DNA from: Candidatus Falkowbacteria bacterium UBA2355 | GTDB lineage: Bacteria; Patescibacteriota; Patescibacteriia; Patescibacteriales; Patescibacteriaceae | Reading direction: 5' to 3' | NCBI GenBank assembly: GCA_002344425.1 | Contig: DDTV01000037.1 | Span: forward strand, 1 to 61,491 | DNA: 61,491 nt | Part shown: positions 1-61,491 of the stretch, piece after piece | Layout: every line of letters starts with the position of its first letter | Position numbering within the stretch: the stretch's first letter is position 1 | Position numbers and translations under genes: made by a program | The notes under the pieces: model-generated | The model's input: the letters and a program-made list of their open reading frames with translations, nothing else | The model's database searches: none | Told to the model about the DNA's origin: nothing

Positions 1-309
1 AAACCTTGTATTGCCGAAGGATCAGTGGTGCTTCATTTAAATGATCAAGACAGCATGGAAGATGAGCCCAAATTTGTTCATACTGTTTTTTATCATTTTT
101 ATCGCAATGAAGACTATGCCTTTCTTGAACCCGAACATACTTTAGGAGAAAATAAGGTCATAGCCAAAAATATTTACGGTAGCCGGATTAAAATCTTAGA
201 CAAGCTAGTTCATTTAATGAAGCGGGCCCAAACGTATAAACTCAAACCAGAGAAATTATTAGATCGTTATTTCAACACAATCAAACTACCTTTGTCAGTC
301 GACTATTAA
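1..309 (+). CDS. Hypothetical protein, 5'-truncated by window edge
   Basis: Frame is open from base 1 to TAA at 307-309 and is followed by a terminator hairpin; no recognisable motif. Confidence 0.6.
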   Translation, partial: KPCIAEGSVVLHLNDQDSMEDEPKFVHTVFYHFYRNEDYAFLEPEHTLGENKVIAKNIYGSRIKILDKLVHLMKRAQTYKLKPEKLLDRYFNTIKLPLSVDY

Positions 310-324
310 TATATAGCGGTTAAC

Positions 325-356
325 AAAACGGGGCTTCCAGAGGAAGTCCCGTTTTT
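325..356. terminator. Bidirectional intrinsic terminator
   Basis: AAAACGGGGCTTCC-aga-GGAAGTCCCGTTTT inverted repeat with A/T tails between convergent genes. Confidence 0.8.
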
Positions 357-373
357 AATTGGTTGAAAGGATT

Positions 374-910
374 TTATAAAGAATCCTGACCGTCTTCAAC
401 CATTATATTGCTCGAACCGGTCGTACTTTGGAGTTGGCCGCAAACTTTAAGGTCAGCTTTGTATTTGGTCCAAGCCGCCTTGTGCGCTGTTTTAGCTGTT
501 TCAGCGCTGGCTTTTACTGATTTTTTGAAAGTATCAAGACAGGCGCGATTAGCTTCACGCTGTTCAGCGGCAGTAGCTTTATCAATCGCCGCTTTTTGAC
601 AAGTCGTTCGGGCATCAATCGCCGCGGTCATGGCGTTGGAATTGGCCGTAATAGCCGCCTTAAGAGAAATATCCTTTGTTTCAATGGCGGTTTTGACACA
701 GGCAGCGGCTTCCGGTCGGACCAAGACAAAACTGTTGTCGCGGCGGCGACCAAACAAATCTTTGCCGCGCTTGATAATATCTTTAAACTCTTTAATTTGT
801 GAAGGACCCGGAACTTTTTCCCGATCGTCATTGGGTTCGTTCTCCCTTGCCAAGGCGATTGAACCGACGATTAAGGACAGCGCGACAAGCGCGATGATAC
901 TCTTTTTCAT
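374..910 (-). CDS. Secreted alpha-helical hypothetical protein
   Basis: Signal peptide MKKSIIALVALSLIVGSIALA; Ala/Lys-rich helical body with spaced Cys. Confidence 0.75.
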   Translation of the reverse strand: MKKSIIALVALSLIVGSIALARENEPNDDREKVPGPSQIKEFKDIIKRGKDLFGRRRDNSFVLVRPEAAACVKTAIETKDISLKAAITANSNAMTAAIDARTTCQKAAIDKATAAEQREANRACLDTFKKSVKASAETAKTAHKAAWTKYKADLKVCGQLQSTTGSSNIMVEDGQDSL

Positions 911-1044
911 AATATGCTTAATTTAATGCCAAAATGGCTTAATTAATAAACCCAGAAAATTAAACGAAAAACTCTTACTATTGTTTCATCGACGTTGGAA
1001 CGGTAATTTGCTAATATTAAGATAGCTATATAATTATACACCCT

Positions 1045-1335
1045 ATGAGCGAAACCTTTAATCTTTCATTTGATAAGTCAAATCTTCAACATATTGAAGA
1101 TTCGCACTTAACAGAACTTAGTAATTTCGAGTCGCAGGTCAACAATCCTTCTTTGAACGACAAGATCGTCGAAGATCAATTTTGGGCACTCTGCGCTGAA
1201 GGAGATGATAATAAAATAAAACAGGCAATTGCTTTATTTAAGAGCAGTCGAGAAGATTACTATAAAAAAGAAATTGAAGACGCTTTGTTAAATGATAAGC
1301 GCTTCGCACATTTTGTGGAGATAGAGACAGCCTAG
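1045..1335 (+). CDS. Hypothetical acidic protein
   Basis: 96-aa ATG ORF ending 4 nt before the EamA gene; TATAAT-like box just upstream. Confidence 0.6.
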   Translation: MSETFNLSFDKSNLQHIEDSHLTELSNFESQVNNPSLNDKIVEDQFWALCAEGDDNKIKQAIALFKSSREDYYKKEIEDALLNDKRFAHFVEIETA

Positions 1336-1339
1336 ATTT

Positions 1340-2206
1340 ATGGGCAGTGTCTTTGCTTTACTTGCTTTTGTCGCTTGGGGCTTAGGCGACTTTCTAATTC
1401 AAAAAACCACGCGTCGTTTCGGCGATTGGTTGTCATTATTTTACATTACCGCTTCGGCGGCGATTATTTTATTTCCTTTTGTTTATCGCGATATCCCGGA
1501 ATTGTTTGCGATTGAAACTTTGCCCGACCTGCGCATTTTATTATTAGCTAGTATTGTTTCTACAATAGCGGCTTTATGTCTTTTCGAAGGTTTGAAGCGC
1601 GGTAAGATTGCGATTATCGATCCGATCTTTGCTTTTGAAGTTGTTGTCACCGCCTTATTAGCCCGAATATTTTTAGGCGAGCAACTTATTCCTTTGCAAT
1701 TTATTTGCGTTGGTATTCTAGTGCTCGGTATTATTTTAATTTCAATTAAATCTTTTTCCCATTTTAAAAATATCAAGCTTGAGTCGGGCATAATTTTTGC
1801 AATTTTTGCAACTTTGGCAATGGGCGCGGAAAATTTTCTCAATGGTTTGGGCGCGCGCTTGACCGATGCCTTGATGGTTAATTGGTTTATCAGCGTTTTT
1901 ATTACTCTAGTAACTTTTTCCTATATTGCTTTTAGGGGTCAATTAAGAGAAATGATTGTTGATATTAAACGGCGACCGGGATTAATAGCCGCCGTATCAC
2001 TGGCTGATAATCTCGGTTGGATTGCATATTCTTACAGCATGACTTATATCCCAATCGCCTTGGCGACCGGCATCAGCGAAGGCTATATTGCCCTTGCGGC
2101 TATGCTCGGTTTGTTCATCAATAAAGAAAAAATAAAAAAACACCAATTTTTAGGATTGGTGATTACTATCGGCGCCGCCTTGATATTGGCTTTTAATACC
2201 GGCTGA
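1340..2206 (+). CDS. DMT/EamA family transporter
   Basis: About 10 hydrophobic segments; AWGLGDF start, FLGEQL and NKEKI...G EamA repeat-end motifs. Confidence 0.85.
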   Translation: MGSVFALLAFVAWGLGDFLIQKTTRRFGDWLSLFYITASAAIILFPFVYRDIPELFAIETLPDLRILLLASIVSTIAALCLFEGLKRGKIAIIDPIFAFEVVVTALLARIFLGEQLIPLQFICVGILVLGIILISIKSFSHFKNIKLESGIIFAIFATLAMGAENFLNGLGARLTDALMVNWFISVFITLVTFSYIAFRGQLREMIVDIKRRPGLIAAVSLADNLGWIAYSYSMTYIPIALATGISEGYIALAAMLGLFINKEKIKKHQFLGLVITIGAALILAFNTG

Positions 2207-2210
2207 TTTT

Positions 2211-2705
2211 TCAGGGTTGGAATAATTCTTCCGGCTCGAACCTGACTGATTGAACGCCGTTGAATTGTTTGGCGGTGGCTTCGATTTGAGCCCAAAGAAT
2301 CGCCGCGCGGCAGGCGCCGCCGCCGGTTTTGTTTTGCGGGTCAAGGAAGCGAAGGGTTAAAACTCCTTCGGTCAAATCAAATGATTCGAGACGGACGCCG
2401 GGCAAGGGAAATTCGGTCGTAATACCTTGTTCTTTTTCCGCGGCAGTTAACTCGCCTTTAAGTAATAAATCGAGCGTGTCTTTCAGTATCGTATTGCTCG
2501 GCGCGATGACGCTCTCAACGCCGACCAGACCTTGCGCCGAGCACAAAATATTACCACTCGCGTCTTTATCTTTATCCGCAGAGTAATAGTAGAGCGTCAC
2601 TTTTGAGGCCTCGAGCGGCTCAAGGGCCTCATCAGGAATAATAACGCGGCTGGTTGAGCAGGCACTTAATAGTAAAATAAAAAAAATTAAAAAAATAAAT
2701 TTCAT
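2211..2705 (-). CDS. GerMN-domain lipoprotein
   Basis: Start re-called at ATG 2705 (MKFIFLIFFILLLSAC lipobox); LLLKGELTAAEKEQG, GGACRAAILWAQIEATAKQFNGVQSV and ELFQP GerMN-type motifs. Confidence 0.8.
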   Translation of the reverse strand: MKFIFLIFFILLLSACSTSRVIIPDEALEPLEASKVTLYYYSADKDKDASGNILCSAQGLVGVESVIAPSNTILKDTLDLLLKGELTAAEKEQGITTEFPLPGVRLESFDLTEGVLTLRFLDPQNKTGGGACRAAILWAQIEATAKQFNGVQSVRFEPEELFQP

Positions 2706-2727
2706 ATAGGGGGATATTTTTAAGTTT

Positions 2728-2755
2728 TGGGTCGTTGATGAACTTATCTTATAAT
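2728..2755. repeat. 28-bp direct repeat, copy A
   Basis: TGGGTCGTTGATGAACTTATCTTATAAT; 14 nt downstream of the stop of the 2770-3441 gene. Confidence 0.9.
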
Positions 2756-2769
2756 CAAGCATTAAGATG

Positions 2770-3441
2770 CTAGGCAGCCTGGTCCATTTCGTCGAAATTC
2801 TCGTCTATGTTATCTTCAGTTGTTTCGACTTCTTTCGACTTATTCATATATTCGACCAATAACCCGAGGATCATTTGCTTTACTTCGGGGTTAGAATTGT
2901 AGAAGATATCTTTTTCCACTACTTCTCCATGGAACTGCGATAATATTTTTTTATCTATTATAACCTCATTCCAGCAGGGCATTTTACGGAGGGTTTCGGC
3001 TAAATCATCAGTAATAGCTAGTACTGCGGGAATTTTTTCGCTTTTACCAAGAGAAAGAAATAGGTCATAGCCTCCTCGCATGGTTTTAGGAGCAAAGTGC
3101 GTCGGCGTAAATACGTTATATTTATTAAATCCAAGAATAAAGCCTTTTTCTTTATCTCCAAAGGCATATGTTTTATCCGTGCTGCCGTTTTCAAAAAAAT
3201 GTCGGATAAAGGCTTCTTGAGGAAGCGGGTCGCGTCCACGGCGTTCCATCGCGCTAGAGTACCAGGAATAAATGTCATTAACGGAGACTTCCTTATATAT
3301 TTCTTCAGTGTCTACTAAAGAAAATTCTTTAGATTTTTTTTCACTGCTTTCTTTTTCATTATTAGCCTCTAGTAGCCCTTCGTTAATCTGAGACTCAATT
3401 TCTGATTTAGTGAATGGGTTCCAAAATTTTTCATTATTCAT
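2770..3441 (-). CDS. Hypothetical protein (repeat-flanked cassette gene)
   Basis: 223-aa AT-rich ORF with acidic termini, lying between repeat copies B and A. Confidence 0.75.
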   Translation of the reverse strand: MNNEKFWNPFTKSEIESQINEGLLEANNEKESSEKKSKEFSLVDTEEIYKEVSVNDIYSWYSSAMERRGRDPLPQEAFIRHFFENGSTDKTYAFGDKEKGFILGFNKYNVFTPTHFAPKTMRGGYDLFLSLGKSEKIPAVLAITDDLAETLRKMPCWNEVIIDKKILSQFHGEVVEKDIFYNSNPEVKQMILGLLVEYMNKSKEVETTEDNIDENFDEMDQAA

Positions 3442-3453
3442 AGGTATATTTTT

Positions 3454-3481
3454 TGGGTCGTGAATCGACTTATTTTATAAC
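3454..3481. repeat. 28-bp direct repeat, copy B (most diverged)
   Basis: TGGGTCGTGAATCGACTTATTTTATAAC; aligns without gaps to the other copies and contains the stop codon of the 3470-4105 gene. Confidence 0.85.
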
Positions 3482-4105
3482 TGTAAATAAGCGGGTAGCT
3501 TTTGATAGGCATTCTTTGAAATCCTTTCCCATATCTATATAAGTCAGATTTTGTTTTTTGGCTTCTTTCCTAAAATATGAACTATAGGCCGATATCATCC
3601 CCGCGATTTTATAGTATATTCTTTCATCCTTAGTCTTTGTAACAAACCAATCTGTCGGCGAAGAATACGTGCGGGCCGATGTTACGATTTCGTTTATATT
3701 TTCACGTCCGAGAAAGACTGATTTGAGTTTCTGGTGTTTTTTCATGAGTCGTTTTACCAGCCGGGGATGGATGTGATGACCCTCGATAATGAAATTATGC
3801 TCGTTGTACGTTTCTTCGACTATGAACAACTCTATCGCTGGCCAGACGGTTTTTGCTTGGGTTATATATGCACGGGATATTTGAAGGGCAGTATAGCGAG
3901 TATACATCTTGTCATTGCTCTGTCGGGTCCTTTCCCGCAGTATGTTCTTTGGAAAGAGTTTCGGGTAGCGGTTTCGGGGGACATATCGCGAAACAATAGT
4001 TTCGAGCGTATCGGTCGAAATCCACGGTATGTTCATTTTTTTAGCCAATTGCTTGGCTAAAAGCGTCTTGCCTGACCGCGGCGAACCGCCAATAAGATAT
4101 ATCAT
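3470..4105 (-). CDS. P-loop nucleotide/2-phosphoglycerate kinase-like protein (cassette gene)
   Basis: MIYLIGGSPRSGKT Walker A, ISTD motif, FIIEG Walker-B-like strand. Confidence 0.75.
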   Translation of the reverse strand: MIYLIGGSPRSGKTLLAKQLAKKMNIPWISTDTLETIVSRYVPRNRYPKLFPKNILRERTRQSNDKMYTRYTALQISRAYITQAKTVWPAIELFIVEETYNEHNFIIEGHHIHPRLVKRLMKKHQKLKSVFLGRENINEIVTSARTYSSPTDWFVTKTKDERIYYKIAGMISAYSSYFRKEAKKQNLTYIDMGKDFKECLSKATRLFTVIK

Positions 4106-4111
4106 ACTATC

Positions 4112-4120
4112 AGTATACCA
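4112..4120 (-). promoter_or_regulatory. Extended -10 promoter, probably giving a leaderless mRNA
   Basis: Minus strand TGGTATACT followed by 6 nt and then the ATG at 4105. Confidence 0.55.
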
Positions 4121-4145
4121 AAAACAGCCCGAAAAGGCTGCTTTT
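4120..4145 (-). terminator. Intrinsic terminator
   Basis: Minus strand CAGCC-ttttcg-GGCTG followed by TTTTT. Confidence 0.6.
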
Positions 4146-4150
4146 GTGTT

Positions 4151-4178
4151 TGGGTCGTTGATGGATTTATCTTATAAT
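4151..4178. repeat. 28-bp direct repeat, copy C
   Basis: TGGGTCGTTGATGGATTTATCTTATAAT; overlaps the last base of the stop codon of the 4178-4447 gene. Confidence 0.9.
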
Positions 4179-4447
4179 TATTTTATTCCACAACAGTCCG
4201 AAGGTATTCTTTCATTTATCCGACCGTCTTCATAGAGCCCCCTTCCTTGTTTACAGGAATAGGTGACCCCAAAACAGGTAGAATTAAAACTGAGCCATGC
4301 TTCATTTTTATATTTTTTGTAGCCTAAACACCGACAGTCAGCAAGACTTGCTTCATCAGTTTGATTGAAGATGCCTGACCCGCTCTTCTTGGGGAAAAAG
4401 AACGCTACTATAAGTAGTATTATTATAAACAAGATAAACTTTTTCAT
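4178..4447 (-). CDS. Small exported Cys-rich protein (cassette gene)
   Basis: MKKFILFIIILLIVAFFFP anchor/signal; six Cys (CRC, C, C, CC). Confidence 0.7.
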   Translation of the reverse strand: MKKFILFIIILLIVAFFFPKKSGSGIFNQTDEASLADCRCLGYKKYKNEAWLSFNSTCFGVTYSCKQGRGLYEDGRINERIPSDCCGIK

Positions 4448-4451
4448 ATTA

Positions 4452-4479
4452 TGGGTCGTTGATGGATTTATTTTATAAA
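4452..4479. repeat. 28-bp direct repeat, copy D
   Basis: TGGGTCGTTGATGGATTTATTTTATAAA; 1 nt from the cupin stop codon and 4 nt from the next ATG. Confidence 0.9.
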
Positions 4480-4480
4480 A

Positions 4481-4765
4481 TTATGTGTTGCCTCTATCTA
4501 TAACAATTTCTATATCAGTCAGAGCAATTAATTTATGATATGTATTTGAAGGAATTTCGAATTTTACCGGAGCTTTAACTATTTGTGTTTCGTCACCAAT
4601 TGTTAATTCTATTTCTCCTGCAACTAAATAAATAATTTCATGATCGTCATGTTGATGATTAGCGCTAATAGATCCTTTTTTCCGAAAAATAAAATTAGCC
4701 TTACCGCAATCGTAAATTACGCCTCGTTCATCAGATTTAATAATTTTTATTTCTTCTAGCTTCAT
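4481..4765 (-). CDS. Cupin-domain protein (cassette gene)
   Basis: Start re-called at ATG 4765 because the longer ORF overlaps the tRNA; HQH...E..Y...G and IPSNTYH cupin metal motifs. Confidence 0.8.
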   Translation of the reverse strand: MKLEEIKIIKSDERGVIYDCGKANFIFRKKGSISANHQHDDHEIIYLVAGEIELTIGDETQIVKAPVKFEIPSNTYHKLIALTDIEIVIDRGNT

Positions 4766-4766
4766 T

Positions 4767-4840
4767 TGGGTGCCTAGAGGGAATTGAACCCTCGCTAACG
4801 GGACCACAACCCGCTGTTCTACCATTAAACTATAGGCACC
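4767..4840 (-). tRNA. tRNA-His(GTG)
   Basis: GGTGCCTATAGTTTAATGGTAGAACAGCGGGTTGTGGTCCCGTTAGCGAGGGTTCAATTCCCTCTAGGCACCCA; cloverleaf with G-1/C73 identity and GTG anticodon. Confidence 0.95.
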
Positions 4841-4889
4841 ATATATTGCCTCATCGGCTTTCTGATAATGCTATATTTTCTCTAAAAAA

Positions 4890-6116
4890 TCAAGAGTGGC
4901 GTATAGCAAAGATAGTTTTATGCGCCAAACGGATAATCGAGTGCAAGGGGCGGCGGCGATATTTTTCTTCAACTAAAAATATTACCGCAAAGACAAAACT
5001 GACAAGACTGACTACACCGGCGACGATCAAGGCCAGACTAGGAGTAAGCGAAAAGATATAACCGAACATAATCGGTCCAATAATCATAGAAAGGGCGCTG
5101 ATGGCCGACAAGGCGCCCAGGGCGCCGCCTTGTTTGTTTTCTTCCGTCTTATGCGACAAGTCGCTTATCATAGTAATGCGCCAAGCCGGTCTGATTAATT
5201 GTTCAAGCAAGAAGCCGGCTAAGAAAATTCCGTACATTGGCGCCGCCATAAACAAGAAGCACAAGGCAATCAATAGCGGAAGAATAAAAATTATTTTATG
5301 TTCATTTAACAATTTCAGCCAAAAATATTTTAAGCCCGGCGTTTGGCTAATGGCGGACAAAAAAGCCCCGGCGGCAAAGAGAACGAGGATGGCGCTGGAG
5401 GGAATATTCATAATATCTTTCATATACAGAGTGAAGATGGCGTTGGTGCCGGACATAGCCAAACCGAAAATGAACCAAGACAAATATCCCGGAATGAGTA
5501 TTTTGTGAGTTCGCAATTCTTCGCGCAAGGAAAAATTTATCCGAGTTGTTTTGCTTGTTTTGCCGCCTTCATTGGGCAGAAAGACCAGCATACATAGCGC
5601 TATCAAAGCAAAGGCGAGCGCAATTATAAAATAGGCCAAGGAATAATTTTCATTGGCAAACAAGCTGGTTGCAAACGGTGCAAAAATCGCCGAAACGCTG
5701 ATTATGGTTCCGATAAATCCCAGCATGACGGTGCGATCGTTTTGCGCGTCTTTTCCAACAACGACATAGCTTTGGACTATGGGCAAACATGAAGCCGCCA
5801 ATCCCAAGAAAAGTGCCGCGATGATAAAGTCGCCCGTTGCTTGCGCACGAGACATTAAGAGCCAAGCGACAGCGCCGGCCAAAGCCGTACTGATAAGTAA
5901 TTTTTTACGGCCGATTTTATCCGACAGCCAGCCGCCGATGCTGGAACTTACTAATAGAGAAGCCGATAAAAAAGAAAAGAATGAGGCAATGACAATGGGC
6001 GCGATATTCGCTTGGCGCGCCTGCAGGGAAACCAAGGGAGGAAACAGCACGCCCCCGGCCGCTTCAATGAAAATTAAAGAGAATAACAAAATATATGTTG
6101 AGCGGGTGATTGGCAT
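4890..6116 (-). CDS. MFS transporter (DHA1/TetA-like)
   Basis: About 12 TM segments; motif A GWLSDKIGRKK; QGGALG...IIGP in the second half. Confidence 0.85.
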   Translation of the reverse strand: MPITRSTYILLFSLIFIEAAGGVLFPPLVSLQARQANIAPIVIASFFSFLSASLLVSSSIGGWLSDKIGRKKLLISTALAGAVAWLLMSRAQATGDFIIAALFLGLAASCLPIVQSYVVVGKDAQNDRTVMLGFIGTIISVSAIFAPFATSLFANENYSLAYFIIALAFALIALCMLVFLPNEGGKTSKTTRINFSLREELRTHKILIPGYLSWFIFGLAMSGTNAIFTLYMKDIMNIPSSAILVLFAAGAFLSAISQTPGLKYFWLKLLNEHKIIFILPLLIALCFLFMAAPMYGIFLAGFLLEQLIRPAWRITMISDLSHKTEENKQGGALGALSAISALSMIIGPIMFGYIFSLTPSLALIVAGVVSLVSFVFAVIFLVEEKYRRRPLHSIIRLAHKTIFAIRHS

Positions 6117-6126
6117 GGGAGTGATG

Positions 6127-6198
6127 TGCCCTCGGTAGGAATCGAACCTACATCTAGAGATTAGAAGTCTCCTGTTCTATCCATTGAACTACGAGGAC
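6127..6198 (-). tRNA. tRNA-Arg(TCT)
   Basis: GTCCTCGTAGTTCAATGGATAGAACAGGAGACTTCTAATCTCTAGATGTAGGTTCGATTCCTACCGAGGGCA; anticodon TCT; CCA not encoded. Confidence 0.95.
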
Positions 6199-6231
6199 GT
6201 TTCGTAAAATTAGCTAAAATTTGCCATTTTG

Positions 6232-7149
6232 TCAATTGCTTTTTCTGCGCTTGCCGTGAAAAGCTTGATAGACATCGCGCAGTTGCTGGTCGGTAATATG
6301 GGTATAGACCTGCGTTGTCGTAATCGACGAATGTCCGAGCATCGCCTGCACGCTTCTGATATCGGCGCCGTTCATCAATAAGTCGGTAGCATAGCTGTGG
6401 CGCATTGTATGGGGCGTTACCCGTTTCATAATTCCGGCCAGTCGCGCATAACGCGAAACAAGTCTTTCAATCGAGCGCGGCGTAATCGGGAAAAGCAATG
6501 GATTCGGATCAGTGCGGTCGGCCAAATATTTTTTTATCCAAAGTCGCGCGGTATCGGAAAGAAATACTAAGCGCAGTTTTGAACCTTTGCCTCGCACCGT
6601 AAATTCAGGTTTGTTCAGATTGATATCTTCAACTTTCAACTTAGCTAATTCGCTGACGCGCAGTCCGGTGGAAAATAAAGTTTCTAGCATCGCTTTATCA
6701 CGCAACTGTTGCAGGCCCTTGGCATGGTCTATTGGCATTTCCAAAATTCTTTCCAAATCAGAACCCTCGAGAAAATCAACTTGGCGCGGCGCCTGTTTGG
6801 CTAATTCGATCTTTTCCGGCTCAAGCGTTTTTACGTCGTTTTTAATCAGATATTTTAAAAAGGTGCGCAAGGCGATGAGGTGGTAGTTCTGCGTATTTTT
6901 TTTAATGTTGTCTTGCAAGCGCGCCGGAAGGCGATTAAGGTGGAGCCGGAATTGATGGACCAGCATTTTTGAAATCGCTTCAGGTTTCGCAACGCCGCGC
7001 TGGCGGGCAAAATCAGCAAAGCGCTTGAGAAAGAAACCGTAATTTCTTAAGGTGAGATTGGACAGGCCGCGTTCGACTTCGAGATATTCCAAAAAATCCG
7101 TGATGGCGCGGTCGAGCTGATTTATTTTTTTGGCGGTTTTCTCGCTCAT
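6232..7149 (-). CDS. XerC/XerD-family tyrosine recombinase
   Basis: N-terminal SAM-like domain (FLEYLEVERGLSNLTLRNY); catalytic residues in TGLRVSE, RGKGSK, HTMRH, LGH and TTQVY. Confidence 0.92.
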   Translation of the reverse strand: MSEKTAKKINQLDRAITDFLEYLEVERGLSNLTLRNYGFFLKRFADFARQRGVAKPEAISKMLVHQFRLHLNRLPARLQDNIKKNTQNYHLIALRTFLKYLIKNDVKTLEPEKIELAKQAPRQVDFLEGSDLERILEMPIDHAKGLQQLRDKAMLETLFSTGLRVSELAKLKVEDINLNKPEFTVRGKGSKLRLVFLSDTARLWIKKYLADRTDPNPLLFPITPRSIERLVSRYARLAGIMKRVTPHTMRHSYATDLLMNGADIRSVQAMLGHSSITTTQVYTHITDQQLRDVYQAFHGKRRKSN

Positions 7150-7217
7150 GTCTCATATTGTACGACGTCTTGATTTTTTTATCAATTTATAGTAAAGTAA
7201 TTTTATTCATTATTAAT

Positions 7218-7267
7218 GTCCCTTATCTTGGAGATGGCCCCGGCAGGGCCTTTCTCGGAAACGGGCC
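7218..7267 (+). promoter_or_regulatory. Candidate structured rpsO (S15) leader
   Basis: GC-rich nested stems GAGA.GGCCC-cggca-GGGCC.TTCTC in an AT-rich 5' region just before the rpsO ATG. Confidence 0.45.
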
Positions 7268-7274
7268 TTGAACT

Positions 7275-7640
7275 ATGTTAGACAAAAAAGCCAAACAACG
7301 GCTCATTAACCGTTATAAGGTGCATGACACCGACACCGGTTCTCCTCAGGTTCAGATTGCAATCCTCTCCGAGGAAATCAATCAGTTGACCGATCACTTG
7401 AAAATGCATAAGCACGACTATTCATCCCGTCGCGGTTTATTGCGTAAGGTCGGTGAACGTCGCCGTTTGCTAAAATATTTGCAACGCGAGGATGAAAAAT
7501 CTTTCATGGAATTGGCACAGAAACTTAAGTTGAAGATTGCCAAAAAGATGATTGAAGAGGAAGAAGAGCGCAAGGCTATTGAAGCCGAATTGATGTCTGA
7601 TGACATTGCTCAAGATGCGGAAGCCGAAAAAAACGATTAA
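7275..7640 (+). CDS. rpsO: 30S ribosomal protein S15 with acidic C-terminal extension
   Basis: DTGSPQVQIAIL, HKHDYSSRRGLL, RRRLLKYL. Confidence 0.96.
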   Translation: MLDKKAKQRLINRYKVHDTDTGSPQVQIAILSEEINQLTDHLKMHKHDYSSRRGLLRKVGERRRLLKYLQREDEKSFMELAQKLKLKIAKKMIEEEEERKAIEAELMSDDIAQDAEAEKND

Positions 7641-7644
7641 TCAA

Positions 7645-7680
7645 AGCGGGAAGCGGGCTAATGGTCCGCTTCCGTTTGCT
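7645..7680 (+). terminator. Hairpin between rpsO and NYN gene (weak terminator or processing site)
   Basis: GGAAGCGGGC-taatg-GTCCGCTTCC stem with a short T tail. Confidence 0.45.
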
Positions 7681-7683
7681 AGT

Positions 7684-8187
7684 ATGACAAAACACAAAGA
7701 TCAGCGCGTAGCGGTATTGGTCGACGCGGCCAATATGTACCACTCCGCCAAAAATTTATATAAACGCCGCGTCAATTTCAAGGAAGTTTTGAAAGCCGCT
7801 GTCGCCGACCGCCGCTTGGTTCGCGCTATCGCCTATGTAATACGCGGCGCTTCAAACGATGAAGAAGAGAATTTCTTCGAAGCTTTGAGCAATCAGGGTT
7901 TTGAAGTCATTATTAAAGACTTGCAGGTTTTTTCCGGCGGCGCGCGCAAGGCTGATTGGGATGTCGGGATCGCGATTGATGCAATCAAGCTCTCCGATCA
8001 TGTTGACGTCATTGTTTTGGTCTCAGGCGACGGAGATTATATTCCCTTGGTTGATTATTTACAGGCCGCTAAGGGCTGCCGAGTTGAAGCTATGGCTTTC
8101 AGACAGACGACCTCTTCGAAATTGATCGAGGAAGTCGATGATTTCACAAGCTTGAGCGACAACCGGAAGTTTTTAATCGGTCGTTAA
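7684..8187 (+). CDS. NYN/LabA-DUF88 (PIN-like) domain protein
   Basis: Start at ATG 7684; VLVDAANMY, KADWDVGIAID and LVSGDGDYIPL motifs. Confidence 0.9.
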   Translation: MTKHKDQRVAVLVDAANMYHSAKNLYKRRVNFKEVLKAAVADRRLVRAIAYVIRGASNDEEENFFEALSNQGFEVIIKDLQVFSGGARKADWDVGIAIDAIKLSDHVDVIVLVSGDGDYIPLVDYLQAAKGCRVEAMAFRQTTSSKLIEEVDDFTSLSDNRKFLIGR

Positions 8188-8198
8188 TTATTAATTAA

Positions 8199-8260
8199 GT
8201 CTGGCCGGCAAACAGACAGAACTGCGGTTATTCCCCAGTCCTTTAGTTTGTCGGGCAGAC
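8199..8260 (+). promoter_or_regulatory. Long stem in pnp leader (RNase III-site-like)
   Basis: GTCTGGCCGGCAAAC pairs with GTTTGTCGGGCAGAC, ending 12 nt before the pnp ATG. Confidence 0.5.
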
Positions 8261-8272
8261 ACATATAAAAAT

Positions 8273-10504
8273 ATGAACAAAGAACATGTGTTTACCTGCG
8301 ACTGGCTCGGCCGGCCGCTAACTTTTAAGACCGGACGTTTGGCCAAACAAGCCGACGCCGCGGTAACCGTTCAATACGGCGATACGGTTGTTTTGGCAAC
8401 TGTTGTTCAAGCCAAAGAAGCCCGCGAAGGCACGGATTTCTTTCCTTTGATGGTTGAATTTGAAGAACGTCTTTACGCCGCTGGCATTATCAAGGGCTCG
8501 CGCTGGGTGAAGCGCGAAGGCCGTCCGACTGATGAAGCGATTTTAACCGGACGCATGATTGATCGCTCGGTTCGTCCCCTGTTTGACCAAGCTTCACGCC
8601 GAGATGTCCAAGTCGTCATTACCGTTTTATCGGTTGACCAAGAAAACGATTACGATGTCGTCAGTTTGGTGGCCGCTTCGGCCGCCTTGGCTGCCTCCGG
8701 AGTCGAATGGAAGGGCCCCTTGGGCGGCATTCGCGTCGGACGCCTTAACGGTCAATTGATTTTTAATCCGACTTACAAGGATCGCGTCGAAAGCGATTTG
8801 GATTTGATTGTTGCCGCTACCAGAGAACGAGTTTTAATGATTGAAGCCGGCGCCAAGGAAGTTCCTGAAGCCGATATTTTAGAAGCTATTCTCGAGGGCC
8901 AGAAGGCCATGTCTCCGGCAATCGCTTTGATTGAAGAAATGACCAAGTCATTGCAAGTTGTCCAACACGAGAGAACTATCCGAAAAGTTGAAGAGAAAAT
9001 CGATCAAGCCAAGGTTGATGTTCTGGCCTCAGCCGGAGATTGGTTGAAAGACAATGTAAAGAATATTTTATTTGATAAAACTTATTACACCAAAGGTGAG
9101 CGTAAGGCCGCGGTCTCAGCCATCAAAGAACAGCTTGATGACTTTTTGATGGAAAAAGGTTATGAAGCCGATTATCGCAAAGTCGCCATCAAACAATTGG
9201 TTGAGGCGGCGGTTGAAGCCGAAGTAACGCGGGCGATTCTTGATGAAAAGCGCCGCGTTGACGGACGCGCTTTGAATGAAATCCGAACTCTGGAAGCTGA
9301 TACGGAAATGTTGCCGCGCAATCACGGCGCCGCCCTATTTTCTCGCGGCGAGACGCAGGTTTTGGCGGTCGTCACGCTTGGCGCGCCCGGCGACGAACAA
9401 TCTTTGGAAGGCCTTGAAGGCGAAGGCAAAAAGCGCTTCATGCTTCATTACAATTTCCCGCCATACTCGGTCGGCGAAGCCAAACCGATGCGCGGCGCGG
9501 GCCGCCGTGAAATCGGCCACGGCGCTTTGGCGGAAAAAGCCATTGCTTCCTTAATCCCGCCCAAAGAAGAATTTCCTTATACGGTTCGCGTCGTTGCCGA
9601 AACGCTCGGTTCAAACGGCTCCTCCTCGATGGCCTCGACTTGCGCCGCTTCTCTGGCTTTATTTGATGCCGGCGTACCGATTAAAAAAGCCGTGGCCGGC
9701 GTGGCTATGGGCTTGGCCTCTGTGCCTGATATGAGCCGCTGGGAAGTTTTGACCGATTTGCAAGATTTAGAAGACGGCGAAGGCGGTATGGACTTTAAGA
9801 TTACGGGTACCGAAGACGGTATCACCGCGATTCAACTCGATACTAAAACCATTGGCTTGGATAAAGCGATTATCGAAAAAACTTTGACTGACGGTAAGAC
9901 GGCTCGATTGAAGGTTTTGGAAGTTATGAACTCAGTGCTTTCATCGGCTCGTCCGGAATTGTCAAAGTATGCGCCGCGCATCACTACGATGCAAATTGAT
10001 CCGGAAAAAATCGGAGAAGTTATCGGTAGCGGCGGCAAGGTCATTAATGAAATTATCGATGTTTGCGGAGTTTCGATTGATATTGAAGATTCCGGTTTGG
10101 TAATGGTTTGCGGTTCTGACGCGGAAGGAGTTAAGAAAGCTTTGGAATGGATTAACAATATTATCCGTGAATTTGAAGCGGGCGAAGTTTATACCGGTAA
10201 AGTTGTGCGCATGCTCGACTTCGGCGCCTTTGTTGAATTATTGCCGGGCCGCGACGGAATGGTCCATGTTTCCGAAATGGCGCCTTACCGAGTTTCTTCA
10301 CCGGACGCTTTCCTTGAATTGGGACAGACGGTTACGGTCAAGATTAAAGAGATAGATGAAAAAGGCCGCGTTAATTTGACGATGAAGGGTTTGCCGGAAA
10401 ATGAAGCCTTATGGGTAGGAGAGAAAGGCAAACAAAGTGGTGATTTCAATTCGGCGCCGCGCCGCGACTTTAATTCCCGTCCGCCGCGCCGCCCTCGTTA
10501 CTAA
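8273..10504 (+). CDS. pnp: Polyribonucleotide nucleotidyltransferase
   Basis: Two RNase PH domains (FFPLMV, RREIGHG, SNGSSSMAS, MDFKITG), KH (IGEVIGSGGK) and S1 domains. Confidence 0.97.
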   Translation: MNKEHVFTCDWLGRPLTFKTGRLAKQADAAVTVQYGDTVVLATVVQAKEAREGTDFFPLMVEFEERLYAAGIIKGSRWVKREGRPTDEAILTGRMIDRSVRPLFDQASRRDVQVVITVLSVDQENDYDVVSLVAASAALAASGVEWKGPLGGIRVGRLNGQLIFNPTYKDRVESDLDLIVAATRERVLMIEAGAKEVPEADILEAILEGQKAMSPAIALIEEMTKSLQVVQHERTIRKVEEKIDQAKVDVLASAGDWLKDNVKNILFDKTYYTKGERKAAVSAIKEQLDDFLMEKGYEADYRKVAIKQLVEAAVEAEVTRAILDEKRRVDGRALNEIRTLEADTEMLPRNHGAALFSRGETQVLAVVTLGAPGDEQSLEGLEGEGKKRFMLHYNFPPYSVGEAKPMRGAGRREIGHGALAEKAIASLIPPKEEFPYTVRVVAETLGSNGSSSMASTCAASLALFDAGVPIKKAVAGVAMGLASVPDMSRWEVLTDLQDLEDGEGGMDFKITGTEDGITAIQLDTKTIGLDKAIIEKTLTDGKTARLKVLEVMNSVLSSARPELSKYAPRITTMQIDPEKIGEVIGSGGKVINEIIDVCGVSIDIEDSGLVMVCGSDAEGVKKALEWINNIIREFEAGEVYTGKVVRMLDFGAFVELLPGRDGMVHVSEMAPYRVSSPDAFLELGQTVTVKIKEIDEKGRVNLTMKGLPENEALWVGEKGKQSGDFNSAPRRDFNSRPPRRPRY

Positions 10505-10508
10505 TAAT

Positions 10509-11564
10509 ATGAGCGAAGAAAAAAACTCCATGCGCATAGTCCTGACCACTTCTAGTTTGGTCAGGATTTTGGCCGTTTTGCTCTTGGTTTATTTTGCCTA
10601 TTTAATCCAGGACATTTTGGCGATTTTGTTTATTGCCGTTATTCTTTCCAGCGCGATTGATCCTTGGGTTGATTGGATGCAGAAACGAGGTTTGCCGCGC
10701 ACGCTTGGAATTTCTTTGATTTATCTATTGATGCTCGGCGTTTTGGGTACGGCGGTTTATTTGATTATTCCGCCCATCATGGAGCAGGCCAATCAATTGG
10801 CGCGCGATTTGCCGACTTATGTTGACCGTTTAGGAGAATTCTTATCACGCTTCCGCGATTATACCGCGGCGCATGGTTGGTTGGATAATATCAAAAATTC
10901 CTTGGGCTCCAGCACTTCGAATTTGCAGGCCGCGGCCGGCAATGCCTTTACCGCGATTTTTAACTTCTTCGGCGGCATCTTTTCCTTGATTATAGTTTTG
11001 GTGATTACCTTTTATATGATTGTTGAAGAGAACGCCGTACGTAAGCTGGTTTGGTCTTTGACCCCTGAGCAACACCAGTCATATATCATGGACCTCTTTA
11101 ATCGCGTTCAACGCAAAATGGGTTTGTGGTTGCGCGGTCAGTTGATTCTATGTCTGATAATTTTCGCCTTAACTTATTTGGGCTTGAGCATACTCGGAGT
11201 TAAATACGCTTTGATACTCGCTCTGATTGCCGGACTGACTGAATTCATCCCTTATCTGGGCCCTTTTCTCGGCGGCGTTCCGGCGGTTTTTTTGGCCTTT
11301 ACTCAATCGCCGACGCTGGCAATTTTTGTCGCCATACTTTATATCATAGTTCAACAGATTGAAAATAATTTCCTGACTCCCAAGATTATGGAAAAGGCGG
11401 TCGGACTCAATCCGATAGTTTCCATTGCGGCCATCATGGTCGGTTTTTCCATCGGCGGAGTTATCGGTGCCCTCTTGTCCATTCCGGTGGCGACTGCGGC
11501 AGTTGTTGTTATTCAGGATTTACTGCATAAAAAACAAGCCAAAGAGAGCGGGGAGTTTGAATAA
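10509..11564 (+). CDS. AI-2E family transporter
   Basis: Start at ATG 10509; LWLRGQL, EFIPYLGP, QQIENNFLTPKIM, GALLSIP. Confidence 0.9.
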   Translation: MSEEKNSMRIVLTTSSLVRILAVLLLVYFAYLIQDILAILFIAVILSSAIDPWVDWMQKRGLPRTLGISLIYLLMLGVLGTAVYLIIPPIMEQANQLARDLPTYVDRLGEFLSRFRDYTAAHGWLDNIKNSLGSSTSNLQAAAGNAFTAIFNFFGGIFSLIIVLVITFYMIVEENAVRKLVWSLTPEQHQSYIMDLFNRVQRKMGLWLRGQLILCLIIFALTYLGLSILGVKYALILALIAGLTEFIPYLGPFLGGVPAVFLAFTQSPTLAIFVAILYIIVQQIENNFLTPKIMEKAVGLNPIVSIAAIMVGFSIGGVIGALLSIPVATAAVVVIQDLLHKKQAKESGEFE

Positions 11565-11567
11565 ATC

Positions 11568-11596
11568 TTGACAATTTTAATTTTTTCTGATAAATT
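11568..11596 (+). promoter_or_regulatory. Sigma70-type promoter
   Basis: TTGACA-17 nt-TAAATT with TGn extension. Confidence 0.55.
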
Positions 11597-11629
11597 TGGC
11601 AATTAAACAAAACAAGATAAGGAGTGATA

Positions 11630-12019
11630 ATGCACATTACAAATTATTTGCCGCAAATAATATTAATCACCTTTGTTCTCGGCGCCATTCTTTTTTGGCC
11701 GGTTATGACTCTGATTAATAAATATGCTGGGCCGGTTTTAAAAGGTAAGGGTAGATTTTTAAGCGCCACTCGAATAGAGGAAAACATCCCAATTCTCAGT
11801 GCTTTACCTGATGTTGAATCGCCCGGTACCTATCTGGCTCCACCGGTGGAAGTTGAACATGTCTCATATGAAATAGAAATAGAAAGTCTTGAAAGTGGAG
11901 TGAAATTCAAAACCTCTGTTCCCGAGGAAGTCTATTATAAGATTCCTGATGAGGTGGAAATAACATGGCGCAAAGAGTTGCTGACCGGCAAAGATTTCGG
12001 TTATCGTATTGCCAGTTAA
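11630..12019 (+). CDS. Hypothetical membrane-anchored protein
   Basis: N-terminal TM then a beta-rich region; AAGGAG SD upstream of ATG 11630. Confidence 0.65.
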   Translation: MHITNYLPQIILITFVLGAILFWPVMTLINKYAGPVLKGKGRFLSATRIEENIPILSALPDVESPGTYLAPPVEVEHVSYEIEIESLESGVKFKTSVPEEVYYKIPDEVEITWRKELLTGKDFGYRIAS

Positions 12020-12038
12020 ATTAAGCGGCAATTATAAT

Positions 12039-12069
12039 AAAAAGTCCTCTGTTTTTTCAGAGGACTTTT
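12039..12069. terminator. Bidirectional terminator
   Basis: AAAAGTCCTCTG-loop-CAGAGGACTTTT between convergent genes. Confidence 0.8.
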
Positions 12070-12613
12070 ATAATTCGGCCAGTGCCCTATCTATTAAGGC
12101 GTTTAATTGAGATTCTTCTTCAGGGGTGAAACGTTGCAAAACAAACTTATCGCCGGGAATCTTTTCTTTGGCGGGGCTGGCGACGCCGAGTCTCAAACGT
12201 TTGAAATTTTTGGTTTTCAAACTATCAATAATCGATTGGACGCCGTTATGTCCGGCACTCCCCGAGTTGGTCGAAAGTTTAAAAGTATTGAAGGGAAGAT
12301 CAAGCTCATCATGAATGACTACCAATGAATCACTTAAATCTATATTTTTTCTAAGAGGTAAAATTCCTGCAAAAGGTAATCTTTTAGAGTATCTCATAAC
12401 ACCCACGACAGCCTTGCCCGAATCATTCATGAAAGTTAATGGCTTTACTAATATATAGTCTGAATCCTCCGCTATCAGGGCTTTGAATTTCTTATTATCT
12501 TTCCAGCTTAGGTTTTTGCGCCGCGCCAATATATCAACGGCCATAAAGCCGAAGTTGTGTCTTGTTTTCTCGTATTTTTGTCCTGGGTTGCCCAGACCGA
12601 CGATGATACGCAT
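12068..12613 (-). CDS. pth: Peptidyl-tRNA hydrolase
   Basis: IVGLGNPG, TRHNFGF, KPLTFMNDSG, HDELDL, AGHNG. Confidence 0.96.
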   Translation of the reverse strand: MRIIVGLGNPGQKYEKTRHNFGFMAVDILARRKNLSWKDNKKFKALIAEDSDYILVKPLTFMNDSGKAVVGVMRYSKRLPFAGILPLRKNIDLSDSLVVIHDELDLPFNTFKLSTNSGSAGHNGVQSIIDSLKTKNFKRLRLGVASPAKEKIPGDKFVLQRFTPEEESQLNALIDRALAEL

Positions 12614-12625
12614 AACTATAGTATA

Positions 12626-14020
12626 TTATGAATCATGCAAGCCGTGCACATCGCGGCCCTTTTTCACCCACATTGAAATCGGCGTGCCGAGAAAACCGAA
12701 TTTGGCGCGCAATTGATTTTCTAAAAATTTTAAATAGGAATCGGCCAAGCTTTGGCGGGGTCCGATTTGCACCATGAAGCTCGGCGGATTGGTGCTTGTT
12801 TGTTTAAACTCGAAAATGCGCGGATATTTAGTGCCGCGGCCCTTGGTCGGGCGATGTTTCTTAACGGCCGTTCTCAAAAGTCGATCGGTCGCCGAGTCAG
12901 GCAGCATAATATGGCGCTGGGCATCGACTTCAAGAATCAAATCCAAAAGTTGATTGATGCGGGCGCGGTTTTTGGCCGACAAGAATTGAATCGGCGCATA
13001 AGTTGCAAAAGGCAATTCGCCGTAAATATAATTGGAGAATTTTTTCGGATCCCGATCCTCGGCCAAATCCCATTTATTGGCGACAAAAATCAAGCTTTTA
13101 TGGCGACCGGTAATTTCTTCGATTAAGCGGGCGTCTTGTTTGGTCAGGGGTTCGGAAATATCAAGCACCAAAATCGCCAAGTCGGACTTATTGACCGCCG
13201 CCAAACTTTTATCCATGCTGAATTTTTCCAGGGTGTCGACTTTATGTCCGTGCTTGGTTATGCCGGCCGTATCAACGAATTCAATCGAGCGGTTTTTATA
13301 AGAAAAGATTTCGCGTTGCGGTTCGCGGGTCGTATGCGGAATCGCTGAAACGATAACTCGGGGAAAACCGAGGATGGCGTTGATTAAGCTTGATTTGCCG
13401 ACATTCGGTTTGCCGATAATCGCGACCTTCAGCACATTTTCCGCCTTGCTCTCGGGAGCTTTTTCTTCGGATAAAGACAAGGGTGAAATTTTTGTATAAA
13501 TTACATCTAACAAATCTCCGGTGCCGGCGCCGGTCGCGGCCGACACGGCGGTCACCTCGCCGAGGCCGAGCTTCATAAATTCAATCGAAGAAGCTTGCAA
13601 TGATTTTTTTTCCGCCTTATTGGCGATGACCATGATTTTTTTCTGATCGGGAATAATGCGCTTGATAATTGCGGCCATGGTTTTATCTTGGGGCAGAAGT
13701 CCGTCGCGCGCATCAACCACGAAAAGCACCAGATCGGCTTTTTTTATAAAATCGCGGGCTTGCTTTTGAACGTGTTCATCTATTGTTTCGGCTTTGATTT
13801 TTCTTAAGCGCAAGAAATCAAAATCCATAAACCCGCCGGTATCAACGAGTTCGAAGCTTTGGCCGCGCCAAACCACACTGCCTAAATTGGCATCGCGCGT
13901 CGTTCCAGGAATATCGGAAACCAGCGCGCCGTGCCGCTCGATCAAGCAGTTGAATAAAGTTGATTTTCCGACGTTGGTGCGTCCGAAAATTACGACAAGA
14001 GGTGCTTTGGGACTTGTCAT
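12626..14020 (-). CDS. der: Ribosome biogenesis GTPase Der (EngA)
   Basis: Two G domains (GRTNVGKS, GKPNVGKS; DTGG/DTAG; NKAE/NKWD) plus KH-like C-terminus. Confidence 0.95.
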   Translation of the reverse strand: MTSPKAPLVVIFGRTNVGKSTLFNCLIERHGALVSDIPGTTRDANLGSVVWRGQSFELVDTGGFMDFDFLRLRKIKAETIDEHVQKQARDFIKKADLVLFVVDARDGLLPQDKTMAAIIKRIIPDQKKIMVIANKAEKKSLQASSIEFMKLGLGEVTAVSAATGAGTGDLLDVIYTKISPLSLSEEKAPESKAENVLKVAIIGKPNVGKSSLINAILGFPRVIVSAIPHTTREPQREIFSYKNRSIEFVDTAGITKHGHKVDTLEKFSMDKSLAAVNKSDLAILVLDISEPLTKQDARLIEEITGRHKSLIFVANKWDLAEDRDPKKFSNYIYGELPFATYAPIQFLSAKNRARINQLLDLILEVDAQRHIMLPDSATDRLLRTAVKKHRPTKGRGTKYPRIFEFKQTSTNPPSFMVQIGPRQSLADSYLKFLENQLRAKFGFLGTPISMWVKKGRDVHGLHDS

Positions 14021-14021
14021 T

Positions 14022-15506
14022 TTAATTGGGGTTGGCCGTACCCGAGGAATTTTTATCCGCGTCGGTACCGAGAATTATAATAAAGTCAGGTTGTTGCGAG
14101 CGGCGTTCGGCATTTTTCGCAGCCAGTTCTTCTTTTAGCCAATCCGGCAAGGTCGGCGCGATATTGGCATTTGTTTCTTCTTTGAGTTTTTGCAAGGCTT
14201 CGCGTTTGGCGCCGAAACTCAAATCATATATAACGGACTTTTCAAAATTTTTACGGCTGGAATTTCCGATTTCGATAATTTCCATACCGAGACTTTCAAG
14301 TTCCAAAGCCTTTCTTCCGCCCAAGCCGTTAACCCAAGTGCCGTTCAAGACGCTGATGCTGGCCTTTAGCGAAGTCTTTTTGCCAGCGCTGGGGCTGGAT
14401 TGTTCTGCTGGAGTGCCGAAGATTTGATCAAAAAGATATTGTATCTCAGAAAAGTCACCTGAGCGCGGGCTTAAGATATATGCCCCGTTGTCGCCTCGTC
14501 CGTCGACCAAGAGGCCGCTCGGGCTATTGTCCAAAACCTTGTTGATGATGTTTTCGGATTTAATCTCTTTTACAAAAGACCAGAGTTTTATAATTTCCCA
14601 AACTTTTATGTTGGTAGAAATATTATCTTCAACCGTTTGGATGATGGAACTGATTTTTCTGGGGTTCAAAAGAAAGCCGGCTTTGAGCGCCTTTTCTTTG
14701 ACTGCTTCTAGAATTTTTTGCTGACGTCTAGCTCGTGCAAAATCCGAGCCTTCGCCATTGGTGCCGTGCCGGCTGCGTGCGTATTTAAGCGCCAAGGCGC
14801 CGTCCATATGCTGCCAGCCCTCGTCAAAATGAAGATGTTCATAGCGGCTGTAATAATTAGGGTTATCTTCCTGGCCTAAAATCGGATAGCTGTAATCGTC
14901 AAAGGCATTTTCAACATAAACATCAACCCCGTCGATTTGATCGATGATTTCTTCAAAGCCCTTGAAGTCGACTCGCAAGTAATAATCAATCGGCGCATCC
15001 AAAAGATCGCCGATGGCCTGCGAAGCGGCCAAGCCGCCGGAACCCGGTTCGCTCATTTCGGCAAAGGCGTTGACGTTGTTTATTTTTCGCCAGCCAGAGC
15101 CTTCAATCGGAATCGCTAAGTCGCGAGGAATTGACAGCATGGCAACTTGCTCGGTCGTCGGTTTAACACTGCCTACGATAATAGTATCGGTTAATTGTCC
15201 GCCGTCATGCCCCTTGCCTCCGACGCCCAATAACAGAAGATTGATGCGATCGCGGGCTTCGCCTTTTAATTCCCGATCGGCGCTTTCAGCCAAATGTTTT
15301 ACAGTACCGATGATGGGCAGCTTATCAACCCAGGTTTGTTTAGCGCTCGGCGCAAAATAATTCTTGATAAAAAAGAAAGCAAAAATCAAAGCAAAGAAAA
15401 TTGCGATATAAAGTAAGAATTTTAAGAAGGGCCGACGCTTAGGCGCGTGCATTTCCGGCTGATTGAGTCGCTCCAAGTCGCGGAGCATTTGATCGTTATT
15501 ATACAT
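14022..15506 (-). CDS. LCP (LytR-CpsA-Psr) family protein with C-terminal LytR_C-like domain
   Basis: N-terminal TM; TDTII, SIPRDL, KYARSRH, DFARARRQQ; VLNGT...G and FIIILG at the C-terminus. Confidence 0.92.
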   Translation of the reverse strand: MYNNDQMLRDLERLNQPEMHAPKRRPFLKFLLYIAIFFALIFAFFFIKNYFAPSAKQTWVDKLPIIGTVKHLAESADRELKGEARDRINLLLLGVGGKGHDGGQLTDTIIVGSVKPTTEQVAMLSIPRDLAIPIEGSGWRKINNVNAFAEMSEPGSGGLAASQAIGDLLDAPIDYYLRVDFKGFEEIIDQIDGVDVYVENAFDDYSYPILGQEDNPNYYSRYEHLHFDEGWQHMDGALALKYARSRHGTNGEGSDFARARRQQKILEAVKEKALKAGFLLNPRKISSIIQTVEDNISTNIKVWEIIKLWSFVKEIKSENIINKVLDNSPSGLLVDGRGDNGAYILSPRSGDFSEIQYLFDQIFGTPAEQSSPSAGKKTSLKASISVLNGTWVNGLGGRKALELESLGMEIIEIGNSSRKNFEKSVIYDLSFGAKREALQKLKEETNANIAPTLPDWLKEELAAKNAERRSQQPDFIIILGTDADKNSSGTANPN

Positions 15507-15552
15507 ACACTAAATAAACCAAAAATTAGTAAAAAAATCAAGTCTGGAGTGA

Positions 15553-15581
15553 TTGACGAGCGGCTCAAAATGACCTATAAT
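15553..15581 (+). promoter_or_regulatory. Sigma70-type promoter for the MBL-gyrA cluster
   Basis: TTGACG-17 nt-TATAAT. Confidence 0.7.
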
Positions 15582-15618
15582 TGAGAGGTATCTTTCTTAA
15601 TTTTTTAGACCATATTTC

Positions 15619-16266
15619 ATGCAAATCACTTGGTTGGGACACGCCGCTTTTCGTCTTCAAGGCAAAGTCGGCGCTGATCTCGTTACTGTCGTTACCGACC
15701 CTTATTCCAACGAAAAAACCGGCTTAAAGTTGCCGCGGCTAGAAGCTGATATAGTTACGATCAGTCATAATCATGACGATCACAATAATCGGGAAGCCGT
15801 GAAGGGCGAACCGACCTTTGTTGAGCAGGCCGGAGAATATGAATATAAGGGAGTCTTTATCGACGGCATACAATCTTTTCACGATGCCAACAAAGGTTCA
15901 GAGCGGGGAGAAAATATCATGTATCGATTTGAAATCGAAGATATTTCCATTGCTCATCTCGGCGATCTTGGCCATGAATTGGATGACAAGCAATTGGAGC
16001 GCCTTGAAGGCACTGACATATTATTGATTCCCGTCGGCGGCGTATATACGATTGACGCGCAGAAAGCCGTTTCGGTTATTAATCAAATTGAACCGCGCAT
16101 TATTATTCCGATGCATTATAAAGTGCCAGGTTTGAAATTTGATCTTGGTACGCTGGACCAGTTTTTAAAAGCCATTGCCATCAAACCTCGCTATGAGGAA
16201 AAATTGAAAATCTCCAAAAAAGAACTGCCGCAAGACGATATGGAAGTGGTGGTTTTATCTTTTTAA
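15619..16266 (+). CDS. Metallo-beta-lactamase-fold hydrolase (Lactamase_B_3-like)
   Basis: ITWLGHA, SHNHDDH, HLGDLG, IPMHY. Confidence 0.88.
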   Translation: MQITWLGHAAFRLQGKVGADLVTVVTDPYSNEKTGLKLPRLEADIVTISHNHDDHNNREAVKGEPTFVEQAGEYEYKGVFIDGIQSFHDANKGSERGENIMYRFEIEDISIAHLGDLGHELDDKQLERLEGTDILLIPVGGVYTIDAQKAVSVINQIEPRIIIPMHYKVPGLKFDLGTLDQFLKAIAIKPRYEEKLKISKKELPQDDMEVVVLSF

Positions 16267-16269
16267 TTT

Positions 16270-16713
16270 ATGCCTCGTCACGCCCTTAAAAAAGCCAAAG
16301 CGCCCCGCTCTCGCAAACCGCGGGCCAAGGTCAGCCATGCTTTGCCATTGCGTCCCGCCGGCCCTTCAGTGGCTCATGGCCATTCTTTGCATTTGGGCGA
16401 AGTCAGCTTAAAGAAGAATCAAGCTGATAAAAATCAGCGCTTGATTATGTGGCTCGGTATCAGTCTTCTTATGGTTGTTATTGTCGGCGCTTGGATTATG
16501 AATTTGAGCCAAGTTATCGGACCCGATACTTTTTCTACCAAGACTGAGGCCAGACAAGATGCTGAAGATTTGAAAGCTTTGCGCGATGATTTGCAAAACG
16601 CTTTTTCCGAAGTTAAGGACGATTTGAAACAATTCGAAGCTTTGACACAAACAAGTCCGAGCGCCACGCCGTCGGTCAGCCCGACCGTTTTACCAAACAC
16701 CTTACCTAATTAA
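16270..16713 (+). CDS. Hypothetical single-pass membrane protein
   Basis: Basic N-terminus, one TM, coiled-coil and Pro/Ser/Thr tail; tightly packed in the operon. Confidence 0.7.
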
Positions 16714-16720
16714 TTTTTGT

Positions 16721-19222
16721 ATGGCCAAAGAAAAACCCAAAGCAAGCAAGGAACCGGAAGAAATCGTAACTGACAACAACCTCGGTACGGTTGAAGCCCA
16801 ACCGATTGTTGAAGAAATGCGCCGTTCCTATCTCGATTACGCCATGAGCGTAATAGTTGCGCGCGCCCTGCCTGATGTTCGTGACGGCTTGAAGCCGGTA
16901 CACCGCCGTATTCTTTACGCGATGTGGAGTCTTGGTTTGCGTCCGGGCGCCAAGTTCCGCAAGTCGGCGACGGTCGTCGGTGAAGTGCTTGGTAAATACC
17001 ATCCGCACGGCGACAGCGCGGTTTATGATTCGATGGTCCGCATGGTTCAAGATTTTTCTTTGCGTTATCCCTTGGTTCGCGGACAGGGTAACTTCGGATC
17101 GATGGACGGCGACAATGCCGCCGCTATGCGTTATACCGAAGCCAAGCTCGCGCCGATTTCCGAGGAACTTTTATCTGATATTGAAAAGAAGACAGTTGAT
17201 TTTATTCCGAACTTCGACGGCTCGCAACAAGAGCCGCGCGTTTTGCCGGCTCGTTTGCCAAACCTTTTATTGAATGGCTCGATGGGCATTGCCGTCGGTA
17301 TGGCAACTAATATTCCGCCGCATAACTTGCGCGAAGTTTCTGCCGCCATTGTCCATTTGATTGAACACCCGGAAGCGACGGTTGAAGATCTTGGCAACTT
17401 TGTCAAAGGTCCGGATTTTCCGACCGGCGGCATTATTTACGATCGCTCGGAAATCATGCGCGCTTACGCGACGGGCAAGGGCGGAGTTGTTATGCGCGGA
17501 GTTGCCGAAGTCGTTGAAACTAAACAGGGCGGATACTCGATCGTTATAACGGAAATTCCTTTTCAGGTTAATAAGGCCGCGCTTGTCGAGAAGATTGCGG
17601 ATTTGGTACGCGAAAAGAAGATAGAAGGCATTCGCGACTTGCGCGATGAGTCCGATAAGGACGGAGTTCGCGTTGTTATTGAATTGAAAAAAGACGCCTT
17701 CCCGAAAAAGATTTTGAACAGCCTCTACAAGCAGACCCAATTGCAGGAGACCTTCCATATGAATATGTTGGCTTTGGTCGACGGTATTCAGCCGAAGGTG
17801 CTTAACTTGAAATCCTTCTTAGAGGAATATATTAAGCATCGCGATGAAGTCGTCCGACGCCGTACCGAATTCGAATTGGAGAAAGCTCGCGATCGGGCGC
17901 ATATCTTAGAGGGCTTAATGATCGCTCTGAACAATATCGACGCCGTTATTAAAACCATCAAAGCCTCCAAGGACAGAGAAGAAGCCAAACTTAATTTGAT
18001 GAAGAAATTCAAATTAAGCGATCGCCAAGCTTTTGCAATCGTCGAAATGAAACTCGGTTCTTTGGTCAATTTGGAGCGCCTTAATATTGAAAACGAATTG
18101 AAAGAAAAACGCGCCTTAATCAAAGAGCTGGAAAGCATTCTGAAATCAAAGGCCAAATTGCTCGGCATTATCAAACAGGAATTGATAGAGCTGACTGAAA
18201 AATTCGGCGACGATCGCCGTACGGCCATTGTCGAGCATGGCATCAAAGATTTTTCAGTTGAAGATTTGGTTCCTAATGAAGACTCGATGGTCATGATGAC
18301 ACGCGACGGTTATATCAAGCGCATTCCGCCGGATACCTTCAAAGTTCAGGCGCGAGGCGGCAAGGGAGTTATCGGTCTGACCACCAAAGAAGAAGATATG
18401 GTCGAGTTCTTGTTTACGACCATGACTCATAATGATATCCTCTTCTTTACAACCAAGGGACGCGTCTTTCAGCTCAAGGCCTATGAAATTCCGGCCGCGC
18501 AAAGAACAGCCAAGGGTCAAGCCATTGTCAATTTCTTGCAATTGCCTTCTGATGAAAAAGTCACCTCCGTACTGCCTTTAGACAAAATTTCCAAGAGCGC
18601 CTTTTTGTTCTTTGCCACCGAACGCGGCGTTGTTAAAAAGGTTCCTTTGGAAGAATTTTCCAAAGTACGCCGCTCCGGCTTGATTGCTATTAAAATGCGT
18701 CCGGAAGATAAGCTTATTTGGGCAAAGCCGACCGGCGGCAAAGATGAAATTCAATTAATCACCGCAAAGGGACAAGCGATTCGCTTTAAAGAAAGCGATG
18801 TTCGGCCAATGGGCCGTAACGCTTCCGGCGTTTGGGGTATTAGATTGAAGAAAGGCGATAGCGTTGTCGGTATGGGAGTAATTTCTGATGACAAAGAGAA
18901 ATTAAAGAAATTGCAGGTTTTGTCAGTTATGGCCAATGGCTATGGCAAGCGAACGCCATTGAATCTGTATAAGGTTCAGGGCCGCGGCGGATCAGGCATC
19001 AAGACCGCCAAGGTAACCGATAAAACCGGCGATTTGACCAACGCCTTTGTCGTCAATACCGAAGCAATGAATGACCGCGATATGATGATTATTTCAACCA
19101 AGGGTCAGGTTATTAGATTGCCCTTTAAATCCGTTAACGAACTGGGCAGAGACACGCAGGGTGTTCGATTGATGCGTTTTAAAGAGGCCGGCGATATTGT
19201 CGCTTGCGTTACCTGGATATAA
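16721..19222 (+). CDS. gyrA: DNA gyrase subunit A
   Basis: [32 protein letters not shown] catalytic Tyr, GyrA-box QARGGKG. Confidence 0.97.
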
Positions 19223-19262
19223 TCTTTATAATGACACTAAGTTAATTATTAATCCCCATCAT

Positions 19263-20309
19263 ATGGAACACGAAACCACGACCAGCCGCCAAGCCAAGAG
19301 GCTGGATGGCAAATCAAATTTGATGATCGCGCTCGGCGCGGTAGTCGTTATTTTAGCTGTTGTAGCCGTTGCCAACTTCGGCGGCGATATCTTCAAAGGC
19401 GCTAAGAATATTTCGCCTGATGAAGCCAAGGCAAGAGCTGAAAATTTTATAAATACTAATTTGGTAGCCGCCGGTACGACCGCGACAGTTACCTCGGTAA
19501 CGGATTACAGCAAAGCGCTGTATAAGTTGGCCGTTAAGGTCGGCGATAATGAGATTGAATCTTTTATCTCCAAAGACGGTAAACAGTTTTTCCCGCAGGC
19601 TATGGATATAGACGCGGTCGCCAATGGAACTGCCACAGGAACGGATACTGCCGCGGCCAGTGCGCCGGTTATTCCGGCTGACTTGCCGAAGACCAAGAAA
19701 CCGGTGGTCGAAATGTTTGTTATGAGCGAATGCCCTTACGGCTTGCAGATGCAGAAGGGTATGTTGCCGGTTATGCAAACTTTGGGCGATAAGGCCGATA
19801 TTCAAGTTAAGTTTGTAAACTACGCCATGCATGGCAAAAAAGAAGTTGATGAACAGTTGCGCCAATACTGCATTAATAAAGAAGAGGATTCCAAATTAAT
19901 TTCTTACCTGACCTGCTATTCCAAGAGCGGCAACGCGACGGCTTGCGGTACAGAGGCCAGTATTAATGAATCCAAAATTTCCAGCTGTATAGCCAAGGCT
20001 GATAAAGAATTCAAGATTACCGAAAGCTATAATGATAAGAGCACTTGGAACGGCAGTTTCCCGAAGTTTGCCATTCATGATGCTGAAAATACCAAATATG
20101 GCGTCCAAGGTTCTCCGACCTTGGTCATTAATGGGAAGGAAGTTCAATCCAATCGCGATTCAGCTTCATTGCTAGCAACGATTTGCGCCGCCTTTGAGGA
20201 CGCTCCGGAAGAATGCTCAGCGACGCTTGATGCCGCGACTCCGGCGCCTGGCTTTGGCACTGGTACGGCCGCGGCCGGCAATGCCGCCGAATGCGCTCCA
20301 GCGACCTAG
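19263..20309 (+). CDS. Membrane-anchored thioredoxin/DsbA-fold protein
   Basis: Start at ATG 19263; TM anchor; FVMSECPYG and GVQGSPTLVING cis-Pro motifs. Confidence 0.75.
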   Translation: MEHETTTSRQAKRLDGKSNLMIALGAVVVILAVVAVANFGGDIFKGAKNISPDEAKARAENFINTNLVAAGTTATVTSVTDYSKALYKLAVKVGDNEIESFISKDGKQFFPQAMDIDAVANGTATGTDTAAASAPVIPADLPKTKKPVVEMFVMSECPYGLQMQKGMLPVMQTLGDKADIQVKFVNYAMHGKKEVDEQLRQYCINKEEDSKLISYLTCYSKSGNATACGTEASINESKISSCIAKADKEFKITESYNDKSTWNGSFPKFAIHDAENTKYGVQGSPTLVINGKEVQSNRDSASLLATICAAFEDAPEECSATLDAATPAPGFGTGTAAAGNAAECAPAT

Positions 20310-20330
20310 ACTGCTGACAATTACGAAAAG

Positions 20331-20363
20331 AAAAAAGACCGTGATTATTTCTCGGTCTTTTTT
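20331..20363. terminator. Bidirectional terminator
   Basis: AAAAAAGACCG...CGGTCTTTTTT between convergent genes. Confidence 0.75.
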
Positions 20364-20381
20364 ATTAAAATTGTTTTAGCT

Positions 20382-20714
20382 TTAACTAAAGCTATGACCA
20401 ACTTCGCTTAATTGAAGCCAGGCTTCAACTTTCTTTACGCTCAGGATATCTTTTATGCGCTGAGCGATATTCGCAGCAAGCTTGTCGGAACTCTCTAATC
20501 TTTCCGAGTAATGATGAGCCTTGATGCTTAACTCGATTGGAGCTATCATATCGCCTCCATCAATTTTAAAACTACGTACTGTGATTTCATGCGCTTCGAG
20601 CTTTCTATCAGAGCAAGAAAGTTCTTCGGCTAAGTATTTTTTAATCGTATCTATATGACCATTGATTCTGCCAAGGTACGATCCGTCATCAACATAAAAA
20701 TTAACTTCTGGCAT
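20382..20714 (-). CDS. Hypothetical protein, possibly tautomerase/MIF-fold (N-terminal Pro)
   Basis: Start re-called at ATG 20714 with SD GGGAGGT; MPEVNFYV start, 110 aa with a beta-alpha-beta pattern. Confidence 0.6.
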   Translation of the reverse strand: MPEVNFYVDDGSYLGRINGHIDTIKKYLAEELSCSDRKLEAHEITVRSFKIDGGDMIAPIELSIKAHHYSERLESSDKLAANIAQRIKDILSVKKVEAWLQLSEVGHSFS

Positions 20715-20716
20715 GT

Positions 20717-21253
20717 TTACCTCCCTTCTGTTTTTATTATTGTTCGTACAAGTAAGCCAAGAGTCATTGCTCCAATAAGGATTACAGCCGGCTGCCAGTA
20801 GAGTGTATTTAAGGTGCTGATTAAAAAAGACATTATGAAAAAGATAAATATTGAAGATAAGAATATCCCGAAACCACGATCTTTTTGGATTAGGTTTATG
20901 CAAAAAATCATAACCATGAAAATATACATCACGCATGAAAGCTCAGTTAAATCTTTTACCACAGATTCTCTCCTTGGCTTGCCAATAATGAGTTCATTAT
21001 TTTGAATTATTAAATCCGCTTTGTAATAAAATATTTCAGCCTTAATAATTGGAAGCCAGCTTAAAATTGATTTCCCATTGTTTTGATCCGGTATTACTTT
21101 GGGCACAGAGTCGCCCAATAACAATTTTTTGACCTCTGCTTGACTTAATCCTTCAAGGTCAAAACGGAGTCCTTGTGGTTTATCTTTCTCTTTCAAGCAG
21201 CCAGAGGCGCAGAAAGATATGACTGCTATTAATATTATAATTAAGTTTTTCAA
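20717..21253 (-). CDS. Hypothetical lipoprotein-like membrane protein
   Basis: TTG start at 21253 after AAGGAAGGTG; ASGC lipobox-like motif; about three C-terminal TM helices. Confidence 0.6.
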   Translation of the reverse strand: MKNLIIILIAVISFCASGCLKEKDKPQGLRFDLEGLSQAEVKKLLLGDSVPKVIPDQNNGKSILSWLPIIKAEIFYYKADLIIQNNELIIGKPRRESVVKDLTELSCVMYIFMVMIFCINLIQKDRGFGIFLSSIFIFFIMSFLISTLNTLYWQPAVILIGAMTLGLLVRTIIKTEGR

Positions 21254-21306
21254 TGAACACCTTCCTTTTGAACCATTAGTTAAAAAAATTTTTATTTTGA
21301 TTATAG

Positions 21307-21335
21307 ATAATACCATATACTATGCATAATGTCAA
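21307..21335 (-). promoter_or_regulatory. Sigma70-type promoter of the two-gene AT-rich islet
   Basis: Minus strand TTGACA-17 nt-TATTAT with TGn extension. Confidence 0.65.
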
Positions 21336-21410
21336 CACTAATATGTTTTATTTGGATGCTTGCTTTTTTTAAGGATTTATGATAAAAATAGTGAGCAATA
21401 AAATCGAATA

Positions 21411-21480
21411 CCGCCTTTAACTAAATCTGTAGGTACGGCGGCTACAGAACCATCCTTGGCTCTGGCGAGCTATTGATGGC
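21411..21480 (+). promoter_or_regulatory. Candidate structured rpsA leader (pseudoknot plus hairpin)
   Basis: TCTGTAG/CTACAGA stem whose loop GGCGG complements upstream CCGCC; second hairpin CCATC..TGGCTC-tggc-GAGCTA..GATGG. Confidence 0.5.
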
Positions 21481-21499
21481 TAAATGCTTCTTTTTTATT

Positions 21500-22681
21500 A
21501 TGTCAGACGAAAAAAATCTCAATCAAAGCGAGTTCGCTACCTTGGTTAAAGATGATGAATTTAAAATTCCTCAGGTCGGCGATACTATTTCGGGCAAGGT
21601 AATTGCATCTTCAAAAGCCGAAGTGCGCCTTGATATCGGCGGCCGTTTAATCGGCGTCGTGCGCGGCCGCGAATTATATTTCGAAGCCGGCGAATATTCC
21701 GGTTTGAAAATCGGCGATACAGTCGAGGCGACGGTTGTCGATGTTGAAAATGAAAACGGTGAATTGGAACTTTCTTTCCGCCATGCCGGCGAAGAAAAGA
21801 CTTGGGTTGATCTTGAAGAGGCCTTTGCCAAAAAGAGCCCGATCATGGTTCGCATTAACGCCGCCAACCGCGGCGGACTCTTGGTCAGCTACGCTCAAAT
21901 CCCGGCCTTCTTGCCGGTTTCGCAGTTGTCTCCTGAAAACTATCCGCGCGTCTCGGGCGGTGACAAAGCCAAGATTTTAGAAAAATTAAAATCATTGGTC
22001 GGTACTGAAACCGAAGTAAAAATCATCACCTTTGATAAGAAGGATGCTAAGCTCGTTGTCTCTGAAAAAGACGCTTGGCAGGAAAAACAGAAAGACGTTA
22101 TTTCTCAGTTCAAAGTTGGCGATACGGTTGAAGGCCGCATCATCGCAGTTACTAGCTTCGGCGTCTTTGTTAATTTCTCGGGCAACCTCGAAGGCTTGAT
22201 CCATATTTCCGAATTGGCTTGGCAGCGCATTGAAGATCCCAATGAAGCTTATAAAGTTGGCGATATGATTAAAGCGCAGATCATTACGATTGAAGGCGCT
22301 AAAATTTTCCTCTCAGCCAAACGGCTATTGCCGGATCCATGGGCGGGCGTAGAGAAAAAATACGTTGTCGGACAAACCGTTAAGGGAACCATCTTGAAAA
22401 TCAACCCCTTTGGTTTGTTTGTTGAACTTGACTCCGATATTCATGGTTTGGCTCACGTCTCGCAGTTGGGTGTTAATACCGGCGAAAAAATAGAAGATGT
22501 CTTTAAGATTGGCGAGACGCTTGATTTCACCATCATTTCGCTTGATCCGGTTGAACACCGTCTCGGACTTGCCATCCCCGGCAAGGTTAAGGACAAAAAG
22601 GCCAGTAAGAGCAAGTCGAAAAGCAAAGAAGACAAGGAAAAGAAAGACGAAGCGACAGAAGAAAAATCCGAAGAAGCTTAA
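21500..22681 (+). CDS. rpsA: 30S ribosomal protein S1 (four S1 domains)
   Basis: Start at ATG 21500; repeated S1 motifs (AFLPVSQL, FGVFV...EGLIHISEL, FGLFVEL...HGLAHVSQL); charged tail. Confidence 0.9.
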   Translation: MSDEKNLNQSEFATLVKDDEFKIPQVGDTISGKVIASSKAEVRLDIGGRLIGVVRGRELYFEAGEYSGLKIGDTVEATVVDVENENGELELSFRHAGEEKTWVDLEEAFAKKSPIMVRINAANRGGLLVSYAQIPAFLPVSQLSPENYPRVSGGDKAKILEKLKSLVGTETEVKIITFDKKDAKLVVSEKDAWQEKQKDVISQFKVGDTVEGRIIAVTSFGVFVNFSGNLEGLIHISELAWQRIEDPNEAYKVGDMIKAQIITIEGAKIFLSAKRLLPDPWAGVEKKYVVGQTVKGTILKINPFGLFVELDSDIHGLAHVSQLGVNTGEKIEDVFKIGETLDFTIISLDPVEHRLGLAIPGKVKDKKASKSKSKSKEDKEKKDEATEEKSEEA

Positions 22682-22699
22682 TCTTTAATGAGATTCCTT

Positions 22700-22732
22700 A
22701 GCAGAGGTCTGCCCATGGCAGACCTCTGCTTT
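22700..22732 (+). terminator. Intrinsic terminator after rpsA
   Basis: AGCAGAGGTCTGCC-cat-GGCAGACCTCTGCT perfect stem followed by T-rich sequence. Confidence 0.8.
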
Positions 22733-22778
22733 ATTATGGTATAATTACAATAATAAATAATTATTTAATCTCATTAAT

Positions 22779-22991
22779 ATGGCAAATCTTTTAGACATGG
22801 CGCGTCGTAAGCTTTCGGATTTACAGCGCGTTTTCGTTGTCAACGGCATTATCATGCTGGTTTTGGCAATTTTGATTGTTTGGACAGATGTTGTTTTGCG
22901 GCTCTTGGTCGGCTTGGTAATTTTGTTGATTGCTTACAGCCTTTTTTACGTTGCCTACAAAGTCCACGCCGTCCGCAAGTTTCTTGACTAA
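22779..22991 (+). CDS. Small two-TM membrane protein
   Basis: 70-aa ORF with two hydrophobic helices; TGGTATAAT upstream. Confidence 0.7.
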   Translation: MANLLDMARRKLSDLQRVFVVNGIIMLVLAILIVWTDVVLRLLVGLVILLIAYSLFYVAYKVHAVRKFLD

Positions 22992-23021
22992 GAGCGTCAG
23001 GCGTAGTACACTGCCTTCGAT

Positions 23022-24836
23022 ATGAAAAATTTGCTACGCAACCTATTTGTCATGCTGGTAGCGTTCCTCTTGCTTGGAACGCTGCTTTCGCTTTGGGGAA
23101 ATACCAAATCAAAACCGGAAGAAATCGCCTTTGCTCAGTTGGCCGCCCAGGCTCAATCAGATTCGATTGAAAAAATCAGCGTTGTCAAAGATCGTCTGGA
23201 AGTAACTCTCAAAGACGGCCGAAAGCAAGTCGCCATCAAAGAAAGCGGCCAGCCCCTAACCGAGCTCTTAAGCAGTCTCGGTGTCAGTTCGGAAAAAATC
23301 AGCGCTATTCAAATCAGTGTTGATGAACCGTCGGGCTTTGAAGCTATTTTGTCCGTCGTCTTGCCAATCTTACTGCCGGTACTACTGCTTATCGTTGTGA
23401 TTTATTTTATGATGCGTTCGGCGCAAGGCGCTAATAACCGTGCTTTGAGTTTTGGCCAATCACAGCCTCGCGAAGCCAATCTCGGCGGCAAGGACAAGGT
23501 CAGTTTCAGCGACGTGGCAGGAGTTAAGGAAGCCAAAGAAGAGTTGAGCGAAGTGGTTGAGTTTTTACGCGAACCGCAGAAGTTTACCGCTCTAGGCGCT
23601 AAAATTCCCCGCGGCGTTTTATTGCTCGGTTCACCGGGTACGGGTAAAACTTTATTGGCCCGCGCCGTAGCCGGCGAAGCCAATGTTCCATTTTTTAGCA
23701 TCTCCGGATCCGAATTCGTTGAAATGTTCGTTGGTGTCGGCGCTTCGCGAGTACGCGATTTGTTCAAGCGCGCAAAAAAGAGCGCTCCCTGCATTATTTT
23801 CATAGATGAAATTGATGCAGTCGGACGCCGGCGCGGCGCCGGTCTAGGCGGCTCGCATGATGAACGCGAACAAACTTTGAATCAAATCTTGGTTGAGATG
23901 GACGGCTTTGAAGTTAATGACGGCGTCATTGTTATGGCCGCGACCAACCGGCCGGACGTTCTTGATCCGGCTTTGATGCGACCCGGCCGCTTTGACCGCC
24001 AAGTAGTTTTGGATGAACCTGATATTGCCGATCGCGAAGCAATTTTAGAAATCCACGCGCGCAAAAAGCCTTTGGCTAAAGATGTTGTTTTGCGTAAAAT
24101 CGCCGAAAGAACTCCTGGTTTTTCCGGAGCCGATTTGGCCAATGTTTTAAATGAGGGTGCCATTTTGGCGGCTCGCCACAATAAAAAAATCATTGATATG
24201 ATTGAGTTGATGGAAGCGATTGAAAAGGTTATGCTTGGTCCTGAGCGCAAGTCGCGCATTCTGACTCCGAAAGAAAAAGAAGTAACGGCCTATCACGAAG
24301 CGGGCCATGCCGTTCTGGCTCACTTTTTGCCCAATGCTGATCCGGTCCATAAAGTTTCAATTATTTCGCGCGGTCGTGCCGGCGGCTATACTTTGAAATT
24401 GCCTAGCGAGGATCGTCATTTGCAGACAAAAGAATACTTCCTTGATGAAATCGCCGTTCTGTTGGGCGGGTATTTGGCGGAAAGTATGATTTTCGGCGAC
24501 GTGACTACGGGCGCGACTTCTGATTTGCGCCGAGCTACGGCCTTGGCGCGTCGGTTGGTAACTGATTTCGGCATGTCTGATAAACTTGGTCCCCGCACTT
24601 ACGGAGAAAAGGAAGAAATGATTTTCTTGGGCCGGGAAATACATGAACAAAGAGATTATAGTGAAAAAGCCGCTGAGGCAATCGACGCCGAAATTACCGG
24701 CTTTATAAGCGAAGGCCGGCGCCGCGCCGAATTGATCCTTAAGCAACATAAAGCCGAATTGGAAAAGACCGCGCAACTCTTATTAAAGCAGGAAACTATT
24801 GAACAAGAAGAGTTCAGCCAGCTCATGTCCGCCTAA
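23022..24836 (+). CDS. ftsH: ATP-dependent zinc metalloprotease FtsH
   Basis: Two TMs, [30 protein letters not shown]. Confidence 0.97.
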
Positions 24837-24860
24837 AGCCTCCCGCTGGGAGGCTTTTTT
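24835..24860 (+). terminator. Intrinsic terminator after ftsH
   Basis: AAAGCCTCCC-gct-GGGAGGCTTTTTT. Confidence 0.8.
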
Positions 24861-24898
24861 GTGGTATAATGTAGGCAGAATATTTTAACCAATTGCCT

Positions 24899-25903
24899 AT
24901 GTCATTATATCGTTCAATAGTCCGGCAATCATTTATCATTGCTTGGAAACACAAATACTTGTGGGTTTTCGGTTTGTTTGCGACTTTGTTGGCCAGTAAT
25001 TTTGAAATTGAACTTATTAATCGTTTTACCAACCGCCAAGGCGCAACCCTTTATGATTGGGAACGCTGGGCTCAAACCGGAATATTCAGTCCGCGCGCCT
25101 GGGGCAATATGTTGGAATTGCTAAAGACCGATACCGGCTCCACGATTTCCTTATTGGTCGTATTGTTGGTTTTAGTCGCCTTATTTATAGCTTTGCTTTG
25201 GTTGTCGGTGGTTTCTCAGGGAGCCTTGGTCAACAATGCTCAAAAAGCTTTGGCCAATGGATCGCGTTTGCCCTCGGCTACCGAACGAAAGCACGATACC
25301 TCGACCGGCTTTAAAGAAGGCCGCAAACATTTTTGGCAATTGCTCGGAGTTAATGTTATTGTGCGGGCCTTGGTTTATCTCTTGGCCTTAGTGACGATTG
25401 CTCCAATCGCTACTCCAGGAAATCTGAGCGTCGCGATGTCTTTGCTTTATTTCATTATATTTATTGTTCTATTAGCGGTTGCTTTGACATTGGCTTTTAT
25501 TACCAAATACGCCATCGCCTTCATAGTTTTAAAGAATCACTCTATGGGGTCATCAATTGTCGCCGGCTGGAAGTTGTTCCGCGATAATTGGCTGGTCAGT
25601 CTTGAAATGACCTTTATACTCTTTGCTATCAGCATTATCGGTTCTTTGGCTATTATTTTAGCGGTTATGATTATGGCCATTCCGGTCGCCTTGTTGTATA
25701 TTTTGAGCGTTGTTTTTGGCTCTTTCCCGATCTTCCTGGCCGTACTCGTGCTCGGCGTCCTGATTTCGATTGCCGTTGTCGTTATCGGCGGTTCGATTTT
25801 AACAGTTGTTCAAACAACCGCTTGGGTATCACTCTTCACGCAGTTAATCGGCAATAAAGCGCCAAGCAGTAAGTTAGAACGGGTTTTCGGTAACATTATG
25901 TAA
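24899..25903 (+). CDS. Hypothetical polytopic membrane protein
   Basis: AWKHKYLWVFGLFA start region, several TMs, SIVAGWKLFRDNW; TGGTATAAT upstream at 24862-24870. Confidence 0.75.
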   Translation: MSLYRSIVRQSFIIAWKHKYLWVFGLFATLLASNFEIELINRFTNRQGATLYDWERWAQTGIFSPRAWGNMLELLKTDTGSTISLLVVLLVLVALFIALLWLSVVSQGALVNNAQKALANGSRLPSATERKHDTSTGFKEGRKHFWQLLGVNVIVRALVYLLALVTIAPIATPGNLSVAMSLLYFIIFIVLLAVALTLAFITKYAIAFIVLKNHSMGSSIVAGWKLFRDNWLVSLEMTFILFAISIIGSLAIILAVMIMAIPVALLYILSVVFGSFPIFLAVLVLGVLISIAVVVIGGSILTVVQTTAWVSLFTQLIGNKAPSSKLERVFGNIM

Positions 25904-25905
25904 AT

Positions 25906-25946
25906 AAAAAAAAGAAGGCGCATGCTAGAGCATGCGCCTTCTTTTT
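25906..25946. terminator. Bidirectional terminator
   Basis: AAAAAGAAGGCGCATGCT-ag-AGCATGCGCCTTCTTTTT. Confidence 0.85.
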
Positions 25947-25948
25947 AA

Positions 25949-27745
25949 TTACACTCTAATAACTACGGGCAATAACATCGGTTTGCGTTTAGTCTGCTGG
26001 AAAAGGAATTGGCCGATGTCGGTTCTAATTTTGTTTTTAACATAATCATCTTCGGTAACGCCGGGTTGGGGCATTGGCCGACCCTTGATAATCATCTTTA
26101 TTTTCTGTCGCGTCTTTTGGATTAAGTCTTGATTTTCTTTCATATGAACGAAGCCGCGGGAAATAATATCGGGTGAGCCGATTAAATCTCCGGTCTTAGA
26201 GTCGATGGTTGTAATAACGACGACCATTCCGTCTTCGGACATCATCTTGCGATCGCGCAGAACAACATCGTTGGAAGAATCAGTCACGCCCATGCCGTCA
26301 ACAAAAACGTAGTTGGCCGGAACCTTTTCTTTGGTTAATTGGCCGCCTTGGCGGTCAAAGGTAATAACCGAACCATTATCCGGAACAAAGATGCGCTTCG
26401 GATTAAAGCCTAGTCCCTGCGCCAATTTCTCAGCTTCTTTGAGCATGTAGTGATTGGCGTAAACCGGAATGTAATAATCCGGCTGAACGGTTTTCAACAT
26501 ATAGGCAATATCGTCTTTGGTGCCATGACCGGAAATGTGAATATCCATCAAATTGCCATGAATGACATTGTCGCATTGGCGATAAAGATTGTCCTTAAGA
26601 CGCTGAATTGTTCTTTCATTGCCCGGAATAACCGAGGAAGAGAAAATAATCGTATCGTTCTTTTTGATTTTGATATGTCGGTGACTGCCTTGGGTAATAC
26701 GGGTTAAGGCGGAATTTTCTTCGCCTTGCGCACCGGGGCAGATAACGACTACTTTATTTTCGGGGAAATTATGAATCTGATCGGCCTTAATAATCGTTTC
26801 TTTACGGCATTTTATATAACCCAATTCGCGGGCTATTTCAATATTGGTTTTCATACTATAGCCGTCAAGTGCCACTTTCTTACCGAGCATTTCGGCGATT
26901 TGAATAATCCAGCCAACCCGTTCGACTTGCGAAGAGAAGGTGCCAATAATAACTCGGCCCGGTGCCTTAGAAATTAAAGCAGTCAGGTTCTTTTTAAGCT
27001 CTTCTGAAGTTGGACTCGGTTTGTGCGAAACAACGCCGAGCGATTCGAGCATAAGAACGGTCGGGCGCGGTAGTTTTGCCAAATGTGAGTAATCGACCAG
27101 AGGACGTCCGTCCGGCGCGCGTTCCATAGTCCAGTCTCCCGGATGAATAACCGTGGCTTCAGGGGTTGATAGAATTACGCCAACCGCATCCATAATCGAG
27201 TGTTCGATTTGGAAGAAGCTGACCCTAAAAGAGCCGAGCACAATTCTATCATTCAAACTTTTAATCAAAATAGTCTTAAGTTTTTTTGAGCTGTTTGGCT
27301 TATAGTCTTCAACGCGGTGTTTGACCATAGCCAGGGTCAAATTACGGCCGACAATCGGCGGGTTGCCGAGTTTCTCAAGCAAGATCGGCGCGGCGCCGAT
27401 ATGGTCCAAGTGGCCGTGACTGAAGATAACGCCGCGGATATTCTTTTCTTTGCCTTTGAGATATTCAATATTAGGAATGATATAATCGATTCCCATCTGA
27501 TCCTCTTCTGGGAATTGCAATCCCATATCAAGGATGACGATATCGTTATTATGTTCGAAGATCGTCATATTGCGGCCGACTTCTTCGCAACCGCCAATTG
27601 GAATGATGCGCAATTTGTTGCGACTGTCGCCGAAATTTTTAACCGCTGGCGCGGCTGAAACCGGGCGCGGTCGAGCAGTCGGCGCGCCTTTGCCTTTGGG
27701 GCGACTGTAGCGCTGCTGCTTGGTATTCTTATATTTTGTGATCAT
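25949..27745 (-). CDS. rnj: Ribonuclease J
   Basis: PIGGCEEVGRNM, SHGHLDHIG, GAQGE, IPGNE, HISGH; beta-CASP architecture. Confidence 0.95.
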   Translation of the reverse strand: MITKYKNTKQQRYSRPKGKGAPTARPRPVSAAPAVKNFGDSRNKLRIIPIGGCEEVGRNMTIFEHNNDIVILDMGLQFPEEDQMGIDYIIPNIEYLKGKEKNIRGVIFSHGHLDHIGAAPILLEKLGNPPIVGRNLTLAMVKHRVEDYKPNSSKKLKTILIKSLNDRIVLGSFRVSFFQIEHSIMDAVGVILSTPEATVIHPGDWTMERAPDGRPLVDYSHLAKLPRPTVLMLESLGVVSHKPSPTSEELKKNLTALISKAPGRVIIGTFSSQVERVGWIIQIAEMLGKKVALDGYSMKTNIEIARELGYIKCRKETIIKADQIHNFPENKVVVICPGAQGEENSALTRITQGSHRHIKIKKNDTIIFSSSVIPGNERTIQRLKDNLYRQCDNVIHGNLMDIHISGHGTKDDIAYMLKTVQPDYYIPVYANHYMLKEAEKLAQGLGFNPKRIFVPDNGSVITFDRQGGQLTKEKVPANYVFVDGMGVTDSSNDVVLRDRKMMSEDGMVVVITTIDSKTGDLIGSPDIISRGFVHMKENQDLIQKTRQKIKMIIKGRPMPQPGVTEDDYVKNKIRTDIGQFLFQQTKRKPMLLPVVIRV

Positions 27746-27830
27746 AAGTAATAAGTTTCTGAATGATATTCAGAATAATAAATTAATTTATAAGATATCG
27801 CTGGCTAATCGTAGCTTTAGCGAAAATTAG

Positions 27831-27914
27831 TGCCGAAGGAGGGACTTGAACCCTCACGAAGTTGCCTTCACAGCGACCTGAACGCTGCGCGTCTACCAGT
27901 TTCGCCACTTCGGC
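27831..27914 (-). tRNA. tRNA-Leu(CAG)
   Basis: GCCGAAGTGGCGAAACTGGTAGACGCGCAGCGTTCAGGTCGCTG, long variable arm, GGTTCAAGTCCCTCCTTCGGCA. Confidence 0.95.
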
Positions 27915-27919
27915 AATTT

Positions 27920-29662
27920 TTATTTGAGTCGACGATTGACGTTGATGTACCAGTCGGTCACATTGGAAAAACGTTCGGCCGAATCCTCTAATTCATTCAA
28001 TGCAAAACCTTTGATTTTTTTATTTTGCGGATAAACATAGGCCCGCCAATAAAGCGGTATCAGGGGAACATCGTCGGCGGCAACAGCCAAAAAAGCCTCA
28101 TAACGTTTAGCCGCCTGCGCGGAGTCATTAAGCAAGCGCGCCTCAGTCAGCCATTGGTCGACATCGGTTCTAGACCAAGCGCTTAGATTCGCCTCGCTGC
28201 TTGAACGCCAAACCAAGAAAGGATCAGCGCCGGTAACAGTGACGGCGTAGAGCAGAGCGTCAAAGTTTTTGTTAGCCAAGGCGTTCTTTTCTATTTCCTC
28301 AACAGATTGAAGCGTCAGTTGCGTTTTGACGCCAAGACCTTCCCAGCTTTTTAAAACCGCTTCAGCGGCAGTCTTATAGCTTTCCGGAGCCAAAAGATTG
28401 ATAGTCAGTTCTTTGCCGTCTTTGCTGCGAACAGAACCGTTTTTGCTCCAACCCGATTGATCTAACAATTGTTCGGCTTTGGTTTTATCGGTTTGAAAAA
28501 CATCTTTGGCGCCAGGAGTTGAAGCGGGCGTCAAACTGCGGGCGGGCAAAGCCCAGGGTCCGGCCGCCGCTTCGGCAATCGAAGTTTGGTCGATGGCCAA
28601 AGCGAGCGCCTGACGAATGTTTTTGTCAGCCACTAAATTCTTGCTTTTAAGATTAAAGAACACGGCGTTAAGATCGTTTAAAGCCGAGCGGTGATATTCC
28701 AATGAATTTTTTGCGACGATGGTGGAACCGCTGGCTTGGTCAACATAAGAAATGCCGTTGAGCTGTCCGTTATTAAGACTGGCAACCATCTCTTCGGCGC
28801 TGGCAAAGAATTTAAAAGTTATTTCTTCCAAGTGAGCCTTGGATCCGTAATATGATTCGTTGCGCTCCAATGTATAAGAACGAATCGTACCGGCCTTGCT
28901 CTTGGTTAAAGTTTTAAAACGGTAGGGACCTGAACCAATCGGCTTAATGTTCAGTTCAGCCAAGGGCATGGTTTGCGCATTGACCGCCTGCCAAAAAGCC
29001 GAGGGCATAATGCCGAAATCCAACAAGCGTACAAAATTGCGATATGCTTCGCTTAGAGTGAAGCTAAGCGTTTTATCATCTAGTTTGGAAATCGTGATTC
29101 CCATAAAGCGTCCGCGCAAAGCTGATTTATAATCCGGATTTTGAATCAAATTAAAAGTCATGATGACATCGTCGGAGGTTAGCGGGTCGCCGTTATGCCA
29201 CAGTGCGTCTTTTAGATGTATGGTATAAGTTTTGCCGTCAGCAGACACTTCATAGCTTTGCGCTAAATCGCCGATTGCTTCGCCTTTGGCATTACGGGTA
29301 AAGAGACGCGAAAAAACCAAACGTTCGATATCGGCATCAGCGTCATTAAGCGAGGCATAAAGCGGATTGATATATTGCGGATTGCCGATAATTCCCTCGA
29401 CATAACGGCCGCCGTCGCTCGGTACGAGCTCGACGTTGTTTTTGTAAAATACCACAGCCATGAATATCAAAGAGCCAAGGGCGACTAAGAGACAGAGGTA
29501 AAGAGCGCCGCGTTCAAGCGGAGACAAAAAACGTCCGGCATATTTAAGCTGACGCAATCCCGGAATACGGGATTTTGAGAGATGCAAAACAATGCTCTGG
29601 TCGATATTTTTAGAAGAGGCCGGGGAAGCGGCACGCCAGCGGCGCAACAAACGCATAAGCAC
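27920..29662 (-). CDS. ABC peptide/nickel substrate-binding protein (family 5), membrane-anchored
   Basis: GGRYVEG, INPL, WHNGDPLTSDDV, PIGSGPY, PLIPLY; exact start uncertain (29662 or 29656). Confidence 0.88.
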   Translation of the reverse strand: MLMRLLRRWRAASPASSKNIDQSIVLHLSKSRIPGLRQLKYAGRFLSPLERGALYLCLLVALGSLIFMAVVFYKNNVELVPSDGGRYVEGIIGNPQYINPLYASLNDADADIERLVFSRLFTRNAKGEAIGDLAQSYEVSADGKTYTIHLKDALWHNGDPLTSDDVIMTFNLIQNPDYKSALRGRFMGITISKLDDKTLSFTLSEAYRNFVRLLDFGIMPSAFWQAVNAQTMPLAELNIKPIGSGPYRFKTLTKSKAGTIRSYTLERNESYYGSKAHLEEITFKFFASAEEMVASLNNGQLNGISYVDQASGSTIVAKNSLEYHRSALNDLNAVFFNLKSKNLVADKNIRQALALAIDQTSIAEAAAGPWALPARSLTPASTPGAKDVFQTDKTKAEQLLDQSGWSKNGSVRSKDGKELTINLLAPESYKTAAEAVLKSWEGLGVKTQLTLQSVEEIEKNALANKNFDALLYAVTVTGADPFLVWRSSSEANLSAWSRTDVDQWLTEARLLNDSAQAAKRYEAFLAVAADDVPLIPLYWRAYVYPQNKKIKGFALNELEDSAERFSNVTDWYINVNRRLK

Positions 29663-29667
29663 AATAA

Positions 29668-30480
29668 TTATGATGTGAATTCGATAAACTCTTTTAGTTG
29701 AGCAATTTCAAGACAGCGGCCCGTCACGGGGTCTATCGACAATCGGACGGCGCAAATTTGAGCTCGTCCCTTATCAGCCAATGTATGGCCGACTTTTGTC
29801 TGAGTCAGAAAGGAGGCTATGATTGCTTCGGCTTGAACGCCGATAACTCCATCGGCGTCGCCGCACATGCCTACATCAGTAATGTAACCGGTGCCTTTTT
29901 CAGTAATTTGATTATCGGCAGTCGGTACATGGGTATGAGTCCCGAGAAGAGCGCTGGCTTTACCGTTAAGAAAATGGCGCAGGGCTATTTTCTCGGCGGT
30001 AGTTTCAGCATGAATATCTATTATTATAGCAGAAAACTTTTTACCTGTAAAGCCGTTAAGAATTTTCTCAGCAGTTCTAAAGGGACAATTGTAATGACGG
30101 GGCATGAATGAGCGGCCAATCAAATTGATCAATAGAATTTCCTGATCACCTACTTTAATTTCCGCATAGCCTTTGCCCGGCGCCTCATCAGCATAATTGG
30201 CCGGCCGCAGAATTGGCAAAGCGCTTTCATAGCATTCCTTGATTGAGCTGTTTTGATCAAAACAATGATCTCCGCTAGTCAGCCAATCAATACCTGAGGC
30301 AAGAACTTCTTTGGCGGACAGTAAGGTAATGCCTTTGCCATGCGCCATATTCTCACCGTTAGCGATGATTAAATCAGGCTGATATTGCTCGCGCCATTTC
30401 GGAACAATTTCAGCAACCGCACGGCGGCCCAACTTGCCGACGATATCGCCGATAAAAATAATCGATAAGGGTTTTGACAT
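29668..30480 (-). CDS. ymdB: YmdB/TIGR00282 metallophosphoesterase
   Basis: FIGDIVGKLGR, NGEN, DIHAETTAEK, GTHTHV, TDVGM; directly downstream of rny. Confidence 0.92.
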   Translation of the reverse strand: MSKPLSIIFIGDIVGKLGRRAVAEIVPKWREQYQPDLIIANGENMAHGKGITLLSAKEVLASGIDWLTSGDHCFDQNSSIKECYESALPILRPANYADEAPGKGYAEIKVGDQEILLINLIGRSFMPRHYNCPFRTAEKILNGFTGKKFSAIIIDIHAETTAEKIALRHFLNGKASALLGTHTHVPTADNQITEKGTGYITDVGMCGDADGVIGVQAEAIIASFLTQTKVGHTLADKGRAQICAVRLSIDPVTGRCLEIAQLKEFIEFTS

Positions 30481-31994
30481 TATCGTGCGTATTCTATAAC
30501 GCGCGTTTCGCGCAAGAGGTTAACCTTGATTTCGCCGGGATATTTCAATTCAGTTTCGATTTTTTTGGCAATGTCGCGCGCCAGCTCATGAGCTCTCATG
30601 TCGCTGACCTGTTCTGCATTAACAAAGACGCGAATTTCACGGCCGGCTTGGATAGCGTAAACTTTGTCGACGCCTTCAAAGGAAGTCGTGATTTTTTCCA
30701 ATTCTTCCAAGCGCTGAACATACTGTTCAAAGCTATCGTGACGAGCGCCGGGTCGAGCCGAGGAGATAGCGTCAGCCACTTTGACGATAACCGTAATGAT
30801 GTCCTTTGGATTATCATCATGGTGATGTTCAATCGGGGCAATAATCGCTTCAGAAAGGCCGAATTTGCGAGCAATCTGTCCGCCGATTTCCGGATGGGTT
30901 CCTTTAACTTCGTGGTCGACGGCCTTGCCGATATCATGCAGTAAGCCGCCTTTTTTAGCGGTTGAAACATCGGCGCCGAGTTGTTCGGCTAGTAATCCGC
31001 AAAGATGAGCGACTTCAACGGCGTGCTTCAAAGCGTTTTGTCCGTAGCTGGTGCGGTATTTCAAGCGTCCGATAATTTGAATCAACTTCGGATCAAAACC
31101 GGTAATACCAAGTTCATAGAGAGCTTCTTCGCCGACTTTCTTAATATCAAGCGCCAACTCTCGCTTGGCTTGCTCGACGGCTTCTTCGATCTTGGTCGGA
31201 TGGATACGGCCGTCCTTGATTAAATGTTCAAGAGCTTTTTTGGCGATATGACGGCGGATGCCGGAAAAGCCCGATATGGTAATCGCGCCCGGCGTATCAT
31301 CAACGATAATTTCAACACCGGTCAATTGTTCAATTGATTTGATATTGCGACCTTCTCTTCCGATGATGCGACCCTTTAATTCGTCGTTGGGCAAATCGAG
31401 CGTCGTAGTTGTTAGTTCGGCTATGAAGTTGGATGACAAGCGCTGCATTGCGCCGCTAACCAATTCACGAGTTTTTTCTTCAATCACTTCCGAGCCTTCG
31501 TTTTCTAATTTTTTAATACGCGAAGCAACAGCTTCTTTGTATTCTTCTTCAACTCTTTCCAATAACCGCTCGCCAGCTTCTTCCCGGCTCAAGCCGGCAA
31601 TCTTTTCAAGCGTTGCTGTTTGTTCGTCATGAATTTTCTTTATTCGCTCTTTGGCATCTTCAATCTCGGAAATCTTGTCATAAAGCGCCTGCTGTTTATC
31701 TTGCAGTTCAAGCAATTTTTGCGAAAAGAGATTTTCGCGCTCTTCAAGGCGTTTTTGAGTTTCGTTGATTTCGCGACGTTGGCCCTCGGCCTCTTGCTTG
31801 GCTTGATCAATGATTTTAAGCGCCTTGTCTTGCGCCTCGAGAATTATCTGTTTTTCTTTTGTTTTGGCTTCAGCCAGCACTTTTTCAGTGCGCAGCTCAG
31901 CGCTGTTAGCGGCGGATAAGGCACGTTGTTTGCGAATCCACCAGCCGGCGGCAAAAGCCGCGGCCGCGATAATAATATAGTAAAGATACGACAT
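30480..31994 (-). CDS. rny: Ribonuclease Y
   Basis: N-terminal TM, coiled coil, KH (KGRIIGREGRNIK) and HD (LLHDIGK) domains. Confidence 0.96.
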   Translation of the reverse strand: MSYLYYIIIAAAAFAAGWWIRKQRALSAANSAELRTEKVLAEAKTKEKQIILEAQDKALKIIDQAKQEAEGQRREINETQKRLEERENLFSQKLLELQDKQQALYDKISEIEDAKERIKKIHDEQTATLEKIAGLSREEAGERLLERVEEEYKEAVASRIKKLENEGSEVIEEKTRELVSGAMQRLSSNFIAELTTTTLDLPNDELKGRIIGREGRNIKSIEQLTGVEIIVDDTPGAITISGFSGIRRHIAKKALEHLIKDGRIHPTKIEEAVEQAKRELALDIKKVGEEALYELGITGFDPKLIQIIGRLKYRTSYGQNALKHAVEVAHLCGLLAEQLGADVSTAKKGGLLHDIGKAVDHEVKGTHPEIGGQIARKFGLSEAIIAPIEHHHDDNPKDIITVIVKVADAISSARPGARHDSFEQYVQRLEELEKITTSFEGVDKVYAIQAGREIRVFVNAEQVSDMRAHELARDIAKKIETELKYPGEIKVNLLRETRVIEYAR

Positions 31995-32004
31995 ACGCGT
32001 AGGA

Positions 32005-32168
32005 GCGTTGCCGTCCGAATTAAGGATTGGTGTTTTTTAGCTTTATTCAGCCAAAAGTAGCCGGTTTAAGACCGGAGTAGAAGAGAAAGATTTAGGAGAT
32101 TTGCTGATTTTTTGCTAACTTTAGACATAAAACTTCCAATTCAATCCTCACATCGGAGCGGACAGCAC
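32005..32168 (-). ncRNA. Candidate 6S-like rod RNA or structured rny leader
   Basis: Long-range pairing TCCGA..GAGGATTG / CAATCCTT..TCGGA, then a bubble, then inner TTAGC/GCTAA and TCAGC/GCTGA stems; about 165 nt, immediately upstream of rny; strand inferred. Confidence 0.4.
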
Positions 32169-32274
32169 TTTGTAATAATTAATGTATTTGTAAGTGATTT
32201 TTATCCTATCATGGCCTTTGCGGCTTGGCAAGTTGTCCTGCGACGAGGTTTTAGCACTATGCTATACTTGAATT

Positions 32275-33048
32275 ATGAAAGAAAATATTGCCCTTAGTTT
32301 GGGTTTAGACAGACCTATTATTGTCTTTGACCTTGAAACGACCGGATTAAGCGTCGTTAAGGACAGGATTGTTGAATTCGGTTATCTTAAGCATTCACCG
32401 GACGGTACGATAAGCAGCGAAACACTTTTATTAAATCCGGAATGCCCGATTCCTCCCGCCTCAACCGCCGTGCACGGCATAAGCGATGCCGATGTCGCCC
32501 AGTCGCCAACCTTTCAAAAAGAAGCGGCCAGGCTTTTTGAAATTTTCAAAGATTCATATTACAGCGGTTTCAATATCGCGCGTTATGATTTGCCATTGCT
32601 GAAACAGGAATTTTCTCGCGCCGGTTTTGATTTTCAATTTCGTCCCAATGACATTATTGACGCCAAAGTTATTTATCACGCGATGGAACCGCGAACCTTA
32701 TCGGCCGCCTATAAGCATTATTGCGGCAAAGAACATGCTGAAGCGCACGATGCCGCCGGCGATGTCGCGGCCACGGCCGAAATAATTGCCGAACAGATTA
32801 AGCGTTACGGCAAAGAAGAAATAAAACGCTTGCATGAAGAAACAATTCTTGACTTTGTCGACCTCGAAGGAAAGTTTTATCGACAGGACGGCAAAATTTA
32901 TTTTGCTTTTTCCAAATTCAAAGACCGAACCATCGATTCTGTGGCCGAAAGCGATCCGACATTTTTGCGCTGGCTCTTGCAAGCCGATTTTTCAGAAGAT
33001 ACTAAGAACGTAGTTCGGACTTTTCTCAAAAATTCGAACCTGAACTGA
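32275..33048 (+). CDS. DEDDh 3'-5' exonuclease (DnaQ/ExoX-like)
   Basis: VFDLETTG, GFNIARYD, AHDAAGD; C-terminal FSKFKD...FLRWL domain. Confidence 0.88.
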   Translation: MKENIALSLGLDRPIIVFDLETTGLSVVKDRIVEFGYLKHSPDGTISSETLLLNPECPIPPASTAVHGISDADVAQSPTFQKEAARLFEIFKDSYYSGFNIARYDLPLLKQEFSRAGFDFQFRPNDIIDAKVIYHAMEPRTLSAAYKHYCGKEHAEAHDAAGDVAATAEIIAEQIKRYGKEEIKRLHEETILDFVDLEGKFYRQDGKIYFAFSKFKDRTIDSVAESDPTFLRWLLQADFSEDTKNVVRTFLKNSNLN

Positions 33049-33049
33049 T

Positions 33050-33517
33050 ATGGATATTATTTCTCATGCCCTCTTGACCAACTTGGTTTTTAAAGATGCT
33101 CCGACTTCCCAGCGTCTGCTGGCCACGGCTTTCGGCATTCTGCCCGATTTAGTCGCCTTTGGCAGTATGTTCAACAGCGTTTTTTTGCGCAAGATTTTGT
33201 TTTTCAAAAAGCCTCCGCACTCGCTCTTTCCTCCTTATATAATGCGTTTGTATTTTATCTGCCACAGCTTGATTATTTGGTTAATTGTTTTTCTGCTGTT
33301 ATGGCTCTTTGGCTTTCAATGGTTGGCGATTGCCTTTTGCGGTTGGGGGCTGCATATTGTTATTGATATTTTTACGCACAGCCGACATTCTTTCCCAACT
33401 CATATTTTATGGCCTTTTTCCAACTTTTATTTTTCCGGAATCGGTTGGTCCAATAAATGGTTCATGGTTTTCAGTTATAGTTTGATTGCCTTTCTTTATT
33501 TAGTTTTTTATTTTTAA
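33050..33517 (+). CDS. Membrane-bound metal-dependent hydrolase (YdjM-like)
   Basis: SHAL, ILPD, CHSL, HIVID.FTH and LWPF motifs. Confidence 0.75.
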
Positions 33518-33521
33518 ATCC

Positions 33522-34535
33522 ATGCCGCGTTTGATTGACCCAGAATTGGTTGAAAATAATTCCCAAGAGGAAGCTATTGTCGATGAGACATTGCGTCCTC
33601 AGAGTTTGGCCGAATATATCGGTCAGGCCGGAGTAAAAGCCAACCTTGATATTTTGATGAAGGCGGCCAAACAACGCAATGAAGCGATTGACCATGTTCT
33701 GCTTTACGGTGGACCGGGACTTGGCAAAACAACTTTGGCGCATGTTATTGCCAATGAGTTGGGCGCGTCTTTGCGTATTACTTCAGGGCCGGCTTTGGAA
33801 AAGCCGGGGGATTTGGCGGCGATTCTGACCAACCTTAATCCGGGCGATATATTGTTCATTGATGAAATCCATCGTTTGCCGCGCGCCGTTGAAGAGGTTT
33901 TATATCCGGCTATGGAAGATTTCGCCCTCGACATCGTTATCGGCAAAGGTCCGTCGGCTAAAATGTTGCGTATTGATTTGCCGCGTTTTACAATTATCGG
34001 AGCGACAACCCGAGTCAGCCTCTTATCGTCGCCTTTGCGCGATCGCTTCGGGGTATCGCATCATTTGGATTTTTATACTCTGGAAGATTTGGATAAAATT
34101 ATCCGGCGCAGCGCCAGAATTTTATCTGTTAAACTTGATGATGCCGCGACCGAGGCCTTAGCCTCACGCGCCCGGCGAACGCCGCGGCTCGCCAACCGTT
34201 TACTGCGCCGCGTGCGCGATTATTCGGAAGTAAAGGGCGACGGCGCATTGACCGGCGAACTGTGCAACTCGGCGCTTGATCTTTTGGAAATCGACCAACT
34301 CGGTCTTGATCGCGTTGACCGCAAAATTTTAGAAGTCATTATCGATAAATTTTCCGGCGGTCCGGTCGGCGTCGCGACCTTGGCGGCCGCTACGGGCGAA
34401 GATCTGGCGACGATTGAAGAAGTTTATGAACCTTATCTTTTGCAAATCGGCTTTCTTGATCGAACACCGCGCGGCCGTACGGCAACGCCGCACGCCTATA
34501 AGCATTTAGGCCGGGATTATCAACAAAAGTTTTAA
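33522..34535 (+). CDS. ruvB: Holliday junction branch migration helicase RuvB
   Basis: [40 protein letters not shown]. Confidence 0.97.
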
Positions 34536-34540
34536 ACCAT

Positions 34541-34825
34541 ATGACCTTTCCGCTAGTATATTTTCTTTACGCCTATTTTGTTTTTGCCGCTGTTTGGGCG
34601 GCCTTGAGCTTGGTGGGGCTTTATCATTTAATAAGTTACGGCAGCCGCATGTTCGGCAGTTTTTTCCTCGGCATAGTTTATTTGGCCGGGGTCATTGTCA
34701 TAGCTTATGTTTCTTACGGCTATCTTAATCAAATCGATTGGCAAAGCGAGATTTCGATTTTTGAGAATATCAATTTCTTAAATCTCAGTTCTTCTCCGTC
34801 CAACTCTTTCAATTCCTTCAAATAA
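34541..34825 (+). CDS. Small membrane protein
   Basis: Two TM helices; packed between operon neighbours. Confidence 0.7.
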   Translation: MTFPLVYFLYAYFVFAAVWAALSLVGLYHLISYGSRMFGSFFLGIVYLAGVIVIAYVSYGYLNQIDWQSEISIFENINFLNLSSSPSNSFNSFK

Positions 34826-34829
34826 ACCT

Positions 34830-35378
34830 ATGTTATCAACCTATCGTTTGCCCGATGCCTTGCCCGGAGAAAGCGTTAAAACGGTCATTCATCGCGACGC
34901 TATCATAGCTATCAAGCGGGTCATTTTTTTCGCCCTGCTCTTGGCCTTGCCGATTGTCGTTATCGCCATGGTAAACATTTTATTTCCTTCCTTAATAGAA
35001 GTGGTTTGGGTTTGGCCGCTTCTCTTGCTGGCTTCGAGCGCCTATCTTTTGTTTATTTGGCTTTTATTCTTTTTCTCCTTGCTTGATTATTTTCTCGATG
35101 TCTGGGTCATTACCGACAGGCGAATCATAGATATTCGGCAGAACGGTTTTTTTTCGCGAGCGATTTCTGAAATGCATCTCAGCCGAGTTCAAGATGTTTC
35201 CAGCGAGACGCACGGTTTTTTCCCGACAGTCTTCAAGTACGGAAACGTAGTTGTGCAAACCGCCGGCGAACAAAACAAACTCTTTTTTGAAGAAGTCAAT
35301 CATCCCGAGCATATTCGCGACATGTTGATGCGTCTTGTCGCCGAGAAGCATGAAACCACTAAACAACAAGGGACATGA
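34830..35378 (+). CDS. Bacterial PH-domain membrane protein
   Basis: Two TMs then VITDRRIID, RVQDVS, YGNVVVQTAG. Confidence 0.8.
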   Translation: MLSTYRLPDALPGESVKTVIHRDAIIAIKRVIFFALLLALPIVVIAMVNILFPSLIEVVWVWPLLLLASSAYLLFIWLLFFFSLLDYFLDVWVITDRRIIDIRQNGFFSRAISEMHLSRVQDVSSETHGFFPTVFKYGNVVVQTAGEQNKLFFEEVNHPEHIRDMLMRLVAEKHETTKQQGT

Positions 35379-36385
35379 AGCTGAGCGAAATAGACTATCA
35401 TTTGCCGCCGGAGCTGATTGCGCAAAGGCCGGCTCGGCCGCGCGACTCTGCGCGGCTTTTAGTTGTTCGGAAAAACACTAAAAAATTTGAACATAAATTA
35501 TTTTCTGATATCGCAGATTATTTGAAGCCCGGCGATGTTTTAGTTTTGAATAATTCTAAAGTCATACCCGCGCGCTTAATCGGCAAGAAATCTTCCGGCG
35601 GCAAGGTGGAAGTTCTATTGTCGCAAGCTTTAAAAGAGGGCTGGGAAGTCATCGGAAAAAACATTCCCGCCGCCGGAGAAAAAATTATTTTCAGCCAGTC
35701 ATTTTTTGCAACGGTGGTTTCTAAAAACATCCTGCGTTTTAATTGTTCGGGCAAATTATTCTGGTCACGCTTAAACCGCTACGGTTTGATTCCCTTGCCG
35801 CCGTATATAAAATCATCAGGTAAGAAATTGGATGCCGAGCGTTATCAAACGGTTTATGCCGATAACCGCGATCACGGCTCCGTCGCCGCGCCGACCGCCG
35901 GCCTGCATTTCACTCCGCGCTTGCTTAAAGAACTAAAAAAGAAAAAAATTACAATTCTTAACGTAACTCTGCATGTCGGCTTAGGAACTTTTCGGCCGAT
36001 TAAAACAGACAATATTAAAGAGCATATCATGCATCCGGAATGGGTGAGCGTCAGCCAAAAAACTTTTGACGAAATTACAAAAGCTAAATTAAAAAAGAAA
36101 AAGATCATTGCCGTCGGGACGACCTCGGTGCGCGCTTTAGAAAGCGCTTGGAAAAAGGCCAAGGGCAAAGCTTGGAGCGGTTCAACCGATATTTATATCT
36201 ATCCGCCCTACAAGTTCAAAGTTGTAGATTCCTTGATTACCAATTTTCATCTTCCGAAATCCACCCTCCTCTTGCTTGTCTCGGCCTTAGCGGGACATAA
36301 AACCATTATGGCGGCTTATAAAGAAGCGATTTCAAGACAATATCGTTTTTACAGTTATGGTGACGCAATGCTGATTAAGGATTGA
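35375..36385 (+). CDS. queA: S-adenosylmethionine:tRNA ribosyltransferase-isomerase
   Basis: YHLPPELIAQ, PLPPYI, RYQTVYA, AAPTAGLHF, TNFHLPKS, YRFYSYGDAM. Confidence 0.96.
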   Translation: MKLSEIDYHLPPELIAQRPARPRDSARLLVVRKNTKKFEHKLFSDIADYLKPGDVLVLNNSKVIPARLIGKKSSGGKVEVLLSQALKEGWEVIGKNIPAAGEKIIFSQSFFATVVSKNILRFNCSGKLFWSRLNRYGLIPLPPYIKSSGKKLDAERYQTVYADNRDHGSVAAPTAGLHFTPRLLKELKKKKITILNVTLHVGLGTFRPIKTDNIKEHIMHPEWVSVSQKTFDEITKAKLKKKKIIAVGTTSVRALESAWKKAKGKAWSGSTDIYIYPPYKFKVVDSLITNFHLPKSTLLLLVSALAGHKTIMAAYKEAISRQYRFYSYGDAMLIKD

Positions 36386-36410
36386 CTTTTCTTTAAAATT
36401 ATTGTAATTT
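36382..36410 (+). promoter_or_regulatory. Candidate infB promoter
   Basis: TTGACT-17 nt-TAATTT. Confidence 0.45.
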
Positions 36411-36422
36411 TAAAGAACTTTT

Positions 36423-38390
36423 ATGAATATCAGCGAACTGGCGCGCATACTGAAAATAAACCCAAACGATCTTCGGGAACACCTCCCCAAGCTCGGTTTT
36501 GATATCGGCAAAAAGGCAATCAAGATTGATAATTTTACCGCCAATAAGATTATCCGCAACTGGGGGACCTTGTCCCGCCGCATCCCGAAAGAAACAATCG
36601 ATGCCGGTCGTGCCGCTCTGGTTGTTAAGCCGGCGGTTGATAAGGCCAGCGTTCCGGCCTTTATCACCGTCAAAGATTTTGCCGCGCTTTTGAAACTGCC
36701 TTTGAACCGTCTGTTGAGCGAATTGATGAAGAATAATGTTTTCACTTCTTTGAATGAAAAAATCGATTTTGAAACCGCCGCAATTATCGGCGCCGATCTC
36801 GGTGTTGAAATTTCTTTACTTGATGAAAAAACCAGCGAAGAGGCGGCCGCTTCAGCGCAAGACAAGATTAAAGCGACATTGTCGCAAGGCGATGCGAGCG
36901 CTCAAGCTTCCCGCCCACCGGTAGTGGTTATTATGGGACACGTCGATCACGGTAAAACTAAATTATTGGATACGATTCGACATAGCAATGTCGTCGACAC
37001 CGAAGCCGGCGGTATTACACAGCATATAGGAGCATATCAAATTACGCATAATGACAAAGCTGTAACCTTTATCGATACGCCGGGACACGAAGCTTTCACC
37101 GCGATGCGCAACCGCGGCGCGAAAGTTGCCGATATCGCCGTTTTGGTTGTCGCGGCCGATGACGGCGTAAAACCCCAAACGGTTGAAGCCTATCGTATTA
37201 TCGAGGCGGCCAAACTTCCTTTTATCGTCGCTATTAACAAAATCGACAAGCCCGAAGCAAACTTGGACAAAGTAAAGCAGGAATTGTCTTCGCAACTGAA
37301 TATCATTCCCGAAGATTGGGGCGGCAAGATAGTTTGCGTTCCCTTGTCGGCTAAAACCGGCGATGGCGTCAAAGAATTGCTCGATATGATTTTATTGGTT
37401 TCCGATGTTGTGGCCGAGGGCTTAAAGGCCGATCCAAAATTACCGGCGGTCGGAACCATCATTGAATCCCGTCTTGATAAAGGCGAGGGCCCAATCGCTA
37501 CGGTCTTGGTTCAAAACGGAACTTTGCGAGTTGGTGATCCGATTTCTTTCAATGGTTTGGCCTGCGGTAAAGTCCGTTCCCTTAAGGACCATACCGGTTC
37601 GATTGTCAGCCAGGCGATTCCGGGCATGCCGGTAAAATTAAACGGTTTGAAGTTTGTTCCCGAGGTCGGCGACGTTCTCGAAGTCGGCGAAGGCGAAAGA
37701 GTCAAACAAAAAGGCCGTTCACTTTCCAATCAAAGCGCCAATGCGGCTAATGACAACAATGAAAATTCCGACGGACCGGTTATCAATTTGATTGTTAAGA
37801 GCGATACTCTCGGTTCGGGTGAAGCGATTGAAAATTCTTTGTCGAAAATCGACAGCCAGGGCGTTCGCGTCAATATTATCTCCAAGGGTTTGGGCAATAT
37901 CAGTGAAGGCGATATTGTCCGCGCTGAAACCAATAACGCCATGCTGGTCGGTTTTAATGTTCGAATCGCTCCGAGCGCCGAAGAATTGGCGCGCGACAAA
38001 GGCATTACCGTCGCTTTGTATAAGGTTATTTATGACTTGATCAACGACATCAAGGTTAAAATTCAAGAGCTTGTCAAACCGGAAATTGAAAGAGTTGATC
38101 TCGGCCGGCTTAAGGTCGCGGCGGTTTTCCGCACTGAAGCCAAGGTCCAGATTCTCGGCGGCCGCGTCCTTGACGGCGTTATCAAGGTCAATACTAAGCT
38201 AGAAGTAAAGCGCGGCGAGGAAATAATTTCTACCGGCAACTTGGCGAGCTTGCAGGCCGGCAAACAAGACGTTCCCTCGGTTGAAACTAATCAAGAGTGC
38301 GGTTTGCGTTTTGAAGGCGCTCCAGTCGTCGAAGTCGGCGATATTTTGTTGTGCTATGAAGAAAAGCAAACTATTAAAAAAGTAGGTTAA
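36423..38390 (+). CDS. infB: Translation initiation factor IF-2
   Basis: [37 protein letters not shown]. Confidence 0.97.
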
Positions 38391-38391
38391 T

Positions 38392-38718
38392 ATGTCACGC
38401 GTCGATCAAATCAACAGTCTCTTGCGCCAGGAATTGGCGCTTTCTTTAAATCGTCAACTCGACTTGCCCGGAGCGCTCGTAACGGTCAGCGAAGTGCGTT
38501 GTTCGCCGGATTTGCACGAAGCAAAAGTTTTCGTTTCGGTTTTACCTGAGCGTTTAGCCGGAACGGCTTTGGAAAAATTGCGTCATATATCGGGTGAGCT
38601 GGCGCATGATTTGCGCAAACGTTTAAAATTCCATCATATGCCGATTTTCGTCTGGCACTTTGATCAGGGTCCTTCGAATGTTACGGCGATTGATAATCTT
38701 CTCAAAGATCCTTCATGA
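38392..38718 (+). CDS. rbfA: Ribosome-binding factor A
   Basis: RVDQINSLLRQELA, VTVSEVRCSPDLHEAKVFVS; follows infB. Confidence 0.9.
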   Translation: MSRVDQINSLLRQELALSLNRQLDLPGALVTVSEVRCSPDLHEAKVFVSVLPERLAGTALEKLRHISGELAHDLRKRLKFHHMPIFVWHFDQGPSNVTAIDNLLKDPS

Positions 38719-39692
38719 GCGATTCCACAGCAGTCATTTATCAGCAAGTTATCGACCGTCTCAAGGCGGCCGAACGTGTTTTAGCGGTTACGCACATTAA
38801 TCCGGATGGCGATGCCTTGGGTTCACTCGGTTTTTTCGGAGAACTGCTTGCTAGCTTTGGCAAGGTTGCGACGCTTTATTGTGCCGGCCCTCTGCCTAAG
38901 AGCCTTGAATTCTTACCCGGCTTTTCAAATATAATTACCGATAAAAATTCCCTGTCGATGGCCGACTTTGATCTTATAGTCAGCTTGGATTGCGGTTCGG
39001 TCAGCCGCACAAATTTAGCCAAAGAAATCGCCAATCGTTCAAAGCAACAATTTTTTATTGAGATCGACCATCATCCTTCCTTGGAAGGAGCCTCTGATTT
39101 GGAATTGCGTTTGACCGAAGCCGCTTCGACCACTGAAATTTTGTTTCGACTCGCGGCCGCGGCCGATTTAAAAGTCAGTCCGACCATGGCACAGGCATTG
39201 TTGACGGGCATTATTACCGATACGGCGAATTTCATCCATCCGACGGCGACGCCGGATACTTTGGCGGCGGCTTCTTCGATTTTGAGCCAAGGCGCGAATT
39301 TGTCCCGCTTAAGCGATCAAACAATGCGCACCAAAACTCTCGGCTCTTTGAAGCTTTGGGGAATCGCCTTGTCTCGCTTACAACTTAATCCGCGCTATAA
39401 TTTGGCCTTTACGGTTTTAAACGAAGATGATTTGAAAAATTCCGGCGCGGATTATGACAGTATTCAAGGTATTGCCGGTTTTATTTCAAGCATCAAAGAA
39501 GCGGCCGTCAGTTTGATTCTGCGCAATGAGAACGGAATGGTTTGGGGAAGTTTGCGTACGTCTCGGGATGATATTGATTTGAATCGTCTAGCTCGGGCCT
39601 TGGGCGGCGGCGGGCATCGCCGCGCTTCGGGCTTTAATTTGCCCGGTCGGCTAGTTTGCGAAAACGGACACTGGAGCGTAGAATATAAATAA
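38715..39692 (+). CDS. nrnA: DHH-family nanoRNase/pAp phosphatase
   Basis: THINPDGDALGS, IDHH, GIITDT, GGGGHRRASG; infB-rbfA-nrnA order. Confidence 0.88.
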   Translation: MSDSTAVIYQQVIDRLKAAERVLAVTHINPDGDALGSLGFFGELLASFGKVATLYCAGPLPKSLEFLPGFSNIITDKNSLSMADFDLIVSLDCGSVSRTNLAKEIANRSKQQFFIEIDHHPSLEGASDLELRLTEAASTTEILFRLAAAADLKVSPTMAQALLTGIITDTANFIHPTATPDTLAAASSILSQGANLSRLSDQTMRTKTLGSLKLWGIALSRLQLNPRYNLAFTVLNEDDLKNSGADYDSIQGIAGFISSIKEAAVSLILRNENGMVWGSLRTSRDDIDLNRLARALGGGGHRRASGFNLPGRLVCENGHWSVEYK

Positions 39693-39696
39693 CCTT

Positions 39697-41400
39697 ATGT
39701 CTGCTTCAATTCTCCATAAACCTCAAGAAACGCCTTTATTAACGGTCAGTCCGGGCGCAAAAAAGATTTTCAAGGCCATGTATCGCGAGCAAAGCGGAGC
39801 CTCGGCCGTTCTTGATGATTCAGTCTCGCGTTTGGCGGTTTCGGATTTGATTTCGAAAATGTCTTTTTATTATGAAAAGATCCGCAACGCCGTACATTAT
39901 CGAGAAGAACATCTTCTACGCAAGGACGCTATCGCCCGCATCATTAAGCGACAACTTTTAATAGAAAGTCCAATCAAACTTAACGGAACGGACGTCAATG
40001 AGACTGCTCGCCATCTTTTGGTGGAGTTGATTCGCGCCGGCTATTTGCCGAATAATACTTTGCCGGAAACCAAGATTGGCGAAGTCGCCGGGATAATCGA
40101 AAAGTATTTGCTTTTGCGCCGTTTGGCGACCAGCGAAGCCGCTTCCAGCGTTAATTTTTTCGGCGCCGCCGCTAGCGGAGCGGAATTTTCAGGTCGTATC
40201 GACTTGACCAATTGGTTGGTTGGTTTGGCCGCGGCCGAAATAGAAGAATTGATTAGTCCGGACGAAGTTTCCACTACTTTGGTATCGGTGATGTACGCTT
40301 TGCTGGAAAAACGTTTGGAGTTGCCGCCTTCAATGTCGGCTTACGAGCGTGAATTGCCGATCCAGCTTTATCTCTCAATCCATCGTCATCTCATGAAATA
40401 CGATGATGAAATGTTGTCGTTGATTTTAATGCGTTATTTCCACGGTGAATGGAAGAGCGCCGATTTGGAAACAATCAAGCGCATCTCCAAGAATATTACC
40501 GCCTTGCACAAATTAATTCGAGAAGAGCTTGCCCATCCTTTGTTAAGCCCTTTGAGCCGAGTTGTCGGCGGCTATACGGTTTACTTTAATATTCTCAAAG
40601 AGGTTGTCTCGGAGGATCCGGTTATTGTTTATGATGAATTTTTCGATGATCCCAAAGCTTTTCCGCGCCGTATCAAACAGGCCTGCGCTCGGCGCTATGC
40701 CAGCGCCAAAACAAAATTATGGCGTTCTGCCTGGCGCAGTATCATTTATATACTTTTGACAAAGTCCATTTTTGCCGTGCTTTTGGAAATTCCGGCCGCC
40801 AATCTCTTTGGTGAGATTATCAACCCGGCTATTTTGGCGATTAACATTTCCATGCCGGCCGTTCTGCTCTTCTTTGCCGTTGCGGTGACCCGTTTGCCGG
40901 GCGAAGACAATACCAAGCGTATCATCGCCGGCATTGAAGAAATTGTCTTTAATGAAAAACAGAAAACCGAACCGATAGTTTTGCGCAAAGCCATTGGCCG
41001 CAACAAGGTGATGAATTTCATCTTCGGCTTAATTTATACCATTACCTTCTTCATTTCTTTCGGAGCAATCGTTTGGTTGTTGGAAGCGGTTAACTTCAGC
41101 TGGGTTTCGACCGTTATTTTCCTCTTCTTCCTGGCCTTTGTCAGTTTTTTCATTATTCGCATCCGCCGCGGCGCCAAAGAATGGATTGTTGTTGAATCGC
41201 GCGATACAATTTTCCGCTTTATTCTTGATTTCTTTTCGACCCCGATAGTCGCCACCGGCAAATGGCTCAGCACTAAATTTTCCCGTATCAATGTTTTTGT
41301 TTTCGTCTTGGATTTCATTATCGAGGCGCCTTTCAAAATTTTTGTTGAAATCGCCGAGGAGTGGACCAAATATGTTCGTGAAAGAAAAGAGCAAATTTAA
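39697..41400 (+). CDS. Uncharacterised membrane protein
   Basis: 567 aa; soluble N-terminal part (YEKIRNAVHYREEHLLRKDAI) and C-terminal TMs (LDFIIEAPFK). Confidence 0.75.
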   Translation: MSASILHKPQETPLLTVSPGAKKIFKAMYREQSGASAVLDDSVSRLAVSDLISKMSFYYEKIRNAVHYREEHLLRKDAIARIIKRQLLIESPIKLNGTDVNETARHLLVELIRAGYLPNNTLPETKIGEVAGIIEKYLLLRRLATSEAASSVNFFGAAASGAEFSGRIDLTNWLVGLAAAEIEELISPDEVSTTLVSVMYALLEKRLELPPSMSAYERELPIQLYLSIHRHLMKYDDEMLSLILMRYFHGEWKSADLETIKRISKNITALHKLIREELAHPLLSPLSRVVGGYTVYFNILKEVVSEDPVIVYDEFFDDPKAFPRRIKQACARRYASAKTKLWRSAWRSIIYILLTKSIFAVLLEIPAANLFGEIINPAILAINISMPAVLLFFAVAVTRLPGEDNTKRIIAGIEEIVFNEKQKTEPIVLRKAIGRNKVMNFIFGLIYTITFFISFGAIVWLLEAVNFSWVSTVIFLFFLAFVSFFIIRIRRGAKEWIVVESRDTIFRFILDFFSTPIVATGKWLSTKFSRINVFVFVLDFIIEAPFKIFVEIAEEWTKYVRERKEQI

Positions 41401-41403
41401 ATT

Positions 41404-41919
41404 ATGTCTTGGTTTGATATAACAATCATTATTATCTTGGCCGGTTTTGCCTGGTATGGTTTTTTCTTCGGCTTAATCCGCGTTATCGGCGATTTAATCG
41501 GCTTGATTGTCGGCGCCTATGTCGCCTCTAAAATTTATCTGCCGGTTTTCGAATATCTCGACCGCTTTTTGCCCGGTTCTCCGGAGATTGGGAAAATCAT
41601 TGTTTTTATACTGTGCTTTTCGATTATCAGCCGTTTGATTAGTTGGTTGGTTACTTTGCTGGAACAGGTTTTCAATCTTATTTCTATCATTCCCTTCCTG
41701 AAGACGGTTAATCGTTTGCTTGGTTTGGCCTTTGGTTTGATAGAGGGAATTTTATCGCTTGGTATTGCGGCTTATATTTTAACCAAACATGCCCCGGCCG
41801 CCTTTCCTTTGGCCAATTGGATTGAGGGTTCGACCGTTGCCCCTTGGCTGGTAAAAGCTTCAAAAATTTTAGCGCCTTTCTTGCCGGAGATTTTCGGACG
41901 ACTCCAATCTTTTATCTGA
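41404..41919 (+). CDS. CvpA family protein
   Basis: FDITIIII...YGFFFGLIR and VNRLLGLAFGLIEG motifs. Confidence 0.85.
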   Translation: MSWFDITIIIILAGFAWYGFFFGLIRVIGDLIGLIVGAYVASKIYLPVFEYLDRFLPGSPEIGKIIVFILCFSIISRLISWLVTLLEQVFNLISIIPFLKTVNRLLGLAFGLIEGILSLGIAAYILTKHAPAAFPLANWIEGSTVAPWLVKASKILAPFLPEIFGRLQSFI

Positions 41920-41920
41920 T

Positions 41921-42721
41921 ATGCAATTAATCGACACACATGGCCATGTCAACATGGAGGCTTTTGCCGCTGACGCCGATGCGGTGGTTAAGCGCGCCTT
42001 GAATGAAGATACTTTTGTAATTATTCCCGGCACGGATTATAAATCATCAAAACGCGCCATTGATATCGCCAACCGTTATCAGACCGGAGTTTATGCCGCC
42101 ATTGGCGCTCATCCAACCGAAGTTTATGATGAGCCTTTTTCTTACGACATGTTTTCAATGTTGACCAAATTTCCCAAGACGGTAGCCATTGGAGAAATCG
42201 GACTTGATTATTCTTGGCGAGAACTTGATTCCGATATCGAAGGCAAGAAAAAAATACAGAAAGAAGTTTTTTATAAACAGCTTGAATTGGCGCGCCGCGT
42301 CGATTTGCCGGTCATAATCCACTGCCGTCAGGCGCACGACGATATGCTGCCTCTGCTCACTGAGTTCCGCAAGACACATAAGGAGTTGATTCCAAAAGAT
42401 CGGCCTTGGGGTGTTTTACATTGTTTTTCCGGCGATGAAAACTTGGCTTGGGAATATTTTAAACTCGGTTTGATTATCTCCTTTACCGGCCTGATAACTT
42501 TCAGTCAGCGTTGGGACGATCTTATCCGCAAAGTCCCTGAAGATAAGTTGATGATTGAAACCGATTCTCCCTTTATGACGCCCGAACCGCACCGCGGCAA
42601 ACGCAATGAACCGGTGCTGGTCAAATTCGTGGCTGAGCGGATGGCTGAAATCAGGGGAGTCAGTGTTGAAAAAGTGGCTGAATTTACGACAGCCAATGCC
42701 AAACGGCTGTTCAAAATCTAG
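41921..42721 (+). CDS. tatD: TatD family hydrolase
   Basis: IDTHGH, GAHP, IGEIGLDY, IIHCR, LHCF, ETDSP, RNEP. Confidence 0.93.
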   Translation: MQLIDTHGHVNMEAFAADADAVVKRALNEDTFVIIPGTDYKSSKRAIDIANRYQTGVYAAIGAHPTEVYDEPFSYDMFSMLTKFPKTVAIGEIGLDYSWRELDSDIEGKKKIQKEVFYKQLELARRVDLPVIIHCRQAHDDMLPLLTEFRKTHKELIPKDRPWGVLHCFSGDENLAWEYFKLGLIISFTGLITFSQRWDDLIRKVPEDKLMIETDSPFMTPEPHRGKRNEPVLVKFVAERMAEIRGVSVEKVAEFTTANAKRLFKI

Positions 42722-42733
42722 TTCGCGAAGCTG

Positions 42734-42762
42734 TTGACTTTAGCCTCTTTTTACTATACAAT
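42734..42762 (+). promoter_or_regulatory. Promoter of the atp operon
   Basis: TTGACT-17 nt-TACAAT. Confidence 0.65.
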
Positions 42763-42834
42763 CCGTAGTGGGAGCCCATTGGACTTCTGTGGAAAAAACC
42801 AGGGAATACCGCCCTTGTTTTTATTTTTCCCGAT

Positions 42835-43059
42835 ATGTTAAAGCAACCTTGGTGGCAAGAATCATTGTCCATCTTCAGCCGCTTATCCGGCTGGGTGTTG
42901 TTGCCGTTGATTGCCGGAACCTTGTTCGGCCGCTGGCTGGACAGAAAATATGATAGCGAGCCGAAATGGTTTTTTATCGTCATCGGCGTCGCCTTTCTTA
43001 TTTCTATGGTCGGCTTAGTGATTCAGGCAAGGAAAGAAATGAAGAGATTTACCAAATAG
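42835..43059 (+). CDS. AtpZ/AtpI-family protein
   Basis: Two TMs with GRWLDRKY...PKW; first gene of the atp operon. Confidence 0.85.
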   Translation: MLKQPWWQESLSIFSRLSGWVLLPLIAGTLFGRWLDRKYDSEPKWFFIVIGVAFLISMVGLVIQARKEMKRFTK

Positions 43060-43060
43060 T

Positions 43061-43903
43061 ATGACTGAAGTTCCCGAAGTCGGACACGAGGTCCAGACCG
43101 AAACTACGCATGAGCACACCCTTTACGCCGAACCGATTTTCGAAATCGGGCATTTTGAAGTGACGAATTCGCTCTTTACATCTTGGATTGCCTTATTTGT
43201 CATTTTAGTTCTCGGAGTAAGCTTCCGCGCTTCTTTGAAAACGGTGCCTGGTAAATTGCAAAACATCATTGAAATGGCGGTTGAATATTTTTTGGGAATT
43301 TTTGATGCCGTGACCGGCTCGCGCGAGCGTTCGGTCAAATTCGCTCCCTTTGTATTGGCTTTCTTTTTTTTGATTTTGGTAAACAATTGGCTCGGCATTA
43401 TCCCCGGCGTCGGTTCAATCGGTAAAAACATCGTCGAAGACGGCCATGAAATTTTCGTTCCTTTTTTGCGCGGCGGAACAGCCGATTTGAATACGACTTT
43501 GGCCCTTGCCAGCTTGGCCGTAGTCGCTTCCCATATTTTCGGAGTGGTTGCCGTTGGGGCTTGGACTTATTTGAACAAGTTCATCAATATCAAAGCTTTT
43601 CTAGAAATTCCGAAAAAAGTTTTAAAGGACCCTTCGATTTTGCTGGTTAACCCGATTAAGGCCTTTGTCGGTTTAGTTGAGATCATTGGCGAAGTCGCCA
43701 AGGTGGCGAGTCTGTCTTTCCGTCTCTTTGGAAACATTTTTGCGGGTGAAGTTTTGCTGGCCTCGATGTCAGCCATTATGGCCTTTGCGATTCCTATTCC
43801 TTTTCTGTTTTTAGAAGTCATTGTCGGCTTGATTCAGGCTCTTATCTTTGCTATATTGGTTTTGATTTATGTGTCCATCAGCACGAGTGCTGAAGAACAT
43901 TAG
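43061..43903 (+). CDS. atpB: ATP synthase subunit a
   Basis: PGKLQN, NNWLGIIPG, TADLNTTLALA, SLSFRLFGNIFAGE, IQALIF. Confidence 0.96.
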   Translation: MTEVPEVGHEVQTETTHEHTLYAEPIFEIGHFEVTNSLFTSWIALFVILVLGVSFRASLKTVPGKLQNIIEMAVEYFLGIFDAVTGSRERSVKFAPFVLAFFFLILVNNWLGIIPGVGSIGKNIVEDGHEIFVPFLRGGTADLNTTLALASLAVVASHIFGVVAVGAWTYLNKFINIKAFLEIPKKVLKDPSILLVNPIKAFVGLVEIIGEVAKVASLSFRLFGNIFAGEVLLASMSAIMAFAIPIPFLFLEVIVGLIQALIFAILVLIYVSISTSAEEH

Positions 43904-43928
43904 TGTCCAAATCAATTTTGTTAATTAA

Positions 43929-44153
<225 letters not shown>

Positions 44154-44161
44154 GTCACACC

Positions 44162-44222
44162 TGTCATCCTCCGCGAAAGCGGGGGATCTGGTGAGATTCC
44201 CCGGTCAAGCCGGGGAATGACA
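44162..44222. repeat. Palindromic REP/RPE-like element between atpE and atpF
   Basis: TGTCAT...ATGACA termini enclosing hairpins CTCCGC-gaaa-GCGGGG and TTCCCCGG-tcaag-CCGGGGAA. Confidence 0.6.
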
Positions 44223-44230
44223 CTAGATTT

Positions 44231-44728
44231 ATGGATTCATTAATTTCCGCTTTTCATATCGATCTTAAACTGCTTATCGCGCAGTTGGTTAACTTTGCCG
44301 TAGTCTTTTTGATTTTATATTTTTTGATTTTCAAGCCGCTTTTCAAAACTGTCGGCGCGCGCAGTGCGACTATCGCCAAGAGTTTAGAAGAAGCGCGCGA
44401 GATTGAAGAGCGCTTAGCTAAAACCAAGGCCGAACAAGCGGCGCTCATCGCCGAAGCCAAAAAAGAAGCGGTCGCGGTTTTGAATGAAGCAAACCGCAAA
44501 GCGGATTTGCGCAAGACAGAGTTGATTGATAAAGCCAAGGAAGAAATTGGCGTGCTGATTAATCGAGAAAAAGCCCGCATGCAAAACGAAAAAGCCGCGA
44601 CCTTGAAAGAGATTCGCGCCGAAGTCGCCGATTTGATTGAAGCGAGCTGGCATAAGATTCTTGGTGAAAAAATGACCAAGGGAGCTGACGACAAGTTGTT
44701 GGCTAAAATTATTAAAGACCATAAATAA
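44231..44728 (+). CDS. atpF: ATP synthase subunit b
   Basis: AQLVNF TM, KPL...R, long coiled coil; operon position. Confidence 0.93.
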   Translation: MDSLISAFHIDLKLLIAQLVNFAVVFLILYFLIFKPLFKTVGARSATIAKSLEEAREIEERLAKTKAEQAALIAEAKKEAVAVLNEANRKADLRKTELIDKAKEEIGVLINREKARMQNEKAATLKEIRAEVADLIEASWHKILGEKMTKGADDKLLAKIIKDHK

Positions 44729-44729
44729 T

Positions 44730-45131
44730 ATGCCGATTTCAGCTCGTCATTATGCCAAGGCTTTGTTCGAAGTAACTGCCAAAGCCACTAAGCCAGAAGC
44801 GAAATTGGCGGTTGATCGCTTGTTCAATGAATTGAAGTCAAACAATGCTTTGTCCCAAGCCAAGTCGATTATCGCCGAATTTGAAAATTTGAGCGATGCC
44901 AGCGAAGGCATTGTCCGCGCTACGATTACCAGCGCTCGCCCCTTGTCCAAGACCGCGCTCAAAGAAGCTGAGAGTTTGGTGCTTAAACGCAGCCAGGGAC
45001 AAACCGTGGTTTGGAATGAAGTGATTGATGAAGATATTCTGGGCGGCGCTATCATTGCTTATGAAGATTCAATAATCGATTTGAGTTTGGCCGACCGCGT
45101 GTCCGGTTTGGCGGCTCGCATTAAAGAATAA
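44730..45131 (+). CDS. atpH: ATP synthase subunit delta (short form)
   Basis: [22 protein letters not shown]...IDLSL. Confidence 0.88.
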
Positions 45132-45132
45132 T

Positions 45133-46650
45133 ATGTCAAAAACCAAAGATTTTATTGTTGAACAGATTAAAGAGCGCATTAGCGATTTTAAACCTAAGGC
45201 GCGCGAATTGACCGTCGGTCATGTATTAAAAGTCAGCGACGGTATTGCCTTGGTCGCCGGCTTGGCCTCGGTCCGCATGTCGGAAATGCTTGAATTCAAA
45301 ACAGATAGCGGTTTTATCTCCGGCGTAGCTTTGAATTTGGAAGAAGATTCGGTCGGCGCCGTCTTGCTCGGCGATTATCAGTTGATTGCCGAAGGCGCTG
45401 AAGTCAGAGCGACCGGACGTATTTTAGAAGTTCCGGTCGGACAAGGTTTAATCGGACGCGTTGTTAATCCTTTGGGCGAACCGCTTGATGGCAAGGGCGC
45501 CATTACCGCCGATGCGCATTATCCGGTTGAAAAAATTGCTCCGGGAGTTATTACTCGACAATCGGTCAATACACCTTTGCAAACCGGTATCAAGGCCATT
45601 GACGCTATGATTCCGATTGGACGGGGTCAGCGCGAATTAATTATCGGCGACCGTCAGCTCGGTAAAACCGCCATTGCCATTGATACGATTTTGAATCAAA
45701 AAGGCAAAGATGTTATTTGCATATATGTTGCAATCGGACAAAAAGAATCTAAGATCGCCGGTATTCTCGCCAAACTGGAAGCGGCCGGAGCACTTGAGTA
45801 CACTACCGTCGTTTTGGCCGGTGCTTCAGCTCCTGCGCCTCAATTGTATTTTGCGCCATACGCCGGTTGCGCGATGGGGGAATATTTCCTAGATAAAGGC
45901 AAGGATGTTTTGATTGTTTATGATGATTTGTCCAAACACGCTGTTGCTTACCGCGAAATCGCTTTGCTATTACGACGTCCTCCGGGAAGAGAAGCTTATC
46001 CGGGCGATGTTTTTTACCTGCACTCACGCTTATTGGAGCGCGCTTGTAAATTAAATAAAGATTACGGCGGAGGCTCGATTACCGCTTTGCCGATTATTGA
46101 AACTCAGGCCGGAGACGTTTCCGCCTATATTCCGACTAACGTTATTTCGATTACCGACGGACAAATATATTTGGAACCTGATTTGTTTTATCAGGGCAAC
46201 CGTCCGGCTATTAACGCCGGTCTCTCGGTATCGCGCGTTGGTTCAGCGGCTCAGATTAAGGCTATGAAAAAAGTCGCCGGTAAAATTCGTTTGGAAGCGG
46301 CCCAATATCGAGAATTGGCCGCCTTTGCTCAATTCGGATCAGACTTGGATGAAGACACTAAAAACAAACTGGAACGCGGCAAGCGTTTGTATGAAGTCTT
46401 TAAACAGGGCCAATACGCGCCCTTGGGAGTTGATGAACAGGTTTTGGTTTTTTGGTCATTATTGAACGGCCATATGGATGATGTTGCCGTTGATGAAATT
46501 CAAGTCTTTGAAAGCGCTTTACGAGCTTATGCCAAGGCCAATGAAGCAAAAACTTTGGCGGCAATCGTCTCGGGAGGAGATTTGACCGAACAAATAGAAA
46601 AAGAATTAGCCAGAATCGTTTCCGATTTCAAGTTGAGTTATGGCAAATAG
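45133..46650 (+). CDS. atpA: ATP synthase subunit alpha
   Basis: [38 protein letters not shown]. Confidence 0.97.
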
Positions 46651-47569
46651 CAAAGACATTCAACGACGCATCAAGTCGATTGGCAATACTAAAAAAATTA
46701 CCCGCGCTATGGAAATGGTGGCGGCTTCTAAAATGCGCAAAGCTGTTGACGCTACTTTGGCAACGCGCAGTTATGCTAATTTGAGCTGGGAAACCTTGCT
46801 TAATTTAACCCGCGGTTCAGCGGGCGCGACCCATCCGCTATTGGAAAATAGAACGCAGATCAAACGCCAAGCTTTGATAGTCATAACTTCAGATCGGGGA
46901 TTGTGCGGCGGCTTCAATTCTTCCTTGCTGAGCTTAGTGCGCCAAAGCGATGTTTCGATTCCAACCGATATTATTTTAATCGGTAAAAAGGGAGAAAATT
47001 TGTCGGCTCATTATACGATTGCCGCGCAATTCCCTTATCCGGAAACCGGTCTTGATTCCGCGGCGGTTTTGCCAATCGCGCGCTTAGCTAGTGACGGTTT
47101 TTTGAGCGGCAAGTATGACCGCGTTTTTGTCGCCTATACCGACTTCGTCAATGCCGCTAAGCAGACGCCTCGCCTTAAACAACTACTGCCGGTAGTCGCC
47201 GATTCAGAAGATAAGGAGTTGGGCATTATAGATTCGGAAGACCGTGTCGGTTCTAGCCAGAGTTTTATTGAAGCCAAAGCCGCCAAACATAGTCAGCGCG
47301 GACTTTATAATTTTGAATACCTGTTTGAGCCTGGCGCTGAAGTGGTTTTGGCGGCAGTTGTTCCGCGCTTGCTTGAAATTCAACTTTATCAAGCCTTGCT
47401 TGAATCGCTGGCTTCAGAACATAGCGCTCGTATGGCCGCCATGCACCAAGCGACTCAAGCCGCTACGGATTTAGGTATTGAATTGACGCTTTCTTACAAT
47501 AAAGCCCGGCAGTCGGCCATTACCGCTGAAATTGCCGAGATTACGGCCGGCGTCGCCGCGCTTAATTAA
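46640..47569 (+). CDS. atpG: ATP synthase subunit gamma
   Basis: [44 protein letters not shown]. Confidence 0.96.
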
Positions 47570-48955
<1,386 letters not shown>

Positions 48956-48962
48956 ACTCCTT

Positions 48963-49406
48963 ATGTCACAAGCCCTTAATTTTTTTAAATTTGAAATCGT
49001 TACGCCCGAACGGGTCGTTTTAAAGGCGAGCGTTCGGCAAGTTTCAATTCCGACAGTTGAGGGTGAAATTACGGTTTTGCCTATGCATGTTCCCTTGGTT
49101 TCTTTGCTAAAAACCGGAGTTATCGAAGCGGTTTTGGAAGACGGTGGTCGCGATGTAATGGCCGTATCCGGCGGTTTGGTCGAAGTTTTAGCCGATAAGG
49201 TCGTTATTTTGGCCGACTCAGCGGAACGCGCCGCGGAAATGGACGAAGCCGCGATTGAAGCCGCGCATCAGCGCGCCGAAGCGCTTAAGAAGCAAGCTCA
49301 AGATCAAGACGATGTTGAGTTTGCACGCCTAAGCGCTTTGATCGAACGGGAAACCGCGCGAACACACGCCTTGAAGCGTTGGAGAAAAATAAAAATAGAT
49401 CAATAA
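48963..49406 (+). CDS. atpC: ATP synthase subunit epsilon
   Basis: EIVTPE, GEITVLPMHVP, VSGG..EV...V.ILAD. Confidence 0.93.
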   Translation: MSQALNFFKFEIVTPERVVLKASVRQVSIPTVEGEITVLPMHVPLVSLLKTGVIEAVLEDGGRDVMAVSGGLVEVLADKVVILADSAERAAEMDEAAIEAAHQRAEALKKQAQDQDDVEFARLSALIERETARTHALKRWRKIKIDQ

Positions 49407-49452
49407 ATAGTTCATTTAAACAATAATCCAATAACAAAAATTAAATTCACGC

Positions 49453-50244
49453 ATGTTAAAAGAAACAAATTTGAAAAAAGACAATTCCTTAGATTTATTG
49501 TGGGAGAAATCAAACGAGTCTTTTTTTATTAGCCAATTGAGAAAGGGCCAAGCGCCTCATTCAATAATAGAGAGTCAATATAGTCCCGACAGGGCGGTGG
49601 CTCCCTATGAAATTCAATGTTCCGATGGACGCTGTCCGCATCATGGCAATGAGCTTTCAATCGCCGGTTCCGGAATTTTATTGTCCGACGCTGAATTCAA
49701 AGCCATGATCGAACAAAATCCCAGCCTAAGAGTCTTAACCAGCCACAGTGAATGCGGTGCGGGCAAGTTGGCTTTTGCCAAAGCCCAGGCAGCGGGAACT
49801 GTTCCGGCAGGTATTGATAATGCTGAAGACTTTACCAAGGACTGGACGATGAAAAAAGCGGCTCAATACGGTTTGGAGTATCGTCATATCGGAGTTGAGG
49901 AATTTGTTAATCCGCTTCATCATGAACGGGGGATAGTAGTTGATGCAACGGGACGCTTTCATCCTTCTTTGTTTGAAGGTATGCCCAATATGTTTATTTC
50001 CCAGGCGGCTTCATTTGCCGGAAAAGAATATATTGGCGCCGAGGCCGACATCTTAACCAGCATAGGTACGGGTGATCATGCCTTCGGTCCGCGCATTGAT
50101 TCTGAAAATCCTTTCTTAATCTTAGTCGCGGCAGAAGAGCCAAAAACCAAGGATGAATTGGTCAAAATAATAAAGACTTCGACCGAACGTTACGGAGACA
50201 AGGTCAGGGTTGAAGGATTGCTGGCCAGTGAAAAACTTTCTTAG
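49453..50244 (+). CDS. Putative beta-class-like carbonic anhydrase-fold protein
   Basis: CSDGR and HSECGA motifs (Cys, His, Cys zinc triad with Asp-Arg dyad). Confidence 0.55.
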   Translation: MLKETNLKKDNSLDLLWEKSNESFFISQLRKGQAPHSIIESQYSPDRAVAPYEIQCSDGRCPHHGNELSIAGSGILLSDAEFKAMIEQNPSLRVLTSHSECGAGKLAFAKAQAAGTVPAGIDNAEDFTKDWTMKKAAQYGLEYRHIGVEEFVNPLHHERGIVVDATGRFHPSLFEGMPNMFISQAASFAGKEYIGAEADILTSIGTGDHAFGPRIDSENPFLILVAAEEPKTKDELVKIIKTSTERYGDKVRVEGLLASEKLS

Positions 50245-50264
50245 TTTTTAGTTATTGACAGCAT

Positions 50265-50299
50265 AAACGGATGTGTTATTCTATAACCATCCGTTTTTT
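50265..50299 (+). terminator. Intrinsic terminator
   Basis: AAACGGATG-t-GTTAT-tct-ATAAC-CATCCGTTTTTT. Confidence 0.7.
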
Positions 50300-50300
50300 A

Positions 50301-50399
50301 TATTCGCGCTCGTGCCTAGGAGGTAAGACGGTTAACTACCCTCCTGGTTATCCGTTTTTTGATGGGCTATTGTCCGACTCTTAGGCATAATCGCGGATA
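50301..50399 (+). ncRNA. Candidate structured RNA (three-way junction)
   Basis: TATTCGCG/CGCGGATA and GTGCCTAGGAG/CTCTTAGGCAT closing stems with two internal hairpins; G-U pairs favour the + strand. Confidence 0.45.
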
Positions 50400-50435
50400 T
50401 AAGCTATAATATAGGTATTGTTTATTAACTAACCT

Positions 50436-50600
50436 ATGACCACTGCCGTGTGCCCTTTGTGCCATAGCGACGTCATCGTCGATGACGAAGCATATGAGCA
50501 CGATTTAGTGACCTGTGCTAATTGCATGACCGATTTAGAGATAACTTCTCTGACGCCTCTGACTTTAGCGGCGCTTAGCGAAGACGAAAGCCCTGCTTAA
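50436..50600 (+). CDS. LysW-like zinc-ribbon small protein (54 aa, absent from the ORF track)
   Basis: MTTAVCPLCHSDVIVDDEAYEHDLVTCANCMTDLEITSLTPLTLAALSEDESPA; CxxC-17-CxxC; TATAAT upstream; overlaps the murD 3' end convergently. Confidence 0.75.
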   Translation: MTTAVCPLCHSDVIVDDEAYEHDLVTCANCMTDLEITSLTPLTLAALSEDESPA

Positions 50601-51888
50601 ATTGCTGGCCGCGATCTTTATAGTTTTTGAACACGCCGAAGCTAGCACAGGCCGGCGATAAAAGAATAATGTCGCCGGAGGTGGCTTTTTCCTCGGCGGC
50701 CCTTAAGGCTTTGGACATGCTGTCGGTAACGACAGTATTTTTTTTAGGCCAATTAACTTTTTTCAAAGCTGTTAAGAGACGATTCGTACCTTGTCCCTTG
50801 AATAGGACAATAAATTTTACTCGACGCTTAATTAAGCTGGCTAGTTTATTGAAGTTTGATCCTTTGTCAGCCCCGCCGGCCAGAAGAATAATCGGTTGAT
50901 CAAAAGAAGCCAGCGCGGTAATCGTCGAATCGGGCACAGTCGCAAAGCTGTCATTGTAATAAGTAAGCCCTTTTTTTTTGCCGATTAATTCCAAGCGATG
51001 TTCGAGGCCTTTGAAATTCTTTACCGCCGTGGCGATGACTTTAGGAGGAGTGCCTGCGGCTTTAGCGGCTAATTCAGCCGCGGCAATATTTTCTTTGTTG
51101 TGTTGACCCGGCAAAGCGGTCGGTAATTTAGATGTTTTAAAATAAAGCAATTTGCCGGCGGTTTTTTTTATTTTGGATTTGAGTTTATAGTTGACGATAA
51201 ACAAATCGCTTTTTCTTTGAGCGTCGGAGATTTTTAATTTTGATTTCCAGTAATGACTTAGGGTCGGATGATAATTCGGATTATTAGGGTCGGCCGGCTT
51301 CAAATGTTCCGGCCCGAAATTGGTTAAAACGGCAATTTTGGGGCTGGTCTTCATGTCCTCAAGTTGAAAGCTCGAAAGCTCGAGAACCAGCCAGTCGGTT
51401 TTTTTGATTTTTGAAATAAAAGAAAAAGGCGCTACGCCGATATTGCCGCCGAGCCAAACTCGCTTCCGGCCGGCTTTAAGGATTTGATAGATTAAACTGG
51501 CAGTCGTGCCCTTGCCCTTGGTGCCGGTAACGCCGATTATGTTTTGGCTCGGAGATAATTGCATAAATAATTCCATCGGAGAAATCAGCGTGACTGATTT
51601 TTTGTTTAAAGCGCGACGTAGTGAAGAATTGAAATGCGCTCCGGGCGATTTAAGAATCAAAGAAAATTTACTCAAATGTTCAATTGAGCGGGTATCATGT
51701 TCCCATTTTACATTCTGCCATTTTTTAATTTTAGGAAAGCGTTTTTGCAACTCAGCTTTGCTTTGTTTTTCAAAAACGGTAATCGGCGCCGTAATTTTTT
51801 TAGACAATAAATAATCGAGCAGAGCATAATGCTCGGCGCCTAAGCCGATTAGGGCGATAGTTTCTTGATTGAGTTGCTTGAGCGTCAT
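50575..51888 (-). CDS. murD: UDP-N-acetylmuramoyl-L-alanine--D-glutamate ligase
   Basis: Start at 51888 (ATGA overlap with polA stop); KSPG, GVTGTKGKGT, GGNIG, ELSSFQLE, EHRLE, YNDS, LSPACASF. Confidence 0.95.
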   Translation of the reverse strand: MTLKQLNQETIALIGLGAEHYALLDYLLSKKITAPITVFEKQSKAELQKRFPKIKKWQNVKWEHDTRSIEHLSKFSLILKSPGAHFNSSLRRALNKKSVTLISPMELFMQLSPSQNIIGVTGTKGKGTTASLIYQILKAGRKRVWLGGNIGVAPFSFISKIKKTDWLVLELSSFQLEDMKTSPKIAVLTNFGPEHLKPADPNNPNYHPTLSHYWKSKLKISDAQRKSDLFIVNYKLKSKIKKTAGKLLYFKTSKLPTALPGQHNKENIAAAELAAKAAGTPPKVIATAVKNFKGLEHRLELIGKKKGLTYYNDSFATVPDSTITALASFDQPIILLAGGADKGSNFNKLASLIKRRVKFIVLFKGQGTNRLLTALKKVNWPKKNTVVTDSMSKALRAAEEKATSGDIILLSPACASFGVFKNYKDRGQQFKQGFRLR

Positions 51889-54686
51889 ATTTTTTTCATT
51901 ACTTCCCAATTTTTTCCACGTTTGGCTTCGACAACCACCGGTACGGATAATTTTATAACATTTTCCATCAGCCGCTTGAGTTTGGGAACAACTTCATCAA
52001 TCACTTTGGGTTCGGCCTCGAAGACCAATTCATCATGGACTTGTAAGAGCATAGCGACGGTCTTCGGATATGAAATATCAAGCATTTTCTTTATTTCAAT
52101 CATGGCAAGCTTGATTATATCGGCATTAGAGCCTTGAATCGGGGCGTTAACCGCCATTCGTTCGGCACCTTTGCGAATCATGGCATTTTGCGCATTAATT
52201 TCAGGCAAATAGCGCTTGCGACCGAAGATAGTTTCAACATAGCCGTCACGTCGAGCTTTCTCAAGGGTCGAGTCAATATAGGTTCGGACATTGCCATAGG
52301 CGGCAAAATAGCCGTCGATAAAAGCCCGGGCTTCCTCATAGGGAATATCGGCTGTCTGAGCTAGGCCGTGGGGACCTTGGCCGTAAAGAATGCCGAAATT
52401 CACCGCTTTGGCTTTGCGGCGCAATTCCGGCGTGACTTTATCAAGCTTAATTTGATTGATGGCGGCCGCCGTAACCGTGTGAATATCTTGATTCTTTTTA
52501 AAAGCTTCAATCAGCCCCTTGTCCTTAGAAAGATGGGCGGCAATACGCAATTCAATTTGCGAATAATCAAGGCTCAATAATTCATAGCCTTTGCGCGGAA
52601 TAAAACCATGTCTAATTTTCCTTCCCATTTGAGTGCGAATCGGAATATTTTGCAGATTCGGATCAACTGATGACAGTCTTCCGGTCGCGGCGATTGTTTG
52701 ATTGAAAGTCGTATGAACGCGCTTGGTGACGGGATTGACGAGCAGTGGCAAAGTTTTAACATAAGTTGATGATAATTTGCTTAATTCTCGATAAGTTAGA
52801 ATCAAATCAATGACCGGATGAGCGCCCTTTAATTTCAATAATTCTTCGGCGCCGGTGGAAATTCCGGTTTTGGTTCTAGATAATCCGGCAGTGGAAATTT
52901 TTAGCTTATTGAAAAGCACCTCTTGCATTTGCTTGGGCGAAGCAATATTAAATTGCATGTCGCAAAGTTTCCAGATGGATTTTTCTATTTTAGAAATTTC
53001 CTTATCAAGCTCTTTATCAAGTTCGGCGAAGAAGGCAGTATCAAGGCCGATGCCGCTAAGTTCCATATCGATTAAACAGTCGGTCAGCGGCATTTCAATT
53101 CGTTTGAACAAATCATTTAATTTTTGTTTTTTTAATTCCTTTTCAAGTATGGTAAATAGACGGAAGGTTATATCCGCATCTTCACAGGCATAAGAGCCGA
53201 GCCGCTCAACTGGAACCGTTGAAAATTCCAATTTTGTTTTGCCTTGTCCGAGCAATTCACTCGAACTGATTTTTTCAAATTGAAGATAATGCATTGCCAA
53301 GGCATCGAGGCTGTATTGGCGGTTACCGGGGTTAAGGACATAGGCGGCGATCATAGTGTCGAAACCAGCCCCAGCGACATCAATGCCGAATTGTTTTAGT
53401 ATCTTAATATCGAACTTGACGTTGTGGCCGACTTTTTTAACCGCCTTGTCTTCCATAATGCTTTTTAGCTTAAGAAGCCAAGGATGAGGTTTATTGCTTG
53501 ATTGTTTGTTCCAACTTAACAAATCGTTTTTAGGCTTGATGTTAAGCGAGGCTTGGCGCAGGGAAACAAAATAAGCTTCGCCGGCCTTCCAACTGAAACT
53601 CGCGCCGAGCAAATCAGAGGTAAAGGGATCAAGATCGCTTGTTTCAGTATCAAAGGCAAAGCGTTTTTGCAGTTTTAATTTTTTTAAAAAAGCCTCGAAA
53701 GCCTTATCATCGCTGATAAGGGTGTATTTCAAAGTCGAGTCATTACGTTTGAATTTTCCGTCGGTCCTTTCAAGCGTACGTTCGGCCGTAGCCTTTTTCC
53801 CGCCGGTTTCAAGCGCTAAGAGACGAGGAATAAGAGAGCGGAATTCAAGTTCTTGAAATAATTTTAGGGCTTGATCGCGATCAAAACCGCCGAATTTTAA
53901 TTTTTCTTCATCGATATCGAGTTTTATATCGCGCCGGATAGTCGCCAAGTCATGGCTCATCAGCGCTTCGGTCTTATGATCAATTAACAGTTGGCGTATT
54001 CGATCGCTGATTTTTTTGGAGTTTATATTTTTATATAATTTTTCAACCGTGCCGAAGTCGCGCAGAAGTTCAATGGCGGTTTTTTCTCCAATACCTTTGA
54101 CTCCGGGAATATTGTCGCTCGGGTCGCCGCGCAAAGCTTTATATTCCACCATTTGATCAACTTCCAATCCGAAGCGGTCACGGACGGCCGATTCGTCGTA
54201 AACAACGGTGTCCAAAAGACCTCGGCTCATTGTATAAATTTTGGTATGGCTATCGACCAGCTGTAGGGTATCAAGGTCTCCGGTAACAATTATTTTTTCG
54301 GCGTTTTTGACTTTTGTAACCAAGGTTCCAATTACGTCATCAGCCTCGCAGCCTCCGATTTGGAAAGTTGGAATGTTCAAAGTTTCCGCTAATTCTTTGA
54401 CGCGGGGAATTTGAGCATAAAGATCGTCCGGCGCCTTAACTCGGTGGGCCTTATAATCGGAATAAGTCTCGTGCCTGAAATTATGACCTTTTTCATCAAG
54501 CGCCAAGGCAATCATATCCGGCTTCAAGTCTTTAATGGCCTTAAGCAAAAATGAAGCAAAGCCGTAGACGGCATTAACCGGCTCGCCGCTGGTTGTACGC
54601 ATGCTTAAAGGCAGGGCATGAAAACTGCGGTGGATTAAGGCATGACCATCGATAATTAGGAATTTTGGCTTCTTTTTAGGGCTCAT
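51885..54686 (-). CDS. polA: DNA polymerase I
   Basis: 5'-3' exonuclease (EADD, GDPSDNIPGV), 3'-5' exonuclease (FDTET), polymerase A motifs (DYSQIELR, KAVNFGILYG, QVHDE). Confidence 0.97.
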   Translation of the reverse strand: MSPKKKPKFLIIDGHALIHRSFHALPLSMRTTSGEPVNAVYGFASFLLKAIKDLKPDMIALALDEKGHNFRHETYSDYKAHRVKAPDDLYAQIPRVKELAETLNIPTFQIGGCEADDVIGTLVTKVKNAEKIIVTGDLDTLQLVDSHTKIYTMSRGLLDTVVYDESAVRDRFGLEVDQMVEYKALRGDPSDNIPGVKGIGEKTAIELLRDFGTVEKLYKNINSKKISDRIRQLLIDHKTEALMSHDLATIRRDIKLDIDEEKLKFGGFDRDQALKLFQELEFRSLIPRLLALETGGKKATAERTLERTDGKFKRNDSTLKYTLISDDKAFEAFLKKLKLQKRFAFDTETSDLDPFTSDLLGASFSWKAGEAYFVSLRQASLNIKPKNDLLSWNKQSSNKPHPWLLKLKSIMEDKAVKKVGHNVKFDIKILKQFGIDVAGAGFDTMIAAYVLNPGNRQYSLDALAMHYLQFEKISSSELLGQGKTKLEFSTVPVERLGSYACEDADITFRLFTILEKELKKQKLNDLFKRIEMPLTDCLIDMELSGIGLDTAFFAELDKELDKEISKIEKSIWKLCDMQFNIASPKQMQEVLFNKLKISTAGLSRTKTGISTGAEELLKLKGAHPVIDLILTYRELSKLSSTYVKTLPLLVNPVTKRVHTTFNQTIAATGRLSSVDPNLQNIPIRTQMGRKIRHGFIPRKGYELLSLDYSQIELRIAAHLSKDKGLIEAFKKNQDIHTVTAAAINQIKLDKVTPELRRKAKAVNFGILYGQGPHGLAQTADIPYEEARAFIDGYFAAYGNVRTYIDSTLEKARRDGYVETIFGRKRYLPEINAQNAMIRKGAERMAVNAPIQGSNADIIKLAMIEIKKMLDISYPKTVAMLLQVHDELVFEAEPKVIDEVVPKLKRLMENVIKLSVPVVVEAKRGKNWEVMKKI

Positions 54687-54709
54687 AATAAGCTCATTAT
54701 ATCATACAT

Positions 54710-54753
54710 AAAAAACCCCGTCCGTCCGCCGATTGGCGGAGAGACGGGGTTTT
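54710..54753 (-). terminator. Terminator after the DUF378 gene
   Basis: AAAACCCCGTC...GACGGGGTTTT stem carrying an inner TCCGCC-gatt-GGCGGA hairpin. Confidence 0.7.
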
Positions 54754-54764
54754 AGAACCGAAAA

Positions 54765-54965
54765 CTAATTCTTCTTGGCGGCGTTGACGATCATGTAAAG
54801 ACCGCTTAGGCCGACCAAGGCGTAAACGATACGAGCCAAAGTGCTCATATCGCCCAATAAAAAGGCAACCAGGTCGAAATTGAAAATGCCGACCAAGCCC
54901 CAGTTAAGGGCGCCGATGACAACTAGTATAAAAGCTACGTTGCCGAGAGGAGTCATTTTATTCAT
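54765..54965 (-). CDS. DUF378 family protein
   Basis: LVVIGALNWGLVGIFNFDLV...RIVYALVGLSG. Confidence 0.9.
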   Translation of the reverse strand: MNKMTPLGNVAFILVVIGALNWGLVGIFNFDLVAFLLGDMSTLARIVYALVGLSGLYMIVNAAKKN

Positions 54966-55050
54966 ATGAATGAAAATGTTTTTAAAATAAGGGGTCGACC
55001 TTTGTTTTGTTAAGGTACTCTAAGAGCCATTTATATTATACCATATTTTG

Positions 55051-55123
55051 TGGACCCTACCGGGCTCGAACCGGTCACCCCCGCGTTGCAAACGCGGTGC
55101 TCTACCAAATGAGCTAAGGGCCC
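55051..55123 (-). tRNA. tRNA-Ala(TGC)
   Basis: GGGCCCTTAGCTCATTTGGTAGAGCACCGCGTTTGCAACGCGG...GGTTCGAGCCCGGTAGGGTCCA; G3-U70 identity pair. Confidence 0.95.
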
Positions 55124-55133
55124 AAGTATTGTA

Positions 55134-55391
55134 TTATAGTTCGGGGTTGCTCCATTTGAGCAAGGGAGAAAGGACAAATTGCAGGAAACCGCCAATCAAT
55201 CCGGTCATAGTAAGCATTCCCAGGAAAAAAATCAAGAGCCCGATTAATTTATAGCCGAGGCGAGAGCCGCCGGAAGTCCCCAATTTATCTTCAAAAAAAT
55301 CAATTCTTCCGAAAAACTCCAGAAGCTTTTCGGATTTAATGGTAATTAAGGCGCCGACCACGACCATGATAAGACCTATAATGAATTTCAT
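55134..55391 (-). CDS. Small membrane protein
   Basis: Two TMs around FFGRIDFFEDKLGTSGGSRLGYKLIG. Confidence 0.75.
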   Translation of the reverse strand: MKFIIGLIMVVVGALITIKSEKLLEFFGRIDFFEDKLGTSGGSRLGYKLIGLLIFFLGMLTMTGLIGGFLQFVLSPLLKWSNPEL

Positions 55392-55408
55392 ACTTTAAAA
55401 ATAACTTA

Positions 55409-56677
55409 TTATCTGACATAGTTCAACGGGTTGTAACGCGCGCCGTTGATCATTACCTCAAAGTGCAAGTGTGAGCCGGTCGATCGTCCGGTCGAGCCCA
55501 TGCCGCCGATATATTGACCCTTGGTGACACGGTTGCCAACTCGGACGTCAAAAGATGATAAGTGAGCATAACGGGTTTGTTTGCCGCCGCCATGGTCAAT
55601 GACGATTTGGTTGCCGTAACCGCCTCGGTTATAACCGACGGTAGTAACTACGCCGGCATCAGCCGCATAAATCGGCGTACCGATTTTGTTGGCGATATCG
55701 ACGCCGGTATGACGCCAAGAATAGTATTGCGTTATGCGATAACCGGCAGTCGGCCAAACCATTCTACCGCCCGAAGGAATAACCGAAGATGGCTTCTTAT
55801 CAGTTATAATTTGTTTCAAACCAGTGGTAACCTGACGACTGACGCTTTGCGCGGGCGTTGCGCTGGCCAATTGGCTGCCTCCCGGAATCAATAATTTTGC
55901 TCCGGCGGCGATTTGATTGGGATTGGATAAACCGTTGGTTTCTAAGATTGATGACTCTTCAATATCATAAAGTCGGGCGATTTGTCCCAAAGTTTGTCCG
56001 CGGCTGACCGTATGGGTTACACCCGAGGAGGGCAGGATGCGCAACTGATTGCCCGGTTTAATCAAGCTGGTCGCTCGCAGATCGTTTTCCCAAAGAATCG
56101 TATTGATGCTGATGCCGAAGCGTCCGGCAATGCCGCTGATGGTATCGCCGGTTTGAACGGTGTAAACAATGGTACCGGTGCGCGCCGGAGCTTTTTCCGG
56201 AGCGGCCTCAGGCGGAGTTTCTTTGGTAAAAAGAGAATAAGTTGGTTCAACCACGGCATGCTCATGAGCTAAACGCCTTTCCAACTTAGCTACTTCAAGG
56301 TTGGGGTAGTCTTCAATTAATTGTTCGTCTTCGACCGAGCCTTCATTAATTAAAAGCGAAAGTTTGGTTTTGCCAACTAATTCGTCAGACGAAACAACAC
56401 CGGCATCAAAAATCAAATTCGAAAGGGCTATAACTATAGCAATAGCCACAACCAGCATATGAATCGTCAAACGGCCGTGCAGGAAATGCGCCAAGCGGGA
56501 AGTTCCCGGCACGTCGTGCGGAGAAGAAATTTTTTTTCCGGCTAAAACATAGAGTCGGTAAGCCGGCACCAAAAGTTTGTCAAAAACAAGCTGTCCCGCC
56601 CAAGCCAGCGGCTTTACCAGTATGATAACAAAAAAAGCGGTTATGAACCTCTTTGTGTGGATGATCAATTTTAGCAA
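55409..56677 (-). CDS. LysM-containing M23 family peptidase
   Basis: Two LysM repeats (YTVQTGDTISGIA, HTVSRGQTLGQIA); HTGVD, YAH, STGSHLHFEV; start uncertain. Confidence 0.92.
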   Translation of the reverse strand: MLKLIIHTKRFITAFFVIILVKPLAWAGQLVFDKLLVPAYRLYVLAGKKISSPHDVPGTSRLAHFLHGRLTIHMLVVAIAIVIALSNLIFDAGVVSSDELVGKTKLSLLINEGSVEDEQLIEDYPNLEVAKLERRLAHEHAVVEPTYSLFTKETPPEAAPEKAPARTGTIVYTVQTGDTISGIAGRFGISINTILWENDLRATSLIKPGNQLRILPSSGVTHTVSRGQTLGQIARLYDIEESSILETNGLSNPNQIAAGAKLLIPGGSQLASATPAQSVSRQVTTGLKQIITDKKPSSVIPSGGRMVWPTAGYRITQYYSWRHTGVDIANKIGTPIYAADAGVVTTVGYNRGGYGNQIVIDHGGGKQTRYAHLSSFDVRVGNRVTKGQYIGGMGSTGRSTGSHLHFEVMINGARYNPLNYVR

Positions 56678-56790
56678 AGATAACAGTAAACTTACCGCTA
56701 TCCGTTTTATGTTATTACTAATATAATTAGCTTTATAACAATTTGCAAACCATCATATGATACCATAAAGAAGGTTTGCGGTCAATCGGC

Positions 56791-57048
56791 TTAACGTTTG
56801 CGTTTTGATTTTTTTTCTTCGTCTGATGAAGAGAACAATTCAATCGCTTTGCGCAAGCCGGTAAAAGCAATTTCTAAATAAGAGGCGGTTGAAGTGATTT
56901 TTTCTTTAACTTTATGAATGACTTGATAGGTTTGCTTGAAAGTCATTATCGCATAGTATAAAAACCAAGCGAGAAAGGCGGTTAACCATAAAGCGCAGAG
57001 AGCTAAAACTAGAAAAAGTATGTCTTGGCTGTTGGAAATGAATTGCAT
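56791..57048 (-). CDS. Hypothetical membrane protein
   Basis: N-terminal TM, helical region and basic tail; packed in the operon. Confidence 0.7.
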   Translation of the reverse strand: MQFISNSQDILFLVLALCALWLTAFLAWFLYYAIMTFKQTYQVIHKVKEKITSTASYLEIAFTGLRKAIELFSSSDEEKKSKRKR

Positions 57049-57054
57049 ATGATT

Positions 57055-57432
57055 TTAATGTTTAATATATTCGTCGATTGGTTCGCCGATGCGGGCCTCT
57101 TCAAAAACTATGATGCCGGAATGATCGTCACCGACGCCGAGTTCATCAGCGGCGCAGAGCATGCCTTCGGAATCAACGCCGCGAATGGCGGCCTGTTGGA
57201 TAACGGCGCCGGTCGGCAAGGTTGCGCCGACCAAAGCTACCGGAACTAATTGCCCGATAGCAATGTTGGGAGCGCCGCAGACGATTTTCAAGCGGCGACC
57301 GATATCAACCGTTGTTAAGCGCAGGCGATCGGCATTGGGATGAGCTTCGATGTCGACAATCTTGCCGACAACAACCTTAGGAAAGCGGGTGGTTTTGGTT
57401 TTTTTGGCAAACCAAGAAGAAAAAAAAGACAT
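57055..57432 (-). CDS. Stand-alone tRNA-binding OB-fold protein (PheT-B2/YtpR-like)
   Basis: HPNADRL, IVCGAPN, IRGVDSEGMLCAADELG. Confidence 0.85.
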   Translation of the reverse strand: MSFFSSWFAKKTKTTRFPKVVVGKIVDIEAHPNADRLRLTTVDIGRRLKIVCGAPNIAIGQLVPVALVGATLPTGAVIQQAAIRGVDSEGMLCAADELGVGDDHSGIIVFEEARIGEPIDEYIKH

Positions 57433-57435
57433 AAA

Positions 57436-57828
57436 TTATTTTGACCGCAGGCGGTCCGATTCAAGACTTAAAAGTAAAAATTCCAGAGCCGTCAAACAGA
57501 CGATTAAAAGTCCGAGATTCAGCCAGCTGAAAATATCGCGAGAAAATATAAAGAGCAAGGCGCTGATCAAGATGGCGGCGAAAAACCCCTGTCTGAAGGC
57601 GACTAGGACGGAACGTACGATCAGCTCGTGTTTTAGAAAAAGGAAGCGGATGATAAAACCGATGATTGAACCCGTTCCGGTAACCGCCATTATAAGTGTA
57701 ACATAGAACAAAACAATGCCAAGCCAATTGCTGCTTTGCGGGTCAACCATCAAAACTACTATACCAAAGCCGAGCCAGGCGACGAGCGTGGCAATAATCA
57801 TTAAAGCAAGGTAGGTTTTTAGAGTCAT
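57436..57828 (-). CDS. Four-TM hypothetical membrane protein
   Basis: VDP, FY and AFRQG motifs with four hydrophobic helices. Confidence 0.75.
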   Translation of the reverse strand: MTLKTYLALMIIATLVAWLGFGIVVLMVDPQSSNWLGIVLFYVTLIMAVTGTGSIIGFIIRFLFLKHELIVRSVLVAFRQGFFAAILISALLFIFSRDIFSWLNLGLLIVCLTALEFLLLSLESDRLRSK

Positions 57829-57848
57829 AAGTATATTATACTGCTTCC

Positions 57849-60776
57849 TTAAATCTGCGTAAATTCACAAAGTTTTTTATAAGGGCAGTTTTGACACATA
57901 ATTGCGGCGCGCGGGGTAAAGTCGAAATGTCTTATTTTATTTATCAAGTCGAGCATTTTTTGCTTTACCTTCTCAACCTCGCCATCTTTTGCAGTAAAGC
58001 TGACCATCTCGTCATTTTTCAAATAATAGAAAGTCAATTTAGAAACTTTGAGGCCGAAAACTTCTTCCAGCGCGGCTTGATATAAAAGCAACTGCTGTTT
58101 ATTTTCATAGCCGAAGTTCTTTGGTTTCTCGCCGGTTTTATAATCTATTATTTCATAGGTTCCATCTCCAAGGTCATCAACTCGATCGATTGTGCCGGTT
58201 AAGGTTTCACTGCCCAAGGGAAGGGAAAACTTCTTTTCCAAAAATTTTATTTTGGGAGCTTCTTTGTCTACTTGAGCATGTAGACTGCTCAGCATTTTTT
58301 TACCGCGCGCCCGATAATCATCAGCCTGTTGGCGGTTTTCATAGCCGGAATCAATCCAATATTCTTCATAGAGAGCCAATAAGCGCTTAAGGCTCAAATC
58401 GATATTTTCAGCTTTGTCGCCCTTGAACAAACTTGGTTGGCGCCAAGCTTCATCTAAAAGCGGCAAAAGAAACTGGCGCAAGCAATTGTGAATGACGCGT
58501 CCAAAGGTAAAATAAGGAGTATCTTCTTCCGGCATTTTAAGTATGTAGATGAATTTATATTCCCAAGGACAACGTTCAAAGGTTTTTAGTTGAGAGAAGG
58601 AGAATTTTTCCGGCAGAGCAAATTGGATTCTTTGCGGCACGGTATCGATTGACTCTAAGTCTCGCTCCAATTCGCTTTTTGCCGCCGCTTGAGTCAAGGT
58701 GCTGGGCAATTCGGCTTCTTCAACGAAACGAGACGCTTTTTTGTCGCGCAGTCCTCCGTAATCGCGCGCTCCGGTGGCGAACAAACCTTGCTTTGCTCTG
58801 GTCATTGCGACATAGAAAAGACGCCGCTCTTCTTCAAGGTGCGCTTCCTTGCCTTGGGTTTTAATTACGCCGAGTTGTTCGGGAATTGGCAGTTTGTCGC
58901 CGCGATTATCGACGGGAAATTTTCTGTCAACCAGATTAACAATAAAGACATAAGAGAATTCTTGACCTTTGGCGGCATGGGCCGTCATGATTTTAACCGT
59001 ATCGGCATCGTCATAATTGAAACGCAAGCCGCCGGTTTCACCGGCTTCCATTTCCAAATTAATTAAAGCAAGAAAATCTTTGAGACTGCCGTGCTCGTCG
59101 CTCGCTTCGAAATTTTTTATTTTCGCGTAAAACTGGTTCAGGAAAGAGAAAGATTCCTGATCTTTATCTTGGTCTAAATAGGCGAGCAGGCAATCTCGGA
59201 CAATATGCAGATAGACTTTAGAGGCCTTGGAGTCCTTGCTTAAGGCGCTGTGGTGCTTGATAGAATCTAGCAATTTCTTTATATTATTGCGTCCTTTTTC
59301 TGAAATATCGGTGACGGCATCAATATGTTGCAAGGTCTCATAAAGCGACCACATCTTTTTGCGTCCCCATTTGTTAAGTTCTAGCAAGTCGTCGTGTTCA
59401 AGGCGAAAATGAGGCAATCGCAAAACCCGATACAGAGCGGCGGTTTCATGGTAATCATCCAATAATTTTAGGTAGGCCAATGAATCAAGAATCACCGGCT
59501 TATAGTATAGCCCTTTGAGGGAGACAAAATGGTTTGGTATGTTTTGACGCGTTAATTCTTTGACGAATTTATCGGCCGTATCATTGGCACGGACGAGAAT
59601 CGCTATATCGGCCCAGCTTTCCGACTTCTTTTTATCGTGCAATTCGCGAATCATATCGGCGACGGTCTTGGTTTCCTCAAATTCAGTATCAAAGAAAAAA
59701 TATTCAGCTTCGCCTTTGTTCTTTATTTTGGAAGTTAGCTTTTTATTCAGTTTCAGTTTGGCTTCCAAGCGATTGGGGTTGTTATGGGAAATAAAAGTAT
59801 AGGCATGATCAAGTATTTTTTGACCCGAACGATAGTTTTCGGTTAAGACGACTTCTTTGGCTTTTGGAAAATCATCTTTGAATTGCATGATGTTAGACAA
59901 AGAAGCGCCTCGGAATCGATAAATACTTTGATCGTCGTCACCGACCGCGACCAAATTGTTGTCCGGCGCCGCCAGAAGTTTAACGAGTTCGTATTGGATT
60001 GTATTGGTATCTTGAAATTCATCGACCATGATATATCTAAACTGTTCGCGATAGCGTTTTAGAATATTAGGTCGTTCTTCAAATAACTTAATCGTATATC
60101 GTATCAGATCTCCGAAATCCAAAAAGCCCTCCTTGATTAAGAGGCGGTTATAGACATGATAGCCGTTGGCAAGTTCACTGATTCTTTGAGCATCCAAACC
60201 GTCCGCTTCATCATCAGAGCTGATTATTTTATCCGAATTTGCTTTAAGTGATTCGGCTAAAGCAAGATAGGCATCAGTGCTTATGTTTTCATCTTTGAGT
60301 CGGGAAAAAAGTTTGATGATTTCATGAATGAATTTGGTCGGGTCGCCGAGCGGCTTATAATAATCGAAATTAAATTCATCAAGATGCTTACGGATAAACA
60401 TCCATTGTTCAGTCGTATTCAAAACCTTGAAAGCCGGGGATAAGCCGATATCAAGGGCATGATCGCGCAAGATCCTTTCGCCAAAACCGTGGAAGGTTGA
60501 AATCCACAAATTAACGTATCCATAGGGGAGTAATTTGTCGGCGCGTTCTTCAAGTTCCGCCGCGCCTTTTTCCGTAAAGGTGGTTAAGAGAATTTGTTCC
60601 GGATGGATATTTTTTTCCTGAATCAAATAGGCGAGCCGATTAATTAAAACCGTTGTTTTACCCGTACCGGCACCGGCAACGATTAACATCGGTCCGCTGT
60701 CATGAGTGACGGCCTCTAATTGGGCTTTATTCAAATTGCTGAGAAATTCGGGCTTTTTTGAGCTGGATTTTGGCAT
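57849..60776 (-). CDS. UvrD/PcrA-like helicase fused to a PD-(D/E)XK nuclease (AdnA/AdnB-like architecture)
   Basis: AGAGTGKT, VDEFQD, GDDDQSIYRFRG, ENYRS, EERRLFYVAMTRA; SFSQL...CP, GTIDRVD, IDYKTG, QLLLY and CxxCxxxxxC. Confidence 0.9.
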   Translation of the reverse strand: MPKSSSKKPEFLSNLNKAQLEAVTHDSGPMLIVAGAGTGKTTVLINRLAYLIQEKNIHPEQILLTTFTEKGAAELEERADKLLPYGYVNLWISTFHGFGERILRDHALDIGLSPAFKVLNTTEQWMFIRKHLDEFNFDYYKPLGDPTKFIHEIIKLFSRLKDENISTDAYLALAESLKANSDKIISSDDEADGLDAQRISELANGYHVYNRLLIKEGFLDFGDLIRYTIKLFEERPNILKRYREQFRYIMVDEFQDTNTIQYELVKLLAAPDNNLVAVGDDDQSIYRFRGASLSNIMQFKDDFPKAKEVVLTENYRSGQKILDHAYTFISHNNPNRLEAKLKLNKKLTSKIKNKGEAEYFFFDTEFEETKTVADMIRELHDKKKSESWADIAILVRANDTADKFVKELTRQNIPNHFVSLKGLYYKPVILDSLAYLKLLDDYHETAALYRVLRLPHFRLEHDDLLELNKWGRKKMWSLYETLQHIDAVTDISEKGRNNIKKLLDSIKHHSALSKDSKASKVYLHIVRDCLLAYLDQDKDQESFSFLNQFYAKIKNFEASDEHGSLKDFLALINLEMEAGETGGLRFNYDDADTVKIMTAHAAKGQEFSYVFIVNLVDRKFPVDNRGDKLPIPEQLGVIKTQGKEAHLEEERRLFYVAMTRAKQGLFATGARDYGGLRDKKASRFVEEAELPSTLTQAAAKSELERDLESIDTVPQRIQFALPEKFSFSQLKTFERCPWEYKFIYILKMPEEDTPYFTFGRVIHNCLRQFLLPLLDEAWRQPSLFKGDKAENIDLSLKRLLALYEEYWIDSGYENRQQADDYRARGKKMLSSLHAQVDKEAPKIKFLEKKFSLPLGSETLTGTIDRVDDLGDGTYEIIDYKTGEKPKNFGYENKQQLLLYQAALEEVFGLKVSKLTFYYLKNDEMVSFTAKDGEVEKVKQKMLDLINKIRHFDFTPRAAIMCQNCPYKKLCEFTQI

Positions 60777-60889
60777 ATAATAGCTTCATCTTAACACGGT
60801 GCTAATAGTTCAGCAATTCATTGACTTATACTATTTTTTATGATGAAATAGGGACAATAAATAATTTGGAACTTTAAAAAAGGAGAAAA

Positions 60890-61423
60890 ATGAATACTTT
60901 GGAAAATTTTAACAAAATGGTAAATAAATGTTTTTACTTGTCTGAATTAACACGTATCATGAAAATTGCCGCTGATCTGCTTCCTTCGGGCTCGTATAAA
61001 AATTTAGGTGGTTACTTAGCCTTGGGTGATTTTGAAACTGGGTTTGTAGCATGCGCGGGGGCTGGTGAGTTTAGTAAAGAAGAAAAAATTTTCTTTTCCA
61101 TAAATGCCACTAAAGCAGTAAATCAAATAATGTGGGCGAATGGCCATCAAGAAAAAGTGGGTCTTAAATCTTATCAAATTTTCAGAGGAGCTATTGCAAT
61201 GAACGGAATGGCTGTTTCATTTTTCGGATCGCCGCATAAAGAATGCAATCTTGCAATAGCAGTTGCTTACGCTGCATATTGCTCGGCTCTTAATGTGAGC
61301 GGTAATTTTTATACAGACCCCCAAAAAATTAAAATGAAAGTTACGGAGCTGATTACAACTTTCATTGAAACATCAGGTAAAAAGAATAATCTCTTGTTGA
61401 AACTGGCAGAAGCACTAAAATAG
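60890..61423 (+). CDS. Hypothetical protein (AT-rich)
   Basis: 177-aa ORF with AAGGAG SD and a TTGACT box at 60821. Confidence 0.65.
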   Translation: MNTLENFNKMVNKCFYLSELTRIMKIAADLLPSGSYKNLGGYLALGDFETGFVACAGAGEFSKEEKIFFSINATKAVNQIMWANGHQEKVGLKSYQIFRGAIAMNGMAVSFFGSPHKECNLAIAVAYAAYCSALNVSGNFYTDPQKIKMKVTELITTFIETSGKKNNLLLKLAEALK

Positions 61424-61491
61424 ATATTGTTAAAAAACTTCTCCAAGAAATTTATAAGAAAAGAAGCAAATTTAACAAGCGAATTGTTATT

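Follow-up and report, generated by a model that had tools for sequence, protein, structure and literature searches.

The closest known systems to the gene array described here are the ssrA islands of Dehalococcoides and SCC. Composite islands of the SCC/Ccr type are named beside the attP/attB sites of large serine recombinases (LSRs) as a comparison. According to the report on the ssrA islands (PMC3146451), their enzyme, DsiB, is a CcrB-like serine integrase of ~540 aa, and its gene lies on the reverse strand, the 3′ end reaching attL. Upstream of the target repeat there is a conserved non-target motif, and 15 islands are without an integration module. The islands have a tmRNA target cut in the T-loop, a 20-bp repeat and a six-gene dsiB module; SCC/Ccr composite islands are summarised in the same text. 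The array resembles the ssrA islands in its tandem insertions behind a small-RNA gene, and the non-target motif and the islands lacking an integration module are further points of likeness. In contrast to them, tRNA-His (and tRNA-Gly) genes would be cut at their last bases, with 4–6 shared bases, the modules are as small as one gene of 0.3–0.7 kb whose stop codon falls within the site, and several arm families occur per tRNA.

The Listeria A118/LI attP/attB sites (PMC3783163) are similar in half-site length, outer-motif position, a 5-bp shift (family B/D) and a very short core, whereas most modules of the array have a variable right-hand half or lack it, and the target is a tRNA gene. According to the 2014 Islander work (PMC4383910), tRNA genes were not among the known targets of serine integrases. 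Serial integration at one site is likewise found in Islander tandem arrays and in the accretion of ICEs, IMEs and CIMEs at tRNA 3′ ends (PMC5704250), where decayed, integrase-free members retain att sites; however, those at gene ends use tyrosine integrases and have longer target duplications, and the array modules are gene-sized. An Islander-type tRNA island holds a displaced tRNA fragment and an on-board tyrosine integrase, but the array has neither. With integrons, the array shares its polarity, mostly one-gene modules, one 3′ site that often holds the stop codon, and likely expression from an upstream promoter; unlike integrons, it has no IntI and no attC hairpin, is anchored at a tRNA end, and would depend on an enzyme from elsewhere, likely a serine recombinase. 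Acinetobacter dif/pdif modules also have 28-bp sites between small clustered modules (PMC12907356); those sites follow the 11-6-11 plan, with an inverted pair of Xer arms, whereas the array has one Xer-like arm, direct copies and a presumed crossover at the end. No printed description of such integron-like gene collecting at a tRNA end was found in the literature.

Repeats and Gene Modules of the Array

The window, a stretch of 61,491 nt from Candidatus Falkowbacteria bacterium UBA2355, contains four ungapped copies of a 28-mer in one orientation, which start 726, 697 and 301 bp apart when counted from copy 4 (Table 1). Successive copies enclose one minus-strand gene each (89, 211 and 223 aa), and the four cargo genes of the array are unrelated to one another. 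The stop codon of the preceding gene lies 1 nt from copy 1, overlaps copy 2 by one base, falls inside copy 3 and lies 14 nt from copy 4. A weight matrix of the four copies gave them 39–44 bits, with no other position of the 753-kb genome scoring above 13.9, and in a genome-wide scan with a 30-copy matrix only the four window copies exceeded 10 bits. An earlier note on this DNA had reported the copies, their spacings and the co-oriented genes within 14 nt of them, the anchor at the tRNA-His 3′ end near a tyrosine recombinase, and no further copies noticed in the window. Searches of the window, the coordinates and the genome-wide scan, in which the motif is not scattered, bear this out.

Table 1. 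Coordinates of the tRNA-His array and adjacent genes in the window.
Feature	Position	Strand	Remarks
Xer-type tyrosine recombinase	6232..7149	-	1.4 kb from tRNA-His
tRNA-His (GTG)	4768..4839	-	ARAGORN; anchor of array
ACCCA, tRNA 3′ end	4767..4771	-	common to tRNA and end of every site
Module 1 cargo: cupin, 94 aa	4481..4765	-	Pfam Cupin_2, E 1.3e-10
Site copy 1	4452..4479	-	23-nt arm 4479-4457 + ACCCA
Module 2 cargo: 89-aa Cys-rich protein, hydrophobic N-terminus	4178..4447	-	no family
Site copy 2	4151..4178	-	repeat + weight-matrix match
Module 3 head: hairpin 4125-4140, extended -10-like motif 4120-4112	4112..4140	-	
Module 3 cargo: P-loop kinase, 211 aa	3470..4105	-	stop codon from site copy 3
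Site copy 3	3454..3481	-	most diverged copy
Module 4 cargo: 223-aa protein, no known identity	2770..3441	-	
Site copy 4	2728..2755	-	distal end of array
GerMN lipoprotein	2211..2705	-	Pfam Germane; beyond last site

The position of tRNA-His behind xer and tRNA-Arg is conserved in relatives. The cupin gene (30% GC) starts with an ATG 2 nt behind tRNA-His. The hairpin family at the head of module 3 is also found behind tRNA-His and many sites in relatives, and the extended -10-like motif there may serve as a promoter. The P-loop kinase matched the NCBIfam 2-phosphoglycerate kinase-like family with an E-value of 4.6e-12, below the cut-off. Homologues of the 223-aa protein occur in five of 250 other genomes of the order, and three of these belong to arrays of a different family at tRNA-His; atlas searches with this and the 89-aa protein gave no usable matches. 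The GerMN gene, previously counted as an array member, has no site at its 3′ end in the 30-copy matrix scan and is an older flank rather than a bounded module.

Architecture of the Site

The site consists of a 23-base arm followed by ACCC(A), which is the 3′ end of tRNA-His. Alignment of 30 sites revealed that the AC dinucleotide is kept in 28 and that the central bases of the repeat are the most variable. The outer block of the arm is found at positions 24–16 from the presumed crossover. In three further junction families of tRNA-His arrays, ACCC likewise lies 23 nt from the outer end; family B/D junctions carry GTTC at 24–21, and the tRNA carries GTTC at 19–16. In PMC3783163, the zinc-ribbon motif of the LI integrase occupies the place of the outer block in a 25-bp attP half-site, and the LI model includes a 5-bp shift between attP and attB, to which the two GTTC positions correspond. 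The array site has the outer motif at 16–24 and a dinucleotide core shared with attB, as in an attP half-site of ~25 bp, and its geometry agrees with such a half-site of an LSR. A search of the window's first 12 kb found no copy of 10 nt or more of the tRNA-His end.

On the opposite strand, TATAAT stands at the end of two of the four copies, and plus-strand translation of each window copy gives W-V-V-x-x-x-I-L-stop. A possible origin of the arm as the last codons of an integrase was not confirmed: the LSR of G015 (see below) stops ~60 nt before the junction. The LSR frames of G241 and G050 run through the tRNA end.

Occurrence of the Site in Related Genomes

The same site is located behind tRNA-His, with different cargo, in eight of 19 same-genus genomes. 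In total, 23 matches were found in nine of 20 genomes of the genus (reversed control, 0), 21 of them within ~13 kb behind xer. Another, in G005, is connected to a tRNA-His array by an overlap with L051, and one, with three mismatches, lies elsewhere. These counts leave out nine other contig loci that matched. None of 21 genomes from other genera of the family contained the site, and viral contigs yielded no site matches, no C/Gly arm matches and no LSR relative. An exact match in a Sphingobacteriaceae chromosome (L053) lies inside secE and is due to chance.

Comparison of 32 sites revealed none on the opposite strand. A co-oriented stop codon lies within −15..+12 in 25 of them, inside the site in 12, compared with 3.2% of random places. 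The sequences behind a site belong to the same classes as those behind tRNA-His, with a near ATG behind seven and shared hairpins behind 16 of the 32 sites. Since a close ATG behind a tRNA is a habit of the window's genome (16 of 45 tRNAs), a near ATG says little alone. The site did not decay significantly with distance from the tRNA (Spearman -0.29, p 0.14, 27 sites).

The proposal that the array captures genes site-specifically at a tRNA anchor, through a site other than attC, is supported, and the cargo behind tRNA-His is wholly different in relatives. The description of its units as single-gene cassettes holds in the window but not always in relatives: a module of G005 contains a kdp operon, and as modules may contain several genes, one gene per module is not a rule. 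Reordering within the array, also suggested, found no support.

Large Serine Recombinases at tRNA Ends

In genome G015, an LSR with Resolvase, Recombinase and Zn ribbon domains is encoded directly behind tRNA-His. Beyond its element, the array site makes up the first junctions, in one degenerate and two good copies; the first of these junctions carries a 2-nt insertion. Two LSRs that are 52–53% identical to it (G241, G109) are found at the end of tRNA-Gly. Their elements open with the tRNA end and an inverted TTATAAA at mirror distance and close with a 23-nt arm starting TTTATAA, as the arm of the array site does, followed by the tRNA end. The same opening occurs behind tRNA-His in G015, G008, G178 and G183; opening and closing arms have only their outer seven bases in common. 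Modules with both ends, like those of the recombinase-carrying elements at tRNA-Gly, but without an LSR were identified in G170, G210 and G245, and both junctions with matching element arms in these three as well as in G015, G008, G241 and G109, the arm-pattern search having covered the order. Among the order's 30 best LSR loci, 25 have a tRNA gene within 1.5 kb.

The array site is linked to an LSR through one genome, G015, and through G008, where a module with an opening arm carries no LSR. LSR elements of 35–40% identity also occur at tRNA-His (G050, G231, G120, G126), and their right ends were not matched to the array site. No cognate LSR was found in the array or in the 38 contigs of the window's genome, where the only resolvase-family gene (26% identical) is located at tRNA-Gln. 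None of the four window modules retains the inverted TTATAAA opening arm, so textbook attP × attB recombination cannot have made them as they stand.

Variation among Strains

Near-identical strains diverge from the window exactly at the end of tRNA-His: contigs from two other studies, whose depth is low (4.1 and 2.5), have 98% and 100% identity to the window across tRNA-His as far as 4764 and 4767, and continue for 95 and 30 letters that do not align to it. Eight contig sets contained neither excised circles nor empty-site joints, and four contig sets, contigs only and perhaps from the source samples or sharing the source study, showed no joints and no variants; uncovered parts of low-depth runs were not counted as absence.

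Origin of the Array

It is likely that the repeats are attR scars of modules that were inserted serially at the 3′ tip of tRNA-His by an LSR and not by the neighbouring Xer; we infer both the enzyme and the mobility of the modules. The LSR probably came from an element that is now missing from the locus. The 23-nt arm would be the P half of attP, its outer block binding the zinc ribbon and its inner block contacting the recombinase domain, and the 3′ half of tRNA-His would be the chromosomal target arm (attB half). The cut may fall at the AC (4771-4770) shared by tRNA and site; since the exchange would affect just its last bases, the tRNA would stay intact. Each newest module would enter beside the tRNA and displace older ones outward. 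Cargo may be expressed by read-through from the tRNA, where an ATG follows ACCCA within a few bases, or from a terminator-plus-promoter block heading the module. One-gene modules may have arrived as such or may be trimmed remains of larger elements.

The earlier note had likened the repeat to dif and pointed to the neighbouring tyrosine recombinase as a candidate enzyme; each repeat would then be an 11-6-11 Xer site at whose centre genes enter. The repeat does measure 28 bp, with the most variable bases in its centre and one 11-nt arm resembling a XerD arm, and the Xer gene 1.4 kb away is the sole PF00589 gene of the genome. However, the 30-site alignment shows one TTAT-type arm and a second arm that is not its inverted counterpart, and the presumed crossover maps to ACCC at the repeat end; had it been central, the tRNA would be disrupted or the arm would contain tRNA sequence, neither of which is seen. 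Matches to xer occur in 57 of 61 genomes, including site-free ones, and the site in one genus only. LSR elements or junctions are present at tRNA-His without xer beside the tRNAs in G126 and G183, and parallel tRNA-Gly arrays have boundary arms built in the same way. In G011, a closed genome sampled in 22 stretches, the skew switches from + to - at 490–517 kb, ~370 kb away from the locus at 128 kb, and the window itself has no skew inversion. As extra off-terminus dif-like sites exist in Acinetobacter, distance from the terminus alone does not exclude dif; no convincing separate dif was found in the window's genome by palindrome and arm likeness. The absence of IntI was correctly noted before: TIGR02249 gave 130 bits in two stretches against a cut-off of 265, and the best models were XerC, XerD and XerA. 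The neighbouring recombinase is a conserved Xer and probably not the array enzyme, the evidence favours an LSR, and entry of genes through dif-like sites is quite improbable.

We also consider it unlikely that the same insertion history involved modules that were never independently mobile and another tRNA-His-targeting integrase, e.g., a tyrosine one, with the arm as an accessory. Tyrosine-integrase elements do lie directly behind tRNA-His in G011 and G004, and a degenerate site follows the far end of the G011 element, but this element closes with a copy of at least 22 nt of the tRNA 3′ end, the usual signature of tyrosine integrases, whereas the array shares 4–5 bases, and no such integrase exists in the window's genome. 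That the repeat is a non-recombinational element, either a processing or termination signal of transcript 3′ ends resembling the tRNA end or a promoter or operator in antisense orientation, seems very improbable. Such a role would agree with the invariable position at the 3′ ends of genes, in many cases ahead of a hairpin, and with the opposite-strand TATAAT, but no other gene of the genome carries the site, the 28-mers have folding energies of 0 to -3.2 kcal/mol with no stem common with the flanks, neither Rfam nor the promoter scan picked the site, and the strain variation from the tRNA end and the arms shared with LSR elements would be left unexplained.

Insertion by an LSR also permits a wider reading, which, taken as a whole, we put forward tentatively and with more doubt than confidence. 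The array might be a serine-recombinase integron: gene-sized cassettes with only the left half of attP would circulate as circles among Patescibacteria and be inserted in trans by tRNA-targeting LSRs. If these ignore the sequence right of the cut, any tRNA end would stay reusable. The newest cassette might be expressed as a leaderless message from the tRNA transcript, and several LSR families might feed one tRNA-His array.

Significance

The proximity of most of the best LSR loci of one order to tRNA genes stands against the 2014 statement (PMC4383910). An LSR that needs one defined half-site per partner would, if true, be of interest as a tool. Arrays of this kind would be overlooked by tRNA-island finders that depend on a tyrosine integrase together with a long tRNA fragment, as well as by integron finders that depend on attC. 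Patescibacteria are ultra-small bacteria with tiny genomes and large variable gene pools, and their route of gene gain is poorly known. The tRNA-His locus offers a defined target, a site and a candidate enzyme, which are testable in E. coli.

The 28-base repeat and the tRNA-His array

The array at tRNA-His is real. The earlier note located the four copies of the 28-base repeat (the site) correctly, and a profile scan of the whole genome (G000; 753 kb, 38 contigs) returned these four copies only. The GC content of the array is 37%, versus 44% for the genome; equally low values occur in 2.5% of 1335 windows of the same size. Read on the plus strand, all four copies encode W-V-V-x-x-x-I-L-stop in frame, which may represent an integrase-gene tail that was displaced.

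Features of the array in gene order (every array gene, both tRNA genes and the recombinase gene lie on the minus strand)
Feature	Position	Strand
xer (tyrosine recombinase)	6232-7149	minus
tRNA-Arg		minus
MFS gene	within the slot 4890-6116	minus
tRNA-His	4768-4839	minus
Cupin		minus
Site	4452	minus
89-aa protein		minus
Site	4151	minus
Kinase		minus
Site	3454	minus
223-aa protein		minus
Site	2728	minus
GerMN		minus

Distribution of sites and cargo among relatives

Throughout the genus, and in certain other families, xer, tRNA-Arg and tRNA-His come in this order. Comparison of the region behind tRNA-His, as had been proposed, revealed different DNA in every genus genome examined (12 genus loci with long flanks; several other contigs are too short). 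The slot between tRNA-Arg and tRNA-His is also variable: it contains a 179-aa gene in genomes G008, G012 and G004 and is empty in others. In G018 and G001, MFS homologues are found at an additional distance of 13–14 kb outwards.

In total, 23 site matches were found in 9 of the 20 genus genomes (reversed control, 0). None turned up in 21 genomes that belong to the family but not to the genus. The metagenome locus L052 harbors seven copies within 8 kb. Strand is uniform among the 32 sites from 16 regions used for statistics: 25 follow the tRNA strand, and the seven of L052, whose sequence includes no tRNA, follow the strand of the genes. Of the 32, 25 lie at a stop codon, compared with 3.2% expected by chance, and in 12 cases the site itself supplies the stop.

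The window cargo has no counterparts in other genus genomes, save for a homologue of the 223-aa gene. Across the order, 5 of 250 further genomes carry this gene. In G118 it is flanked by tRNA-His-end junctions of another family, and in G245 and G235 it follows tRNA-His at a distance of no more than about 1 kb; around the copies of G012 and G065, no tRNA-His or junction context was seen. L052 contains five near-identical site-plus-hairpin blocks with 84–94% matches in G018 and G008, a likeness that favours, without proving, carriage of the junction as a unit. In L051/L063 (G005:C10:1-6300), two sites enclose a complete kdp-like operon for potassium transport, some 6 kb long, and a malic-enzyme-like gene comes after it; in L051, a junction of type A and one of type B also stand in direct succession, with no gene in between. 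GC-rich palindromic REP-like inserts are found behind sites in L032 and L035, and behind tRNA-Arg in L031/L032.

Point of exchange

On the gene strand, the site reads TTATAARATAA, three variable bases, CATCAACG and ACCC(A), the last element being common to the site end and the end of tRNA-His. In different genomes, tRNA-His is followed by the same kinds of sequence as the sites, either a nearby ATG, only a few bases away, or one of a small set of shared hairpins with a -10-like motif (hairpin patterns were hand-written from the examples). Two other studies provide contigs, of low depth, that are 98% and 100% identical to the window through tRNA-His, the match ending at 4764 and 4767; the comparison covers the matching stretch. 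These observations place the predicted exchange point in the last bases of the tRNA, at the end of the repeat and not in its middle.

Candidate enzyme

The array had been proposed to be integron-like, with the neighbouring Xer acting on a dif-like site. Its way of working does resemble that of an integron, but it falls short on both IntI and attC: no attC-like hairpin is formed by the site and the recombinase scores far under the IntI cut-off. The recombinase, the sole member of its family in G000, scores best with XerC/XerD/XerA models, and its named homologues belong to Candidatus Falkowbacteria and Patescibacteria. Against the Xer reading stand the single Xer-like arm per site, the occurrence of xer matches in 57 of 61 genomes, and the position of the locus away from the skew switch: in the closed genome G011, skew changes from minus to plus at 20–47 kb and back at 490–517 kb, as judged from 22 stretches covering less than half of the genome, and the locus lies at 128 kb.

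Sequence comparison points to a large serine recombinase (LSR), not Xer, as the likely enzyme of the tRNA-His array. In G015, an LSR lies directly behind tRNA-His, its element being followed by one degenerate site copy and then by good copies; the tie of the window's arm family to an enzyme depends on this genome. Among 301 genomes of the order, 171 yielded LSR matches, and a tRNA gene lies within 1.5 kb at 25 of the 30 best loci. Four LSRs with 35–40% identity to that of G015 are all at tRNA-His, and the two nearest (52–53%) are at a tRNA-Gly end. In the tRNA-Gly elements, the opening consists of the tRNA end, 10 bases and TTTATAAA, while the closing end is a 23-base arm beginning TTTATAA, with the tRNA end after it; the 23-base arm of the window site begins with a motif common to these closing arms. 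Both the G015 element and a recombinase-free G008 module open with ACCCA, 11 bases and TTTATAAA. Set around the shared core, arm and opening span 47 bases in both systems; their outer motifs are inverted, and the center is occupied by the first base shared with the tRNA. A search of 300 genomes for the opening pattern picked out 11, against 1 for the reversed control: four at tRNA-His, six at tRNA-Gly-type ends and one elsewhere. An LSR lies beside it in two of the 11, whereas in G170, G210 and G245 both ends flank plain cargo without an LSR, the arm of G210 including a stop codon.

No cognate LSR was found on the assembled contigs of G000. The only LSR of this genome (G000:C28:2683-4223) overlaps tRNA-Gln tail to tail and is 26% identical to the tRNA-His LSR; its far end could not be located within the 6.8 kb of that contig. 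In other families, a parallel array system with and without LSR in its modules occupies tRNA-Gly beside tmRNA (L137, L138, L140, L111, L112), and is the cleanest case for experimental testing.

Arrays at tRNA-His (L035, L036, L037, L039, L041, L147, L148) also contain three or more further junction families (B/D, C and E), which have 23-nt arms and are often mixed within one genome. With spacing left free, the core lies at the same distance in 19 of 32 motif matches of family A, 11 of 23 of C, 8 of 15 of B/D and 4 of 6 of E; the remaining matches mostly have no core within 45 bases. The outer block of the site occupies positions 24–16 from the predicted cut, as does the zinc-ribbon motif in the attP half-site of LI (PMC3783163). 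Family B/D is shifted by 5 bases relative to the tRNA, as given for attB in the LI model of the same paper. Tyrosine-integrase elements are found at the same tRNA-His in L038 (G011) and L040 (G004); the 14-kb element of G011 closes with a tRNA copy of at least 22 nt, and G014 has two such copies.

Known systems and the origin of the modules

The nearest known system is that of the tandem ssrA islands of Dehalococcoides (PMC3146451). In the consulted part of the Islander paper (PMC4383910), serine integrases are described as not then known to target tRNA genes; the word tRNA is absent from the main text, as available, of a large LSR survey (PMC10083194), and the parts of PMC12884075 covered describe no such case. 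Titles and abstract openings, mostly from outside subscription journals, yielded no published description of such arrays; such integrases may already be listed in databases or supplements of TIGER-type surveys.

No circles were seen, and site decay gave no significant sign of polarity along the arrays. Since the opening arm is missing from the window modules, these would be either trimmed remains, comparable to CIME-like accretion as outlined in part of PMC5704250, or modules moved by a reaction that disregards the right half. A start codon close behind a tRNA is common in G000, which lowers its weight as evidence at tRNA-His: behind 16 of the 45 tRNA genes, an ORF of at least 70 aa begins with its ATG no more than 15 nt away. 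This pattern suggests leaderless messages released through tRNA processing.
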